The notes beneath the pieces were generated by a model, which saw only the letters and a program-made list of their open reading frames with translations, did no database searches and was not told the origin of the DNA. The position numbers and the translations under genes were made by a program. A stretch of 64,000 nt of DNA from positions 1,760,001 to 1,824,000 of the forward strand of contig OZ241329.1 of NCBI GenBank assembly GCA_965199825.1, read 5' to 3'. Shown piece after piece: positions 1-64,000 of the stretch (position 1 is the first letter of the stretch; each line of letters begins with the position of its first letter). Source of the stretch: Bdellovibrionales bacterium. Lineage in GTDB: Bacteria > Bdellovibrionota > Bdellovibrionia > Bdellovibrionales > UBA1609.

Positions 1-78
1 ACTAGGAGGTTGATAGGTGGTGGGTGTAATTGGAGTAATCCATTAAGCTGAACCATACTAATTTGTCGTGAGGCTTCT
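1..78 (+). rRNA. rrl: 23S rRNA, 3' end (partial)
   Basis: GTTGATAGG...GTGTAA...AGCTGAACCATACTAAT...CGTGAGGCTT follows the conserved 3' terminus of bacterial 23S rRNA and is followed by 5S; exact end approximate. Confidence 0.9.
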
Positions 79-133
79 TTTGAAAACTTTCTTGCTAAGA
101 ATGACTTGAACTTAAAATACGATATTAATTTTT

Positions 134-249
134 GCTGGTGTCACTAGCGGCGGGGCCACACCTGATCCCATCTCGAACTCAGAAGTTAAGCCCGCCAGCG
201 GCGATGGTATTGCAGATGTAAATCTGTGGGAGAGTAGCACGATGCCAGC
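134..249 (+). rRNA. rrf: 5S rRNA
   Basis: 116 nt; pairing termini GCTGGTG/TGCCAGC; conserved CACCTGATCCCATCTCGAACTCAGAAGTTAAG and GGGAGAGTAG motifs. Confidence 0.97.
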
Positions 250-261
250 TCTTTTTTTGTT

Positions 262-294
262 AACCCGGTTAGGAAACTAGCCGGGTTTTTTTTT
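262..294 (+). terminator. Rho-independent terminator of the rRNA operon
   Basis: Hairpin AACCCGGTTAG-GAAA-CTAGCCGGGTT followed by a T run. Confidence 0.9.
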
Positions 295-303
295 GTTCAA
301 AAA

Positions 304-1491
304 TTGAATTCGAGGTTGTTGTTGAGATTTCGATTACTATTTTTATTGATATTGAATGCAGCATGTTCCTCGAACTTAAAATCAATGTCTTTGCCTAATG
401 TGACTTCGTCCTCCGTTCGAATTTTAAATCCAGCTTTGAATTCGGTATGCGTTTCATCGGTTGTGGTGGAAGGCGAATGTGTTTCTGGAATTACGGTTCA
501 CCTTGAAGGCAGTGGAATTGCGGTGCCTGTCGCAGTTGATTGTGTGGGTGGACTTTTTTCTCAGCAACTTTCATTTACTGCAGGGCTTGGTGCGAAGGTT
601 GTTACGGTTTCACAGACTGACAGTTCGCAAAATATCTCTACCGACAGTCGCATTTTGATAAGCGGAAATTTGCTCACAACCAGCGATACCAATTTAAAAA
701 ATGGAAGTGCGGTGACTCAAAACTATTACGCACCGGGCACCTCATCTGGTGTTTCGCTTGTAGGGCAGGCCGGTAACCCTCAAGGGTTGTGGGTTTTATT
801 TCCGGATCCATGGGGACTGACTGCTGGAAGTGGCGCGATCACCCAAACTTATTCGGGTTCAGGATCTGTGGTCATGAACATTAACTTAACGGGACTTAAT
901 AACACTCCGGTTAATGCTTATCCTTTTATTGGATTGGGCGGGGACGCCTTTGGATATCACAACGGAAATCAACCCCCACAATTTCCGGCGCGATTGAGTT
1001 CGATGGCCTCGTTAATTTTTGATGTGAGTTATTCCGTTATGGGATCTTATTTTAATTTGGCCGATGCACTATTTGATCTTTGGTTGATTCCGAGTGCGGG
1101 CTATTCGGCAGGTCCATCGGGTGCTCTTGAAGTTGAAATCCTACCATTTTGTATCACACCCGCTCGCGCAGGGACTTTTGTAAAAACCTTTGTCGTCCCC
1201 GCGATCGTAAATGGGAATGCAACGACTCTGAGTTTCGATGAGTATTCATCGGGAAGTGGTGCAGGAAATGATGTTTTATTTTATCCTACTGTGGCGAATG
1301 GTCTAAGCTCTGCACACATCCGTTTTGATGCTCTTTTATTTTTAAATGAGGCTGCACGTACTGCCAATTTAGATCAGAGTTGGATGAATGCAGGATTTAA
1401 TTTTGGAACCGAGTTTGGGCTATCAGCCACGCAGAATTACACATTTACGATTTCTCAACTTGGCATTGAGCAGATGATGATTGAGCCTTGA
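304..1491 (+). CDS. Putative lipoprotein with an Ig-like N-terminal domain and a GH12-like (endoglucanase-like) C-terminal domain
   Basis: Lipobox-like LNAAC; beta-rich Cys-paired N-domain; GH12-like motifs NAYPFIG, DALFDLWL, ALEVEIL (nucleophile Glu region) and FGTEFG (acid/base Glu). TTG start uncertain. Confidence 0.6.
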   Translation: MNSRLLLRFRLLFLLILNAACSSNLKSMSLPNVTSSSVRILNPALNSVCVSSVVVEGECVSGITVHLEGSGIAVPVAVDCVGGLFSQQLSFTAGLGAKVVTVSQTDSSQNISTDSRILISGNLLTTSDTNLKNGSAVTQNYYAPGTSSGVSLVGQAGNPQGLWVLFPDPWGLTAGSGAITQTYSGSGSVVMNINLTGLNNTPVNAYPFIGLGGDAFGYHNGNQPPQFPARLSSMASLIFDVSYSVMGSYFNLADALFDLWLIPSAGYSAGPSGALEVEILPFCITPARAGTFVKTFVVPAIVNGNATTLSFDEYSSGSGAGNDVLFYPTVANGLSSAHIRFDALLFLNEAARTANLDQSWMNAGFNFGTEFGLSATQNYTFTISQLGIEQMMIEP

Positions 1492-1513
1492 ATAAGAATA
1501 TCTACCGTTCGTT

Positions 1514-2032
1514 CTAGGGTAAGTAGCCTTTTGGAAGTTGCGTAGCTAGGTCTTTGCTACTCGTGAATTTTGCTTTATTTGAGGCGCAAATAAGATCTGT
1601 GTCTCCGGGAAAGTGTTTTGAAGGGAGATCGGCAAAGACAACACGGGCTTGATCTTTGGTTTCATCGAGCGAAATCATCATAAAAATTGTGAGACGACAG
1701 GTTCTTTGATCTTTAGTTACAAACTCTTTTTCGATCCACGCCAGCTTTCCGTTTTTATCTTTGTCATCATCAATTACAAAATGGTCGATGAGCTTGTTGG
1801 GAAAAAAATAGGTTATTGTTGTTCCAAAAGTTTGTCTTAATTTTTTTTCAATATTTTTTTGGATAGGTTCGGCTTTGGTATTTATCAATTTCAAAATCTG
1901 AGCTTGTACATCTACCTGAATCTTTGTGCTCTTGAATTCAGCCGCCTGAAGCGGATTTTTTGCGGATCCAAAAATATGAGACGCTTGAGCAGCGCAACTC
2001 ATGAAACATAAAGCTAAAACAAATTTGAACAT
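1514..2032 (-). CDS. Secreted hypothetical protein
   Basis: ORF 1514..2047; ATG at 2032 gives a signal peptide MFKFVLALCFMSCAAQA. Confidence 0.65.
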   Translation of the reverse strand: MFKFVLALCFMSCAAQASHIFGSAKNPLQAAEFKSTKIQVDVQAQILKLINTKAEPIQKNIEKKLRQTFGTTITYFFPNKLIDHFVIDDDKDKNGKLAWIEKEFVTKDQRTCRLTIFMMISLDETKDQARVVFADLPSKHFPGDTDLICASNKAKFTSSKDLATQLPKGYLP

Positions 2033-2042
2033 GCCTTTAATG

Positions 2043-2059
2043 AGCAATCAGAATGCCGA
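2043..2059 (-). promoter_or_regulatory. Candidate sigma54 (-24/-12) promoter
   Basis: Minus strand TCGGCATTCTGATTGCT: GG-N10-GC spacing, 12 nt upstream of ATG 2032. Confidence 0.4.
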
Positions 2060-2126
2060 ATTAAAAACACTCCAATGGGTTTTAAAGTGTTGATAAGTTG
2101 GATATTGGGCCGCAAAAGGGCTTTAG

Positions 2127-3146
2127 TTACTTAAGAGCTTCGCGCAAATAAGCTGAGGAAGCGTCCATAAGCCAAACCACAATGGCGATCACAAAGATGA
2201 TGCAGCCGACTTCGGGCCACATGGCTTGGCCCTGATATTTGATCAACATCGTTCCAATGCCGCCGCCGCCTACGAGTCCGATAATGGTGGCCATCCGCAC
2301 ATTGATATCCCAGCGATAAATGGTGAATGAGATAAATGGCAAAACCACTTGGGGAACGATGGCAAACCAAATCACCTGAAGGTTTGAGGCGCCGGTCGAT
2401 AAAATTCCTTCGATGGGACCTTCTGAAACCGACTCAACCATTTCGGAATATTGTTTGGTGAGCGATGCGATCGAGTGAATCATCAGGGCGAGCATTCCGG
2501 CAAATGGGCCAATCCCCACCCAAACCGAAAAGATGATAGCCCAAATAAGAGGTTCGACAGATCTCACAATATTGAGGCCTGTTCTCAAAATCACATAGAG
2601 TGTGAAAGCCAGAGGATGGCGCATAATATTTTTTGCGCATAAAAAACTTAAGACGAATGCTAAAGGGATCGCAACAACGGTAGCTAAGAATGCGATAAAG
2701 ATGGTCTCGAAGATATTTAGAACAGCGCGAGGCAAAATTTTGAAATTCGGATGAATCAAACCTGAAAACAGCCGCATGGCTCCATCAAACCCATTGCGGT
2801 CGGCTAATTCTGAAAATGAAAAATCGGTCATCCTAAATGACAAAATTAAAAGCAGTGAAAAACAGACGAGAAGTTGCCAGGCCCAAAAGTTTTTAAAAAA
2901 AGGTTTTTGCTCTCGGTATCTCATCCGCTGTGGAGATTCAAAAAGCAGTCCCCCAAGAGTGAGTTTTGAATATCTAAAAAAAAGTTCGCTTAGCAAACAT
3001 CCAGGAATAAAAAAACCGGCAAAGAGAAGGCAATTTCGTGAAAGCGCTAAGAGATCTTCTTCACTAGGTTGAAACGCCCATAAGATAAGAACTAATGCGA
3101 TGAAAGCAAAGCTCGTCCCGTCAAAAAGAAGTCGCTTAACTAACAT
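2127..3146 (-). CDS. phnE: Phosphonate/phosphite ABC transporter permease with N-terminal membrane extension
   Basis: RSVEPLIWAIIF, GIGPFAG and YRWDINVRMATIIGLVGGGGIG motifs; likely ATG at 3146 overlapping the phnC end. Confidence 0.9.
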   Translation of the reverse strand: MLVKRLLFDGTSFAFIALVLILWAFQPSEEDLLALSRNCLLFAGFFIPGCLLSELFFRYSKLTLGGLLFESPQRMRYREQKPFFKNFWAWQLLVCFSLLLILSFRMTDFSFSELADRNGFDGAMRLFSGLIHPNFKILPRAVLNIFETIFIAFLATVVAIPLAFVLSFLCAKNIMRHPLAFTLYVILRTGLNIVRSVEPLIWAIIFSVWVGIGPFAGMLALMIHSIASLTKQYSEMVESVSEGPIEGILSTGASNLQVIWFAIVPQVVLPFISFTIYRWDINVRMATIIGLVGGGGIGTMLIKYQGQAMWPEVGCIIFVIAIVVWLMDASSAYLREALK

Positions 3147-3906
3147 GAACTTCCTTGGCGCCCTCGCCGTATATTTTTCTAAACCATTCTTCATTGATCT
3201 CGGAGGGAGACCCTTCAAAAACGATAGAACCGGCTTTTAGCGCAATCACACGGGTGGCGTATTGCCGAACCAAACTTAAAAAGTGGAGGTTCGCAATGAT
3301 TGTAATTCCGAGTTTTTCATTTACCTTTTTTAAATAATCCATGACCGCATGGCAGGTTGCAGGATCCAGACTGGCGACGGGCTCATCAGCCAAAAGCATT
3401 TGTGGGTTCTGCATTAAAGCCCGAGCAATTGCGACACGCTGTTGCTGACCACCCGAAAGTTGATCAGCACGAAGGCGCGCTTTATCCCCAATTCCTACAA
3501 GATTAAGATATTCCATCGCTTCGGAACGATCGCTTTTAGAAAACGATCCAAACATAGATCTTAAACTCGAAACATTGGCTAAGCGTCCCATGAGAACATT
3601 ACTTAAAACAGAATGACGTGGGATCAAATTGAAGTGTTGAAAAATCATGGCCACTTGTTGGCGCAGACTGCGAACTTCGCGGCCGCGCACTTTTGAGATG
3701 TCCTTGCCATTGATTTCAACTCTTCCACTGGAGGGATCGTGGAGCCGATTCAAGCAGCGAAGAAGTGTCGATTTGCCAGAACCTGAGAGGCCTATTACAA
3801 CCAAGAATTCGCCTTTTTTTACTTCAAACGAGACATCTTTGAGTGCGTGAACACCATTACTATAAATCTTGTTTAGATCTGAAACCTTGAGTTGGAGCGA
3901 ACTCAT
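3136..3906 (-). CDS. phnC: Phosphonate ABC transporter ATP-binding protein
   Basis: Walker A GLSGSGKS, LSGGQQQRVAIARAL, DEPVASLDP, NLH. Confidence 0.93.
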   Translation of the reverse strand: MSSLQLKVSDLNKIYSNGVHALKDVSFEVKKGEFLVVIGLSGSGKSTLLRCLNRLHDPSSGRVEINGKDISKVRGREVRSLRQQVAMIFQHFNLIPRHSVLSNVLMGRLANVSSLRSMFGSFSKSDRSEAMEYLNLVGIGDKARLRADQLSGGQQQRVAIARALMQNPQMLLADEPVASLDPATCHAVMDYLKKVNEKLGITIIANLHFLSLVRQYATRVIALKAGSIVFEGSPSEINEEWFRKIYGEGAKEVHVS

Positions 3907-4808
3907 TTGACCAACTCAGAAGCTGACTTTCCAAGCGACACTAGAATTTCTCGAACTTTATCATAATCCGAGTCGTTCGCAATTTTGAGATCAGACACGC
4001 CGTAAAGTTGATCAAAGGCTATCTTGCCCTCAGGCGTTTTAATGTAAGCCACTAAAGAATCGACAATTTTATTTTGCATTTCTTGGGGAAAATCTTTGCG
4101 AACAAGAATGGGGTCATTAGGCAGTGGATCGGTGAGTTCTATAATTTTTATTTTTTGCTCGACGTCTGGGTATTGGGTTTTAACAAGCATTCTAGAATCT
4201 TGAATTTTGCCCTCAAATGGAGGTGTGTAAAACGCGGCGCCTGCATCGACCTGCCCTTGATAAATCATCGAGACGACTCCATCGTGGCGCATTGCAAACG
4301 TATCTTGTTTGGTTTTTATCCCTCGATCTCGAAGCATCTTGAGCGGCAGAAGATAACCTGATGCTGAAGCTGAATCGACGTAGGCAATCCGTTTTCCATT
4401 GAGATCTTTTAAGGTTTTAATCGGGCCGTCAGCTCGAGCCAAAAATTCACCTTTGTAGGTGGAAAGACCGTGACGAACCACCGTCAAAATGGCGCGTGCA
4501 CCGTATTTTTCATGGGCAAGGATATAACCAAAAGTGTTTAGTGCTGCAATGTCTGCCCGATTTGTTCCGAGAGCCTCAACAACAGCGACGTAGCTTGTTG
4601 GAATTGAAACTTTGTAATGAAGACCCGTGGTCTTTTCGAGATAAGCTTTGATGACCTTTGAGTTGTCCTCAATTGCTTTCACGTCCACCGATGGGACAAA
4701 AAACATTTTGACTGGATTACTCTCAGAGCCAAGCTCTGCTTTTTGCTGAGTACAACCCGCAAAAATCCAGCAAAGGACTAAAATGAACAGGCAGTTTTTT
4801 TGTTTCAT
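3903..4808 (-). CDS. phnD: Phosphate/phosphite/phosphonate ABC substrate-binding lipoprotein
   Basis: Lipobox FAGC, SASGYLLP, HDG motif; in operon with phnC/phnE; ATG at 4808. Confidence 0.88.
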   Translation of the reverse strand: MKQKNCLFILVLCWIFAGCTQQKAELGSESNPVKMFFVPSVDVKAIEDNSKVIKAYLEKTTGLHYKVSIPTSYVAVVEALGTNRADIAALNTFGYILAHEKYGARAILTVVRHGLSTYKGEFLARADGPIKTLKDLNGKRIAYVDSASASGYLLPLKMLRDRGIKTKQDTFAMRHDGVVSMIYQGQVDAGAAFYTPPFEGKIQDSRMLVKTQYPDVEQKIKIIELTDPLPNDPILVRKDFPQEMQNKIVDSLVAYIKTPEGKIAFDQLYGVSDLKIANDSDYDKVREILVSLGKSASELVK

Positions 4809-4847
4809 CGCGTGCAAGGTAACAAAAGAGTTTAGCGCGGCCAAGCT

Positions 4848-5303
4848 TTACTGGCCGATTGCTCGCATAAAAGCAGCCACGGTTCTTTCTTCTATAGAAT
4901 CTGCATTTCTCAAAATAAGAGTTCGGCCAAGTTCCCACACAAGATTGCCGGTTTTGTTGTCGTAAATGTCATATTGAACGATTACCGCATCGCTGTCCGT
5001 GTCGGTCCAGCTGACTAAAAGGATCTCCATGCGATGCCCACCTTGAGACTTTTTGTCGATGGGCGCATGAAGGGTAGGAAGCCAGCCCAGAACTTGAGGG
5101 TTTCCTCCAACGACCTTAATCTCTGAGAGGTCATAAAATGCGGGCGGTACGCTCTTTGATTTTTTGAGCGTGTTTAAATCTCGAATCCATAAAGATTCAA
5201 ATTTTTGTTCTGGGGTTTGTTGGTGAAAATGGATCCAGTTCCAAACCAAAAATCCAAAGGCCGAGGTCGAAATGAGGAGGAGGAGCAAAGCGAATGTTCT
5301 CAT
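4848..5303 (-). CDS. Membrane-anchored hypothetical protein
   Basis: ORF 4848..5351; likely ATG 5303 followed by a hydrophobic helix. Confidence 0.6.
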   Translation of the reverse strand: MRTFALLLLLISTSAFGFLVWNWIHFHQQTPEQKFESLWIRDLNTLKKSKSVPPAFYDLSEIKVVGGNPQVLGWLPTLHAPIDKKSQGGHRMEILLVSWTDTDSDAVIVQYDIYDNKTGNLVWELGRTLILRNADSIEERTVAAFMRAIGQ

Positions 5304-5373
5304 AAGTTGGGTGAAAGAATGACACAAGCGGTTAGGTCTGGCACTTACCATTTTGCTTTGTCAGCGTTGAATC

Positions 5374-6375
5374 ATGAAAGTTCTAGTTTTAATGCATGAA
5401 GATTTAGTGCCCGAATCGGGCGCAAACCCCAAGGAGTGTCAAACCGAACGGGACGTGATCGAGGGTTTAAAGGTCGGGGGTCATGAGGTTTCGACCTTGG
5501 GAGTTGGGCGATCGTTAGGGGCAGTGCGCCAGGCACTTTTTAATTTTAAACCTCACGTGGTTTTTAATTTATTAGAAGAATTCGCGGGCAATGCCCGGTT
5601 TGAATCTCATGTGGTTTCTTATTTAGAGATGAAAAATGTGGCCTACACGGGATGCAACGCTCGAGGACTTCAACTTGCCAAAGATAAAGCAATCGCCAAT
5701 GCGATTTTACAACATCACAAAATTTTAACCCCACAATTTGAGGTTTTTCCGCGTGGAAGAAAATTTTTAAAACTTCCACCCCATCTAAAGTTTCCACTTA
5801 TTGTTAAGGCATTAAGTGAGGAGGCCTCAAAAGGTTTAACCACACAGAGTGTTGTTACCAACACAGCTGCATTAAAAAAACAAATTGAACGTATGCACGA
5901 GCAAGTTGGAGCCGATGCCTTAGTCGAAGAGTACATCGATGGGAGAGAGCTTTACTTTAGTTTGATTGGAAACAATCGGCTCAAGACTTTACCTGTTTGG
6001 GAATTGCAATTTGGAAGTTTGCCCAAAAGGTGGCCCCGAGTCGCTACCGAAAAATTAAAGTGGAATAAAGAATTTCAAAAAAAATATATTATTGATTCCG
6101 GTGAAGCGATTGATTTGTCTCATCGTCAGATTGAAGCAATGAAACAGATTTCAAAAAAGGCCTACGAAATTTTGGGCTTGAGTGGCTATGCTCGTATGGA
6201 CTTAAGAATGAATCCGGATGGCCAAATCTATTTTCTTGAAGCAAATCCCAATCCCAATATCAGTGCGGATGAAGATTTCGCGCAAGCCGCTTCAACCGGA
6301 GGGTATGACTACCCTCAGCTGCTCGATACTATAGTTCGTTTAGGAGTTCGGTGGACGAAAGATTCAAATTACTAA
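5374..6375 (+). CDS. D-alanine--D-alanine ligase family ATP-grasp enzyme
   Basis: VFNLLE, YTG...AKDK, PLIVK...S.G, VEEYIDGRE, GYARMD, LEANPNP; lacks the canonical Ddl N-terminal GGxSxE, so substrate unknown. Confidence 0.8.
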   Translation: MKVLVLMHEDLVPESGANPKECQTERDVIEGLKVGGHEVSTLGVGRSLGAVRQALFNFKPHVVFNLLEEFAGNARFESHVVSYLEMKNVAYTGCNARGLQLAKDKAIANAILQHHKILTPQFEVFPRGRKFLKLPPHLKFPLIVKALSEEASKGLTTQSVVTNTAALKKQIERMHEQVGADALVEEYIDGRELYFSLIGNNRLKTLPVWELQFGSLPKRWPRVATEKLKWNKEFQKKYIIDSGEAIDLSHRQIEAMKQISKKAYEILGLSGYARMDLRMNPDGQIYFLEANPNPNISADEDFAQAASTGGYDYPQLLDTIVRLGVRWTKDSNY

Positions 6376-8125
6376 TTGCAAATGCAGAGTTGATCAGTCC
6401 GACATGTGAGTAGGCTTGTGGAAAATTGCCTGAGCGAATTCGGCTCTTAGGTTCGTAATGTTCCGAAAATAATCCAATGCTGCTTGCCGAAGGTAAAAGA
6501 TTTTTTAGCACAACCAAGGCATGCTCATTTTCACCCACAGCCGCAAGTGCCTGCACCAGCCAAAATCCACAAATCAAAAATGCAGATTGAGGTGTTCCAA
6601 AATCATCGCGTCGTAAGTAGCGATATAAAAAACCGTAAGAGGCAGGCTCATTGGAAACTTGGAGTTCATGCTGAATGGCGTGAATTGTTTTTTCGCATAA
6701 AGATCGATTTGGAAAGTTGAGAACGGGCAGCAAAAGCAGGCACGCATCGAGGGTATGATCGGTTGGACCGTTTTGTAGAACCCCATCCACTACCGCGTTC
6801 ATTACCGCTTTTTCGGCCTTCCGTTTTTCTTGTCCAATATCAAGACTTAGATCTCTTAAATATCCTTTTGACTGAAGTCGCTCACCACATTCGAGTCCTG
6901 CCCAACACAGGAGATTAGAAAATGTGTGCTCGCGCCATCCGCCACGTATTTCCCAAAGCCCTGCATCGGGCTCGGATAAATGGAGCGCGCAGCACTGAAT
7001 TAACACTCCAATCAATCTTTCGGCTTCGGGAGTTCGGTATTCGGCAAAACGTTCTTCGAAGAAAATTGGACACAAAGATAAAATAGCTTCGCCGTAAACA
7101 TCATTTTGAATGTGTTCTGAGGCTTGGTTGCGCGTTCGAACCGGACGACTTCCTTGATAGCCCTCCCAATTTTCATGAATCAACTCGGCCAACGGAATAG
7201 TGCAATCCACCGTATAGAGCGGCTTCAGACCATGTTCTAAGATGTCTGCCGACGCTACGAGCTTTAAAAGATAATTGAGATACCCAGCGATCTCTTCGGT
7301 CTGACCCAAATTTTGGAGAGCTGACAAAACAAAATAAGAATCGCGAATCCAACAAAATCTATAATCCCAATTGCGTGTGGCGCCGATTTCTTCGGGCAAA
7401 CTGGTTGTCAATGCCGCAAGGATTGCTCCTGTATTTTCAAAACAGTGAAGCTTGAGTGCAAGGGCTGAGCGAATCGTTTCCTCGCGTAATTTCTTAGGCA
7501 GTTTACAGCCTCGCACCCACTCTTCCCAGTACTCGCGGGTCTTTTTTAAGAGCTCATCGCCTTGGGCATAGATTTCACCAGTCATTGCTGTGCCATGTGA
7601 AAATCCAAAGATCCAAGATTGATCAAGCTCAACCTCTTCATGATTTAAGAGTCGAGCAAGAGGCGCATTGCTCTGAAGAGTGAGTCCTTCGTTTTCAAAA
7701 ACAAATTTTGCTTCATGTTCTTTGATCGACACCGGTGTTAATGGCGTTTTTTCCCAACCATGAACGGGTTGAAATCGCATCGTGAGCTTGGGATTGCCTT
7801 TGAGGCGTTCGATCTTACGAATGACCGTGGCGGGTCGATAGTTCACCCCATCTTTTTTAAATCTCGGGCAAAAATCCAGAATCCGAAATTGACTGCCATC
7901 TCGCAAGCTGAAGTGAGTCGATAAAATATTGGTGTTGTGAATATAAGACTGAAAACATTGGAATGGTCCAGAAGGGAGGAGACTCCAAGTCCCGCCAGCT
8001 CGATCAAGGATGCATCCAAAAACTGGCGAACTGTCTGGTTGAGGAATACACAACCATTCGATTGCGCCTGCATGAGAGATCAGGGCCGAGACTTGGCAAT
8101 TGCCGATCAAACCATAATTATACAT
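6329..8125 (-). CDS. Glycoside hydrolase family 15 (trehalase/glucoamylase-like)
   Basis: YGLIGNC, TTSLPE...RNWDYRFCWIRD, GLWEIR, LFSEH, GNFPQAYSHVGLI. Confidence 0.93.
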   Translation of the reverse strand: MYNYGLIGNCQVSALISHAGAIEWLCIPQPDSSPVFGCILDRAGGTWSLLPSGPFQCFQSYIHNTNILSTHFSLRDGSQFRILDFCPRFKKDGVNYRPATVIRKIERLKGNPKLTMRFQPVHGWEKTPLTPVSIKEHEAKFVFENEGLTLQSNAPLARLLNHEEVELDQSWIFGFSHGTAMTGEIYAQGDELLKKTREYWEEWVRGCKLPKKLREETIRSALALKLHCFENTGAILAALTTSLPEEIGATRNWDYRFCWIRDSYFVLSALQNLGQTEEIAGYLNYLLKLVASADILEHGLKPLYTVDCTIPLAELIHENWEGYQGSRPVRTRNQASEHIQNDVYGEAILSLCPIFFEERFAEYRTPEAERLIGVLIQCCALHLSEPDAGLWEIRGGWREHTFSNLLCWAGLECGERLQSKGYLRDLSLDIGQEKRKAEKAVMNAVVDGVLQNGPTDHTLDACLLLLPVLNFPNRSLCEKTIHAIQHELQVSNEPASYGFLYRYLRRDDFGTPQSAFLICGFWLVQALAAVGENEHALVVLKNLLPSASSIGLFSEHYEPKSRIRSGNFPQAYSHVGLINSAFAISNLNLSSTELLNEL

Positions 8126-9551
8126 TCATTCCCTGACTTGCGAGAGGTGAAGCGATTTCTTCTAAAGATTTTTTTTCTGCATCGATTCCATAAACGAATT
8201 CGATTGTCGCAGCAACAAACATCAGAATTGCCACAGCAAAATAGCCATAACAAATGAGTTCGCGCTGGGCAGTGGAGATCAAAACACTAAAAATATAAGG
8301 CGCTAAAACTCCACCTACACCTGTGCCTAACGCGAAAAAGATGGCAATAGCTAACCCGCGAGTTTCTAGAGGAAATATTTCGCTCACAGTCAAATAGGCC
8401 GAACTTGCGGCGGCGGATCCAAAGAAAAATATAATGGTCCAAAGAAGTGTTTGAGTTTGGGCAGTGAGATAGCCCTGCATAAAAAGATAACCGGTTATAA
8501 GTAGAAGCAATGCCGAGATGGCGTATGTTCCACCTATCATGATGCGTCTGCCGACCGAATCAAAAAATGGTCCCAAAACAAAAGGACCAATTAAATTTCC
8601 TAAAGCAAAAGGAAATAAAAACAGCCCAGTCTCACTTGGATCAATATTATAAAAAGTTGTTAAGACGAGAGCGTAGGTGAAAAAAATCGAATTATAAAGA
8701 AAAGCCTGGGCAATGATCAATGCCAAGCTCACGACCGAATGCCTTCGGTACCTGGTCCACAAAATAGTCACCAAATCTTTAAGTGGTAAGCAGGGACTAA
8801 TATTCATTCGAAGAAGAGGAATTTCTTTTGAAAGTTGAATGCCTTGTTGTTGTTCAATTTGTCTTTCGATTGTCGAAACAATTTGTTCGGCTTCTTGTGA
8901 TCTGCCGTGAACAACAAGCCACCGTGGGCTTTCGGGCACAAATCGTCTAAGAAATAAAACCATCACACTCATCAGTGCGCCAATACCAAATCCCACTCGC
9001 CAACCCACATCAGGCGAAAAATAATTGGGATCCAATATAATAAATGTCGAGAGCGAAGCCAAAGCAGCCCCCAACCAATAAGAGGCGTTTACCATAAGGC
9101 CCACGCGGCCGCGCACCCGGGCAGGTATAAGTTCATCCACCGCAGAATTAATTGCGGTATACTCGCCGCCAATTCCTAAACCGGTTAAAAAACGAAAAAA
9201 ACAAAAGCTGGTGAGATTCCACGAGAAGGCACTGGCAATTGCACCCACCAAATAAATCCCGAGAGTCACATAAAACATTTTTTTTCGACCGTAGCGGTCG
9301 GTGAGAAATCCAAATACCAGCGCTCCAATGACGGTGCCCAGCATATAAAATGAAATGATAAGACCGATATTTTCGGTGGTTAAACCGAGCGATAAAGGAT
9401 GTTGGAGCATACTGCTCACAGCACTTTTAAGAGCGACTTCAAGCCCATCCAAAATCCAAGTCACTCCTAAAACAATAACCACAAACCAATGAAACCGACT
9501 CCAGGGCAGTCGATCTAGTCGCGCAGGAATATTTGTGGTTATGATGCTCAA
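8118..9551 (-). CDS. MFS transporter (sugar/metabolite porter-like)
   Basis: ARLDRLPWSRFH, DRYGRKK motif A, GIGGEY, PESPRWL, EIFPLETRG; 12-TM pattern. Confidence 0.92.
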   Translation of the reverse strand: MSIITTNIPARLDRLPWSRFHWFVVIVLGVTWILDGLEVALKSAVSSMLQHPLSLGLTTENIGLIISFYMLGTVIGALVFGFLTDRYGRKKMFYVTLGIYLVGAIASAFSWNLTSFCFFRFLTGLGIGGEYTAINSAVDELIPARVRGRVGLMVNASYWLGAALASLSTFIILDPNYFSPDVGWRVGFGIGALMSVMVLFLRRFVPESPRWLVVHGRSQEAEQIVSTIERQIEQQQGIQLSKEIPLLRMNISPCLPLKDLVTILWTRYRRHSVVSLALIIAQAFLYNSIFFTYALVLTTFYNIDPSETGLFLFPFALGNLIGPFVLGPFFDSVGRRIMIGGTYAISALLLLITGYLFMQGYLTAQTQTLLWTIIFFFGSAAASSAYLTVSEIFPLETRGLAIAIFFALGTGVGGVLAPYIFSVLISTAQRELICYGYFAVAILMFVAATIEFVYGIDAEKKSLEEIASPLASQGMNV

Positions 9552-10852
9552 GGCTTATTTCTCTTGCGTAAGTAGCGCAGTGGTAAACCAGAGAGTGTCA
9601 GGCCGATGGAATAAAGAGTCATCATCGGCTGATCTACAACAGTATTAAATAAAATGTATATACATCCCATAATCGCAATCATCGGAATAAAAGGGTAAAG
9701 CGGTGTGCGATACATATTTGGAGGTGTTGCTTCGTTTTTGCGGCGCAAAAGAAAAAGTCCAATAAATGCGAGAGCAAAAAACATATACAGGCTGAAAATC
9801 GCCATGTCGGTCAAAAAATCGGGATTACTAAATAAAATCATGAGCGTTGCAATGGAGGCTTGCAACAGAATCGAAACCATTGGTGTTCTGAAGGTGGGAT
9901 GCACATAGGCAATCCATTTTGAAAATGGCAGTTCGTCTCGCAATGCCATTGCAAAAGGAACACGAGTATTGCCCAAAGTATTTCCATTGAGACTACCAAA
10001 AATTGAAATCAGAATTCCAATTGAGATCATGCGGCCGCCCCATGACCCAAACAATTGGGTTGCGGCTTCGTTCGCTGCAGACTCACCCAGCTGGGCGATT
10101 TGAATTCCGGTCAAAGTATGAAACAGGGCGATATTCACACTTAGGTAAGCAATCACCACAACACTCAAACCTAAAACAATCGCCCTTGGTAAATCGCGCG
10201 CCGGATTTTTCATTTCGCCAGCCACATTTCCAACCAGCATCCAACCGTCGTAAGCAAACAAGGTGGATAAAACCGCGCCGCCGACACTTCCAACAGGTGG
10301 AGATCCACTGGTCGCGCCGAATATGGGTTCGTGACCGAGGAGTAATCCAAAGATGGCGATGGCAAATATAGGAATCAATTTAACAAATGTTGTGAACTGT
10401 TGAACCATGCCGCCGTATTTTGCGCCGGCAATATTTACCGAAATCAAAATGGCCATGGCGGAGATAGCAATTAAAGTTGAATACGATTTGTCTATTCCGC
10501 TGACCGAAGTGGCGACCGAACCAAAATAGAGGCTGATTGCAGCGATAATAGCTGGTCCATAGATAACAGTTTGAACCCAGCCACAAAGGTAACCCAATGT
10601 GCTGCCGTAAATCTCTTCGATATATGTATAGACACCGCCGGTACGAGGAATTCGTGCGGCAACCTCGGCGATTGTGAGACCACCACAGATGGTGATCATT
10701 CCGCCAAAGAGCCACGAAGCCAGAGCCCAATTCGAATTGCCAACCAATAAAATGATTTTACCGGGTTTAACAAAAACCCCAGAACCAATCACACATCCAA
10801 CGACAATACTCGTCGCTGTCCAAAAACTGAGATCTCTACGTAAAGCTGTCAT
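9548..10852 (-). CDS. APC family amino acid permease (LAT/SteT-like)
   Basis: VIGSGVF, GGVYTY, FAYDGW, GEMKNPARDLP, YRTPLYP. Confidence 0.92.
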   Translation of the reverse strand: MTALRRDLSFWTATSIVVGCVIGSGVFVKPGKIILLVGNSNWALASWLFGGMITICGGLTIAEVAARIPRTGGVYTYIEEIYGSTLGYLCGWVQTVIYGPAIIAAISLYFGSVATSVSGIDKSYSTLIAISAMAILISVNIAGAKYGGMVQQFTTFVKLIPIFAIAIFGLLLGHEPIFGATSGSPPVGSVGGAVLSTLFAYDGWMLVGNVAGEMKNPARDLPRAIVLGLSVVVIAYLSVNIALFHTLTGIQIAQLGESAANEAATQLFGSWGGRMISIGILISIFGSLNGNTLGNTRVPFAMALRDELPFSKWIAYVHPTFRTPMVSILLQASIATLMILFSNPDFLTDMAIFSLYMFFALAFIGLFLLRRKNEATPPNMYRTPLYPFIPMIAIMGCIYILFNTVVDQPMMTLYSIGLTLSGLPLRYLRKRNKP

Positions 10853-10898
10853 GATATATTGTCTTTATCCAAACTTTATCAAAACAGCTAACGATTTT

Positions 10899-11426
10899 TT
10901 AACTGGGGCGTTCGCCGAGCAAGAGATAGAATGTCCAGCGGCTGATTCTCTGGAATGAACCCACATGATTTTTGTGCGAGTACAAAAATGCCAAGACCAC
11001 CTTTTGATAATTCACATAAAGGTTCATGACATCAAAAACTTCGCCGTCGATTTCAATCAAATCACCAAGTTCGATAGATTCTTTAGCAGCTAGAGGCTTG
11101 ATATTTTTTTTTAACATTGAGACCGCCATCCCTTGGGTCGCAAAGAAGACACGCCTTGGGTTAGGGGTGTAAGTGTCGTCGCTAAAGTAGGTAAAAATGT
11201 CTGGAGGATAATTTCCGCGGCGTTTGTAGGTCACGTTGTGGATTGTAGCTTGGGGAAATTGAAAATTTGGTTCGAGCTGTTGCAACAAAGGTGGGCCGAT
11301 GAGTGCCTGATCAGTACACCGGTTGTTTAAAAAATTGATCGCTTTATCAGGTTGAGAATTCGCAACGAATGAATAATCGTCACACGCCCTCGCAAGACTC
11401 ATCAAACAATAAATTAAAAACACCAT
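10899..11426 (-). CDS. Hypothetical protein with short signal-like N-terminus
   Basis: 175-aa ORF filling an intergenic gap; no family recognised. Confidence 0.55.
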   Translation of the reverse strand: MVFLIYCLMSLARACDDYSFVANSQPDKAINFLNNRCTDQALIGPPLLQQLEPNFQFPQATIHNVTYKRRGNYPPDIFTYFSDDTYTPNPRRVFFATQGMAVSMLKKNIKPLAAKESIELGDLIEIDGEVFDVMNLYVNYQKVVLAFLYSHKNHVGSFQRISRWTFYLLLGERPS

Positions 11427-11627
11427 GTTGTGACTTATAGCTTAAAATGAACAAAAAATCTTTAGTTAGTGAGGGAAGTGCAAACATTCCTGCTGTTAGA
11501 GTCGGGTCTATGATTAAATTCACTTGCCCTAGTTTTAGAATGGCATCAAGATCGAGGACGTCAGTATTAAAATTGTCGAGACGGATTCACCATCTTGGCT
11601 AATAAATACATAAAAAGGAGTATCAGC

Positions 11628-12215
11628 ATGAAAAAACAATTTACCTTTGCAATGATCATTGCATCTGTATTGAGCATTGGCCAAGTGGCTTTTGCAAAAG
11701 ATAAAAAAGAGCATAAAGAAGAAACGGTAATGGTTGGTGGAGCAGCAATGTATCCAAGCAAAAACATCATCCAAAATGCGGTAAATTCAAACGACCATAA
11801 AACATTGGTTGCGGCTGTTAAAGCTGCTGGTTTGGTAAGCACTCTTGAAGGTAAAGGTCCATTTACCGTATTTGCACCTACAGACGAAGCCTTTGCAAAA
11901 TTGCCTGCAGGAACAGTTGATACTCTTGTTAAGCCTGAAAATAAAAAGAAGCTGACAGAAATTCTGACCTATCACGTTGTATCCGGTAATCTGACTGCAG
12001 ACAAAATTGCGCCAATGATCAAAAAGAACGGTGGCAAAGCAATCTTGAAAACAGTTGAAGGTTCGAACCTAACAGCAATGATGGAAGGCGATACCCTAGT
12101 TCTTGTTGATGGAATGAATGGTAAATCCTCAGTGAGCATCAAAGACGTCAAACAATCAAATGGAGTGATCCACGTGATTGATACCGTTTTAATGCCTCCA
12201 CCAGCTAAAAAATAA
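11628..12215 (+). CDS. Fasciclin (FAS1) domain secreted protein
   Basis: AAGGAG RBS, signal peptide, GPFTVFAPTDEAF, ILTYHVV, NGVIHVIDTVL. Confidence 0.95.
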   Translation: MKKQFTFAMIIASVLSIGQVAFAKDKKEHKEETVMVGGAAMYPSKNIIQNAVNSNDHKTLVAAVKAAGLVSTLEGKGPFTVFAPTDEAFAKLPAGTVDTLVKPENKKKLTEILTYHVVSGNLTADKIAPMIKKNGGKAILKTVEGSNLTAMMEGDTLVLVDGMNGKSSVSIKDVKQSNGVIHVIDTVLMPPPAKK

Positions 12216-12228
12216 TCTGTTTTTTAAA

Positions 12229-12263
12229 GGGCATGTCGTCAATTGACATGCCCGCTTTTTTTT
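12229..12263 (+). terminator. Rho-independent terminator
   Basis: GGGCATGTC-7 nt-GACATGCCC followed by GC and T8. Confidence 0.85.
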
Positions 12264-12291
12264 ATCTGAACTTACTGTTACCAATAGAGTT

Positions 12292-14019
12292 ATGATTTAC
12301 ATCCTTTTGTTTTTATTTAGTGCTTCTGCATTTGCTCCTGCCCTCAACATTCGACAAACCGCAATGCTTGAGACCCTAAACCAAATTCATTCACTCTATA
12401 TGCAGCAATATGCGCCGCTGATCTGGAAAGATGAGCAAAAGCCAAATCAAATCGAAGACCAATTTCGATTGATCTATCATGCCATTCAAGATGATCCCAA
12501 CATGTCTAAAGATCAATTTCGCCAATATCTTTTTGAGTTTATTCACACCACTCGCGATTATCATGTGCAGATTGAATTCTTCTCGACCGAAAGTTCGATG
12601 TTGCCAATAACACTGAGGAGCGAAGAAGGCCGCATTTTTGTGGTCTATATTGAGCCCGAAGTTAAAGATGATCCTATTTATCAAGATGTCGAGATTGGTG
12701 ATGAGATTATTGGCTGGAATGGGCGCCCGGCCATCGATGTTCTCAACGAAATCATCGCGAAGATCGCGAGCAATAATCCCGGTACCGATCGAAGAATTGC
12801 CGAAATCAAAATGACCACACGGCTAAAGAGTCACAGGTCAGAAATTCCGGTGGGTGATGTGATAGTTGATTTCAAAAGATCTCAAGAAGATGGTTCAAAA
12901 GTTTTTACTAAAGCCTTAACTTGGAAACACATTCCTGAGTATGTACCCCAAGAATTATCGATCTTTGATTCTCTTCTTCACCTCGCGGGATTTACAGTCC
13001 CAACCAACAACACCAGTTATTTTAGCAAATTGATCGGTCGTGAAAGTCGTTTGCGAAATAAGGTTTATCGTTCCCGCACGGAAGAAGAAAACCCTTATTC
13101 CTTGGGAGCTCGAGATTCTTTTGTTCCTACATTAGGAAAAGTGATTTGGAAAAATGCCGACGACAATCCGTTTAAATCTTATATTTATCGTAATGAAAAT
13201 AATCATCTGATTGGTTATCTTCGCATCCCCAATTATTTATTTTGTTCACGACAAGATCTTGAAGCCTTTGACGAAACCATTAACGAACTCGAATCTAAAA
13301 CGGATGCACTTGTAATTGATCAAGTGGCCAATCCTGGTGGACGCCTTTATTTTTCCTACGCGGTGGTCTCAAGATTTATCGACAAACCAGTGAGGGTGCT
13401 TCCTCATAAAATAGTCCTTACCGAAAGCACCGCCTATCGCGCTTATCAACAACTGAATGATATCGAAAAAATATCGCGTGTTCCGAATTTAACTGCAATT
13501 TTAAATATGGAGGACTCCTGTGGTATGGAGGCGGGTCCAAATTTCTTCTATGGGCTAAAAGAATTTAATTTATTTATTTTGGATCAACTCAAAAAAGGTC
13601 TTCATCTTTCGGAGCCCGTGGCAATCGATGGAATCGCCAATCTGAATCCTCATTCGAAAGTTCGCTATACAAAACCAAAATTAATGTTGATTGAACATCT
13701 CGATGTTTCAGCTGCCGATTTTGTGCCCGCAATGTTTCAAGACAGCAAAGCGCTAACACTTTTTGGCAGCTCGACTTCGGGTGCAGGCGGGATGGTGAGC
13801 GAATTTGAGCCTCCCAATCAATTTGGTATTAGCATGGTGACATTTACGACCTCACAAGGAATTAGAAAAGATGGCCGCCCGCTCGAAAACAATGGGGTTG
13901 CTCCAGATATCAAATACGACATCACGCCTAAGGATTTGCAGGACAGTTATCAGGACTATAAAACGGCGGTAAACAAGGCTATCTCAGGTTTAGTGAATGA
14001 GAATTACCAATCTAAATAA
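12292..14019 (+). CDS. CPAF-like secreted S41 serine protease with PDZ-like insert
   Basis: YAPLIWK, RDYHV (His), IGYLRIP, DALVIDQVANPGG, DVSAADFVP (Ser), T.GAGG, PLENNGVAPD (Glu), in the order found in chlamydial CPAF. Confidence 0.8.
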   Translation: MIYILLFLFSASAFAPALNIRQTAMLETLNQIHSLYMQQYAPLIWKDEQKPNQIEDQFRLIYHAIQDDPNMSKDQFRQYLFEFIHTTRDYHVQIEFFSTESSMLPITLRSEEGRIFVVYIEPEVKDDPIYQDVEIGDEIIGWNGRPAIDVLNEIIAKIASNNPGTDRRIAEIKMTTRLKSHRSEIPVGDVIVDFKRSQEDGSKVFTKALTWKHIPEYVPQELSIFDSLLHLAGFTVPTNNTSYFSKLIGRESRLRNKVYRSRTEEENPYSLGARDSFVPTLGKVIWKNADDNPFKSYIYRNENNHLIGYLRIPNYLFCSRQDLEAFDETINELESKTDALVIDQVANPGGRLYFSYAVVSRFIDKPVRVLPHKIVLTESTAYRAYQQLNDIEKISRVPNLTAILNMEDSCGMEAGPNFFYGLKEFNLFILDQLKKGLHLSEPVAIDGIANLNPHSKVRYTKPKLMLIEHLDVSAADFVPAMFQDSKALTLFGSSTSGAGGMVSEFEPPNQFGISMVTFTTSQGIRKDGRPLENNGVAPDIKYDITPKDLQDSYQDYKTAVNKAISGLVNENYQSK

Positions 14020-14609
14020 TCGCGTCGGATAAGATGATTTCTGGCTTGCTCAATATTATTCAAAGGTGAGCTTTGATCTGAAAGTTTTTTTACGAGTGCA
14101 ACACGATCTAAAAGTGGAGCAAAGGGAATCAGAACCACATCAAATCCAAGACGGGTGTAAATGGATTGGAGTCCATTCTCAATTGCCTCGGCGGATTCGA
14201 TGGCGCCAATACGATTTTTAGAATCGCTCACAGTTTGAATCAAAAAAACTTTTTTATTGTAAGAGTTGAGATTTGCTTTCGCGATCAATTCGAAAGCTTT
14301 TTCGGTTTGGGAAAATGATCGATATTTTATAAAACACGCCCCGTCGATCACGCAGCGATCTAGAAAATATTTTTGGCCAGTTTGCATTTGTGATTCACGT
14401 TGAAGTTGAAGGCCTGTGATCATTTCTTGGCTTTCGCTTAAAAGCCATGGCTCAGAAATCCCTCGGGCTTGCGAGTAACGAATAAAATCAATCGCCGCTT
14501 CAGGAACAATCCGTTCGCCTATATTTTCAAGGCCTAGAGCGATCGAAGTTTTACCTGCGCCGGGTGCGCCGGTTAAAATAAAGCCAAGATCTGAAGATGT
14601 TTTTGTCAT
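14004..14609 (-). CDS. Predicted P-loop ATPase (AAA_28/NadR-like)
   Basis: [20 protein letters not shown]...D motifs. Confidence 0.8.
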
Positions 14610-14624
14610 TTTGATTATTTTTAT

Positions 14625-14701
<77 letters not shown>

Positions 14702-14739
14702 AACTAAAACTTTTTAAGAACTTAGACAGCAATGAAGTT

Positions 14740-15423
14740 TTATTCAACAGTTTTACGAAGTGCGGGTGAATGAGTATTAAAAAATCCCTGCTTTTGAATC
14801 ATCAGCTGTTGAGCCGCACTCGCAAACAGTTGATGAAGAAGATCAGATTCTACTAAGGGCCAATGGCCCTGCTGCAGTCCAGCTGAGATGATTTTGATGC
14901 GTTGTTTGGCTTTATAAAAATCAATATTGTCTCGAATCAACTTGTAGGCTCCATAAGCTAAAACAGGACCGCCCACAGATGCGACCAAATAAGGGGGAAC
15001 GGTTCCTTTCTCAGTCATGATGATCGAAAGTTGTCTCACAAGAGTTCCTGCAAACAGTCCTGAGGCTCCGTAAACCGTGAGGTCTTCGAGGTTGAATGCA
15101 ACGGTATAAAGTCGCAAAGCCTTTTTAAGCTTCAAAAAGAGTTCGTTTTCAAATTTTGTAATATCAGAGGGCGTGGTGATGTCGATCGAAAGAGAAACAG
15201 TTGAGCATTCAAGATCAGGCTGAGAAATAAAATTGCGAATTTGATCTGCCGATTTGGTGACATTCGGATCGAAAGGGCAATTTTGAAATGTCATCTGAGT
15301 TGAGTCGTAAATAGTCCGGACCAAAATCTGTTTTTTTTTGAAAGAAACAATCATGGGATTTCGTTCGACACTATTGTCGAAAGCTAAGACGTGGAGAGAA
15401 AAAAGAATCACCAAGTTGAGCAT
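14740..15423 (-). CDS. Secreted hypothetical protein with internal hydrophobic hairpin
   Basis: ORF to 15456; likely ATG 15423 (MLNLVILFSLHVLA); two Gly/Ala-rich hydrophobic helices internally. Confidence 0.6.
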   Translation of the reverse strand: MLNLVILFSLHVLAFDNSVERNPMIVSFKKKQILVRTIYDSTQMTFQNCPFDPNVTKSADQIRNFISQPDLECSTVSLSIDITTPSDITKFENELFLKLKKALRLYTVAFNLEDLTVYGASGLFAGTLVRQLSIIMTEKGTVPPYLVASVGGPVLAYGAYKLIRDNIDFYKAKQRIKIISAGLQQGHWPLVESDLLHQLFASAAQQLMIQKQGFFNTHSPALRKTVE

Positions 15424-15435
15424 CAAACGATTTAG

Positions 15436-15452
15436 AGCAGAAAGGGTGCCAA
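15436..15452 (-). promoter_or_regulatory. Candidate sigma54 promoter
   Basis: Minus strand TTGGCACCCTTTCTGCT (TGGCAC-N5-CTGC), 14 nt upstream of ATG 15423. Confidence 0.5.
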
Positions 15453-15557
15453 ACACAAGTCGAAGTTAGGGCCAAACTGAGCTTTTTGTGTAAAAGTTTA
15501 TTTCATTGGAGCGCTCTATTTTTCAAACCCCTCGGCCAGTGCGTTAAAGAAAACAGT

Positions 15558-15586
15558 TTGCACCTTGGATCGAGCATTCTTACCAT
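15558..15586 (+). promoter_or_regulatory. Candidate sigma70 promoter giving a leaderless mRNA
   Basis: TTGCAC-N17-TACCAT, then 7 nt to ATG 15594 with no SD. Confidence 0.5.
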
Positions 15587-15593
15587 AGCAGCC

Positions 15594-17051
15594 ATGAGAT
15601 CAATATTATTAGTGTTTTTGTTTTTGGGTTTTGATGTTTTTGCGGCTGAGGCCAAAATCAGTGATTTTACTCTAGGTGCTGAATTTCGCTTCCGGGATGT
15701 TTTTGAACAGAATCCTACCCTTCAAGGGAATGCGAACACTCCCCAAAATTCGGCAAAATCGAGAGTCAAATTGAATGTTGGCTTTAGGGCGACCGAAAAG
15801 TTCACCGCCACATTGACTCTTTTGCACGCGGCACGCTGGGGAGCAAAGGATCCCTCGTTGGTGGGAGATTCATCAACCGGAAATAGCGATCGAGCCACCG
15901 CCGACGGCGTGGGGAACTCAGACAATACGGTGTTGGTTCAACAGGCCTTTGGAGCCTGGCTTATTGCCGATTCTTTTTTGCTAAAATTTGGACGGAGTTC
16001 ATTTGGAATCGGCGATGGGACGGTGATCGCCGAAAATGATTACGAGGATGTTCCCTTATCATTTGAAGGATTGTGGGGAATTTACGAGTGGGACTTTATG
16101 CGGCTGACCGCATTTGTCCTCAAACTTGCAAACTTTTCCTCGAGCTTTAACAAACTGCAGGCTGGGGCATTGGGAACACAACCCGTTTTGTCGGGTTCTA
16201 CCGCTGCGAATCCTGATGCCAATGCTTACGGACTTTCGCTTGATTTCAAGCTGTTGCCCTCATGGTTAAAGTCCTCGAATTTTTATGTCCTGAAAAATCA
16301 AAAAGACACATCGCCTGGAACAGGAAGTACACTTGCAACCACCAATCTGACCGATCTGATGGCGGGGCTTGGTGAAGACACCTTGCGATTTGGAGCCTCG
16401 ATTGAAGGCGAAGTTGCCCATTTTGATTATCATCTTTCCTACAACGGGATATCTGGCAACTATCGCGGCGTCGATTTGAGTGTCAGTCCTGCCGGACAAA
16501 TGTGCAGTCAATCGAGCTGTAAGGCGGATAGTTTTATGGTGCAGGCCACCGTTGGTTTTACTGTGCCGAAGTGGTTGCATAGCCGATTTTTTGCGACCTA
16601 CCACATGGATAGTGGCCAAAAATCGGGAGAGCAAAATTTGTCGCTTTATGATGGGTATTTTTACGAGCAACATGAAATTACCAACGGCGGCCTGATGGGC
16701 CTTTTGCGCTGGGGAAATCTGACCTATTCCACACTTGGATACTCCAACGAACCCTTTGAGCAGCTTGAGGCTGGAATCTTACTCACTAACTTTTCCAGAA
16801 CCGAAACCGGAAGCCAGCTGAGACCAGGGGTTTATGGTCGCGGAATTTTTGATCTTTACACTTCGGCCTCCTCTGCAAGTGCAGATGTTGGGCGCGAGAT
16901 CGATATCTATGCGATCCGGAAATACGACAACGGTTTTGAGCTCGAGGCCCGCTTTGGAGTATTTATGCCAGGAGCCTACTCCAAAGATATAAACTCAGGT
17001 CATGCCGACAATGACCAACAGATTTTCTTGCAAGGAAAGATGGTATTTTAA
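15594..17051 (+). CDS. Alginate-export-family outer membrane beta-barrel protein
   Basis: Signal peptide; EFRFR, QQAF.AW, KFGR...GDG, DVGREIDI...Y, F.PG; C-terminal Phe. Confidence 0.75.
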   Translation: MRSILLVFLFLGFDVFAAEAKISDFTLGAEFRFRDVFEQNPTLQGNANTPQNSAKSRVKLNVGFRATEKFTATLTLLHAARWGAKDPSLVGDSSTGNSDRATADGVGNSDNTVLVQQAFGAWLIADSFLLKFGRSSFGIGDGTVIAENDYEDVPLSFEGLWGIYEWDFMRLTAFVLKLANFSSSFNKLQAGALGTQPVLSGSTAANPDANAYGLSLDFKLLPSWLKSSNFYVLKNQKDTSPGTGSTLATTNLTDLMAGLGEDTLRFGASIEGEVAHFDYHLSYNGISGNYRGVDLSVSPAGQMCSQSSCKADSFMVQATVGFTVPKWLHSRFFATYHMDSGQKSGEQNLSLYDGYFYEQHEITNGGLMGLLRWGNLTYSTLGYSNEPFEQLEAGILLTNFSRTETGSQLRPGVYGRGIFDLYTSASSASADVGREIDIYAIRKYDNGFELEARFGVFMPGAYSKDINSGHADNDQQIFLQGKMVF

Positions 17052-17053
17052 TT

Positions 17054-17539
17054 ATGCTGCAAATTTTTGTGATGCTTTTGTGCATTGCCCAAGCGCGTGT
17101 GTTTAAAAAAATGGACATTCCTGATGTGCTTCAGGCTGATTTTAATCAAATCATGGATTCGGCTGATGACATGTATCAGGCTTGTTTGACCCGAAAAGAA
17201 GATCTGATCGATCAAAAATTGGTGGAGCTTCAAAAGAGTATTCAGAAAGCCGAGCAGCAAACCAAATTGGTTGGACCTGCTAAAACCCATCTTGATCGCA
17301 TTCTGAATGGAACATCGATGGCGGTTGAAAAGGCGCGCGGCAAACACGGAGAAGAATTGAGTAAAGGACTAAAGGACACGTTTCATCAACTTGTTCAGAT
17401 TGCTCAGATATTTAAGGTCGAAAAAGTGAACATCTTTTTTTGTAATCTCGATCAGACCGTTTGGGTGCAAAAAGATAAAAAGCCCCAAAATCCGATACAC
17501 CCCAGAGAATACCGAGGTTGCGGTAAGCTCGTACAATGA
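17054..17539 (+). CDS. Secreted helical protein, DUF3347-like (metal-associated)
   Basis: C-terminal FFC...WVQ...PQNP...GCG pattern resembles the C..M...W....I.NPY....CG motif of DUF3347. Confidence 0.5.
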   Translation: MLQIFVMLLCIAQARVFKKMDIPDVLQADFNQIMDSADDMYQACLTRKEDLIDQKLVELQKSIQKAEQQTKLVGPAKTHLDRILNGTSMAVEKARGKHGEELSKGLKDTFHQLVQIAQIFKVEKVNIFFCNLDQTVWVQKDKKPQNPIHPREYRGCGKLVQ

Positions 17540-18141
17540 ATTGGATAACCTCGCTTCCAAAAGGTGTTCTTATTTTTTTACTCCTAGGCGGCGGAATATT
17601 TCTGATTGTGGCCTTTAACCCGCCCTACACCGTTTGTGACTCACAACTTGAGATTTTTAAAAAAAATCAAACACGATTTATTTATATTGATCCAAAAGAA
17701 AAATTGGTGAAAACTGCACGAATTGAGACATTTAATGACAGCTGCAAAATGGCGAATTCACCTGGTGGGTGCTACGAACTATTTATGAAAATGAAGAGGT
17801 TGTTGAGGGATCTCGAAAATGCGCCTCGCGATTGCGCCGACACTTTAAGTTCACTTCCTGAGGTCAAAAAAGCTCTTTGGCGTCACATGCGATTGATGGT
17901 GGATCTGGCATGGGGTGAAAAACCGCCGACCTCGTATTATGAAAAGCTTGCGTGGTTTGATGCGGCTGATCTTTCTTTGTACTGCAATCTTAAAAAAGAC
18001 CTTGAGACATTCTATGGCACCGAAGAATTTTCGGCCTTTAGAGAAAAATTATTTGGGGAGCTTCCTGGAGCAAAAAGCCTTTCGCGCGACCAGGTTTGGA
18101 ATATGATGTTACTTTCAACCGACTGTAGGAAATATTTATGA
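17536..18141 (+). CDS. Membrane-anchored Cys-rich hypothetical protein
   Basis: N-terminal TM helix, 6 Cys, ATGA-coupled to neighbours. Confidence 0.7.
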   Translation: MNWITSLPKGVLIFLLLGGGIFLIVAFNPPYTVCDSQLEIFKKNQTRFIYIDPKEKLVKTARIETFNDSCKMANSPGGCYELFMKMKRLLRDLENAPRDCADTLSSLPEVKKALWRHMRLMVDLAWGEKPPTSYYEKLAWFDAADLSLYCNLKKDLETFYGTEEFSAFREKLFGELPGAKSLSRDQVWNMMLLSTDCRKYL

Positions 18142-18533
18142 AGCCGATGATGCGTGCACTTGCATTGGAAATTTTTGGGATCTTTCAGGCCGCTCTGCTT
18201 TTTCATTTTATTGATTCAAGACGAATTGCGGGGCTCACTGCCGGATCAATCTTTGTGGTGATTGAGGTTGCCGTAATGATTTTGGCATTGCGCTCAGAAA
18301 CCGGAAAAAAATCTTTTTGTCTTTGGTTTGGGTTGGTGATGCTGGTGGTTTTTTCGCTCCCAATGCTGATTGCTCGGGTCGCAAACTTTGAGATGACGTG
18401 GTCAGATATCAAGGTTTGGGGATATTCGGGGCCGCAAATGCATCGTTATTCGATGTACTGTTACACCGCACTGATGAGTGCGACCCTTGTCGATGCGATA
18501 ATTATTCGATGGAAAAAGGTTTGGCCGAAATAG
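18138..18533 (+). CDS. Hypothetical membrane protein (about 4 TM)
   Basis: Hydrophobic segments; ATGA overlap with the upstream gene. Confidence 0.6.
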   Translation: MKPMMRALALEIFGIFQAALLFHFIDSRRIAGLTAGSIFVVIEVAVMILALRSETGKKSFCLWFGLVMLVVFSLPMLIARVANFEMTWSDIKVWGYSGPQMHRYSMYCYTALMSATLVDAIIIRWKKVWPK

Positions 18534-18774
18534 GTTCTGGACGCTCGTGATTGTCATAAGCATCAGTACCAAGTGGCAACAAAGCAAGGCTTCGGGCTTT
18601 TTTGATTGCACCCGCAACACGCTTTTGTTGAGCAAGGCTCAATTTGCTAATACGTGAAGGGATCACTTTGCCGCCTTCCATTGTGAAGCGCGAAAGTGTC
18701 AATGGGTCTTTATAATCAAAATTAAAATCTACAGGGAACTCAGGACGGAATTTGGAACGATACGATTTTTTCAA
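18502..18774 (-). CDS. rpsR: 30S ribosomal protein S18 (Cys-less, C-terminally extended)
   Basis: DYKD...LSRF...GKVIPSRI...QQKRVA.AIKKAR.LALLP; TTG start with GAGG RBS. Confidence 0.93.
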   Translation of the reverse strand: MKKSYRSKFRPEFPVDFNFDYKDPLTLSRFTMEGGKVIPSRISKLSLAQQKRVAGAIKKARSLALLPLGTDAYDNHERPEPISAKPFSIE

Positions 18775-18847
18775 TTTGATCCTCTTTGCAAATCAGTGAT
18801 CGGCAAACCTATGAAAATCACTTCAGAAAGGCAAGGGGAAATGTATG

Positions 18848-18876
18848 TTGCCAACGTTTAAAAATTTATTTATACG
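18848..18876 (+). promoter_or_regulatory. Candidate sigma70 promoter of rpmB-rplX
   Basis: TTGCCA-N17-TATACG upstream of rpmB. Confidence 0.45.
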
Positions 18877-18912
18877 AGTCCTTTGTCACCAGCAACAATT
18901 GGGGAAGAATTT

Positions 18913-19221
18913 ATGTCGCGCTGTGAACTCACAGGAAAAGGTCCAGTAGTAAAAAATCTAGTGAGCCATTCCAATATTAAAACAAAAAAGCGAGCGTTGC
19001 CTAATGTGCAGCAGAAGCGGGTATTTAGCCGAGTCTTGAATGCGATGGTGGATTTAAAGCTCGCGGCGAGCACCATTCGAAGCATCGAACATGTTGGTGG
19101 TTTGGATACATTCATTTTAAATAGCCAGGAACACACGTTATCAAAACGTGCCCTCTCAATTCGTGGTCGCATTTTACGTAAAATTAAAAGTTCAAAAGTT
19201 GAAAAGGTCACAACCAAATGA
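18913..19221 (+). CDS. rpmB: 50S ribosomal protein L28
   Basis: MSRCELTGK...VSHSNIKTK....PNVQ, GGLD. Confidence 0.95.
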   Translation: MSRCELTGKGPVVKNLVSHSNIKTKKRALPNVQQKRVFSRVLNAMVDLKLAASTIRSIEHVGGLDTFILNSQEHTLSKRALSIRGRILRKIKSSKVEKVTTK

Positions 19222-19484
19222 AGCTCAAAGTAAAAAAAGGCGCAACAGTTGAAGTTGTTGCCGGTGCCGATAAAGGCAAGCAGGGTAAAGTTCTCGGGAT
19301 TAATAAATCAAAATTGAAAATCCGAGTTGAAGGCATCAAGGTCATGACCCATTTTGATAAAAAAGAGGGCCTTCAAAAAAAAGAAGGATTTATCGATTAT
19401 TCGAATGTGAAGTTGGTGGGTCAGCCTCAAGTTGATAAAAAAAAGCCGGTTAAGAAAAAATCCACTAGCCGTAAGACAGCCTGA
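19218..19484 (+). CDS. rplX: 50S ribosomal protein L24 (short form)
   Basis: KOW motif KKG.TVEVVAGADKGKQGKV, VEGI, KE..I..SNV.LV. Confidence 0.85.
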   Translation: MKLKVKKGATVEVVAGADKGKQGKVLGINKSKLKIRVEGIKVMTHFDKKEGLQKKEGFIDYSNVKLVGQPQVDKKKPVKKKSTSRKTA

Positions 19485-19522
19485 GCATTGTTTTAAATAT
19501 TTTGCTTTGTTAACATAAAGGG

Positions 19523-19834
19523 ATGCGAGCATCCCTTTATGCGTTAATGACACTTTTTATTTTTCAATTTTCGGTTGCCGAGACCGCCACTTACGTTCTT
19601 TGTCGCAGTGATAAAACTGTTCGAACTGTGCGGATCGAAGATCATGAAACCGACGGGGTTTGTCGAACCAAATATACCAAATTGGGTGTAGAACAGACCG
19701 TTGCGGTTTCGAAATCAAAAAAATCATGCAATACCGTGCTTGATAATATTCGCTCAAATCTCGAAAAAGCATCCTGGTCTTGCAAAGACATTAGCTCCTC
19801 AAAAATTTCCCAAGATAAAGTTAAATCGGAATGA
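19523..19834 (+). CDS. Small secreted Cys-containing hypothetical protein
   Basis: Signal peptide, 4 Cys; preceded by TTGTTT-N17-TAACAT. Confidence 0.7.
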   Translation: MRASLYALMTLFIFQFSVAETATYVLCRSDKTVRTVRIEDHETDGVCRTKYTKLGVEQTVAVSKSKKSCNTVLDNIRSNLEKASWSCKDISSSKISQDKVKSE

Positions 19835-20622
19835 CACTAAAAGTCGCACTGCTCCAGATGCAGTCGACCGATAATTTAGATTTTAATCTCAAACAAATTT
19901 CTGATCTGTTAGTTCGAGTCTCAAATGATGTTGAGCTTGTATGCTTACCCGAGAATTGCCTGTTTTTGCGTCTCGGATCCTTGATGCATTTTTTTACTCT
20001 AGAAGAGCTCAAGCCTTTGCAAGCCCTGGCTAAAAAATTTAATAAGACTCTTTTATTAGGTTCGGTAGCCCTTCACGAAGGTCCAGAACATTTCAATGCG
20101 ACGGTCAGCGTAGATTCTCAAAAAATAGAAATTGTTTATAAAAAGATTCACCTCTTTGATGTGGATGTTGAGGGCGAAACGCCACAACGGGAATCGGCAC
20201 ATTTTTCGGCAGGATCACATCCCGCAGTTTTTCAATTTGGGCAATTTCGGTTTGGATTGTCGATTTGTTATGATGTGCGATTTGCAGAATTGTATTTGGA
20301 ATATTCGCGCAGGAACTGCGATGTGCTTCTCGTTCCATCCGCATTTCTGGTTACCACTGGAGAGCGGCATTGGCATATTCTTTTGCGAGCGAGGGCGATT
20401 GAAAATCAGATGTATGTGCTCGCTTCGGCTCAATCTGGAATCCATAGTTCAAAAAATGGCAGTAGAAAAACCTTTGGCCATAGTATGGCTGTAGATCCAC
20501 AAGGCGAAATCATTTGTGAGGCCCATCGCGAAGGTCCTGAAGTTTTAGAGGTCACATTGAAGCAGAAAGATATAGAGCTTTGCCGTCGAGCTATACCGAT
20601 GTTTCAGCATCGCCGACTGTAA
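19831..20622 (+). CDS. Carbon-nitrogen hydrolase (Nit1/deaminated glutathione amidase-like)
   Basis: Catalytic E-K-C motifs LPEN, YKKIHLFD, ICYDVRF; HWHILLRARAIENQ. Confidence 0.92.
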   Translation: MTLKVALLQMQSTDNLDFNLKQISDLLVRVSNDVELVCLPENCLFLRLGSLMHFFTLEELKPLQALAKKFNKTLLLGSVALHEGPEHFNATVSVDSQKIEIVYKKIHLFDVDVEGETPQRESAHFSAGSHPAVFQFGQFRFGLSICYDVRFAELYLEYSRRNCDVLLVPSAFLVTTGERHWHILLRARAIENQMYVLASAQSGIHSSKNGSRKTFGHSMAVDPQGEIICEAHREGPEVLEVTLKQKDIELCRRAIPMFQHRRL

Positions 20623-20645
20623 AAGTCTTTAGCCTCAGGTCCAGT

Positions 20646-20672
20646 TTAAATTTTTGCCAGTTGCTCCGATAA
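20646..20672 (+). promoter_or_regulatory. Candidate sigma28 (FliA) promoter
   Basis: TTAAA-N14-TCCGATAA, 8 nt before ATG 20681. Confidence 0.45.
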
Positions 20673-20680
20673 AACTAAAC

Positions 20681-21016
20681 ATGATCTCAATCATAATTGT
20701 TTTATCTCATTTTGCTCTTGCTGAACCTGCAGTGAAAATCGAAGCTCAACCGATTATTGCGGTAGGAAGTGGCGATAAGCCCATCGATACAGAAGCTCCA
20801 TCACCGATCGCACCTCAATCATTTGATGATTACGACGGTGTGGCCTTAGAACCTTTTGCTCCTACTGTGGTTGAAAAACAGGCGATGCTCAAAGAGCGAG
20901 CCGAGGCCGAAGCCCGAGAAATTGCTTCAAAGGCAGTGGTTCCAAATCGTGCTCCAGCCTCAACTACCTCAACAGTGTTGCCCAAGAAAAAGAAATCTAC
21001 TACTGTTCACAAATGA
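20681..21016 (+). CDS. Secreted hypothetical protein, Pro/Ala-rich with basic tail
   Basis: Signal-like MISIIIVLSHFALA; RAPAS motif. Confidence 0.55.
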   Translation: MISIIIVLSHFALAEPAVKIEAQPIIAVGSGDKPIDTEAPSPIAPQSFDDYDGVALEPFAPTVVEKQAMLKERAEAEAREIASKAVVPNRAPASTTSTVLPKKKKSTTVHK

Positions 21017-21249
21017 ACAGTGCAGTCCTCTTACTCGTTTTAAATTCTTTTGCGGTTCCTAATGATCCTGTTCGACAGGATGTTGTTGTTTCGCGCTCCT
21101 ACCTTGGTGGACCCGATGAAGAAGATCTTCGCGTGCAGCCCCAGGTTGTGCCACCAATTAGAAAACTCGATGCAAAGTCTATCCAGATTCAGGTTTTAAA
21201 AACGTCGGGTAAGGCCGATGCCGTCGAAGAATCTCCTCAGGGAGAATAG
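21013..21249 (+). CDS. Small hypothetical protein
   Basis: ATGA coupling; RSYLGGPDEEDLRVQ; abuts the next gene. Confidence 0.55.
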   Translation: MNSAVLLLVLNSFAVPNDPVRQDVVVSRSYLGGPDEEDLRVQPQVVPPIRKLDAKSIQIQVLKTSGKADAVEESPQGE

Positions 21250-22350
21250 ATGGCAATATTTCGTGCTTTAACCTCGCAAGGTTTAGTGGATGTCCTGAGC
21301 TCCGAACTTAATGATCTTGATGTGAGCGTTAAGAAAAAAGGGGTCAACTGGGTTGAGTTTGAAGCAAACTGGCTTGGCTGTTTGAGAGTGAATAGTGAAT
21401 CGAAAATTGCGTCACGGGTGATTTTACCGGTGTTGGATTTTAAGGCTTTCACCGAAGATGAGCTCTACAACTCAACTTTACGTCACGATTTTACCCAATA
21501 TATCGATAGCGATCAGACTTTGAGTGTTGCGGCGTCCACTTCTTTTTCTAACATCCGCGATCAGCGAATGGTTGGTCTCAAAGTTAAAGATGCTATAGTG
21601 GATCAGTTTAGAGAAAAAACTGGGAGCCGACCGAGCATTGATCGGCTTTCGCCTGATTTAAGAATTTATGTGCGGCTTGTTCATAATTCGGTGTCGATTG
21701 CGGTGGACACTTCGGGCCGAAGTCTGTCGGACCGTGGATATCGTATTGAAGCCGGACTTGCTCCGCTAAAAGAGAATTTGGCGGCGGGGTTACTAAAAAT
21801 TGCGGGCTATACTGAAGATGTTTGTTTACTTGATCCAATGTGTGGGTCGGGAACATTCTTGATCGAAGCAGCACTTATGGCTTCGGGCCGACGGTTAAGA
21901 CAAAGGCCTTTTGCTTTACAGAATTTTAAAAAATTTCGAGATCTTAAATATATCAATGAAACGCCTATAAATAAAAAGCCATTAAAAATATTTGGTTCCG
22001 ATTACGATATTGGACTTATTGGGAGAGCAAAAAACAATGCGGAACGCGCGGGTGTCTCGTCGTTGATTCAATTTGCCAGAACCGATTTCCATAATCTCAC
22101 CGCACCTGCCGAGACTGGTATTATTATTGTCAATCCTCCCTATGGTGAGCGATTGTTGAAAAATGAAAATCTTGAATTGCTCTATAAAGATTTTGCCAGC
22201 GTTTTAAAGAAATCGTTTAAAGGATGGACGGCTTGGCTGCTCTCTGGAAATCCAGAATTGACCAAGGCTTTGAGACTCAAAGCCGAGAAGAAATATCTTG
22301 TGACCAACGGAGATATTGAGTGTCGATTTTTGGGTTATCCAATAACCTAA
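21250..22350 (+). CDS. THUMP-domain class I SAM-dependent RNA methyltransferase (RlmL-like)
   Basis: SL..RGYR, APLKENLAAG, DPMCGSGTFLIEAA, NPPYGER. Confidence 0.92.
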   Translation: MAIFRALTSQGLVDVLSSELNDLDVSVKKKGVNWVEFEANWLGCLRVNSESKIASRVILPVLDFKAFTEDELYNSTLRHDFTQYIDSDQTLSVAASTSFSNIRDQRMVGLKVKDAIVDQFREKTGSRPSIDRLSPDLRIYVRLVHNSVSIAVDTSGRSLSDRGYRIEAGLAPLKENLAAGLLKIAGYTEDVCLLDPMCGSGTFLIEAALMASGRRLRQRPFALQNFKKFRDLKYINETPINKKPLKIFGSDYDIGLIGRAKNNAERAGVSSLIQFARTDFHNLTAPAETGIIIVNPPYGERLLKNENLELLYKDFASVLKKSFKGWTAWLLSGNPELTKALRLKAEKKYLVTNGDIECRFLGYPIT

Positions 22351-22712
22351 AATGGTTTTACAATCGCGAGATAAGCTGCAAAGCCCCCCAAAAATATCAC
22401 AATAAACCAAATGCCTCGAGCGATCGCCGAAAAACGTGTGATCAAGAGGCTTGAGATGCCCATCACAATCCAGATCAAAAATTTGCACCACAGCCATCCG
22501 GGCCAAGGAGTTTGAACTTGTGATTTTGCAATCAATCCAAAACCAGCAACAAAAATAAGTGTCAGTCCTAAGCCATGAAACATCATGAGCCAAGACCGCA
22601 TCGGATAAGATTTTGGACCACCTTGAAGTTGATGAAGAAGCAATCCACCAAGAGCCATAAATAAAGAGAAGATTCCGACTAGATGAAGAATTTTATAAAA
22701 CTCGTAACTCAT
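22347..22712 (-). CDS. Small 4-TM membrane protein (SirB2-like)
   Basis: YKILH, HG.GL, W...K.LIW, C-terminal KPF. Confidence 0.6.
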   Translation of the reverse strand: MSYEFYKILHLVGIFSLFMALGGLLLHQLQGGPKSYPMRSWLMMFHGLGLTLIFVAGFGLIAKSQVQTPWPGWLWCKFLIWIVMGISSLLITRFSAIARGIWFIVIFLGGFAAYLAIVKPF

Positions 22713-24253
22713 TTTTCAATTCCTTTGTCTTCGATTCGAGGAAATAGAGGTTCTGGTTTAACAATGGGACTTCCCTCATGCAACACGCGAAAATTATGGG
22801 CGTCCTCAAAACTTATTTTTTCAACACCCAAACGTTTGAGCAACTCGGCCATTTTAAACGGCATGACTGGCGATAATAAAATAGCCGCTATTCTTAAAAC
22901 CTCCACCGCTGTGGACAACACTCTGCCGGCACCTTGAAGATCGGTTTTGACCATCTTCCATGGAGCTTGATCCTCGAGATATTTGTTGGCTTCAGAGAGG
23001 ACCAAAAAAATATCTTCGAGAGCTTTTGATGGATTCATATCGCGAATTGAGATCTCAACTTTTTTGGCCAAGCTTGATGCCGAGTTGATGAGTTTTTGTG
23101 AGGCCTCGTCTTCACCCACCGGATTGGGCATTTTGCTGTCGAAATTTTTTTCTAATAGGTTAGTGGTGCGGCTTAATAAATTGCCCATATTGTTTGCCAG
23201 ATCATTGTTGATTCGCTGGATCACAAGATCTTGTGAGATCGGCGCATCGTTTCCAAGGTGCACATCACGCACCAAAAAATATCGTAAGCCCTCGGCACCC
23301 ACCACATCTTTGAGTTGCAGAGGATCAATAGTTTGGCCACTGGACTTGCTCATCTTATTGAGATCTTTGTTAAGAATCCAACCGTGCGCCAAAATCTGTT
23401 TTGGTAAGGGAAGATCGAGCGCCATCAATAGCGTAATCCAGTAAACAGAATGAGTTGTTAAGATATCTTTGCCGATCAGATGATGGGGCTTTGCCTCAAG
23501 CCACCACTTTTTAAACATCTCAGATTTTTCGGGCTGCTGATATCCGACGGCGGTTGCATAATTCAAAAGTGCATCGACCCAAACGTAAGTGACATAATCG
23601 GCATCAAAGGGAAATTCGATCCCCCAGCTCATTCGGGCTTTGGGCCTTGAGATACAGAGATCGCCCAGGGGTTGCCTCAAAAATCCCAACACTTCATTGC
23701 GGCGAGAGTCGGGTTGGATAAATTTTGGGTTCTGCTCGATATAATCAATTAAGCGGGTTTGATACTGCGACATTTTAAAAAAATAATTTTTTTCGCGAAT
23801 GCGCGTGACGTCTTTGCCGGTGGGACTTTTGCCATCAACAATTTCTTTATCGGTATAAAAAATTTCGTCTGAAACCGAATACCAGCCTTCATACTCGGCA
23901 GCATAAATTTGGTCTTTGTCGAACAGCTCTTGAAGTGCGGCTTGCACGGCCGTTTTATGAAACTCATCGGTAGTGCGAAAAAAATGATCGTAATCAATAT
24001 GGAGTTCACTCCATGCGCGTTTAAAATTCTGCACCATATCATCGCAATGCGCCTTGGGAGTTAGGCCACGGGCGGCTGCTGCTTGAGCACACTTTTGTCC
24101 ATGCTCATCGGTACCCGTTAAAAAATAAGTCTCGTCACCAAACAGCCGATGGTAGCGGATGAGGACATCGGCGGTGATTGTGGAATAGGCCGTACCCACA
24201 TGCGGTCGATCGTTGACGTAGTAAATAGGTGTGGTGAGATAAAATTGATTCAT
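22709..24253 (-). CDS. metG: Methionine--tRNA ligase (short form)
   Basis: TTPIYYVN..PHVG (HIGH), GTDEHG, YVWVDAL, KMSKS; ATG at 24253. Confidence 0.96.
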   Translation of the reverse strand: MNQFYLTTPIYYVNDRPHVGTAYSTITADVLIRYHRLFGDETYFLTGTDEHGQKCAQAAAARGLTPKAHCDDMVQNFKRAWSELHIDYDHFFRTTDEFHKTAVQAALQELFDKDQIYAAEYEGWYSVSDEIFYTDKEIVDGKSPTGKDVTRIREKNYFFKMSQYQTRLIDYIEQNPKFIQPDSRRNEVLGFLRQPLGDLCISRPKARMSWGIEFPFDADYVTYVWVDALLNYATAVGYQQPEKSEMFKKWWLEAKPHHLIGKDILTTHSVYWITLLMALDLPLPKQILAHGWILNKDLNKMSKSSGQTIDPLQLKDVVGAEGLRYFLVRDVHLGNDAPISQDLVIQRINNDLANNMGNLLSRTTNLLEKNFDSKMPNPVGEDEASQKLINSASSLAKKVEISIRDMNPSKALEDIFLVLSEANKYLEDQAPWKMVKTDLQGAGRVLSTAVEVLRIAAILLSPVMPFKMAELLKRLGVEKISFEDAHNFRVLHEGSPIVKPEPLFPRIEDKGIEK

Positions 24254-24382
24254 GTCATTATCTTTACGCAATCTCAAACGCCGCGGTCACTTGTTTTATT
24301 TAGACTCTACCTTCAGTCGACATGCGTATAGAAAATGTTTGCAAACAGCGATATAAATTCTTGTTAAAGAGGGAGGTTTAAA

Positions 24383-24781
24383 TTGGCAAAATCCGCAAAG
24401 AAAAGTTTGAGTCCAAAAGTGGCGAGAATTAAAATACCAAAAGCTGGCATAAAATCTAAGGCTGCATCGCCAAGCAAAACCAAAGCATCTGTTTCGGTTA
24501 AACCAAAAACTCAAAAAATATCGAAGGTGATTCCGGTCCGTTCAGAAATGGGTGGCGTAGTCTCGTCCTCTAAACTGTCACAAAAATGGTCTGCACTTTT
24601 TAAAAAATCCTCTGATGTTGAAACTTTGGATTATTCGATTGTTGGAAAGTATGAACCCAAAACTGCTCTGCTTCATAAAACTCTTGGATGGGGGTATGTG
24701 CTTTCAAATCGCAACGATCGTCTAGAAGTCCTGTTTCAAGATGGCATTAAATATTTGATATCAAATTATAAGCGTGACTAG
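24383..24781 (+). CDS. Hypothetical protein: Lys/Ser-rich N-terminus plus small SH3/Tudor-like C-domain
   Basis: Basic low-complexity N-half; HKTLGWGYV...RLEVLF..G.K.L C-domain. Confidence 0.6.
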   Translation: MAKSAKKSLSPKVARIKIPKAGIKSKAASPSKTKASVSVKPKTQKISKVIPVRSEMGGVVSSSKLSQKWSALFKKSSDVETLDYSIVGKYEPKTALLHKTLGWGYVLSNRNDRLEVLFQDGIKYLISNYKRD

Positions 24782-24828
24782 AATGATGTCATCGGTTAAC
24801 CCCAGATCAAAACCTTTAAGGACTATTC

Positions 24829-25047
24829 ATGGCGAAGGATGATCTGGCTCAGGTCGAAGGCAAAGTTGTCGACGCAGGAGCTGGTGGACTGTATAAAATT
24901 AAATTGGATAACGAAATCGAAATCTCGGCAAAACTCTGCGGAAAGATGCGACGTTTTAATATCCGAGTTGTAGTTGGTGATCGAGTGACGGTGGGCGTAT
25001 CGCCCTATGATCCTACCCATGGTTTGATCATGTATCGACATAAGTAG
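24829..25047 (+). CDS. infA: Translation initiation factor IF-1
   Basis: 72 aa MAKDD..VEG.V...GKMR...IRV..GD.V.V..SPYD.T.G.I.YR. Confidence 0.97.
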   Translation: MAKDDLAQVEGKVVDAGAGGLYKIKLDNEIEISAKLCGKMRRFNIRVVVGDRVTVGVSPYDPTHGLIMYRHK

Positions 25048-25055
25048 AAAGGTCT

Positions 25056-27428
25056 ATGAGTTCTCCAGCAATCTCCGACGCTTTTAAATCCTATCTTGCC
25101 TCTAAAGTGGGTTCGTTACCCGACCGGTCCTTGCAAGCGGTCTTAGACCTCAATGCTGAGGGCAATACCGTGCCGTTTATGGCGCGCTATCGAAAAGAAA
25201 AAACCGGAAATTTAGACGAAGTTCAGATTCGTGCGGTGATCGATGGCTTTGCCGACTTTAACGAATTAACCAAACGAAGACAGTTTGTATTAAGCGAAAT
25301 CGAAAAACAGGGAAATCTCACCGCCGAAATCAAAAAGCGTTTAGATACTGCCCAAGATCTTTCGAGTGTTGAAGAAATCTATCGCCCATTTAAACGAAAG
25401 AAAAAAACCAAGGCAACTCTTGCACGCGAAGCAGGTCTTGGACCCTTTGCCGACTGGCTGTGGTCGTTAAGCCATGGTGAAATTGAAGATGAAACAAGTC
25501 TTGAGGTCAAAGCCAAAGGATTTATTAATCCAGCACTTGGTTTTGTGATTTATGATGAAATCCTGCAAGGTGCACAAAATATTATAGTTGAAAAATTATC
25601 GAATATGCCTGAGCTCCGATCGCTTGTTCGCGATGAGTTTTCAAAAAATGGCAAATTGGTTTCTGAAAAAACCAAAGACTATAAGCCTCATTCCAAATAC
25701 GAAACCTATGCCGAATATTCTGAACCTATTAAAAATCTTTTTAATAAAAAAGCCTCACATCGTTACTTGGCGGTCAGGCGAGGTTGGCAAGAGGGGGAAC
25801 TCAAAGTTTCGCTTCAAGCTGATGAAGCTAAGTTAATCAAAAATTTTGAGATAGTTTGTATTTCAAAGCCTTCACAAGCCGACAACTTTTTTAAGAGTGC
25901 GGCAAAAATCGCATTAAGCGTTCATGTCATCCCTTCGATTTCAAATGAGATTCATTCGGCTTTGAAAGAAAAAGCGGATGAAGATGCCATTGGAGTTTTT
26001 GCCGAGAATGTACGGCGAGTTCTGATGGGATCGCCCTTTGGGGCCCGCACAATATTGGGAGTTGATCCCGGTTTGCGAACGGGTTGTAAAGTTGCTCTTG
26101 TGGACCGCAATGGTCACTTTGTTTCAAACACGGTGGTCCAAATTCTTGGAGAAGACGCTAAAGAAAAAGCCAAAAAACTTTTTGAAGATGTGTTTCGCCA
26201 AGTCAAGATCGATGCGGTGGCCGTCGGTAATGGAACCGCTGGTCGCGAAACCGAAAAATTCTTTCGCGATATTTTAAAAGACCTTGGTGTTGAAACACCG
26301 GTGGTGATGGTCAATGAGTCGGGTGCGAGTGTGTACTCGGCCTCTGAAGTTGCTCGCGACGAATTTCCTGAATTAGATTTAACCGTTCGTGGTGCGATCT
26401 CGATTGCTCGCCGACTGCAAGATCCGCTTTCGGAATTGGTCAAAATTGAGCCAAAGAGTATTGGGGTTGGACAGTATCAACACGATGTTGCTCAAAATCC
26501 TCTTAAAAAGAGTTTGCACGCGGTGGTCGAGAGTTGTGTCAACCAGGTGGGTGTGGACCTCAACACCGCTTCAGAATCCCTACTTCAATATATTTCGGGA
26601 ATTGGACCTGCCACTGCTCGAAACATTGTTAACTTTCGAAAAGAAAAAGGATTGTTTCAAGAGCGATCCGATCTTTTAAAGGTTTCACAGTTTTCGACAA
26701 AAGTTTTTGAGCAAGCTGCCGGGTTTTTAAGAATTCTTGGTGGCAAATTTTCGCTCGATTCGACAGGAGTCCATCCTGAGCGTTATGCGGCTTTAAGAGA
26801 TATGGCGCATGAACTGAATATTCCGCTTCCACAATTGATTGGACCTGGCAGTTCAAAACTTTTAGCAATCAAAGAAAAATGGTCGCAGCTCCTTGGTGAA
26901 TTTACCTTTCAAGATATCGTTAAAGAACTTGAAAAACCGGGACGCGATCCGCGTGATCCATTTCAAATTTTTAAATTTCGCGAAGATATTCATGAACTCA
27001 AAGATTTAAAGAGTGGAATGATTTGTCCAGGGCTTGTGACCAATGTCACCAACTTTGGGGCCTTCGTCGATATTGGCGTTCATCAAGATGGCTTGGTTCA
27101 TATTTCGGAATTGTCCGAAAAATTTGTCGAAGATCCACGTTTGGTTGTTCATCCTGGTACACAAGTTCAGGTTCGAATTTTAAATGTCGATATGGCCAAA
27201 AGTCAGATTGCGCTTTCGATGCGGCTTGAAGAGCGGCCTAAAGTTGTTGCTGAGCCACGTCCACGACCTCAGCCACAAAGCCAGCAGCGTCCACAAAGAC
27301 CCCAACAACGGGCGCAACAACAACAGCAGCAGCAACGACCCCAACAAAGACCTCAGCAGCAGCGCGAGCGTATAGCAAAACCTCTTTTTAATAATCCGTT
27401 TGCGGCACTGACCAATATCAAAAAGTAG
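25056..27428 (+). CDS. tex: Tex family RNA-binding transcription accessory protein
   Basis: TVPFMARYRKE, DPGLRTGCK, GNGTAGRE, E.GASVYSAS, IGVGQYQHD, S1 domain FGAFVDIGVHQDGLVHIS. Confidence 0.95.
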   Translation: MSSPAISDAFKSYLASKVGSLPDRSLQAVLDLNAEGNTVPFMARYRKEKTGNLDEVQIRAVIDGFADFNELTKRRQFVLSEIEKQGNLTAEIKKRLDTAQDLSSVEEIYRPFKRKKKTKATLAREAGLGPFADWLWSLSHGEIEDETSLEVKAKGFINPALGFVIYDEILQGAQNIIVEKLSNMPELRSLVRDEFSKNGKLVSEKTKDYKPHSKYETYAEYSEPIKNLFNKKASHRYLAVRRGWQEGELKVSLQADEAKLIKNFEIVCISKPSQADNFFKSAAKIALSVHVIPSISNEIHSALKEKADEDAIGVFAENVRRVLMGSPFGARTILGVDPGLRTGCKVALVDRNGHFVSNTVVQILGEDAKEKAKKLFEDVFRQVKIDAVAVGNGTAGRETEKFFRDILKDLGVETPVVMVNESGASVYSASEVARDEFPELDLTVRGAISIARRLQDPLSELVKIEPKSIGVGQYQHDVAQNPLKKSLHAVVESCVNQVGVDLNTASESLLQYISGIGPATARNIVNFRKEKGLFQERSDLLKVSQFSTKVFEQAAGFLRILGGKFSLDSTGVHPERYAALRDMAHELNIPLPQLIGPGSSKLLAIKEKWSQLLGEFTFQDIVKELEKPGRDPRDPFQIFKFREDIHELKDLKSGMICPGLVTNVTNFGAFVDIGVHQDGLVHISELSEKFVEDPRLVVHPGTQVQVRILNVDMAKSQIALSMRLEERPKVVAEPRPRPQPQSQQRPQRPQQRAQQQQQQQRPQQRPQQQRERIAKPLFNNPFAALTNIKK
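27255..27365 (+). repeat. Low-complexity CAA/CAG-rich tract encoding the Q/P/R-rich Tex tail
   Basis: Encodes PRPRPQPQSQQRPQRPQQRAQQQQQQQRPQQRPQQQR. Confidence 0.7.
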
Positions 27429-28206
27429 ATCGCGACTTTAAAATAAAGTTGATGATCTCGACAAATCCATCGCCCTCTGTTTTTTGGGCAATAAATTTTG
27501 GTTTATGTTGGAGCTCATCTAAAAATGGTTTGATGTTGGCAACCGCAAATGAGTTTTCAAAAAATTCAAACAATGGCTCATCGTTTGGTGAGTCACCTAC
27601 AAAGATATTTTCATTTTGATTTTTGGCGAGATCAGTTTTTAAAATTTCAACAGCAAATTGCTCGCACATTTTTCTTTTATCATAATCTCCAAACCAACCA
27701 TTCACATGAATCGAGCTCACTTTTGCGGTGGCTCCATTTTGCTCAAAAAGTTTTTGAATTTTGCGAGCCTCATCAAGTGAAAGTGGTGCACTAATATCTT
27801 CGCAAAAGTCGACGGCTAAATCGGTGAGTCGACAAAATTGATCTGATGAAATATCGCACCGAGGTATTTGTTCTTTTATTTTTAAAAAGATCTCGAAGAG
27901 TTTTTGCATATTTTTTTTTCGAGTGGGTTCGTCGTGCACAAAGGCCCTGTGCATTTTTTTATTTTTATATGCGAAATAGAACGCGCCGTTTTCGCCAACG
28001 ATTCCTGAAATGGGCCAAAGCCTTGCCATCATTTCGCACCATCCGGCTGGACGGCCAGTGACCGGAACTATGTTGATTCCACTTTGGTGAAGTCGCCATA
28101 ACGCCTCGAAGGATTCGGCTGGAAGCTGGCCCTCGCGTGTCAGTGTCCCATCAATATCAGTAAAAACTGTTTTTAATTTTTGCGCAGAGGTATAAAGATG
28201 AATCAT
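27418..28206 (-). CDS. HAD-IIB family hydrolase
   Basis: TDIDGTL, VTGRP, ENGA, GDSPND. Confidence 0.9.
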   Translation of the reverse strand: MIHLYTSAQKLKTVFTDIDGTLTREGQLPAESFEALWRLHQSGINIVPVTGRPAGWCEMMARLWPISGIVGENGAFYFAYKNKKMHRAFVHDEPTRKKNMQKLFEIFLKIKEQIPRCDISSDQFCRLTDLAVDFCEDISAPLSLDEARKIQKLFEQNGATAKVSSIHVNGWFGDYDKRKMCEQFAVEILKTDLAKNQNENIFVGDSPNDEPLFEFFENSFAVANIKPFLDELQHKPKFIAQKTEGDGFVEIINFILKSRSTF

Positions 28207-28242
28207 AATACTTCTCTTTTCATAAGCTGTAAAATGGAGTCT

Positions 28243-30876
28243 ATGCCTAGATTAACTAGCGGAAAAAAACTTGTCATCGTTGAGTCGCCCACAAAAGCCA
28301 AAACCATCAAAAAATTTTTGGGCGCTAATTTTATGGTCGAGTCCTGCATGGGACATGTTCGTGATCTTCCCCAATCGGCCAAAGATATTCCAGAGAAATT
28401 TAAAAAACAAAAATGGGCGAATCTTGGGGTGAATGTCGATGATCATTTTAAGCCGATTTACTGCATTCCCAAAAACAAAACAAAAATTGTACGTGAACTC
28501 AAAAACTTGGTTGCTGAAGCTGATGAATTGATTCTCGCAACCGATGAAGATCGCGAAGGCGAAAGCATTTCTTGGCATTTGCTCGAATTGCTCAAACCCA
28601 CGGTCCCGGTCAAGCGTATGGTGTTTCATGAAATCACTAAAGAGGCGATTCATCAGGCTCTTAAAGATTTTCGCGATCTTGATGTGAATCTTGTGCGTGC
28701 TCAAGAAGCCAGAAGAATTCTTGATCGCTTGGTGGGATACACCATCTCTCCGTTATTGTGGAAAAAGGTTTCCTTTGGGCTTTCGGCAGGTCGGGTTCAA
28801 TCGGTGGCGGTCAGGTTAATTGCCGAGCGCGAGCACGAACGGCTGCGGTTTAAAAAATCAGAATATTGGGGGCTCTCGGCTTCGCACCAAAAAGACAGTG
28901 TTGGTTTTGATTCGCGATTGATTTCGTTTGATTCAAAACGGGTGGCCACCGGAAAAGATTTTGATGCGCTTACAGGAAAGCTCTTAAAAGAAAAAGATTT
29001 TTTGCATCTGGATCAAAAGCAAACCGATAGCATCGTCAAAGAAATTGCAGACAAAAATTTCGAAGTCACTCAGGTTGAAGAACGACCGGTCTCGCGCAAA
29101 CCTCAGCCGCCATTTATCACTTCGACATTGCAGCAAGAAGCCAATCGCAAGTTGGGCCTGCCTTCACGCGAAACCATGCAGCTTGCCCAAAAACTTTATG
29201 AGCGCGGCTTTATCACTTACATGCGAACCGATTCGACATTTTTATCTCAACAAGCATTGTTTGCTGCGCGTGAAAGTATCGAAAAACTCTATGGCAAAAA
29301 ATATTTGCCTTCAGAGCCGCGCGATTATGCGGCAAAAAAATCAAAGGGCGCTCAAGAGGCCCACGAAGCCATTCGGCCTGCGGGCACAAGCTTTCAGCAT
29401 CCTGAAGAAACCGGACTCACAGGAGTGCTCCAAAAAGTGTACGAGTTGATTTGGAAGCGCACCATGGCTTCGCAAATGGTCAACTCTGAGCAAAAACAAG
29501 TGAGTGTTCAGTTTAAAAACGGCAAAGCTGTGTTTTCTGCTTCTGGAATGACAATCGAATTTCCGGGATTTTTAAAAGCTTATGTTGAAGGTCAAGACGA
29601 TCCCGATCAAGCCTTAGAAGAACGAGAAGTGCGACTTCCCCAACTTTCAAAAGGGGAGTTGATCAAGGCTTTGAGTCTTAAGCCCACTGAGCATGAAACA
29701 AAACCTCCGGCTCGGTTTACCGAAGCCAGTCTCGTTCAAACCATGGAGCGCGAAGGAATCGGTCGTCCAAGTACCTATGCATCGATCATCGGAACCATTC
29801 AAGATCGGGGTTATGTCAAAAAAATTGGGACAGCACTTGTTCCTACTTTTACGGCGTTGGTGGTTTCAAAATTATTGCGCAACCATTTGCCCGATTATGT
29901 TGATCTCAAATTCACGTCGCAAATGGAAAAATCCCTCGATGATATTGCCGATGGAGATCTGGATTGGGAAAAATATCTTTCGACAATTTATTTTGGGAAG
30001 ACCGGTTTAAAATCACAAGTTGAAGCCCAAGAAAAATCGATCAACCCCGAAGAGTCGCGTGGCATTGCTCTTGATGGGCTTGATGATTTTAGTTTTCGTA
30101 TCGGTCGCTATGGGGCTTACGTGTGCCGTCCCGATGGCGAAAATGAGGTTTGTGCCAGTGTTCCTGAGTCGCAAACTCCAGGGGACATGACCCGTGAGGC
30201 GGCAAATAAACTGATTGATCAAAAAATAAAAGGTGCTGACAGCTTAGGGATTCACCCCGACACCAATCTAAAGATTTATGTTTTGACCGGTCGTTACGGT
30301 CCCTATGTGCAAATGGGTGAGGGCGAAGAGTCGGGTGCAAAACCAAAGCGTATGGCAATTCCACCTACAATGGATGCCACTCAACTGACGCTTGAACAGG
30401 CACTTCAACTTTTAGAATTACCAAAAACTTTGGGCGCGCATCCGGGAACCACGAAGGATGTAAAAAAGGGGCTTGGACGTTTTGGCCCTTACGTGGTGCA
30501 CGAAGGTGATTTTCGCTCGATTCCAAAAACCGAAAATCTTTTTACGCTGGATTTGATCAAAGCTCTTGAGCTTTTAAGCCAGCCAAAAAAAGGGCGGGGT
30601 CGTGCGGGCCCAATAAAAAGTTTGGGTGAGATGCCAAAAACCACAATTCCAATCGAAATTTACAGCGGCAAATATGGGCCTTATATGAAAGTGGGAAGCA
30701 AAAACTTTTCATTGCCAGAAGGGGAATTGCCCGAGGCTTGGACCATGGAAAAAGCCTTAAAGCTGATCGATGATAAAGGCGGAATTGATCTTGAAGAAGA
30801 AAAAAAACCGGTAAAGAAAAAAGCAAAAAAGAAAAAATCCGCTGTTAAGAAAGTCTCTGAAGTAAAGGTGAGCTGA
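28243..30876 (+). CDS. topA: DNA topoisomerase I (type IA, Topo_C repeats, Lys-rich tail)
   Basis: LVIVESP.K, ATDEDREGE, SAGRVQS, ITYMRTDS, GRPSTY, four GRYGPY-type repeats; GGAG RBS before ATG 28243. Confidence 0.97.
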   Translation: MPRLTSGKKLVIVESPTKAKTIKKFLGANFMVESCMGHVRDLPQSAKDIPEKFKKQKWANLGVNVDDHFKPIYCIPKNKTKIVRELKNLVAEADELILATDEDREGESISWHLLELLKPTVPVKRMVFHEITKEAIHQALKDFRDLDVNLVRAQEARRILDRLVGYTISPLLWKKVSFGLSAGRVQSVAVRLIAEREHERLRFKKSEYWGLSASHQKDSVGFDSRLISFDSKRVATGKDFDALTGKLLKEKDFLHLDQKQTDSIVKEIADKNFEVTQVEERPVSRKPQPPFITSTLQQEANRKLGLPSRETMQLAQKLYERGFITYMRTDSTFLSQQALFAARESIEKLYGKKYLPSEPRDYAAKKSKGAQEAHEAIRPAGTSFQHPEETGLTGVLQKVYELIWKRTMASQMVNSEQKQVSVQFKNGKAVFSASGMTIEFPGFLKAYVEGQDDPDQALEEREVRLPQLSKGELIKALSLKPTEHETKPPARFTEASLVQTMEREGIGRPSTYASIIGTIQDRGYVKKIGTALVPTFTALVVSKLLRNHLPDYVDLKFTSQMEKSLDDIADGDLDWEKYLSTIYFGKTGLKSQVEAQEKSINPEESRGIALDGLDDFSFRIGRYGAYVCRPDGENEVCASVPESQTPGDMTREAANKLIDQKIKGADSLGIHPDTNLKIYVLTGRYGPYVQMGEGEESGAKPKRMAIPPTMDATQLTLEQALQLLELPKTLGAHPGTTKDVKKGLGRFGPYVVHEGDFRSIPKTENLFTLDLIKALELLSQPKKGRGRAGPIKSLGEMPKTTIPIEIYSGKYGPYMKVGSKNFSLPEGELPEAWTMEKALKLIDDKGGIDLEEEKKPVKKKAKKKKSAVKKVSEVKVS

Positions 30877-30881
30877 TTCAG

Positions 30882-31595
30882 TTGAAGCCTTTAAGCTTTT
30901 ATTTTTTTGATTTTGACGAAAATATTTTGTTTTTGAACACAACCTCATTTCTTTATCATAAAGATCATGACCATGAGGTTGAGCTCACTAGCCGCCAATA
31001 TTCGAATCACTACTACGACATCGGACAGCGCGGGCCTTATCAAAATTATGAAGTGCGCAAACACAGCTTCAGAAATTTTTCAGATCATAATGATGAGCCT
31101 CATCAATTTTTAAAAGATATGTCTGAGCTGGTGTCTTTACAGCACAAAGAGTGGCAAGGGCCGTCGTGGCAATTTTTTGAGCACGCGGTGGCTCAAGCTC
31201 GACCATTGTCGTTGATCACTGCGCGCGGCCACCGGCCCGAAACTTTAAGGCAAGGCATTTCGCTTCTTGTACAAAATCGCCATCTTCAGCGTGAGCCAAA
31301 CTACCATACGATTTATCCGGTGATTCATCCCGATACAGCATCACAATTGGTAAGCCAAGAGCACTTTGAAAATGTGCCGGTGTTAAAGGCCCGCGCCTTT
31401 CGAGAATCAGTTCTGCAAGGTCTAGAAATATACGGGGAGCATCTTGAACATCGATTCGGGATGTCTGATGATAATCGTGATAACTTAGATGCAATTGAGC
31501 AAGAAATGCGAGTGATGAAAAAACAATTTCGTCATTTGCGTTTTTATTTAATTGCGACTTGTGATGGAAAGTTCACACGTACCGAAGTCTTGTAA
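30882..31595 (+). CDS. HAD-superfamily-like hypothetical protein
   Basis: FDFDEN (motif I), ITARGH (motif II), FGMSDD (motif IV). Confidence 0.6.
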   Translation: MKPLSFYFFDFDENILFLNTTSFLYHKDHDHEVELTSRQYSNHYYDIGQRGPYQNYEVRKHSFRNFSDHNDEPHQFLKDMSELVSLQHKEWQGPSWQFFEHAVAQARPLSLITARGHRPETLRQGISLLVQNRHLQREPNYHTIYPVIHPDTASQLVSQEHFENVPVLKARAFRESVLQGLEIYGEHLEHRFGMSDDNRDNLDAIEQEMRVMKKQFRHLRFYLIATCDGKFTRTEVL

Positions 31596-31635
31596 TGTTA
31601 AGTAAGACCAAAGACTCTTAGATTAAGGAAAAGAA

Positions 31636-33765
31636 ATGAAAATTACAGTTTCCCTGCTTTCTTTATTTTTCAGCTGCTTGGTTTATGCAAAGGCTCCAGG
31701 CTCACAAACTCTTGAGCTGAGCTGTGTGCATTTGTATCCGATCCAGCTCAAGTATCTTGAAAAACACATCATGTATGCAGACGAAACTCCTGATCTCGAG
31801 AAGCGAACGATTGATCAGCTGATCAAAAAATTTGACGCCACCAAATTGTATTTGATGGATAAAGATATCGCCACAATTGAGAACTCGCTCAAAGGGGTAT
31901 TTAAAAAAGTTCAGAAAAAAGATTGTTCAAGTATTGAGGCGGCACAAACTCTTTATGTTCAACGGGTCAAAGACCGATTCGATCATGCCAAAAAATATTT
32001 AAGCACCAAATTTAAGTTTAATCCCAAAACCGAAATCGTGCTCGATCCCGACCATAGAAAACGGGCAAAAACTATTGCCGACTCCAACAGCTTTCACGAC
32101 AAATACATTCAGTATCAAGTGGCAACCTATGTGGCTTCTGGCAGTAAACCTGAAGAGGCGCGAGGTCAGGTCATTAGAAATTATGAGCGCGCTTTAAAAC
32201 GAATCGAAACTTTGCCTAAAACAGATTTATGGACAATGTATCTTGATTCGTTTTCGCGGGCTCTTGATCCCCACTCCAGCTACATGAGTGCCGATCAGCT
32301 TGCAGATTTTGAAATTCAGATGCGTTTGAGTTTAGAGGGAATCGGCGCAACCTTGAGCTCTAAAGATGGCTTTACGGTGATTGAGCAATTGATTCCGGGT
32401 GGAGCTGCGGGCCTTTCTGGAAAATTAAAAAATCGTGATAAGATTATCGCGGTTGCTCAAGGAGATTCTGACGAATTTGTGAATGTGATCGAGATGGATC
32501 TTCGCGAAGTGGTCAAACTGATCCGCGGTGATAAAGGATCAAAAGTAAAACTCAAGATTTTACGAAAGACCGCTTCCGAAAGTCAGCGATTTGAGGTGGC
32601 TCTCATTCGTGACAAAATTAAATTGGAAGATGAAGCCGCGTCCATCACCTATCTTGATCGTGAAGTGGGCGGAGTTAAGAAAAAAATCGGATTGGTGAAT
32701 CTGCCATCTTTTTACGCCGACAGTCGCCGCGACGGTCCTAGTGCGTCGTCTGATCTAAAAAAACTTTTAGCCGAAGCCAAAACAAAAAATGTTGATGGAT
32801 TAGTTTTGGATGTCTCAAACAACGGCGGGGGACAACTCTCGGATGCGGTAAAAATTGCGGGTCAATTTTTTGCTCGCGGCAATGTGGTAAAACAATCTCA
32901 AAGACCCGAAGCCGAAAATCAGCCGGTGCAGTATGAAGTGCTTCGCGATGTGGATGACAAAGTAGACTACAGTGGACCGCTTGTGATTCTCACGAGCCGC
33001 ATTAGTGCGTCGGCTTCAGAAATTGTGTCGGGAACTTTGCAAGATTATAACCGTGCGGTGATTGTTGGTGGAGATCACACTTTTGGCAAAGGCAGTGTGC
33101 AGTCGGTTGAATATTTACCACCAGGTCTTGGCGCGGTTAAAACCACGGTTGGAATGTTCTTTACCGCTGGTGGACAAAGTACCCAGCACCGCGGGGTGAG
33201 CGCCGATGTGACTTTGCCCAGTGTTCTATCTACCGATGAAATTGGCGAAAAAAATCTCGATTATTCTTTAAAGCCAAAACGAATCGAGAGTTTTATCTCT
33301 AAAGAAGCTTTTGTGAACGAAGGTCCATCGGCATGGAAAGTTCTGAATGGCGAACTGATGGGCAAGCTGCGCAAAAAATCCGAAGCACGTGTGGCGGTTG
33401 AAAAAGGATTTAAAAAAGTTCGCGAAGATATCGTTAAAGCACACAAACACATTAAATCTTTAGTGGTGGGTGAGCTGATTAAAGAACATAACGACAAACG
33501 CCAAGCGACTAAGGATGCCGAAGCTGCGAGCAAAACAAAATTGGCTCAAGGTAAAGAAGCACCGGCTGCTGTGACCAATTCGGAAGACGAAGATGATGAT
33601 GGCGATGTGAATCTTTCGCACGAAGAGCGACAAAAAAAATATCTGCAACGCGCAGATGTTCAAGAGGCGGTCAACGTGACTGCAGATTTGATTGCCGAAC
33701 TGGATCGTACCCCGCTCCGCATCGGATCAAAAGACGAGCAAGCGCCGCCTAAACCGGCAAACTAA
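31636..33765 (+). CDS. prc: Carboxy-terminal processing (tail-specific) protease, S41A
   Basis: DPHSSY, LEGIGA, PDZ, LD..NNGGG, SASASEI, TFGKGSVQ, STQ..GV..D. Confidence 0.93.
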   Translation: MKITVSLLSLFFSCLVYAKAPGSQTLELSCVHLYPIQLKYLEKHIMYADETPDLEKRTIDQLIKKFDATKLYLMDKDIATIENSLKGVFKKVQKKDCSSIEAAQTLYVQRVKDRFDHAKKYLSTKFKFNPKTEIVLDPDHRKRAKTIADSNSFHDKYIQYQVATYVASGSKPEEARGQVIRNYERALKRIETLPKTDLWTMYLDSFSRALDPHSSYMSADQLADFEIQMRLSLEGIGATLSSKDGFTVIEQLIPGGAAGLSGKLKNRDKIIAVAQGDSDEFVNVIEMDLREVVKLIRGDKGSKVKLKILRKTASESQRFEVALIRDKIKLEDEAASITYLDREVGGVKKKIGLVNLPSFYADSRRDGPSASSDLKKLLAEAKTKNVDGLVLDVSNNGGGQLSDAVKIAGQFFARGNVVKQSQRPEAENQPVQYEVLRDVDDKVDYSGPLVILTSRISASASEIVSGTLQDYNRAVIVGGDHTFGKGSVQSVEYLPPGLGAVKTTVGMFFTAGGQSTQHRGVSADVTLPSVLSTDEIGEKNLDYSLKPKRIESFISKEAFVNEGPSAWKVLNGELMGKLRKKSEARVAVEKGFKKVREDIVKAHKHIKSLVVGELIKEHNDKRQATKDAEAASKTKLAQGKEAPAAVTNSEDEDDDGDVNLSHEERQKKYLQRADVQEAVNVTADLIAELDRTPLRIGSKDEQAPPKPAN

Positions 33766-33773
33766 TTTTGACA

Positions 33774-33799
33774 TCAAATCGGCACCCGAGTACCGATAA
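33774..33799 (+). promoter_or_regulatory. Candidate sigma28 (FliA) promoter
   Basis: TCAA-N14-ACCGATAA in the short prc/E1-alpha gap. Confidence 0.35.
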
Positions 33800-34822
33800 G
33801 TGATGGCCAAAATGAATAAGACACCAAAGCGGAAGTTGAGAATCAAACCTCAACTTGCGCTTCAGATGTACGACTTGATGATAAAATCTCGGGTTCTTGA
33901 AGAACGACTCATTAAAATTTATAAAGCAGGCGAAGGCTTTTTTTGGATCGGTGGCCCCGGTGAAGAAGCTTTTGGTGTTGCGCTTGGTCTCTTGATCAAA
34001 AAAGGCCAAGGTGTCGAATACGATTATCTTCATTTGCATTATCGCTGCAGCTCGACGCTTGTGACCTTAGGGATGCAGATGGACGATGCGATTCGAATGA
34101 TGATGAATCGGGCAACCGACCCGTGCTCGGGAGGTCGAAACTTTTCGGGTCATTACTGTTTTCCTGAGTGGAATGTTGTGCCTGTGTCTTCGCCTATCGA
34201 AGTCCAGTATCTTGCAGCTCTCGGTACCGCACACATTCAAAGAAAAAGCTCTGCAAACGGAATTACCATTGTGACCGGCGGGGATGCGGGGACTGCAGAA
34301 GGTGATTTTGCCTCTTCACTCGTTTGGGCCTCACGACCAAAAGCCGAGTTGCCGATGTTGATCACCGTCCAAAATAATCGTTTTGGAATTTCGACCACTT
34401 ATGAAAGTCAGCACGGCGAAAAATTTATTGCCGATCGCGGTAAAGCTTTTGGAATCAAAACGATGGTCATCAATGGAAATGATCCTGTCGAAGCTTATCT
34501 CAAATTGTCCGAAGCGATGGCCTATGTACGAAGGTATCGAAAACCCCTTTTGCTTGAAGCCAAAGTCTCGCGTCTTTATGGGCACTCATCAGCCTCTGGT
34601 GCAAATCTCGACGAGGGTTTTGATTGCCTGACTCAATTTGAAAAAACCCTCAAATCTTTAAAATTGCTTGATGATGCCACCGCCAAACAAATTTGGGATA
34701 ACTATGAGCAAGAGGGCAAAACAGCTCAAGAAAAAGTTCGCGCTGAGGCCTCGCCTGTTGCCGAAACCATTTGGGATCACGTTTATGCAAATCAGGAAAA
34801 TTCGGACTGGAGAAAATTTTAA
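33800..34822 (+). CDS. 2-oxoacid (branched-chain/pyruvate) dehydrogenase E1 alpha
   Basis: TPP motif GDAGTAEGDF...NN, RLYGHSS. Confidence 0.9.
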   Translation: MMAKMNKTPKRKLRIKPQLALQMYDLMIKSRVLEERLIKIYKAGEGFFWIGGPGEEAFGVALGLLIKKGQGVEYDYLHLHYRCSSTLVTLGMQMDDAIRMMMNRATDPCSGGRNFSGHYCFPEWNVVPVSSPIEVQYLAALGTAHIQRKSSANGITIVTGGDAGTAEGDFASSLVWASRPKAELPMLITVQNNRFGISTTYESQHGEKFIADRGKAFGIKTMVINGNDPVEAYLKLSEAMAYVRRYRKPLLLEAKVSRLYGHSSASGANLDEGFDCLTQFEKTLKSLKLLDDATAKQIWDNYEQEGKTAQEKVRAEASPVAETIWDHVYANQENSDWRKF

Positions 34823-35869
34823 ATGGCAAACATGGCGCAGGCGATTCGTATGGCCCTTCACCACGGCGAAAAGCATTTGGATGTTTGTGATATTTTTGGT
34901 CAAGACGTTGGTGCACCACTCGGGGGAGTGTTTACCGCGACTCAAGGTTTAAAAAACACCTGGAACACTCCTTTAGATGAGCGTGGAATTATTGGAACCG
35001 CTTTAGGTATTGGCCTTACCGGAAAACGCTGTGTGGCCGAAATTCAGTTTGGCGATTATATTTTCAACACAATTGATTTACTTAAAATGATTGGCAACAC
35101 AAGCTGGGTTTCCAATGGCAATTACCATTTGCCCATTGTGATCATGACGCCGGTGGGTGGTGGAATTCGTGGCTCGATTTATCACTCACACAGTTTTGAT
35201 GCTTGGGCGACTCGAATTCCGGGATTTAAAGTTGTGATGCCTTCAACACCCTATGACGCCTATGGCCTGATGCTCTCGAGCATCGAAGATCCCAATCCGG
35301 TTTTATTTTTAAAACCCAAAGCATTGATGCGCGTTCGGGGTCATGAGCTTTTGCCAGGCGAACCAGAAAATGAGCGTGATCTCAAATCGATGATTGATGC
35401 TCCATTGGGTGATCGCACTAAATGGAAGCCTCAATGGCCCGAAATTGGTGATGTCAAAATTCCATTGGGAAAAGCAAATTGTGTCAAAGAGGGAAGTGAT
35501 CTGACCGTTGTCAGCTATGGACGAACCTTACCCATCTGTTTAAAAATTGCCCAAGAATTTGAAAATCAAATTGAGGTGATCGATCTGCGAACTCTTTATC
35601 CTTATGATTGGCAGATGATTTCGGAATCGATTAAAAAAACAAGGCGAGTGATTTTTGTGAACGAAGACACCGAGGTCACAAATTTCGGTGAGCACCTAGC
35701 CTATCGAGCAACCCAAGAACTTTTTTATGAGCTCCTTGCACGGCCCAAAGTGGTGGCGGGCAAAAATTTGCCGGGCGTGGGACTTTATCCAGCCCTTGAA
35801 GAAGAAACTCTTCCGTACGCTCCACAAATTCGCCAAGCCTTTCAAGAGATATTGGATGAAGTTCCATGA
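34823..35869 (+). CDS. 2-oxoacid dehydrogenase E1 beta
   Basis: GQDV...GGVF.AT.GL, TPLDE.GIIG, AEIQF.DY, YHSHS, VIDLRTL.P.D. Confidence 0.92.
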   Translation: MANMAQAIRMALHHGEKHLDVCDIFGQDVGAPLGGVFTATQGLKNTWNTPLDERGIIGTALGIGLTGKRCVAEIQFGDYIFNTIDLLKMIGNTSWVSNGNYHLPIVIMTPVGGGIRGSIYHSHSFDAWATRIPGFKVVMPSTPYDAYGLMLSSIEDPNPVLFLKPKALMRVRGHELLPGEPENERDLKSMIDAPLGDRTKWKPQWPEIGDVKIPLGKANCVKEGSDLTVVSYGRTLPICLKIAQEFENQIEVIDLRTLYPYDWQMISESIKKTRRVIFVNEDTEVTNFGEHLAYRATQELFYELLARPKVVAGKNLPGVGLYPALEEETLPYAPQIRQAFQEILDEVP

Positions 35870-36648
35870 AGTTTGATAAATACGAAATTTACTCTGAAGC
35901 GGTGCAATCCCCCGAAGCCGATATGGAATTTGTTCGCGATGTTTATAAGGAGCTTCGCGGTCGGCCAGCTCATGTGTTGCGCGAGGATTTTTGCGGGGCT
36001 TTTTTAAATTCCTGCACTTGGGTTAAAATGAATCGAAAGAATGTGGCTTACGGATTAGATCTTGATCCTGAACCACTTGATTACGGCAAAACAAAATATT
36101 TGCCCAAGCTTTCAAAAAATCAGCAGGCGAGAGTGCAGGTTTTAGAGGGCAACGTTTTAGATTCTTTTGATTCAAAAGTGGACATCGTTTCGGCCTCAAA
36201 CTTTTCTTATTTTATTTTTAAAACGCGTGAACAACTCAAAAATTATTTTGTTAAAGCGCGCGAGGGTTTAAACAAAAACGGAATTTTCATTGTGGATTGT
36301 TTTGGGGGATCCGATGCCCAACTCGCCAATGAAGAAAAAACGAAACATCGCAAGTTTACCTATTTTTGGGATCAAGTTTCATTTGATCCGGTCACGTACT
36401 TTGCCACCTTTCATATTCACTTTTTGCTCAAGAATGAAACCAAACGGAGAACAAAAGTTTTTACCTACGATTGGCGGCTGTGGACTATCCCGGAACTTCA
36501 GGATTTGATGATCGATGCGGGATTTTCAAAAACTCATGTCTACTGGGAAGGAACAACCAAAAAAGGCAAGGGCGACGGAAAATTTAAAAGAGTCACTCAC
36601 GGAGAAGAATGTCAGGGCTGGATTGCTTACGTGGTCGGCGAAAAATAA
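35866..36648 (+). CDS. Class I SAM-dependent methyltransferase
   Basis: Y..AVQSP, LREDFCG, GLDLD, NFSY, FTYDWRLW. Confidence 0.8.
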   Translation: MKFDKYEIYSEAVQSPEADMEFVRDVYKELRGRPAHVLREDFCGAFLNSCTWVKMNRKNVAYGLDLDPEPLDYGKTKYLPKLSKNQQARVQVLEGNVLDSFDSKVDIVSASNFSYFIFKTREQLKNYFVKAREGLNKNGIFIVDCFGGSDAQLANEEKTKHRKFTYFWDQVSFDPVTYFATFHIHFLLKNETKRRTKVFTYDWRLWTIPELQDLMIDAGFSKTHVYWEGTTKKGKGDGKFKRVTHGEECQGWIAYVVGEK

Positions 36649-36651
36649 TCT

Positions 36652-37008
36652 TTAAGGTATGACCGTGGTGGTGCACACCGAAGAATTTCCATAAAAACAG
36701 TTTGCGCTGAGTTTTGTCAGTTGAACGATGGCGTTAAGAAAAAGGTTTGATGTCGCTTGAGCTGGATCCGAATTGTATTTGATAAAAACAGGACAAACAG
36801 CTTCAACCTCACCTTGCGAGTTCTTGACCATTTCGGATGCGATCTCTTGAGCAGGAATATCAGACAAACGATAATTGCTTAAGGTGAGTGGCGATCCGCT
36901 ACAATAGAGTTCTGTATTTACTTTTGTAGAACCATTAAAGGCCACAAAGGTGATGACCTCAACCTGTGCTGTAGCAAAAAGAAAACTCGCGCACAAAAGT
37001 GAAATCAT
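36652..37008 (-). CDS. Small secreted Cys-containing hypothetical protein
   Basis: GGAG RBS, signal-like N-terminus, 4 Cys in the mature part. Confidence 0.6.
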   Translation of the reverse strand: MISLLCASFLFATAQVEVITFVAFNGSTKVNTELYCSGSPLTLSNYRLSDIPAQEIASEMVKNSQGEVEAVCPVFIKYNSDPAQATSNLFLNAIVQLTKLSANCFYGNSSVCTTTVIP

Positions 37009-37017
37009 AAAATGCTC

Positions 37018-38169
37018 CTAGGCTTCAAGAGGCGATTGGCTCGATTGGCTCAGCATGACGCTCAGTACAGTCAATAAGAGCACACCGAGGGCGACGGGTA
37101 AAAGTCCGAAATGAAGAAGGGGTGCAATTGATGCAGTACTTAACGCAGAAATACCCAGTGAGAGCGACATCAGTAACCCCGAAGCTTGGCCCGCATGTGA
37201 TCCGGCATTATCCAGCGATCTTGCAAACAATGTGGGCGCGCGAAATCCAAGACCTGCTCCGAAACAACACCAACCCATAGAGAGTGTTACAAAATACGAA
37301 GGCAAAAACAGCGCGAGACTTAAAAAAATCAAGCCTGATAATATTTGGAGGCACGAACCAAAAAATAAAACTCTCTCGGTGCCATATTTTTCGACCATGC
37401 GTCCACCCTGAGATGCGGTAGCAATAAAGGCAATCACCGCAAGAACTTGAAGCAAAGAAAAATAGCGCATCGAAATATTAAATGAGCTGGCGATAATTTG
37501 GGGAGCACTGGTCACAAACATCATGAGCGCCGAATACATAAACGAATAGCTCAACGAACTTTTAAGAAAGTTTTTGGAACCCGCAATTTCTTTTAGATTT
37601 TTGAGTAAATTGTTTTTATTGAGTGCGGGATGAGAGGCACCACGTACGACTTTGGAAACAAAAGGAATAAGTATCAATGTCATCAAAGAGATTGCCCAAA
37701 AAGCCGAGCGCCAATCAAAAAACGAAATCAGTATAGCCCCAAGAATGGGACCAAGAGCAGGGGCAAAAGACTCGGCCATCCCTACCACTGCAATGGAGCG
37801 CACAGCATCTGCACCTTGAAAAGTTTTTTTGAGAAGGGCCGGCACCACTGCGGTTGCGGCTCCAGCGCCTAAACCTTGAAATGCTCGGCCCACAATTAAA
37901 AAATCGATATTGTCGGCCAACGCACAAGCAACACTTGCCAAAAATAACAAGGCCATTCCGCATTTTAGAATGAGTTTTTCACCGTATTGGTCTGACAACC
38001 ATCCCCAAAGAATTTGGGAGAAAGCGAGGGTCGCCATAAAGCTTGCAAGCGTGTACTGACTTTGAGCAATCGATCCGCCAAATAAAGCGGGCAAACTCGG
38101 AACGGCTGGAAGATACAAGTCGGTTGCAAGACAACCCACCGCGGTCAGCGATGCCAGAGGCAAGGCCAT
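37018..38169 (-). CDS. Bcr/CflA family MFS drug efflux transporter
   Basis: TDLYLPA.P, G.LSD.YG, GRAFQG.G, PALGPILG, WR..F. Confidence 0.88.
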   Translation of the reverse strand: MALPLASLTAVGCLATDLYLPAVPSLPALFGGSIAQSQYTLASFMATLAFSQILWGWLSDQYGEKLILKCGMALLFLASVACALADNIDFLIVGRAFQGLGAGAATAVVPALLKKTFQGADAVRSIAVVGMAESFAPALGPILGAILISFFDWRSAFWAISLMTLILIPFVSKVVRGASHPALNKNNLLKNLKEIAGSKNFLKSSLSYSFMYSALMMFVTSAPQIIASSFNISMRYFSLLQVLAVIAFIATASQGGRMVEKYGTERVLFFGSCLQILSGLIFLSLALFLPSYFVTLSMGWCCFGAGLGFRAPTLFARSLDNAGSHAGQASGLLMSLSLGISALSTASIAPLLHFGLLPVALGVLLLTVLSVMLSQSSQSPLEA

Positions 38170-38264
38170 TTCGATAACGTTCGGTTTTGCAGATTTAACG
38201 GTAAACTCCCATTTTAAAAGTGAGTGACCGTACCATCAAAAATCAAAAAGCTAAATAATTTTTA

Positions 38265-38783
38265 TTAAGGTGTGAGCTCTTGTTTTGTAAACAAAGCGCT
38301 GACTTTTAGGTCTTTTGCAGCCAACTTTTGAATTGCACTGTCCTCGCGCAAGATCACACACAAAACGCTTGAGATGCTTGCGCCAAGACCACAAAGGTCT
38401 TCGGCAGAGAGCAAAACTTGGCCGCCGGTCGTAATGACATCTTCAATAATCAAAACTTTTTTGTTTTTAAGTTCTAGTCCTTCAGCCACTCGACAGGTGC
38501 CGTAGGGTTTGGCAGCTTTACGGACAAAGGTACAAGGAAGACCTGTTTCAAACGAGAGCGCAACAGCGATGGGCACACCACCAAGTTCGAGTCCTGCCAA
38601 CACTTCGGTGTCCGATGGTAGGAGGGGCGCCATGTGCTTTGCGATATGTTTTAAAATATCGGGTTGGGATTCAAACCTGTATTTATCAAAATACTCATTG
38701 GAGGTTTGACCAGATCGTAATTTAAATTGGCCGACGAGATGAGAGACCTCATAAACTTTTTTTGCTAACTCTTGTTTTGTCAA
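38265..38783 (-). CDS. pyrE: Orotate phosphoribosyltransferase
   Basis: F.LRSG..S..YFD, RK..K.YG, IIEDVITTG; likely TTG start at 38783 inside cutA. Confidence 0.9.
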   Translation of the reverse strand: MTKQELAKKVYEVSHLVGQFKLRSGQTSNEYFDKYRFESQPDILKHIAKHMAPLLPSDTEVLAGLELGGVPIAVALSFETGLPCTFVRKAAKPYGTCRVAEGLELKNKKVLIIEDVITTGGQVLLSAEDLCGLGASISSVLCVILREDSAIQKLAAKDLKVSALFTKQELTP

Positions 38784-39099
38784 TTGCAGGCCCTTTTGTT
38801 GCTGTTGAAATCCATTGATCAAATAATGGATGACCTGCGGCGACGTCAATCACCACAATACAAGGGCATTCATAAGGATGAAGATCTTTGAGTCTTGCAC
38901 TCGCTTGAGAAACCGCCTGATCCGAAGTTTTGAGTAAAACCGCAACTTCGGTCTCGGTTTTGAGTTGATCTTGCCATTTATAAATAGATTTTATTTGTGG
39001 AAACAAGTTGGCACAGGCCACAACACCTTCATCAACAAGGCTTGCACTGATTGCTTCAGCATCCTGTTGATGAGCGAAAGTGGTGTAGATCCATTTCAC
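38749..39099 (-). CDS. cutA: Divalent-cation tolerance protein CutA
   Basis: ACAN...I.SIY.W, E...LLKT, HPYECPCI. Confidence 0.92.
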   Translation of the reverse strand: MKWIYTTFAHQQDAEAISASLVDEGVVACANLFPQIKSIYKWQDQLKTETEVAVLLKTSDQAVSQASARLKDLHPYECPCIVVIDVAAGHPLFDQWISTATKGPAIDKTRVSKKSL

Positions 39100-39632
39100 T
39101 GGTTTTCGAGATCACGATAAACGCGGCTCCCGGTTGTGCGCTTTTGACCTTGGTATTTGCCGCGATAGGGAGATAAGGCCTGCTGATCCATTTTGCAAAA
39201 CACGAGCTGACAAATTCTGCGTCCAGCATCCAGCCGAATGGGCAGAGAATTGGCATTATAAAGTTCAAGAGTAATCTGACCCTCAAAGCCAGGATCAACC
39301 CAACCCGCATTTTGGATAAATAATCCCATGCGCCCGATTGAACTTCGTCCTTCAACGAAGGCGGTCAAATCGTCTGGCAATTTGACGTATTCCATTGTGG
39401 TTGCGAGCACAAAAGAATGGGGCGGGATGGTGATCGTTTCACCTTCGTACTCACGGTATTGAATTTCATTTTTTAAATCGAGAACCGAAACTTCGCGGTC
39501 TTCGACCTCAAGAAAGTGATTGTCTAAACGGCAATCAATCGATGCGGGTTGAATCGAATCCTCGGTGATCGGGCTCACATACAGTGAGCCCGATTGAATC
39601 ATTTCTTTTAAAGTTTTGTCAGATAAAATCAC
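39096..39632 (-). CDS. dcd: dCTP deaminase
   Basis: [45 protein letters not shown]. Confidence 0.95.
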
Positions 39633-41740
39633 TTCTTGGCTTCTTCGGCGCGCTTGGCTTGATACTTCTTCTGAAGTTCTTCTTGTAGGCCACGTGGAGT
39701 GGGCGCGTACTTTGAAAATTCCATTGTGAATTCGCCCTTGCCTTGTGTGGCGGAACGCAAATCGGTGGAATATCCAAACATCGTTGAAAGGGGAACTTCA
39801 GCTTCGACGATCACATAACCTTCGTTATTTGATGTGCCCTGAATAATTCCTCTGCGCTGATTCACTTGTCCCATCACGTTGCCCTGAAACTCTTCAGGTG
39901 CCGAAACTTCCAATTTCATAATCGGTTCAAGAGCTACCGGATTTGCTCGTTCATACGCTTGGCGAAATGCGGCCATCGCACAAATTCTAAAGGCCATCTC
40001 GCTCGAATCCACATCATGGTAGGCACCATCTTGAAGATGGCAAGCCACTCCAACGATGGGGTATCCAATCAAAGGTCCACGAGCCATTTGCTCTTGAAAT
40101 CCCTTATCGCAAGCAGGGATATATTCACGCGGAATGCGTCCGCCCGTCACTTCGTTAACGAACTCATAATTCTTGCCGCTGTTTGAATCCACGGGCTGAA
40201 TGAAACCTACCGTCTTCGCAAATTGTCCTGCTCCACCGGTTTGTTTTTTATGAGTGTAATCAAATTCGCCACGTCCACCAATCGTTTCGCGGTAAGCCAC
40301 CTGCGGTTGGCCGGCTACAACTTCGCAATTGAATTCGCGTTTCATTCGCTCGATGTACACATCCAAATGAAGCTCGCCCATTCCTGAAATAATAGTTTCG
40401 GCAGATTCTTCATCACGATGAACTCGAAACGTCGGATCTTCTTTGCGAAATTTGTTAAGGGCACGAGTGAAATTGGATGCCGCCTCTTTATTTTTTGGCG
40501 AAACCGCAAGCGAGATCACCGCGTCGGGCACAAACATCGATGTCAGTGTGTAATTCACATTGCCATCGGTAAATGTATCTCCAGATGCACAATCCACCCC
40601 AAACAAAGCCACAATATCGCCGGCACTTGCCGACTCGATTTCAACCATATCGCTCGAATGCATACGAACAAGGCGAGGCACCTTCACTTTTTTGCCACCA
40701 GCAGAAACGTTGGTGATAAAATCGCCCTTGCGCACTGTACCTTGGTACATGCGCATGTAAGTCAACTGGCCGTAGCGTCCATCTTCGAGTTTGAATGCCA
40801 ACATGACTGCAGGCTTATCTTTATCACAACTCAAAACAACTTCTTGCTCAGCATTGTCTTGATCAAGCGCAATGTTACGCACTTCGGGTGGGCTTGGAAG
40901 ATAGTCTTCAACTCCATCCAGAAGTTTTTGGACCCCTTTGTTTTTATAGGCCGAACCACAAAACACAGGTGTGAGTGTCATCGCAAGACAGCCCGCACGA
41001 ATTGCTTTTTTTAATTCGTCTTCGCTAGGGTCTTCTTCCATCAAAAATTTCTCGGCCAAGGCTTCGTCAAAATCCGCAGCTTTACCAATTAAAATTTGGC
41101 GGTATTTTTTTGCTTCATCAACAAGCTCAGCAGGGATTTCTTTTTCAATAACATCATCGCCGCTTGCCCCTTCAAAATAATAGGCCTTCATTTTAACAAG
41201 ATCGACAACGCCTAGGAACTTGTCTTCAGAACCAATGGGGATCTGAACCATCGCCGCATTGTGCTTTAATTTATCGCGAAGCTGTTCGGTGACGCGAAAT
41301 GGATTTGCGCCCGCGCGATCCAGCTTATTAATAAATGCCACGCGTGGAACATTATAACGCCTCATTTGGCGATCCACCGTAATTGATTGCGATTGAACGC
41401 CCGCCACACCACAAAGAACTAAAACTGCACCATCTAAAACGCGCAGCGATCGCTCAACCTCAATTGTGAAGTCGACGTGCCCGGGTGTATCGATAATATT
41501 GATTTCGATTTCTTTCCAATGCACGTTTGTGGCAGCCGATTGAATCGTAATGCCGCGCTCGCGCTCGAGATCCATACTATCCATCGTTGCACCAACGCCA
41601 TCCTTGCCTTTAACTTCGTGAATGGAGTGAATAGTGCCTGTGAAATAGAGAATGCGCTCGGTGAGAGTTGTTTTACCAGAGTCAATATGAGCGGAGATTC
41701 CAATATTTCGAACTTTTTCGAGGGTCCACTGCTTGGCCAT
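39629..41740 (-). CDS. fusA: Elongation factor G (spdEFG1/mtEFG1-like type)
   Basis: [46 protein letters not shown]. Confidence 0.97.
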
Positions 41741-41797
41741 TCATTTACCTTTCGGGAATTGCTTTTGGGGCTGTTAAAGATGATGTTTATCTCATAG

Positions 41798-43252
41798 ATG
41801 GACAACAAAAGGCAACAGCTTGAAGAGGCAAAGCGGATCCTTCAAAACCAGTTTGGATATGGGGACTTCCGCGCGCTGCAAGAATCTGTTCTGCAAAATC
41901 TGTTTGGCTCGCGCAATACTTTAGTTGTGATGCCGACGGGCAGTGGCAAGAGTCTTTGCTACCAAATTCCGGCACAAATTTTTAAAGGCCTCACCATTGT
42001 GGTCTCACCCCTGATTGCTCTGATTAAGGATCAATCTGATGGTTTACAAAAAAAGGGGATTCCCTGTTTAAGTCTGCACTCAGGATTAAGTAGCGAGCAA
42101 AAATCACGAACCCTTGAACAATTAAAAAACGGTGATGGACAAATTTTATTTGTAACTCCGGAGCGATTTCGCAAAACCAATTTTTGGCAAGCCATCAAAG
42201 ACCGAGAGATTTCGCTCTTTGCAGTGGACGAGGCCCATTGCCTGTCGCAGTGGGGGCATGATTTTAGGCCAGAGTATTCGCGTCTTGGTAAAATTCGTCA
42301 AAACCTTGGAAACCCCTTAACCTTGGCTTTGACCGCCACAGCACCTCCCGAGGTGCGCGCCGATATTTTAAAAACTTTGCGAATTGAGGTCGCTGAGGTT
42401 TTGGTTGACCGTGTTGAGCGGCCAAATCTTTATTTAAGCGTTTTAGAAACCTATGGAATTGCCGAAAAAGTGCGAACGATGGTAGGGCTGAGGCATCGTT
42501 TTGAAGGTCCTGCTATTTTTTATTTTTCGTTAATCTCAACCATCTACAAATTTTCTGAAGAGCTGAGCCGGCTCGGCATGGATCACTCTGTTTATCATGG
42601 TGATCTTCAGCCAGGGGTGCGCAGGCGCACACAAGAAGAGTTTTTGAAAACCAAAAATGGTTTACTCCTCGCCACCCCTGCATTCGGTTTGGGAGTCGAC
42701 AAACCCAATGTGCGCTTGATTGCCCATGGAGAAATTCCGGGATCCATTGATGCCTATTATCAAGAAGTCGGGCGTGCGGGACGCGACGGCGATTCGAGTT
42801 ATTGTTTTTTACTTTATGACGAAGATGATTTGACCACCCAAATGGAATTTTTAAAGTGGTCGAATCCTGAACCCAAGTTTATCGCAACCGTTTATCATTT
42901 GATAAAAAATAATCTCAGTCGAGTGAGAGCCGAGGGCATAGAATATTTAAAACGCACCATGAACTTTTATAATTCGAGAGACTTTCGGGTTGAGACGACT
43001 TTAGGTTTGCTCGCTCGGTACGATGCAATCATTTGGCCCGAAAGAAATTTTAAAAAAATCGAGGTGGGCGAAAGTGTTGAGTTTGATCAAAACCTTTTTG
43101 AGCTAAGATTTATGGAACTCCAAAAAAAACTTTTTCGGCTTATTGAATACACCAAGATCGAGACCTGTCGCAAAAAAATGATCTACGAATATTTTGGCGA
43201 GCTTGCGGTAATGCCCTGCGGTTTTTGCGATCGCTGTCAGAATCTTTTATGA
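41798..43252 (+). CDS. recQ: RecQ family ATP-dependent DNA helicase (short, no HRDC)
   Basis: MPTGSGKSLCYQ, VDEAHC.SQWGHDFRP, YYQE.GRAGRDG, C-terminal CR...C..CD.C. Confidence 0.92.
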   Translation: MDNKRQQLEEAKRILQNQFGYGDFRALQESVLQNLFGSRNTLVVMPTGSGKSLCYQIPAQIFKGLTIVVSPLIALIKDQSDGLQKKGIPCLSLHSGLSSEQKSRTLEQLKNGDGQILFVTPERFRKTNFWQAIKDREISLFAVDEAHCLSQWGHDFRPEYSRLGKIRQNLGNPLTLALTATAPPEVRADILKTLRIEVAEVLVDRVERPNLYLSVLETYGIAEKVRTMVGLRHRFEGPAIFYFSLISTIYKFSEELSRLGMDHSVYHGDLQPGVRRRTQEEFLKTKNGLLLATPAFGLGVDKPNVRLIAHGEIPGSIDAYYQEVGRAGRDGDSSYCFLLYDEDDLTTQMEFLKWSNPEPKFIATVYHLIKNNLSRVRAEGIEYLKRTMNFYNSRDFRVETTLGLLARYDAIIWPERNFKKIEVGESVEFDQNLFELRFMELQKKLFRLIEYTKIETCRKKMIYEYFGELAVMPCGFCDRCQNLL

Positions 43253-43902
43253 CACCAAAATATTTTCCTCCGCCCGAGTTTGCCTCTTCTGAAGGTCTGC
43301 TGGAGATGACCAAAGATATTAATTCCGATATATTGTTTGATGCTTACTCTAACGGGATATTTCCTTGGCCTCAGGAAAATCTTCCGGTGCTGTGGTTTTC
43401 GCCAAGCGAACGTGGCGTGCTCGATTTTTCAGAATTGCATTTAAGCCAAAGCTTAAAAAAAACTCTGAGGCAAAATCGGTTTGAAGTTCGATTTGATTCA
43501 GCTTTCGAGCAGGTCATTCGGTTGTGCCAAGGCAGTGCGCGGCCTGGCCAATCAGGCACATGGATTACCGATCAATTGATAGAAGCCTATCTTGATTTTC
43601 ATCAAAAAGGTTTTGCCCACTCGGTGGAATGTTATTTAGATCAAGAATTGGTTGGCGGCGTCTACGGAGTTTACGTCAAAAATGTGTTTTGTGGTGAAAG
43701 CATGTTTTATCTTGAACCCAATGCCTCAAAGGTCGCACTTGTTCATTTGATCGAATACCTTCGTTCACACCATATGAAGTGGATGGATATTCAGATGGTG
43801 ACCCCACTTTTAGAAAGTATGGGCGGAAAATATATTTCGCGAAAAGAATTTTTAAACAGACTTGAAATTGCACAAAGCACTAAGACAATCAAAATATTTT
43901 AA
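43249..43902 (+). CDS. aat: Leucyl/phenylalanyl-tRNA--protein transferase
   Basis: AY..GIFPW, WFSP, TWIT, AHSVE, F.GESMF, NASKVA; ATGA-coupled to recQ. Confidence 0.95.
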   Translation: MTPKYFPPPEFASSEGLLEMTKDINSDILFDAYSNGIFPWPQENLPVLWFSPSERGVLDFSELHLSQSLKKTLRQNRFEVRFDSAFEQVIRLCQGSARPGQSGTWITDQLIEAYLDFHQKGFAHSVECYLDQELVGGVYGVYVKNVFCGESMFYLEPNASKVALVHLIEYLRSHHMKWMDIQMVTPLLESMGGKYISRKEFLNRLEIAQSTKTIKIF

Positions 43903-44485
43903 AACGTTGACCCCAAGGTGCCCCACGTTCGGCATCATAATTTTCACTCGGCAGGGAAAGATAATAGAGCATACCCAATACTGCGAGCGCAAAGCCCGAA
44001 ACCAAAAGGATACGAATCCCTCGATAGATAAACCATGACGTCAGCCTTGCCATTTGCACGCGACGGTGTTGGATCATCAATTCTTTAAGACGAACATCCA
44101 GATTGCTTTGGATATGAGACTGCTGCATTTGGGGCAAGTTTTGGAATTGCACACCGATCATAATCAGATCCTGAAAATCAGGATTTTCACGCATCCACCA
44201 TATCTTTTTGGTGTGTTCTTCACACCGCACGACGCGCGCCCACCACGCCATCTGTTCGCCGCCTGGAATCGCAAATTCGACCTTGATCAAGTCGCCAAGC
44301 AAAGGGGCATCTTCACGCTCGATTAAAAAAGCCAATCCGGTTTTAGATAAATCAACCAGCGTGGTTTCTTGAATGGCTTCGGCGCCCTTTTCGTCTTGAT
44401 GCGAAAAGCGCAGCATCTTTTGGTCTTGGGGACGCAAAACATAGCGTGTCGCTCGGGGGATAAATCGTCGAAGAGTGTCACTCAT
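43889..44485 (-). CDS. PilZ-domain protein with C-terminal TM helix
   Basis: RxxxR-like RFIPRATR, DLSKTG (D/NxSxxG), ARVVR, GVQF; TM near C-terminus. Confidence 0.75.
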   Translation of the reverse strand: MSDTLRRFIPRATRYVLRPQDQKMLRFSHQDEKGAEAIQETTLVDLSKTGLAFLIEREDAPLLGDLIKVEFAIPGGEQMAWWARVVRCEEHTKKIWWMRENPDFQDLIMIGVQFQNLPQMQQSHIQSNLDVRLKELMIQHRRVQMARLTSWFIYRGIRILLVSGFALAVLGMLYYLSLPSENYDAERGAPWGQRFKIF

Positions 44486-44508
44486 AATCTATATTATCGG
44501 TTGATATT

Positions 44509-45786
44509 TCAAAGATCGAAAGTGTGTCTTGTTTTGAAACAGGAGGGGTTAGCAGTTGTTAGTTTGGAAGCTAATTTTGTTTTGAATTTGATATCGACAT
44601 GAGGATTTTTTAAAAGTGAGAGGTAGTCCAAAATATATTCTGGCGAATATCGACCAACAAAATAATCGGTCATAATTTCGTCTTGCAAAAGATGTTGTGC
44701 GTCGTCGTTGTAAAGTTGAGCCATATCGAAAAGGTCTTCGGTTTCGCTCCTTAAGAGATTGAGTCGATCAAATTCTAAAATGGCATCCTTTAAATCATCA
44801 GCACTATAGTACTGCGGCGGAGTCTGAATATGAATTAAGTGGAGCAAGGCCTCAATCTCTTGCTGATAAAATAAAAAAGGTATAGGTCGACCGAGCTGAG
44901 CATAATCAAGATTTTTAAAGTGGGGATAAAAGTCGGCATAGGCATCTTGAATGCCATTGAGTCTTTGTTTGATCTCTTCAAGATGATAAAGGGTGAGTTG
45001 AGTGACCGGATTTTTCAAAGTGTCTGAATTTAAAATATGATTCCTTCTTATTTCAACGAGGTCAATGAGCGGGAATTTTCGAATGCTGAAATCGGTACAG
45101 GCTTCAAGCACCTCGAAAGCTTTTGATCTTAATGATTCAAAACTTTGATCTGTGTTTAAGAAATTGCCAAATTCGGCTTGAAACTGACGAAGGCTTTGAT
45201 CGAATTTTAGGGCCCATTTTTCTGATTCTTTTGAGCGTTTCCAAATTTCAAGAGATTCGACCCACAGTGAATAGTCTGTGTCATTTTCGAATGAAATTTG
45301 AAAAGGGGGCGGAATCACAAAAATTGAGTTCGGCACCGTGGCCCGTGGGGCTTCATCAATCAATTTTTGGCAATGAGTGAGTGTTGCTCTCAGCGCAACC
45401 TTGATTGCCGCTCCGATAACTGAAGTGTTTGAAGCATTGAGCTGGATTAGCAGGTGTTGAGGCGACGGGGTCGCTTTGGCAAGATCCGATTGAGCATCTA
45501 AAAAGGTTTTAAGAACCATTTCTTTTTTAAAAGTCCAGTGATCGAGCACGTCGAGCAGATTGATTTCAAATTGCTTGAGTTGCGAAGATCGTCGCGCCTG
45601 GCGATTGTCGATACCTTTGAGATCAACACCATAACCGAGGCGTCTCAGTGTGAGGTACAAAGCCAGATTGAATTCCGAAGTTTTAAAAAAATTCTGTCTG
45701 GTAAGATGGCGAGAGGTTTGATCTCTGATCTTTGATGTCTGCAGATCTTTTTCACATGGGATCGCACTTGCTTCAAGTGCGATCAA
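44509..45786 (-). CDS. Hypothetical protein, paralogue 4 of tandem secreted array (most diverged)
   Basis: Shares T.EFN.A...L and YF...Y......YL.LLK.P.V...FK motifs with three upstream genes; start uncertain. Confidence 0.7.
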   Translation of the reverse strand: MIALEASAIPCEKDLQTSKIRDQTSRHLTRQNFFKTSEFNLALYLTLRRLGYGVDLKGIDNRQARRSSQLKQFEINLLDVLDHWTFKKEMVLKTFLDAQSDLAKATPSPQHLLIQLNASNTSVIGAAIKVALRATLTHCQKLIDEAPRATVPNSIFVIPPPFQISFENDTDYSLWVESLEIWKRSKESEKWALKFDQSLRQFQAEFGNFLNTDQSFESLRSKAFEVLEACTDFSIRKFPLIDLVEIRRNHILNSDTLKNPVTQLTLYHLEEIKQRLNGIQDAYADFYPHFKNLDYAQLGRPIPFLFYQQEIEALLHLIHIQTPPQYYSADDLKDAILEFDRLNLLRSETEDLFDMAQLYNDDAQHLLQDEIMTDYFVGRYSPEYILDYLSLLKNPHVDIKFKTKLASKLTTANPSCFKTRHTFDL

Positions 45787-45803
45787 GGCGCAGCCAATAA
45801 GTA

Positions 45804-47231
45804 TTAGGGCTTGTTGGGATTTGAAAATATATTTAGCCCCTGCTCCATGGCAATATTGCTCAATTGCGCCAACATGCCGCGGTCAGTTTTGCCAATCAAG
45901 TCTCTCAGCATAACGTACAAATCTTGTTTAAACTCTTTGCTTACCGAGGGGTCTTTGAAAAGTTCTAAAAATTCCGGCACAAGAGTGCGACGATAGGTCG
46001 TCCTAAAATATCTGTTGATAATGCCATCTCGAAATCCAGGATTTTTTAACCACAGATCTGAAATCGTTTTAAATTTTAAATTTGTGTCTGGCACAAATTT
46101 TAAATTCTCAAGCGAGCGATTAAGGGCATCTGCAGGGGACACCTTTTCTGAAGAATTAAAAAGTTCATTAATAATCTGAAAATCTAAATTTTTTGAAGCC
46201 TCAATGAGACTCAAAAGTTTTTGTTCCGAAATATTGAGGCTCAGTTTAAGAACTTCATTTTTTAGTGCATTCTCGCCTTTGGCGTCTTCACCAATATTTC
46301 GGCGAGCTTGAAGGATTTTTTCGATAAGATCTTGCGCGTCTATGCGGACATAATGATTTCTGCGTCTGATATCGGTTTCCCACTCGGTTTTACTGTTTGC
46401 GCTCTCTTGGAGAAACGCCAAATGATGAGACAAGTCGCGACTTTCATCTTGGCCTAAGTAAGCAATATCGACCAAACTCGCGGTCTCAACACCTTTAAAA
46501 TTAGCCAATGTGACCCGATCAAAAATTAGGAATTCTTTGTTTTTAAAAATCGACTGCCCCGTGAATTCTTTTTCTTTGGGCTCGAGTGCTGATCGCAAGC
46601 GAGCTTGAATCGGGATCGGCGGCATAAATACCATGGGATGAATACTCAAGTGAGTTGCAGACAACAGCGGCAACGCTGCTTTGGCTGGATCTCGCTCGTT
46701 TGAAAAATGGGCGGTGAGGTCTATAAGAGTATCTGTAATTGCTCGACGCACGCTGCGACTAAATACGTATCGAGGCATGCCCGTGGATTTAAGATCAGTG
46801 ATCAATTCCTTCATTCGAGCTTGAAAAATCAGGGTGTCTTTAGTTTGGGGGCCTGATGCAAGAATCTCGAGATACGTATCCAGTACTTCGGGAATAAAAA
46901 AATGCTCATGAAAGGGCCAACTTTCAAGAAATTGATTTAAGCCTTCGGCATACTCATAGGTCCGTCCCTCTGATATCCACGATAACCTGATCTTTTTTTT
47001 ATCAAGGGCTTTACGAATCGCCAAATTAAACTCTTGGGTGTTGAGCAGCTGATAGTCGAGTAAAAGTTGTTGAGCCTTTTGAGGTGAATCCACTTTCGAA
47101 AGCAAATATTTCGAAACCTTTGAGGATTCAAGCAAATGCTCGCAATTGTCGGCGGCCGATGCGACCCCAGAAATAAAAAACAAAATTAAAAATTTATTTA
47201 ACAATTTCAAATCGCACCTTACTTTCGTCAA
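45804..47231 (-). CDS. Secreted hypothetical protein, paralogue 3 of tandem array
   Basis: Signal peptide then NCEHLL; SKYLL, TQEFN, VLDTYLEIL, VDIAYLGQ, FKQDL, IAMEQGL. Alternative TTG start at 47210. Confidence 0.75.
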   Translation of the reverse strand: MTKVRCDLKLLNKFLILFFISGVASAADNCEHLLESSKVSKYLLSKVDSPQKAQQLLLDYQLLNTQEFNLAIRKALDKKKIRLSWISEGRTYEYAEGLNQFLESWPFHEHFFIPEVLDTYLEILASGPQTKDTLIFQARMKELITDLKSTGMPRYVFSRSVRRAITDTLIDLTAHFSNERDPAKAALPLLSATHLSIHPMVFMPPIPIQARLRSALEPKEKEFTGQSIFKNKEFLIFDRVTLANFKGVETASLVDIAYLGQDESRDLSHHLAFLQESANSKTEWETDIRRRNHYVRIDAQDLIEKILQARRNIGEDAKGENALKNEVLKLSLNISEQKLLSLIEASKNLDFQIINELFNSSEKVSPADALNRSLENLKFVPDTNLKFKTISDLWLKNPGFRDGIINRYFRTTYRRTLVPEFLELFKDPSVSKEFKQDLYVMLRDLIGKTDRGMLAQLSNIAMEQGLNIFSNPNKP

Positions 47232-48634
47232 TTGATAATTTGGAGGCCTTGGGCTGTTGCAATCTTTAACAGATCACGAAGGACTGCAGGATCCTCGTCC
47301 TTAATTTTATTTTTGAGCATCTCAAATAATAGTTGTTTAAATTGGGAACTCACCGAGTGATCCTCAAGAATCTTCAAATAAGTTGAAGCAAGAGACCTTT
47401 GGTAATTTTTCAAAAAATATTGATCGATGATTTCAATTTGATTTTCTGGATACTCGTCTGAAAAAATTGATATGGCAGTGAGCCTAAGCAGGGGATCGGT
47501 CATGTGCTGAAAGTACAGGCCGGCTTTTATCGTTGGAGAAGAATCGGAAATTGCTCTTTGTCTCTGAAGCTCTTTACTAGCCTCTATGATTACGAAACTT
47601 AGACGTTGGGAATTTTGAGCAAGCTCCAATAATTCAAGTTTGGTTTGTTCAAGAACTGTGCGTAACATTGCCTTAATATTTGATGTTTGCTCAGTCCCCA
47701 AATTTTGAAGCAGGCTAGGGTCGCGATCAAATTTATTTTCAAGTTGTTCGATATAAAAAATTATTCCGTCAAGTTGTTCGTACAGGTGAGAAATGCGAAA
47801 TTTGAGGACCTGAAACCCTTCGGATTTTGCATCTACAAGCTCTTTGGTCCAAAGTTCTTTTATTTGATTAAACTCGGTACGTAAACCCGCAACATAAACC
47901 TGACCAATGTAGGCAACATCAACAATGTTAAATTTGTTGGGTTGCTCAAGATCGGAAAGTCGAGGTGGATTTTTGATTTTTGGTTTGTTGTTTTTAAATA
48001 TCGAATGAGGATTTGGCTGATCCGAAGATAAAGGCGCTAGCGGCAGCGGTTGCTTCAGATCGAGAGATGAGCGTAGTAGCGAGTCTGAATCTGAAAGATG
48101 ATTTTGATCTAAGTTTGAATTGAGCTCATTCAAAGTGTGTTCAAGTGCCTCGCGAACGGCTGAGGCAAAAGCACTTCGAGGAAGACTTGAGGATTTGATA
48201 TCCGCAATCAGATCGTTGGCTCTTTGAGCAACAAAGGCTTTAGCTGGGGTTGAAATCTCTGAGACTAATATTTCCAGGTAAGCATCCAAAACTATTGGAA
48301 TCAAAAAGTGTTCAGCAAAATCCCAGTGATTTAAAATAGACTTTAAATTTTTTGTGTACCTTGTGGTTTGGCCCTGACTTAGCCATTCTTTTTTTAAACC
48401 CTTTTTGTTGAGCGCTCTTTCAACCGCCTGATTAAACTGTTCCGTACCCAGAAGTTGAAAGTCGGTGAGAATTCTGATCCCAGCATCTTGATCCTTTACA
48501 TTTGATAGTAAAAACTTTGAAATTTGGCCAGCTTGAACCGCTTTTAAAAACTCCTCACAACTGTGATTGGGTCCATTGCTCGCAAAAGCAAACAGAGGGA
48601 TAAAAGCTAAGGCTTTAATGCTAATTGCGAACAT
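47228..48634 (-). CDS. Secreted hypothetical protein, paralogue 2 of tandem array
   Basis: Signal peptide then SCEEFL; ISKFLL, TEQFNQA, VLDAYLEIL, VDVAYIGQ, FKQLL, IATAQGL. Confidence 0.75.
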   Translation of the reverse strand: MFAISIKALAFIPLFAFASNGPNHSCEEFLKAVQAGQISKFLLSNVKDQDAGIRILTDFQLLGTEQFNQAVERALNKKGLKKEWLSQGQTTRYTKNLKSILNHWDFAEHFLIPIVLDAYLEILVSEISTPAKAFVAQRANDLIADIKSSSLPRSAFASAVREALEHTLNELNSNLDQNHLSDSDSLLRSSLDLKQPLPLAPLSSDQPNPHSIFKNNKPKIKNPPRLSDLEQPNKFNIVDVAYIGQVYVAGLRTEFNQIKELWTKELVDAKSEGFQVLKFRISHLYEQLDGIIFYIEQLENKFDRDPSLLQNLGTEQTSNIKAMLRTVLEQTKLELLELAQNSQRLSFVIIEASKELQRQRAISDSSPTIKAGLYFQHMTDPLLRLTAISIFSDEYPENQIEIIDQYFLKNYQRSLASTYLKILEDHSVSSQFKQLLFEMLKNKIKDEDPAVLRDLLKIATAQGLQIIN

Positions 48635-50228
48635 TAAAAACCACCAAATTTTGCCGGATAGCAACCTCTTTAAACGGTTCGAGTGTAAAGTCCTCGTGCA
48701 CGTTGCGCTTAATTAGGTCATATAAATTTTGTTTGAAATCAAAACTCAGTGAAGGCTCTTTGAGCAAAGCAATGTAATGGCGCGAGTAGGCCAACGAAAA
48801 ATTGTGTTCAAACAATTCATACATTGCAGAAACTTGACCCTCTGGATTTGAATCCCAAATCTGTGCATCATTTAAAAACTGATCGTAAAGGGGTTTGTGA
48901 TCTTTGGCGTAAGAAAGTTCTTTTAAAGCTTTTTGCACGTCGGTTTTGGGTGCAGGTTTACCGCGAACAATCGGTGGTGGCAAAAGCTGCGGTGTCACAT
49001 GAGCGGATTGCTTTTGATTCCAAATATAAAGCAATGTTTTGACCTCGCGATGCTCTACCGCAAGTCGCAACAGAACATTACTGATATGTTCCAACTCTGC
49101 AGACGCCACTTTGATCACAATGTTTAGCATTTTAAGCTGATCATCTTGGGATTGGGACGAATTGAGTCTTCTTTGCAGATTTTGAAGTGCTAAAGAGTCG
49201 GACCTAATTTTTTTAGAAAGCGCTGCACTTGCTTGCTCGACCGCTTCCGAGAAACGATAAAGCTCGGGAGCAGCCTGCTCCAATTCAGACTCTTCAATTT
49301 TATCATTGGGTCCTTGTTTGCGATAAGTGGCGGTTTGTTGATCGATCAATCGGTATTGGTTTTCGATATTTTTGGCCTGTATCGAATAATCGATCAGATC
49401 GAGATGATCCAAATAAGCGATATCTACTTTATTTAACTTTAAGGGTTCGGTTGCGCTACATAAGTTTTTAAAAGTCAGGGGCGATTGATTATCTAAAGAT
49501 TTTGGGATGGTCTTCAAGATTGAATTTGCGGTTTGTGTTTGTTCGCCAGAATTTAAAACATTCAAAAAGTTTGGTCGAACTGGTGCAATCGGTTGATACG
49601 AGAGCGGGAGCACCCCAATGTCTAAACCATAATAAAATGGCATAGACGTGCTATAGAGCTCACAATTTTGTTCGATAAGGCTTTGAGCGTGAACTAAGGT
49701 ATTAGCCAAAGCAAGACGGAGAGTTTGTGAAAACGCATATCTTCCCTGGCCAGATTTTTTTAAGGCGGCCACCAAGGTTTTTGCCCGAGCCGTATAAAAG
49801 CTGTTGATCCTGTTTTTTGGTTTCGCGCTCAAAATATCAACATAAGAGTCAAGCACCGAAGCTGTAAAAAAGGACTGCATCACTTCCCAGCCAGCGATGA
49901 ATTTTGAAAGCTTTTCGGTGAAATTGAAAAGTTGGTTTGAAAATCGGATGTGATGTTCTTTTAACCCATCCACCCGCAGTTTTATCCCCTCACGACGAAG
50001 ACTTAAAAACACAGCTTGGTTGAACTCCTCTGTCTCAAGCAGCCCATATTGAGCTAAAAGCAGTTGCGATTCATCGCTATCTTGAAGTTGGGCGATATAA
50101 AATTTGGAAATCGTCCCATTTTCTAAGGCTTTTAAAAATTGATCGCACGAATCTGGGCCCACTTGGGCCAAACTTAACGTCGATACAGAAAGGAAACATC
50201 CCAAGACAATACTAATAAATTTTTTCAT
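48621..50228 (-). CDS. Secreted hypothetical protein, paralogue 1 of tandem array
   Basis: Signal peptide then SCDQFL; ISKF, TEEFNQA, VLDSYVDIL, VDIAYL, FKQNL, VAIRQNL. Confidence 0.75.
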   Translation of the reverse strand: MKKFISIVLGCFLSVSTLSLAQVGPDSCDQFLKALENGTISKFYIAQLQDSDESQLLLAQYGLLETEEFNQAVFLSLRREGIKLRVDGLKEHHIRFSNQLFNFTEKLSKFIAGWEVMQSFFTASVLDSYVDILSAKPKNRINSFYTARAKTLVAALKKSGQGRYAFSQTLRLALANTLVHAQSLIEQNCELYSTSMPFYYGLDIGVLPLSYQPIAPVRPNFLNVLNSGEQTQTANSILKTIPKSLDNQSPLTFKNLCSATEPLKLNKVDIAYLDHLDLIDYSIQAKNIENQYRLIDQQTATYRKQGPNDKIEESELEQAAPELYRFSEAVEQASAALSKKIRSDSLALQNLQRRLNSSQSQDDQLKMLNIVIKVASAELEHISNVLLRLAVEHREVKTLLYIWNQKQSAHVTPQLLPPPIVRGKPAPKTDVQKALKELSYAKDHKPLYDQFLNDAQIWDSNPEGQVSAMYELFEHNFSLAYSRHYIALLKEPSLSFDFKQNLYDLIKRNVHEDFTLEPFKEVAIRQNLVVFNVRN

Positions 50229-50255
50229 ATAGATCCGAGCACTGCAAAACCAATG

Positions 50256-51986
50256 CTAATGGGACTGAGCGAGGCGATCGGAAATAAATTTTTCAACCTG
50301 GGATTCGAGCACCGACAAAGAGACATTGCCTGATCCAATGACCGCATTGTGAAATTCTTTAAGATCAAAACGTTCTCGAAGACGATCTTGTGCCATGGCC
50401 CGCAATTGTTTGATTTTGATCTCACCAATTTTATAACTCAGTGCTTGGCCAGGCCACACCGAATAGCGATTGGCCTCGATACGCTGAGTCTCCTCATCAA
50501 GAGAGAGATACTGCGACATATATTCCATCACCTTTTTTTGATTCCATCCGTACGCATGTATACCGGTGTCCACGACAAGGCGAACCGCGCGAAACATTTC
50601 AAAATTGAGGTTGCCCAGTTTTTCCAATGGAGAGATGTAGATTCCCATCTCGCGACCCAAATATTCGCTATAAAGGCCCCAACCTTCGGTAAATGCGGCA
50701 CAATAAAATAGTTTTCTTTGGTACTCACTTAAGGTGTTTTTAATCTGATAGATAAGCGCAAACTGGAGGTGATGACCCGGCGAGGCTTCGTGAACCGAAA
50801 GGGTTGCGGCTTCGTGCTTAAGCAAACTTTTTTTATTTACCACAAACCGACCAAAAGGTAAATACTCGGTAGGCTCATTATAAACCCCGATGGGTGCCTC
50901 CGAGTTGCTGGCTTCAACCACTTGATAATCAACCAAATTGGGTAATGAAAAAAACTTTGGAAGTGCAGTTGTCACACGGGATTTGATGTCCTGAAAGGCG
51001 GCCATCATTTCTAGAGAAGTTGCAAAACGATTTTTTGGATCTTGATTGAGTGACTTGAGGAACTTTGCAATAGGATCGTGATTGCCAATATCGTTTTGAA
51101 TCTTGCTAATCTGTTGAGCAATCAACTTGACCTGTTCAAGACCCAATTGGTGAATTTCTTTAGCACTCATTTTAAGTGAAGTGCTGGCTTGGATCTTATA
51201 GGCGTACCAATTTTTGGCATGTGGAAGTCCATAAATCCCAAATTGCTTTCGGCATTGAGGCTGATATTCGCTTAAATAAAAATCATTGAATGTACGATAA
51301 GCAGGCAAAATCTGTTCAACGATCATTTTTTTAAAATCGTTTTGAATTTGAGATCTTTCTTTTGCATTAATATTTTTTGGCAAGGTTTTGGCGGGCCGAT
51401 AAAAAGGATTTAAGGCCGGATCACTCTCAAGGGCAGCACTGTAAGAGCGTGGAACAAGATTTGCCACATCACAGCTTTGCACAATCTTTTTTTGTAGGCC
51501 TTTTTTATGAAGTTCGATTTCCCATTGCACATATTTTTTTAGGCCAGAGGCTCGTTTGATAAAATCAGAGTAATGCTTGGTCGAATCAAATGGAAAGTCG
51601 GTGAGTGCGGGGTTGGATTCGTCTAAAAAACTTTGGAGCCGATTCGAAATTTGATTAAAAGCGAGATACTCTTCGGGAAAACGAAGGCTCATGACGCTCT
51701 GATCGATATCTTCTTTAAATAAACGGTAGGTCCGCTGATCAGATAAAGATAATTTTTTAAAATCTACAGTTTTCAGTTTTTGATTTGTATTGAGCACAAT
51801 TTTTTTTGAGCGCTCAAAATATTCGGGGCTTGGGTAGTCGCCGAATTTTGAAAGGTCTTCCTCAATATTGAAGTCGGGCGCATGGAAAGCATCAAGTTTT
51901 CTTACCGCACTCGTGTAGTCAGAAATAATTTGATTGAGATCTTGGCCAAAAGTCAGTGAGGTCAGTAAAGCAAAAAGAATCACCAC
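50256..51986 (-). CDS. DUF885 family protein (putative M2-like metallopeptidase)
   Basis: HEASPGHHLQ, AFTEGWGLYSE, RAVRLVVDTGIH, PGQALSYKIG, FH..V; GTG start 51986/51983 overlapping the upstream stop. Confidence 0.88.
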   Translation of the reverse strand: MVILFALLTSLTFGQDLNQIISDYTSAVRKLDAFHAPDFNIEEDLSKFGDYPSPEYFERSKKIVLNTNQKLKTVDFKKLSLSDQRTYRLFKEDIDQSVMSLRFPEEYLAFNQISNRLQSFLDESNPALTDFPFDSTKHYSDFIKRASGLKKYVQWEIELHKKGLQKKIVQSCDVANLVPRSYSAALESDPALNPFYRPAKTLPKNINAKERSQIQNDFKKMIVEQILPAYRTFNDFYLSEYQPQCRKQFGIYGLPHAKNWYAYKIQASTSLKMSAKEIHQLGLEQVKLIAQQISKIQNDIGNHDPIAKFLKSLNQDPKNRFATSLEMMAAFQDIKSRVTTALPKFFSLPNLVDYQVVEASNSEAPIGVYNEPTEYLPFGRFVVNKKSLLKHEAATLSVHEASPGHHLQFALIYQIKNTLSEYQRKLFYCAAFTEGWGLYSEYLGREMGIYISPLEKLGNLNFEMFRAVRLVVDTGIHAYGWNQKKVMEYMSQYLSLDEETQRIEANRYSVWPGQALSYKIGEIKIKQLRAMAQDRLRERFDLKEFHNAVIGSGNVSLSVLESQVEKFISDRLAQSH

Positions 51987-52633
51987 GCCAGTTCTCGACC
52001 GCGATAATCCAAAAAGTGACCCGAGTGTTCCAATTTTTCGATTTGTTGCCAGATGCCTGCGGCAGAGGTTTCGACTTTGAGTGGCGCATTTTCGCCCCCC
52101 ATTCGGGTTTGAACCCATCCGGGATGAATAACCAAAGTTTTTAACCAGGGCTCGTCGCAGGTCAGAGATTTGTTGATCATGTTGAGTGCAGCTTTAGATG
52201 CTCGATAGGAGTACGAGCCGCCCGACGTATTATCGGCAATCGATCCCATAAGGCTCGTCACATGAATCACTTTTGGATTTTTAGATTTTTTTAATAATGG
52301 CACTACCGCCCGAGTTAAAAAAAGAGGGATGACGCTGTTGATCTCAAAGGTTTTTAAAAAATCGCTCATCTCAGTATCGCCATTGTAGACGCCTGCATTG
52401 TTGATCAAAAGATCCAAGGACTCGTGAGATGAAACCTTAATAACGATCTGGTCAATATCGGTGGTCAGCTCAGCCTCAAGAATATTTAAATGGTCTGGAT
52501 ATTTTTTTTTGAGTTCTTTAAGCTCAGGGGAAGGCTTTCTCGCGACAGCAAAAACCTCATATTTTTTTTGAATTGCGATCTCGGTGAGTTTAAGTCCAAT
52601 GCCCTGTGATGTTCCAGTAATTAAAATTTTCAT
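51980..52633 (-). CDS. Short-chain dehydrogenase/reductase (CsgA/C-factor-like)
   Basis: ITGTSQGIG, NNAG, S.MGSI, YSYRASKAALNM, HPGWVQTRMGG. Confidence 0.92.
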   Translation of the reverse strand: MKILITGTSQGIGLKLTEIAIQKKYEVFAVARKPSPELKELKKKYPDHLNILEAELTTDIDQIVIKVSSHESLDLLINNAGVYNGDTEMSDFLKTFEINSVIPLFLTRAVVPLLKKSKNPKVIHVTSLMGSIADNTSGGSYSYRASKAALNMINKSLTCDEPWLKTLVIHPGWVQTRMGGENAPLKVETSAAGIWQQIEKLEHSGHFLDYRGRELAW

Positions 52634-52769
52634 GTCTCATTTTTAGATGGTGTTCTGCTTTTAAGACAAATGATTTATTTAGGATATCTTGTCTCGTATT
52701 TGGTCGATTGAGACGATAGTTGCCTTTCGGTCGCAAAAGCATGTTCAAATAGAGAAGGCGAGGGGGCTC

Positions 52770-54533
52770 ATGTTGAACGTCAAGCTGTTTACGCGAAAGA
52801 TCCAAAACTCGAAGGGACAATCCTTAATTCAGGTTGTGATCGCGATCGGAATGGCTGGAGTCTTAAGTCTTGTGCTGCTCTCAATCCAGCAGATTATGAA
52901 TAAGCAACAGTATCAAAGCACCCTCGATTTCCAAGTTAAACAAAAAAGATTGATGATCGAGCAGTTCATTAACAATCCAATTTCTTGGAAGTACACCATT
53001 GCGGCAAACTCTGGCTTGAGCTGTTTAAATTCTCCATCAACCTGTCGTACCGGCGACACCACCAATGTGTTCATTGTTAAAGACACCACTTCACCCAATG
53101 GAAACACTTTTTATGATTGGAGCAGCGGCGGCGGGTTAAATCTTCAAGGAACCGCTTGCCCTGGATTTATCAATCCACCAGCTCCCGATCACACAGGAAA
53201 TGGAAATTCGAAATGTCCTTTGCAATTTCAGATCAGTTGGACTGCTGAGTGTGGAGGACCAACTGGAACTCTTTGCGGAGCGACGCCGATCCTTTCAAAG
53301 ATTAATATGAATTTAGTTTACAACCCTGGGCCCGATGCGATTGCAATTCCATTTAGCACCCTGAATTATAGCAAAACATTTCCGCAAGGTGGCGATGCCA
53401 ATGGTGCGATGACGTGTAATTGGCAATACACAGCTGCAGGACTTGTTGAAGTGTGTGGACGGGTTGGCATCGGGACAACGAGTCCCACTCAGCAATTGGA
53501 TGTTGCGGGCAATGCCAATTTTTCGGGATTTATCACTCCGAATCGTGTGCAAAACATCAATGGAACAGATGCAGCACCGGCCTATTCGTTTTTGAATAGT
53601 CCTGCGACAGGAATCAATTCTCCATCGAACAACACAATGAGTGTGGTGACAAATTCGGTTGAGCGGATGCGCGTAACTCCTTCGGGTAATGTCGGTATTG
53701 GTTCAACTTCACCAATTGGCAATCTTGATGTTACCGGCAGCACATATATGAGAGCGCCTTTAGGATCAGGTGGATATGGATCATCAAGTGGTCAGGTCCT
53801 TAAATTCACCACAGATACCGGACTTAAATTAATGAGTTTTAATATCGAATCTCAATTTCCTGCCCATTCGAGCATTGTCTACAGAAACGACTTAAAATCT
53901 GGATATGGCGACAACTGGATGATGGCGTTTCGTCTTTCTGGGAGTTGGCCTGGTGGAAGTCCAAGTGGTCCAAGCAATCGAATTGAATTTTTTGGTGGAG
54001 CACGTAATGATTCCACAGATACTATAGCCATTTCGCACGGTAATTTATCGTTTCAAACAGATTGTATCGCCGGCGAGACCTGCACCTCGGTCTTTCAAAG
54101 AAATCCGATGCCTTCAGACAGTCGCCTCAAAGATCATATCCGACCTTTTACAAAAGGCTTGGATACAATTAATCAAGTGCATCCCGTATTTTATCAATAC
54201 AATGGGCTCGGTGGAACCATTAAGGATGGAAAAGATCAATTGGGTGTGATTGCCCAAGAACTTGAAAAACAATTACCCGAACTCGTAACCAAAAAAGAGA
54301 TGCAGCTTCACAAAGAGGATCAAAAATTAACCGAAATTCGCCAGGTAAATTATATTGGTTTAATATTCGTCGTCATCAATGCGGTTCAAGATTTATATAA
54401 AAAGCTGTTCTCTGCTGACGGAGTGATTCAACAACTTAAAAATGAAAATAAAAATTTATCTGTTGAGGTCAAAGAACTCAAAGCCATCGTTTGCGGGGAT
54501 CATCCAAAAGCCGCCTACTGCACTCAAAAATAA
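52770..54533 (+). CDS. Pilin-like N-terminus fused to tail-fibre shaft and S74 intramolecular chaperone (fibre A)
   Basis: Basic leader-KG|QSLIQVVIAIGMAGVLSLVLL; Cys-rich domain; VGIGTTSP/VGIGSTSP repeats; SDSRLKDHI; GVIAQELEK.LPELV; coiled coil. AGGGGG RBS before ATG 52770. Confidence 0.85.
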   Translation: MLNVKLFTRKIQNSKGQSLIQVVIAIGMAGVLSLVLLSIQQIMNKQQYQSTLDFQVKQKRLMIEQFINNPISWKYTIAANSGLSCLNSPSTCRTGDTTNVFIVKDTTSPNGNTFYDWSSGGGLNLQGTACPGFINPPAPDHTGNGNSKCPLQFQISWTAECGGPTGTLCGATPILSKINMNLVYNPGPDAIAIPFSTLNYSKTFPQGGDANGAMTCNWQYTAAGLVEVCGRVGIGTTSPTQQLDVAGNANFSGFITPNRVQNINGTDAAPAYSFLNSPATGINSPSNNTMSVVTNSVERMRVTPSGNVGIGSTSPIGNLDVTGSTYMRAPLGSGGYGSSSGQVLKFTTDTGLKLMSFNIESQFPAHSSIVYRNDLKSGYGDNWMMAFRLSGSWPGGSPSGPSNRIEFFGGARNDSTDTIAISHGNLSFQTDCIAGETCTSVFQRNPMPSDSRLKDHIRPFTKGLDTINQVHPVFYQYNGLGGTIKDGKDQLGVIAQELEKQLPELVTKKEMQLHKEDQKLTEIRQVNYIGLIFVVINAVQDLYKKLFSADGVIQQLKNENKNLSVEVKELKAIVCGDHPKAAYCTQK

Positions 54534-54651
54534 TATTTTTATAGAATCCGGCTGTTGATGCAGCCGCGCATGATGTTAGCCTATTTTTTTGCACTTTTTT
54601 AATTTGCCGTGCTCTAATCTCTCTTAGATTTTACGAAGAGAGAGGCGCCGT

Positions 54652-56277
54652 TTGAAAATCAAAGATCAAATACTTAAAAATTCTAAAGGACAATCGTTAA
54701 TCCAAGTAGTGATCGCTCTGGGTATGGTTGGAATGCTGACGCTGGTGTTGCTATCGGTGCAGCAGATTATTAATAAGCAACAGTATCAGAGTTCTTTGAA
54801 TTTTCAGGTAGATACAAACTTGAGAATGATTCAGTCCCTGATTAACAATCCCACCGCCTGGGGTTTTACGATTGCAGCGAACTCAGGTTTGGCTTGTGCT
54901 GCTAATCCTTCGACATGTCGCCAAGGTGATACCGCAAATGTTTTTATAGTAAAAGACTCCATTCTTCCTAGTGGAAATGTTTATTACGATTGGACTGGCC
55001 CCAAGGGACTAGACAAATCAGGCACTCCCTGCACGGGATTTGTGAATTCTCCGATTCCAGGTGTGACTGGCAATGGAAATTCGCAATGCCCGCTTCAATT
55101 TCAAATCCAGTGGACCGCAGACTGTTCACTGCCGCCCGGAACTCTTTGCGGAATAAGTCCAATGACATCAAAAATTGTGATCAACACTGTCTACAACCCT
55201 GGGCCTGATACCGTCGCAATCCCGTTTAATACCAAAGCAAAGATACTGCCGTTTACGCAAGGAACATCGGGAGGACCCGCTTGCTCTTGGCAAACTAATT
55301 CTTTGGGCCTTGTCGAAAATTGTGGAAATGTGGGTGTTGGAACAACTTCCCCCCAAGCGAATCTTGATGTCATGGGCACTACTTTGTTAAGGAAAGTAGG
55401 GATTGGTACGACTTCCCCCCAAGCGGACCTTGATGTCGTGGGCACCACAATTTTAAGAACGGCTACGGGAACTTTAGGTTTTGCGAGCGGGAAAGTCCTT
55501 CGATTTTACGCAAATTCAGGCCTTCCTCTGATGAGTTACAGTATCGAATCTACTGGCGCTGGGCTCGGTATGAATGTCGTGCATCGTAATGATATGAAAA
55601 CCACTCCAACAAGTGACAGTTGGATGATGAACTTTCGTTTGAATGGGAGTCCTAGTAGTTCAATTCCCGGTGATTGGCCTCAATACGCATTCGGTTCGCC
55701 AAACAACAGGATCGAATTTTTTGGTGGAATTAATAATGATAAGCATGACAGCATTAACATTGCGGCTGGTGGGATTTATTTTCAGGAGAAATGTATTGCG
55801 GGAGATCCAACTTCTTCAGCATGTCCCCATTCGATATTCGCGCCATATCCAATACCCTCGGACGAAAGGCTTAAAGACCACATAAGACCATTTGTGAAAG
55901 GCCTGGAGGCTCTCAACAAAATTAAGACTAAACTTTTTAGATTTAATGGCCTTGGTGGTAGTGTGAACGATGACAAAGACAAAATCGGTGTGATTGCTCA
56001 GGAACTCGAAAAGCTTCTTCCCGAACTGGTGTTCGAAGAAGGTGAAAAATTTCATAAAGAAGACAAAGAACTCACGATGATCAAAAAAGTAAACTACACC
56101 GGATTAACTTTCGTCACCATCAACGCTATCCAAGATCTCTACAAAAAACTCTTTGGCGACAGTGGAGTGATTCAACAACTCAAAGATGAAAACAAAGCCC
56201 TGACCGCACAGGTCACAGAGTTAAAATCAATGTTCTGTGCGGAACATCCTCGATCTGCGGCTTGCAAGAAAAAATAA
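54652..56277 (+). CDS. Pilin-like N-terminus fused to tail-fibre shaft and S74 intramolecular chaperone (fibre B)
   Basis: KG|QSLIQVVIALGMVGMLTLVLL; VG(V/I)GTTSP x2; SDERLKDHI; GVIAQELEK.LPELV; coiled coil; paralogue of fibre A. Confidence 0.85.
   Translation: MKIKDQILKNSKGQSLIQVVIALGMVGMLTLVLLSVQQIINKQQYQSSLNFQVDTNLRMIQSLINNPTAWGFTIAANSGLACAANPSTCRQGDTANVFIVKDSILPSGNVYYDWTGPKGLDKSGTPCTGFVNSPIPGVTGNGNSQCPLQFQIQWTADCSLPPGTLCGISPMTSKIVINTVYNPGPDTVAIPFNTKAKILPFTQGTSGGPACSWQTNSLGLVENCGNVGVGTTSPQANLDVMGTTLLRKVGIGTTSPQADLDVVGTTILRTATGTLGFASGKVLRFYANSGLPLMSYSIESTGAGLGMNVVHRNDMKTTPTSDSWMMNFRLNGSPSSSIPGDWPQYAFGSPNNRIEFFGGINNDKHDSINIAAGGIYFQEKCIAGDPTSSACPHSIFAPYPIPSDERLKDHIRPFVKGLEALNKIKTKLFRFNGLGGSVNDDKDKIGVIAQELEKLLPELVFEEGEKFHKEDKELTMIKKVNYTGLTFVTINAIQDLYKKLFGDSGVIQQLKDENKALTAQVTELKSMFCAEHPRSAACKKK
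55330..55458 (+). repeat. In-frame 66-bp-period imperfect tandem duplication in fibre B
   Basis: Copies start at 55330 and 55396, sharing ACTTCCCCCCAAGCG.A.CTTGATGTC.TGGGCAC. Confidence 0.85.
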
Positions 56278-56279
56278 CC

Positions 56280-57362
56280 TCAAAGCCGCCGCTGCAAAAA
56301 TTCGATACCTTTGTTCACCGACTCGCGGCTAAAAAAGTAAACCATGATGTGGCCCATGTATTTTGCCAAATAGGTTTCGACCTCAACATCTTTTTGTTTG
56401 AGAGCCTGAGCCATAAAATCCATTTGTTCGGGTTCAACCAGCGAATCCCACTCGCCGTGATACAAAAATACAGGGGGCGAGTTCTTTTGCACATGATAAA
56501 CGGGCGAGGCGGCTCGCCAAATTTCGGGATCCTGATCAAACGTGCGGCCCAAAAATTCAAACACCAAAGGAGAGTGCGGCCATGCTTCAAGACGAGCTGG
56601 AGTTCCTCCTGCCACAATCGCCTTTAGATCGCTATCAAGACCTGCAAGCAAAATGAGATTTGAACCCGCAGAATAGCCCCAACCGCCTATGCGTTGGGAA
56701 TCAATTTGATATTGTTCCGCATGTTGTTTGAGCCATAAAATGCTATCGCGAATATCATTCACCGCTGCGGGATAAAGTGATTTCGGTGCAAATCGATAGG
56801 TCACGTTGAATGCGGCAAATCCTTGATTTGCAAGTTTATGACAGACGTTAACCATATCACCTGAGCGTTTGACCCATGCTCCTCCATGAACAACGATCAC
56901 AGCCGGGTGGGGGCCGTCACCCTCAGGCAAATAAAGATCACCACGCAACTCTTGATTTTCAATTTTTTTAAAAACAATATTTGTTATGACTGTCCATTTC
57001 TCCTGTTCAACAAAACTGATTGCCCATGCCATAAATAAAATTTGTAAGGGAAGACGAGCTATCAAAATCCAGCGCGGAATGTTTTTAAATTTGGTGTGTT
57101 GATGTTGAATCATAAAAATATGGACCGGTAAAAAAACAATCAGCATCAACACAATGCTCAAACAGGCAAAATTCTTCAAAGGTTCGTAGAGGAGCATCAA
57201 TCCTAAGCCAAGTTCACAGACTCCGCTCAAAAAAATCATCGAACGATGATAGGGGATCCAGGGGGGCATCATCGGAAGATAAAATGCAGGTGCCCGAAAG
57301 TGATTGAGTCCCGCAATAATATAAAGAGCGCTCATCAAATAAAGAAAAAATAAAGAATGCAT
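56280..57362 (-). CDS. DoxX-like membrane domain fused to alpha/beta hydrolase (esterase)
   Basis: N-term AGLNHF...MMPP..P...SG..E...ARLPLQ; C-term HGGAW, YRFAP, GYSAG, HG..D.LV, GH; no intervening stop. Confidence 0.8.
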   Translation of the reverse strand: MHSLFFLYLMSALYIIAGLNHFRAPAFYLPMMPPWIPYHRSMIFLSGVCELGLGLMLLYEPLKNFACLSIVLMLIVFLPVHIFMIQHQHTKFKNIPRWILIARLPLQILFMAWAISFVEQEKWTVITNIVFKKIENQELRGDLYLPEGDGPHPAVIVVHGGAWVKRSGDMVNVCHKLANQGFAAFNVTYRFAPKSLYPAAVNDIRDSILWLKQHAEQYQIDSQRIGGWGYSAGSNLILLAGLDSDLKAIVAGGTPARLEAWPHSPLVFEFLGRTFDQDPEIWRAASPVYHVQKNSPPVFLYHGEWDSLVEPEQMDFMAQALKQKDVEVETYLAKYMGHIMVYFFSRESVNKGIEFLQRRL

Positions 57363-57457
57363 GCATTCAAGTCTGATCTACCAATAGGCTTTGGGCAATG
57401 ATTTGATTGTGACTGACTTTGTTCTAAGCTATTTGGTTTAATATTTGGAGGTGCCTC

Positions 57458-58237
57458 TTGGCGATCGCAATTTTTTGTTTATTTGTTCTCAATGCCTTTA
57501 GTGATTCAATTGATGATGTCACATGCCGCAATAAGCTTTTGCGCCCCCTTCCAATATCGCAAGGTGCTGCGGGATTAATTCATAAACGTCTCAAACTTAT
57601 AAAACCTGGGGACTATGTTCACTTTCAAACTCGACGTGGGCGAAACGATAGAGTCGAGGCGAAATATTTGGGTTCAGATCGTGAGAAGATAGAATTAACC
57701 GGCCAAGGAATCTATTATGAAATCGCTTGGTCAGATATTGTTCCGTATTCCATCAAAATGATCAAAAATTTTAAGTATGATCCAAAGTCGAAGGCGATTG
57801 CTCGTTTTTGTGATGGGGATCACTCACAGATTGCCTTTGTCGAGCGTGAGCCACATTCCGATCGATTAGTTTCACACACCTGTGTCACACTCGATTTTGT
57901 TCCATTTTTTGATAAGCAGTGGCATGTGTGGTTCAAAGATCAGGGCGATCCAACCACGATTCCAACCAAAAATATTCTTTTAAGTTCTTTGCTTTCGGTT
58001 GAGCACAATCGCACCAACTCGCTGTTTACTTTGCAACATGACTTGCTGGACGCAGCTTCTCAAAAAAAAATGGTGTTGCTTGCGATACCTGAAGAAAACG
58101 AATTTTATGTCGAAGTGATTCGGCCATTGGCAGTGACCCCCGATTTTTTAATTTTCCAGCAGGAGGACGGCACTCCGGGCACTTACACCTATGACGATCT
58201 TGCCCATGCCAACTATGCTATTTTTGAGGCGTTATAA
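57458..58237 (+). CDS. Secreted hypothetical protein
   Basis: GGAGG RBS, TTG start, signal peptide followed by TCRNKLL. Confidence 0.6.
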   Translation: MAIAIFCLFVLNAFSDSIDDVTCRNKLLRPLPISQGAAGLIHKRLKLIKPGDYVHFQTRRGRNDRVEAKYLGSDREKIELTGQGIYYEIAWSDIVPYSIKMIKNFKYDPKSKAIARFCDGDHSQIAFVEREPHSDRLVSHTCVTLDFVPFFDKQWHVWFKDQGDPTTIPTKNILLSSLLSVEHNRTNSLFTLQHDLLDAASQKKMVLLAIPEENEFYVEVIRPLAVTPDFLIFQQEDGTPGTYTYDDLAHANYAIFEAL

Positions 58238-58240
58238 GTT

Positions 58241-58684
58241 TTAACGATCCGCTTTTTTTAAAAAATCGAAATCACGACTCATCAGTGTCTTTCGCCCGGC
58301 GGCTCGAGCATTGTCCATGGCGCGGTCGCAAAGGATGCGGAGTTGGTCAGATAAAACTCCCATCACCTCGGCCGACGTATTCATGTCCGAGCGGGCTTGA
58401 ACATAATCTTTCATGCGCGAGGCAATCACCAAAACTTCCGAAGCTTCCTGAGCTTGGGGCGCACTTTGAATAATTCTTTTTTGGGGAGAACTTGATGTGG
58501 GCGCAAACATTTCGATCGCTGCGGCGTTGGTGTGCCTCGCGCCTGGAACATGTCGCTCAAAGCAGGGCACACTACAAAAAACATAACCCGTCCGGAGGCT
58601 GTTGCAGGTCGAAACACTGCAAGCATAGTATTGAGCGCTGAAGCCAATCGGAGTTTTACAAGAGCTACATTTTTTCCATTCCAT
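58241..58684 (-). CDS. Zinc-finger plus bacterial histone-fold protein (ZZ-type histone)
   Basis: N-term CxxC..C....C..C...C...H..H; C-term EVLVIASRMKDYV...MNTSAEV...A.DNARAAGRKTLMSRD, closely resembling Bdellovibrio histone Bd0055. Confidence 0.85.
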   Translation of the reverse strand: MEWKKCSSCKTPIGFSAQYYACSVSTCNSLRTGYVFCSVPCFERHVPGARHTNAAAIEMFAPTSSSPQKRIIQSAPQAQEASEVLVIASRMKDYVQARSDMNTSAEVMGVLSDQLRILCDRAMDNARAAGRKTLMSRDFDFLKKADR

Positions 58685-58843
58685 ATTTTGATCTTAGACT
58701 ACGCAGCAACAGAACTCTAGAGCAGCCACACATAAGTCGTGGAAGATAACCTTCGTTCACATTTTGAGTCCAACACCTGGACCGACTTTGAAACCGTCAT
58801 GTAAATATTGGTCACAAGCAAAAAAAATCGTAGCCATTTTCAT

Positions 58844-58899
58844 ATCTAAAAAGCGAGTTCGGATCGCCGAAGGCGAACGAATGTCTGAGCTTTTTAGAT
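58844..58899. repeat. Long imperfect palindrome (REP-like or terminator) downstream of tRNA-Arg
   Basis: Arms ATCTAAAAAGC/GCTTTTTAGAT enclosing TCGCC-GAA-GGCGA. Confidence 0.6.
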
Positions 58900-58906
58900 T
58901 TGAAAA

Positions 58907-58983
<77 letters not shown>

Positions 58984-59084
58984 AATTTTTTGCAATATAA
59001 TGGATGACTTTTGATAAAGCGAGCCCGTTTTGAAACTTAAAAATTTTGTCGACAACAAAGTGCTCGCCAACATAATGGAGTGAA

Positions 59085-60839
59085 ATGAAAAACATTTTGT
59101 TTCTGCTCCTGCTTTGCTTCTCACCCTTTTCCAACGCACAAATTTTACTTCAACACTCAGACGTTTGGTTTTTAATCGTTCCGGCTCATCATAACCGAAT
59201 TTTGGTATATCGAAATCAAAACCAAAAGGTAGATCAATTAAAAATTGTCGATCAGTCTGGAGGATTATGGTCAAACGACCATTCTACCGATTTGACCTTT
59301 GAAGGCGACGATCGTTTAGTCATCAAGGATTTTGGGACCACCGTGACGGCAACCTATATGACCGAAACTAAAGCACCGATAAAATTAAATCAGGTTGCAT
59401 TAAATTCCGAGCGCCTTGATCAGTTAGGATTCGATTCGTTTTTAAAACTAGAAACTCAATCTCAAACAGAATCACAAGGTTCAGTCGCGAGCTCTGATCC
59501 GAACACCCATTTTTCGATTTTTGAGCTGCGACCTTCTCGATATTCAGATGCGGATATTCAGCTTGAGCACCGTTTAAGCAACATTGGCTTTAAAGCCCAT
59601 CATTTTCTAGGACCTCTTTCGCTCAGAGGGGATCGCTATCCCTTGTTTATGTTCGTATCAGAAGATGAAGAAAATCGGATCCGGCAAGAGTTGGGTGAAA
59701 GTGTTTTGGTGCATCGGCTTGATTTGACATCCCAAGCGACAACTCTAACTTTTGAAAAGTCATTTTGGGATTTTACACAATTGGATTCGTCATTGAGAGA
59801 AAGATTAAAAAGTCTGAGCTCAATAGTTCATAATCTAAATGCAGTTCGATCTTTAAATTTTAAAGATAAAAATCTCTTATTTTTATCAGTCAAAGAATTT
59901 CTTTACGACCTAGATCGACTCAATATTTTAATCTCAAAAAAACCAATTGGCGCGGATCAAAAAAACCGATGGCGTAAGTCATTTACAAAGCTTGCACAAG
60001 ATGCCTTTAAGATTTTGGATGGCCTTGATATCAATAAGGCCGATCGCTTTGTTTTAGATCATCCAGAACTGGTTAATGGAGCAGGCTTTGAGCTGTTCTT
60101 TAAAGATTTGGATTCCAAAAGCCTCTCGCTTTTTTCAAAATGGATTTTACAACAGAGCGCAAATTTAAAATGCATCGAGCGCGATCGACTCTTGCCCGAT
60201 TTTAAAGTTTTCATGCAAAACTCCGGGGCACCACTAGGAGATTTGACATCAGTAGTAAAGTCGAATCAGAGCTGGAGTATGCAGCCCGCAGTTGTATTTG
60301 GTGTTGGTCTTGATCGAGATCGAGAAATCAAAGAAGTGATTGAGTTCGTACTCTTAGCTGACAAATCGGCTGTGGAGTTTTCGGCTTGGTTCAAGAGGCA
60401 TAGTCCTTTGGTTGATGCCCGCACCGTTCACGGCGATGTCGTGCGCTTTTTGATTGAGTTGGCAAAGCCTGATCAAAATTTGCTCAATACCGCCGAGGGT
60501 TTTAATATTGAGAATTATGTGATTCATATAATGGAGATTTATTATCAACTGCTCGAAACCTCGCGGGTTTCGATGAAGCACCCTGAGGTGTACCGCGCCC
60601 TGTTGTTGGGAATTCAAGAAATCACCAAATTGGCAGAAAAATTGATCGCACAAGACAAAGTCGGCTCGCCGCTTTTCTTTCGAACATTTTCGAAGCTCCA
60701 AAGCGAATTTGGCCAAAAACTTTTTAAAAGCATTCTCGATTTTCAGATCACCAACCAGGCGGATCGCGACGTCTGCCTAGGTCTCCTCCATCCTGAACCC
60801 CTCCATTTTCGATTAGGAAACCTCTCGCTAAAAAATTAA
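59085..60839 (+). CDS. Large secreted hypothetical protein
   Basis: GGAG RBS, signal peptide ending SNA; no family recognised; DVCLGLL near the C-terminus. Confidence 0.65.
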   Translation: MKNILFLLLLCFSPFSNAQILLQHSDVWFLIVPAHHNRILVYRNQNQKVDQLKIVDQSGGLWSNDHSTDLTFEGDDRLVIKDFGTTVTATYMTETKAPIKLNQVALNSERLDQLGFDSFLKLETQSQTESQGSVASSDPNTHFSIFELRPSRYSDADIQLEHRLSNIGFKAHHFLGPLSLRGDRYPLFMFVSEDEENRIRQELGESVLVHRLDLTSQATTLTFEKSFWDFTQLDSSLRERLKSLSSIVHNLNAVRSLNFKDKNLLFLSVKEFLYDLDRLNILISKKPIGADQKNRWRKSFTKLAQDAFKILDGLDINKADRFVLDHPELVNGAGFELFFKDLDSKSLSLFSKWILQQSANLKCIERDRLLPDFKVFMQNSGAPLGDLTSVVKSNQSWSMQPAVVFGVGLDRDREIKEVIEFVLLADKSAVEFSAWFKRHSPLVDARTVHGDVVRFLIELAKPDQNLLNTAEGFNIENYVIHIMEIYYQLLETSRVSMKHPEVYRALLLGIQEITKLAEKLIAQDKVGSPLFFRTFSKLQSEFGQKLFKSILDFQITNQADRDVCLGLLHPEPLHFRLGNLSLKN

Positions 60840-60874
60840 GTTTCATCGGCTCAAAAAATGGTTATTAATAGGGG

Positions 60875-61525
60875 ATGACGATCAATTTGAGCACGAGTGA
60901 GATCTTAAAGAATGTTCAACCTACCCCCACCACCGACCATTCGCGCAGCGATGAAGAAAAAATTGGAATCATCGCCAAACATTTTGAGGGAATTCTTAAG
61001 ACTTTAGGTCTTAATCTTGAAAATGAGAGTTTAAAACAATCTCCTCACCGTATTGCCAAAATGTATGTGAACGAGCTGTTTCGTGGTCTCAACGATAAAA
61101 ACTTTCCTAAAGTCGCCGCTATCGAAAACGAATTCGACTACGAGCAGATGATTGTGGCCAAAAAAGTAAATATCAAATCGATGTGCGAACATCATTTTCA
61201 GACAATCGATGGTGTAGCAACTATCGCCTATATTCCCCAACATCGGCTGATTGGACTTTCAAAACTCAACCGGATTGCCGATTTTTTTGCGCGCCGACCT
61301 CAAGTGCAAGAGCGGTTAACAAAACAAATCGGCGATTGCTTGGTCTATGTTCTTGAGACCCCTCATGTGGCGGTGCATATCGACGCAAGACATTTTTGTT
61401 TGGTCTCCCGCGGAGTGGAAGATTCGGCAAGCACCACCATCACCTGTGATCTGCGTGGCGATTTTAAAATGAAGCCCGAAATTCGGCAAGAATTTATGGC
61501 CTATTGCGATCAACTGGGACGGTAA
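60875..61525 (+). CDS. folE: GTP cyclohydrolase I
   Basis: P.R.AKMY, SMCEHH, GLSKLNR, RRPQVQERLT, H.C...RG. Confidence 0.95.
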   Translation: MTINLSTSEILKNVQPTPTTDHSRSDEEKIGIIAKHFEGILKTLGLNLENESLKQSPHRIAKMYVNELFRGLNDKNFPKVAAIENEFDYEQMIVAKKVNIKSMCEHHFQTIDGVATIAYIPQHRLIGLSKLNRIADFFARRPQVQERLTKQIGDCLVYVLETPHVAVHIDARHFCLVSRGVEDSASTTITCDLRGDFKMKPEIRQEFMAYCDQLGR

Positions 61526-61526
61526 C

Positions 61527-62306
61527 TTGGTTTTAATAATCTCTTTACTGATAGCGATCACTTTTGCTGAACCTGGTCCGGCCTGTCATTTTAAGGCGGG
61601 AACAAATAAAATTCCGGTCATATTTTTTGGTGGCTACGGCTCAACGCCTAGAGATGTCAATGAATGGGCACATTCTGCTCAAAGCACCTCTCATTATGAA
61701 AGGTTTTATTTTGAGGGAAACTCATTACACAAATCTGGTTTATCGAAAGCTTCGGTTCTCAATGCCTCAGCTCAAGATATCGATAATTGTGTGAAGATGA
61801 TCAATTCGAATCAGTTTAAAGGCCCAATTGTGATCGTCGGGCACTCTCATGGCTCCCTGGTAATTAATAAAATTGTTGAAAAAACAAATCCCCAAAATCG
61901 ATCGAAAATTCAATTGGTCAACCTCGATGGATATAAATCAACAGGTCCAATTTTTAAAAATGTGAAGGTTCAGTGTTGGACCTCGTATTCACCAAGTAGT
62001 CAGCCCAATCCTCCAGAGTCCTGTGCAGATATTTTACCAAAAGCGAAGTCACGCGGAACAGATTCGATGAAACAGTGCTCTGGTACCTGCCATGTGATGA
62101 GAAGTCCAACCTGCGGGAGTAATGTTTGGTGTCGTCATTTTGCGTTGGTCAATCGGGGAGCATCTCCAAATTTAGGCGATGCCAATTTGAACAAAGCCTA
62201 CGCCAATGTCGACCCGCCGCTTGATTTTTTAAATCCCATTCTTGAAACTGCGCCCAATATTCAATTGGCCGAGCCGCTCGGTCAAAAATCCGACTCAGTC
62301 CTCTAA
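61527..62306 (+). CDS. Secreted Cys-rich alpha/beta hydrolase-like protein
   Basis: Signal peptide; VIFFGG oxyanion region; IVGHSHG nucleophile elbow; 8 Cys. Confidence 0.6.
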   Translation: MVLIISLLIAITFAEPGPACHFKAGTNKIPVIFFGGYGSTPRDVNEWAHSAQSTSHYERFYFEGNSLHKSGLSKASVLNASAQDIDNCVKMINSNQFKGPIVIVGHSHGSLVINKIVEKTNPQNRSKIQLVNLDGYKSTGPIFKNVKVQCWTSYSPSSQPNPPESCADILPKAKSRGTDSMKQCSGTCHVMRSPTCGSNVWCRHFALVNRGASPNLGDANLNKAYANVDPPLDFLNPILETAPNIQLAEPLGQKSDSVL

Positions 62307-63304
62307 CAAAACGTATCGAGGATTGCCGAAAAATCTTTTGTGCTCAGCCGTGTGTCGGCCTCATTCATTTGGCTTAGAGGTTTTTGATTTAAATCCATAT
62401 GATCCAAAAGGGTTGACGAATTTTGTTTATAAAAAAGAAGTCCGGTTAAGATTTCATTTTGGATTCGTGAATCATATATTTTTCTTAATGCATCGGCGGC
62501 ATCACCATGGTCGTGCTCATGAATTTTTCTGAGCGTAATTTTTGAACCATCGCTCAAATCAATTTGTGCTCGGTCTTCATAATCTACGGTGATTTGTTCT
62601 TGTGGCTCAACCAATCCGATTTCGTGCAGAACTTTAACTCTTGATTTGACCGACGTAAAACTTCGGGTCGAGCCCTCGTGGTTAGCAAAGGTGATGCATG
62701 GGGAAATCACATCAATCACCGCGGTGCCGTTGTGACGAAAGGCTGCAGAGAGTAAAGGAACGAGCTGTTTGGGATCGCCCGAAAATGAGCGCGCCACAAA
62801 AGAGCAACCAAGATCAATTGCCATGGAGCACAGGTCCACACTCGAAAAAGAATTGATCCCTCCCCCTTTGTGAATACTCCCGCGATCGGCCGTGGCGGAG
62901 AACTGCCCTTTGGTTAAACCGTACACACCGTTATTTTCGATGATGTAAACAATCGGCAAATTGCGTCTGACCATATGAGCAAAACTGCCAAGCCCGATGC
63001 TCGCGGTATCGCCATCACCAGAAATTCCGAGCAACATTAACTTATGATTGGCAATTTTGACACCTGTGGCGATCGGCGCCATTCGCCCATGAATGGTGTT
63101 GAAGCCATGAGATTGATTTAAAAAATAAGCCGGAGTTTTACTTGAGCATCCGATCCCAGACATCTTTGCTAAATCGTAAGGGTTGATGTTGGATTGATAA
63201 AGGGCGGTGATCAAATGTTGGGTGATGCTGTCGTGACCGCAGCCTGTGCAGAGAGTCGATTTGCTTCCGACATAATCCTGGCGCAACAGACCGAGCTTAT
63301 TCAT
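62303..63304 (-). CDS. 2-oxoacid:ferredoxin oxidoreductase beta subunit
   Basis: LCTGCGH, SGIGCSS, HGR, SGDGD, NNGVYGLTKGQ.S, SPC.TF. Confidence 0.93.
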   Translation of the reverse strand: MNKLGLLRQDYVGSKSTLCTGCGHDSITQHLITALYQSNINPYDLAKMSGIGCSSKTPAYFLNQSHGFNTIHGRMAPIATGVKIANHKLMLLGISGDGDTASIGLGSFAHMVRRNLPIVYIIENNGVYGLTKGQFSATADRGSIHKGGGINSFSSVDLCSMAIDLGCSFVARSFSGDPKQLVPLLSAAFRHNGTAVIDVISPCITFANHEGSTRSFTSVKSRVKVLHEIGLVEPQEQITVDYEDRAQIDLSDGSKITLRKIHEHDHGDAADALRKIYDSRIQNEILTGLLFYKQNSSTLLDHMDLNQKPLSQMNEADTRLSTKDFSAILDTFC

Positions 63305-64000
63305 TTGCCATCATTTCATTTTTTAAAATTTGAGCTACAAAATGGGCGGGCTCGGCGGGGAGCCCATCATATTGCAAAACCGAAATGAGTTTATGAGCAA
63401 TTTGTGGAAATCGACTTCGCAATAAAGTCAGCATTTGCCCATCACGGTTTTGCTCAAGCACATAAATTTTTTGGTGATTTAAACCAAAGTCTTCAACAGA
63501 ATCACTAAAAGGAAGCGACCGAATACGTAAATAATCTGTATTTATATTATGACTGACCAAAAGTTCTGAGATTTCGGCTATTGCAAAATCGGTTGATCCA
63601 TAAGCGATCAAACCTATGGCATGCGACTGAACTTCAATCACTGGTTGGGGCAAGACGTTTGTGGCCGATCTTATTTTTAATTTTAATCGATCCATGTTTT
63701 GGACATAGTCTTCGGCTTTTTCAGAATAAGCCGCATCTTTGTTGTGACCCGTCCCGCGAGTAAAATAGGCCGCAAGCGGATGCTGAGTGCCGGGCAGAGT
63801 GCGCGGAGCGATCCCTTGAGAATCACCCTCATAGCGCGAAAATTTTTTGATCGCATTGAGATCCTCGATGCTCAAAACTTTACCGCGATCAAATTTTTTG
63901 TCGGGGTAATCGAATCGTTTGGTCACGTGTTGATTCATGCCAAGATCCAGATCGGAAAGAACAATCACCAGAGTTTGAAATCGCTCGGCAAGATCAAAAG
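63297..64000 (-). CDS. 2-oxoacid:ferredoxin oxidoreductase alpha subunit (5'-truncated by window)
   Basis: Frame open to window end (FDLAERFQTLVIVLSDLDLGMN); YGST, VLEQN..GQ, YDGLP. Confidence 0.9.
   Translation of the reverse strand, partial: FDLAERFQTLVIVLSDLDLGMNQHVTKRFDYPDKKFDRGKVLSIEDLNAIKKFSRYEGDSQGIAPRTLPGTQHPLAAYFTRGTGHNKDAAYSEKAEDYVQNMDRLKLKIRSATNVLPQPVIEVQSHAIGLIAYGSTDFAIAEISELLVSHNINTDYLRIRSLPFSDSVEDFGLNHQKIYVLEQNRDGQMLTLLRSRFPQIAHKLISVLQYDGLPAEPAHFVAQILKNEMMANE

Follow-up and report, generated by a model that had tools for sequence, protein, structure and literature searches.

The closest described relatives of the protein studied here are the ZZ histones, which were named by computation as a subfamily of the α3-histones (Schwab et al. 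2024, PMC11390915). According to that account, the N-terminal part of a ZZ histone is a ZZ-type finger that has a C4 site and a C2H2 site, and the C-terminal part is a fold resembling that of the "bacterial dimer" histones. A second histone is reported there in just 50% of the proteomes that contain a ZZ histone, and poor expression is given for the ZZ histone of Bdellovibrio bacteriovorus HD100. Among the bacterial histones, which have been recognised only recently, it is the class with an added domain. The literature searched contained no experimental work on any ZZ histone protein.

The "bacterial dimer" histone of B. bacteriovorus, HBb or Bd0055, is represented by solved structures (8cmp, 8fvx, 9ezz, and 9f0e). 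The HBb residues listed as making the most DNA contacts are N22, R57, S9, T53, T8, S24, K10, K12, K52, and K16; R51 and D58 form an RD clamp, and L31, I35, L38, V11, and I59 form the interface (Hu et al. 2024, PMC11317129). Hocher et al. 2023 (PMC10627809) report a second histone, Bd3044, which is longer and less conserved and is found in 37% of Bdellovibrionota genomes. From what is stated in PMC11390915 and PMC10627809, we infer that Bd3044 is the ZZ histone of strain HD100.

The gene described here encodes a 147-residue protein whose N-terminal finger, linker, and HBb-like histone fold support its assignment as a ZZ histone. The class is already known, and this gene is a further member that will not surprise a specialist. 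The initial annotation had placed it in the same class, as a zinc-finger-fused bacterial histone, and both the domain order and the C4 and C2H2 sites agree with the class description. The protein resembles the ZZ histones of Schwab et al. 2024 in its C4 plus C2H2 finger, its linker, its C-terminal fold with the RKTxxxD signature, and its Bdellovibrio-type lineage, and shares 59–61% identity with proteins of the B. bacteriovorus cluster. It differs in being short for the family, with a linker of only 19 residues, and in carrying a subgroup-specific C-terminal FLKK extension. In addition, the third ligand pair reads C-x3-C in all sequences aligned here, whereas PMC11390915 gives positions 41 and 43. 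Compared with HBb, the ZZ histone adds the finger and the linker, has a less basic fold and a longer α3, and is patchily distributed in an order where almost all genomes have the bare histone. The fold itself, the RD clamp, eight of the ten DNA-contact residues, and the hydrophobic interface are common to both, and the ZZ histone is likewise predicted to form a handshake dimer.

The gene and its homologues

The gene occupies 58241–58684 on the minus strand of the 64-kb window, which is the whole stretch of DNA analysed. It starts with ATG and comprises 147 codons followed by a stop codon at 58241–58243. This open reading frame, taken from the ORF list of the window, and the C-terminal wording quoted in the initial annotation are both present as stated there. 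Only three further codons are open upstream of the ATG (the open frame spans 150 aa), so the start is placed at 58684.

The homologues rule out a chance ORF. Among 636 candidates in a library clustered at 90%, 582 proteins match at E ≤ 0.001, and the best homologue other than the protein itself is 71% identical. In the 50% library, 602 representative clusters match at E ≤ 0.001, of which 310 reach 1e-10 or better. Many Bdellovibrio-type proteins share 59–71% identity over 96–98% of the length; the cluster containing a B. bacteriovorus protein annotated as "hypothetical" shares 59% identity over 97% of the length. The ESM Atlas returned small unnamed Myxococcota proteins only, with a score of 0.87 that serves as a lead only.

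Neither domain has a significant match in Pfam, where C1_2 appears only at an E value of 2.2 and ZZ (PF00569) is absent even at E ≤ 10. NCBIfam likewise gives no significant match, with archaea_histone scoring 13.3 bits against a cut-off of 50. The protein is thus outside the curated Pfam and NCBIfam models, and its homology to HBb is clear when the sequences are compared directly. An AlphaFold2 model of the full-length protein has a mean pLDDT of 79.8 and a pTM of 0.45. When this model was searched against the PDB with Foldseek, no match reached E ≤ 0.001. HBb (E about 0.09) and ZZ domains lead the list.

The histone fold and its pairing

The HBb-like histone fold spans residues 82–139 (58268–58441, minus strand) and contains α1 (88–98), α2 (104–128), a loop 2 with the RKT motif, and the start of α3. 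The full-length model has its histone-fold helices at 88–98, 104–128, and 136–144. Residues 82–139 match the solved B. bacteriovorus HBb/Bd0055 with E values of 3.2e-11 (8cmp_A) and 4.2e-11 (8fvx_A), and a profile of 32 homologues improves the match to 2.4e-17. Archaeal histones and the face-to-face histone HLp of Leptospira share the histone fold but match less well in sequence, with E values of 5.5e-4 for the HTkC chain 9f2c, 3.1e-3 for HLp (9qt0), and 1.5 for HMfB (1a7w). No tetramer or hypernucleosome is indicated for the ZZ histone, for which the dimer was the assembly modelled. The histone pattern noticed earlier, RKT followed by an aspartate, is found as G130-R131-K132-T133...R137-D138. 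The residues of the RKTxxxD signature and the RD clamp (R131, K132, T133, R137, and D138) are 93–99% conserved in 190 ZZ-type folds.

Alignment to 8cmp gives an offset of 80 between HBb and ZZ-histone numbering. By this alignment, eight of the ten DNA-contact residues of HBb are kept: N102, R137, S89, T133, S104, K92, K132, and R90, the last in place of K10. The remaining two are lost, with A88 replacing T8 and Q96 replacing K16. The clamp is retained as R131–D138, and the interface residues correspond to L111, L115, L118, M91, and F139. Six of the kept contact residues lie at columns that are 92–99% conserved in the family. S89, R90, K92, T133, and R137 are invariant in an alignment of 32 ZZ histones hand-picked among 120 listed homologues (alignment A1). 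The kept contacts and the RKT/RD signature argue for retained DNA binding by the fold. Its core carries a net charge of +1, compared with +3 for the 64-aa histone encoded in the same genome, and with two contacts lost as well, the DNA affinity of the fold alone may be lower.

The α3 helix is prolonged by a C-terminal extension, residues 140–147 (DFLKKADR; 58244–58267, minus strand), part of which falls within the predicted helix 136–144. In the 32 homologues of A1, F141 and L142 do not vary, and K143 is conserved in at least 90%. Fourteen relatives' genes were translated; ten end soon after RDF(K) and three more end soon after RDFE or RDF. The FLKK extension is subgroup-specific, because most relatives' genes stop just past these motifs.

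Self-pairing of the fold was predicted with residues 78–147 in three runs with controls. The ipSAE is 0.80, compared with 0.00 for the best control; at least 94% of contacts are shared between the runs, and the partner pLDDT is at least 85. Of the proteins solved as same-chain pairs, 20 of 30 attained the ipSAE mark, and of those solved as single chains, 1 of 23 did; these counts are only rough because our own alignment was the input. The predicted contacts comprise a crossing of the two α2 helices (115–115 and 118–111), contacts between L1 and L2 (103–134 and 102–133), and an α1–α1 contact (87–87), and the interface spans residues 83–142. The ZZ histone is therefore predicted to form a handshake homodimer, the arrangement whose absence would have counted against the initial annotation. 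Because HBb dimers have already been solved, this outcome may stem from likeness to them and not from the behaviour of the present copy.

The same genome encodes a second histone, a 64-aa HBb-like ORF (G000:C1:1011470–1011649), in line with the earlier remark that Bdellovibrio possesses the Bd0055 histone. Its presence raises the rather unlikely possibility that the ZZ fold pairs mainly with the 64-aa histone, so that one finger per mixed dimer marks a subset of bulk chromatin. The two folds are 44% identical. A mixed dimer is sterically plausible because the interface residues are conservative: L31, I35, L38, V11, and I59 of HBb become L111, L115, L118, M91, and F139. The relatives with one finger and two histone folds described below also represent a viable form of one finger per histone pair. 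A 2025 preprint describes late-growth peaks for bd0055 as well as for bd3044. A bare histone is also encoded in 12 of the 14 same-order genomes that have a full ZZ histone. This co-occurrence says little, because the bare histone is nearly universal in the order; some histone match is present in 38 of 41 same-order genomes, the present one (G000) included.

Three observations stand against pairing mainly with the bare histone. First, the HBb-like query found no histone fold besides that of the ZZ histone in genomes G003 and G036, each 99% complete. No other histone fold having been found there, the ZZ fold must form pairs of its own kind in these two genomes. The heterodimer with the major histone suggested in the initial annotation is sterically plausible but not required, and the present results do not support it. 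Second, PMC11390915 gives a second histone in just 50% of the ZZ-histone proteomes. Third, the finger-bearing double histones mostly carry folds closer to the ZZ type. Nine relatives combine one finger with two histone folds (P0122, P0123, P0127, P0128, P0129, P0134, P0136, P0142, and P0154), P0149 and P0158 do so as well when judged by eye, and P0188, P0215, and P0232 are doubles that lack a finger. Judged by mean identity, the finger-bearing doubles have a first fold closer to the ZZ type in 9/9 and a second fold closer to it in 7/9, with one tie and one closer to HBb. A quick tree of 105 folds groups the five HBb-like folds in a single clade (SH-aLRT 99). This tree is weakly resolved, with 64 of 101 inner branches unresolved, and it was built from a selection that kept only P0002, P0016, P0035, P0053, and P0091 of the ZZ singlets up to P0120 and dropped all rows lacking a finger by pattern. 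The HBb-like clade contains 0/18 folds of the finger-bearing doubles and 0/4 folds of two doubles without a finger by pattern. The position of the doublet folds outside this clade favours self-pairing of ZZ-type folds.

The zinc finger and the linker

The ZZ-like zinc finger comprises residues 1–62 (58499–58684, minus strand) and contains exactly six cysteines and two histidines as ligands, arranged in the pairs C6/C9, C22/C27, C37/C41, and H45/H51. The Cys6/His2 cluster and the flexible linker that had been noted ahead of the histone are both seen, the latter as an Ala/Ser/Pro/Thr-rich segment. The assignment of C6, C9, C37, and C41 to a C4 site and of C22, C27, H45, and H51 to a C2H2 site follows PMC11390915, and both are predicted zinc sites here. 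All eight ligands are invariant in the 32 ZZ histones of A1, in which W3, K10, R31, T32, Y34, F36, and P47 are invariant as well. A second alignment brings together 33 finger regions, namely the present one, 14 of ZZ histones, and 18 of finger-only genes. These regions are 40–67% identical to the present finger; the eight ligands are invariant in 33/33, together with K10, V24, and F36.

The finger is modelled with a pLDDT of 80–96 and contains strands at 2–5, 12–14, 18–22, and 56–60 and a helix at 39–48. A separate model of residues 1–80 (pLDDT 82.4, pTM 0.62) has the same finger elements as the full-length model. The ZZ rows in the Foldseek search comprise p62 (5yph, probability 0.97, TM 0.65), HERC2, KCMF1, PRT1, BIG, and Mind bomb, and a second look at the finger matches with VIA-align gave Z scores of 3.2–4.6.

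In an unbiased structural comparison with 48,161 chains, the finger-only model matched a single chain at Z ≥ 5, residues 257–307 of 6tda_L (Z 5.0, rmsd 2.7, 49 aligned). The rows after it are 7dd9_A (4.8), 9ynv_M (4.5), a ribosomal zinc protein (4.5), and the ZZ domain of ZZZ3 (2fc7, 4.5). A region of CYLD (4.4), ZZZ3 in 6e86 (4.3), NosL (4.3), and the p62 ZZ domain in 5yp8_A (4.2) come next, and 6cw3_E (4.1) and the ZZ domains of BIG (4.0) and HERC2 (3.9) rank lower. We take the matched regions of 6tda_L, 7dd9_A, 9ynv_M, and 6cw3_E to be ZZ domains of Rsc8, Nbr1, and Ada2, with 6tda_L being that of Rsc8 and 7dd9_A that of Nbr1. Chains taken as ZZ domains fill most of the top 16 rows. All these scores are low on an absolute scale, with ribosomal zinc ribbons, LIM and B-box fingers, and a HIT finger lying within about 1 Z of the ZZ rows. 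The predicted fold is best described as ZZ-like, with other small zinc fingers close behind. The "FCSxxC...H" wording of the finger presumably resembles that of HIT or MYND fingers; ZZ domains come first in the fold searches, and one HIT finger, 2n94, appears at Z 3.7, which keeps HIT as a less favoured candidate.

The eukaryotic ZZ fingers of p62/SQSTM1, ZZZ3, HERC2, Ada2, Rsc8, and Nbr1 provide the best structural matches. They have in common with the present finger a cross-braced architecture with two zinc sites in about 50–60 residues, and three short strands and a helix. The present finger differs from them in having no sequence-level match and a basic surface, and their pocket residues are reported as not conserved in ZZ histones (PMC11390915). 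The 60-residue finger core has a net charge of +4 here and of +4 to +8 in all 33 sequences of the second alignment. Over 228 fetched proteins, the core is positive in 226, with a median of +5. An acidic ligand, for example nucleic acid, would fit such a finger better than a basic tail.

The finger and the histone fold are joined by a low-complexity linker, residues 63–81 (58442–58498, minus strand), which is modelled with a block pLDDT of 61–82 and has no secondary structure. In 185 relatives with both finger and fold, the length of the linker ranges over 27–117 residues (median 47), and Ala, Ser, Pro, and Thr are abundant in it. The present linker contains a basic-x-hydrophobic-hydrophobic motif, K69-R70-I71-I72 (58469–58480, minus strand). 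The pattern [RK]x[ILV][IVLMF] is found in 125 of the 185 linkers, compared with 11.9 ± 3.3 (maximum 21) in 300 shuffles, and a stricter double-basic form in 82, compared with 3.8 (maximum 11) in 200 shuffles. Many of the remaining linkers have a variant, for example ARVFA or QRII. Arg fills the column of residue 69 in at least 90% of the A1 sequences, and a similar basic-hydrophobic stretch is found at the end of four of the longer finger-only proteins. The motif is docked in neither model; it forms no strand and is not placed with high confidence (pLDDT 61–82). The word "linker" is absent from the searchable supplementary text of Schwab et al. (PMC11390915).

The finger is an independent module. 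Within the order, it was matched in 15 of 40 relatives; in 14 of them the frame also encodes a histone fold, and the remaining one (G034) has the finger only. Across the phylum, it was found in 158 of 301 sampled genomes, or 142 of the 258 of good quality, with counts per family ranging from 0/9 to 33/34. By hand count, about 43 of about 150 listed finger matches lie in frames shorter than 135 aa. Of 18 such places that were examined, 17 contain complete finger-only genes of 65–119 aa, and the last is cut by the end of its contig. A histone-fold ORF was looked for by pattern in the surrounding 3 kb or so, and none turned up at any of them. In one family, the finger-only genes are part of a housekeeping block, and this offers no functional clue. 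No larger fusions of the finger were found among proteins of 259–2000 aa, a result that is weak evidence. Sixteen odd-looking homologues were considered as carriers of a second domain, and a Pfam scan of all 16, 11 of which were also read, gave no real one. Eleven of the 16 are matched by the finger only, in one stretch, and most look like frameshifted or chimeric metagenome calls.

Proposed function and alternatives

The reading we prefer, and consider probable, is that the ZZ histone is a self-dimer that binds and bends DNA, with its basic fingers as extra heads, and is accessory to the 64-aa histone. By analogy with HBb, it would likely bind and bend DNA without sequence preference. The DNA would be contacted by the start of α1 and the paired L1–L2 loops, through S89, R90, K92, N102, T103, S104, K132, T133, and R137, which match contact residues of HBb. 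The two basic fingers, each on a tether of roughly 20 residues with the basic-hydrophobic motif, would act as extra heads that bind nucleic acid or an acidic partner. A dimer of low abundance could in this way reach a second DNA segment or recruit a factor. Such extra heads on a low-abundance dimer suggest that the ZZ histone would be an accessory to the abundant 64-aa histone and no replacement for it.

Four observations narrow the hypotheses: the basic finger, the linker motif, the standalone and double forms, and the genomes in which the ZZ histone is the only histone found. They favour a second binding head on a self-sufficient dimer over a tail reader or a protein that depends on the major histone for pairing. 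The accessory status is also consistent with the patchy spread of the finger (15 of 40 same-order genomes, compared with a histone match in 38 of 41), with the low expression in HD100 given in PMC11390915, and with the 37% of Bdellovibrionota genomes given for Bd3044 in PMC10627809. A review states that deletion of both bd0055 and bd3044 is lethal. If deletion of Bd3044 is lethal, as this statement has it, a purely accessory role would not fit; the account of Hocher et al. 2023 (PMC10627809) describes deletion attempts for bd0055 only. The present copy is short and clean, with its 19-residue linker, and is encoded in a 100%-complete genome together with a bare histone, and so suits first experiments on the contribution of the finger.

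A more far-reaching proposal, for which we hold out rather little hope, extends this function to the finger in general. The basic ZZ finger would be an autonomous head for nucleic acid or an acidic partner in predatory and gliding bacteria, used alone or mounted on single or double histones. Two such heads on flexible arms would turn a DNA-bending dimer into a bridger or loop former, and the linker motif would be a third contact or a regulatory docking site.

Cysteine-zinc clusters can serve as redox switches. It is conceivable, though improbable, that the ZZ histone is no general chromatin protein and that its fold is a dimerisation scaffold for a zinc-finger regulator, such as a zinc or redox switch or a site-specific factor. 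The finger does occur alone in many genomes of the phylum, with 17 complete finger-only genes, and the low expression in HD100 (PMC11390915) would suit a regulator. Against a regulator, eight of the ten HBb contacts and the RKT/RD signature are kept, and the gene neighbourhoods show no conserved partner or operon that would suggest a pathway. In the window, the neighbours give no functional link; they encode an α/β hydrolase, two proteins without a family, and GTP cyclohydrolase I. The neighbours at 14 related ZZ-histone loci differ, and none is conserved.

Least favoured is a role as a reader. Tail-reading ZZ domains use an acidic pocket. The proposal that the finger reads protein N termini or histone-like tails, like the ZZ domains of p62, ZZZ3, HERC2, and p300, and so docks on a chromatin protein is very improbable: the best-fitting chains do include peptide-bound ZZ domains (p62 with an N-degron, HERC2 with H3 and SUMO1 tails, and ZZZ3 with H3), but the finger core is basic in 33/33 regions, the pocket residues are not conserved and tail binding is judged unlikely by Schwab et al. 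(PMC11390915), and the 64-aa histone offers almost no tail, as its α1 begins at about residue 3. Of the "reader-like" zinc domain in the initial annotation, the ZZ-like fold holds up, but a reading function is not supported: the core is basic, and PMC11390915 reports that the pocket residues are not conserved.

None of 15 related loci has a tRNA, and the tRNA upstream of the present gene is thus not conserved. This tRNA-Arg(TCT) lies at 58907–58983 on the same strand, with the ZZ-histone gene 222 bases downstream, and is followed by a weak terminator-like site. On its other side, the ZZ-histone gene is convergent with a 259-aa ORF without a family. The G+C content of the bin containing the gene, 0.49, is the top value nearby, yet it is not anomalous.

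Fingers without histones and histones in tandem

In some relatives of the ZZ histone, a single finger precedes a tandem pair of histone folds, an arrangement that is a built-in pseudodimer. This architecture was found in eleven rows of the representative-cluster search: P0122, P0123, P0127, P0128, P0129, P0134, P0136, P0142 and P0154, together with P0149 and P0158, which were assigned by eye only. Three further rows (P0188, P0215, and P0232) are double histones lacking a finger. Schwab et al. (PMC11390915), who defined the class, have no passage on double ZZ histones in their main text.

The ZZ-histone-type finger is also commonly encoded alone across the phylum, in proteins of 65–119 residues without a histone fold. 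These stand-alone genes were sampled at 18 loci (L022–L039), each from a different genome of the phylum. One family contributes nine of the loci, and there the sizes of the ORFs point to a block of a prepilin peptidase, an epimerase, the finger gene, an H+-pyrophosphatase and MotA/ExbB; Pfam confirmed the block in three of the nine. In four longer stand-alone proteins the C-terminus is a basic-hydrophobic tail, for example KVIRRR. In G034, a relative of the same order, a finger-only ORF (L017:1495-1704) stops 13 residues past the finger, and a bare histone is encoded elsewhere in the genome. Two readings fit this ORF: a truncated ZZ histone, or a finger that stands alone.

Genomic surroundings of the histone genes

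A tRNA-Arg gene (anticodon TCT; window 58907-58983, minus strand) lies directly upstream of the ZZ histone gene on the same strand, accompanied by a weak terminator-like hairpin (58871-58852). The adjacency is not conserved: none of 15 related loci contains a tRNA gene. In two relatives belonging to a single genus (L009:1498-2399 and L010:1501-2402), the last 4 bases of a cytidylyltransferase-like gene (Pfam CTP_transf_like) are also part of the ZZ histone gene. The two genes are probably co-transcribed there, in contrast to the window.

The genome holding the window also encodes, outside it, a 64-residue histone resembling HBb (Bd0055) at G000:C1:1011470-1011649 (L002:1501-1695). Its tail-to-tail neighbor is ligA, the NAD-dependent DNA ligase gene. 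Of the five loci L002 and L018–L021, four were scanned in Pfam, namely L002 and those of three relatives (L018, L020, and L021), and all four keep this arrangement.

A review (PMC11318664) states that it is lethal to delete both Bd0055 and Bd3044. The consulted part of the primary paper (PMC10627809) reports deletion attempts for bd0055 only.

A Peptidase_S74 protein in the window

The window additionally encodes a 541-residue protein (54652-56277, plus strand) in which Pfam detects a Peptidase_S74 'chaperone of endosialidase' domain at residues 403–460 (E 1e-12). This domain is the self-cleaving chaperone commonly found in tail-fibre or spike-like proteins. Three ORFs nearby (57458-58237, 59085-60839, and 61527-62306) match no Pfam family.
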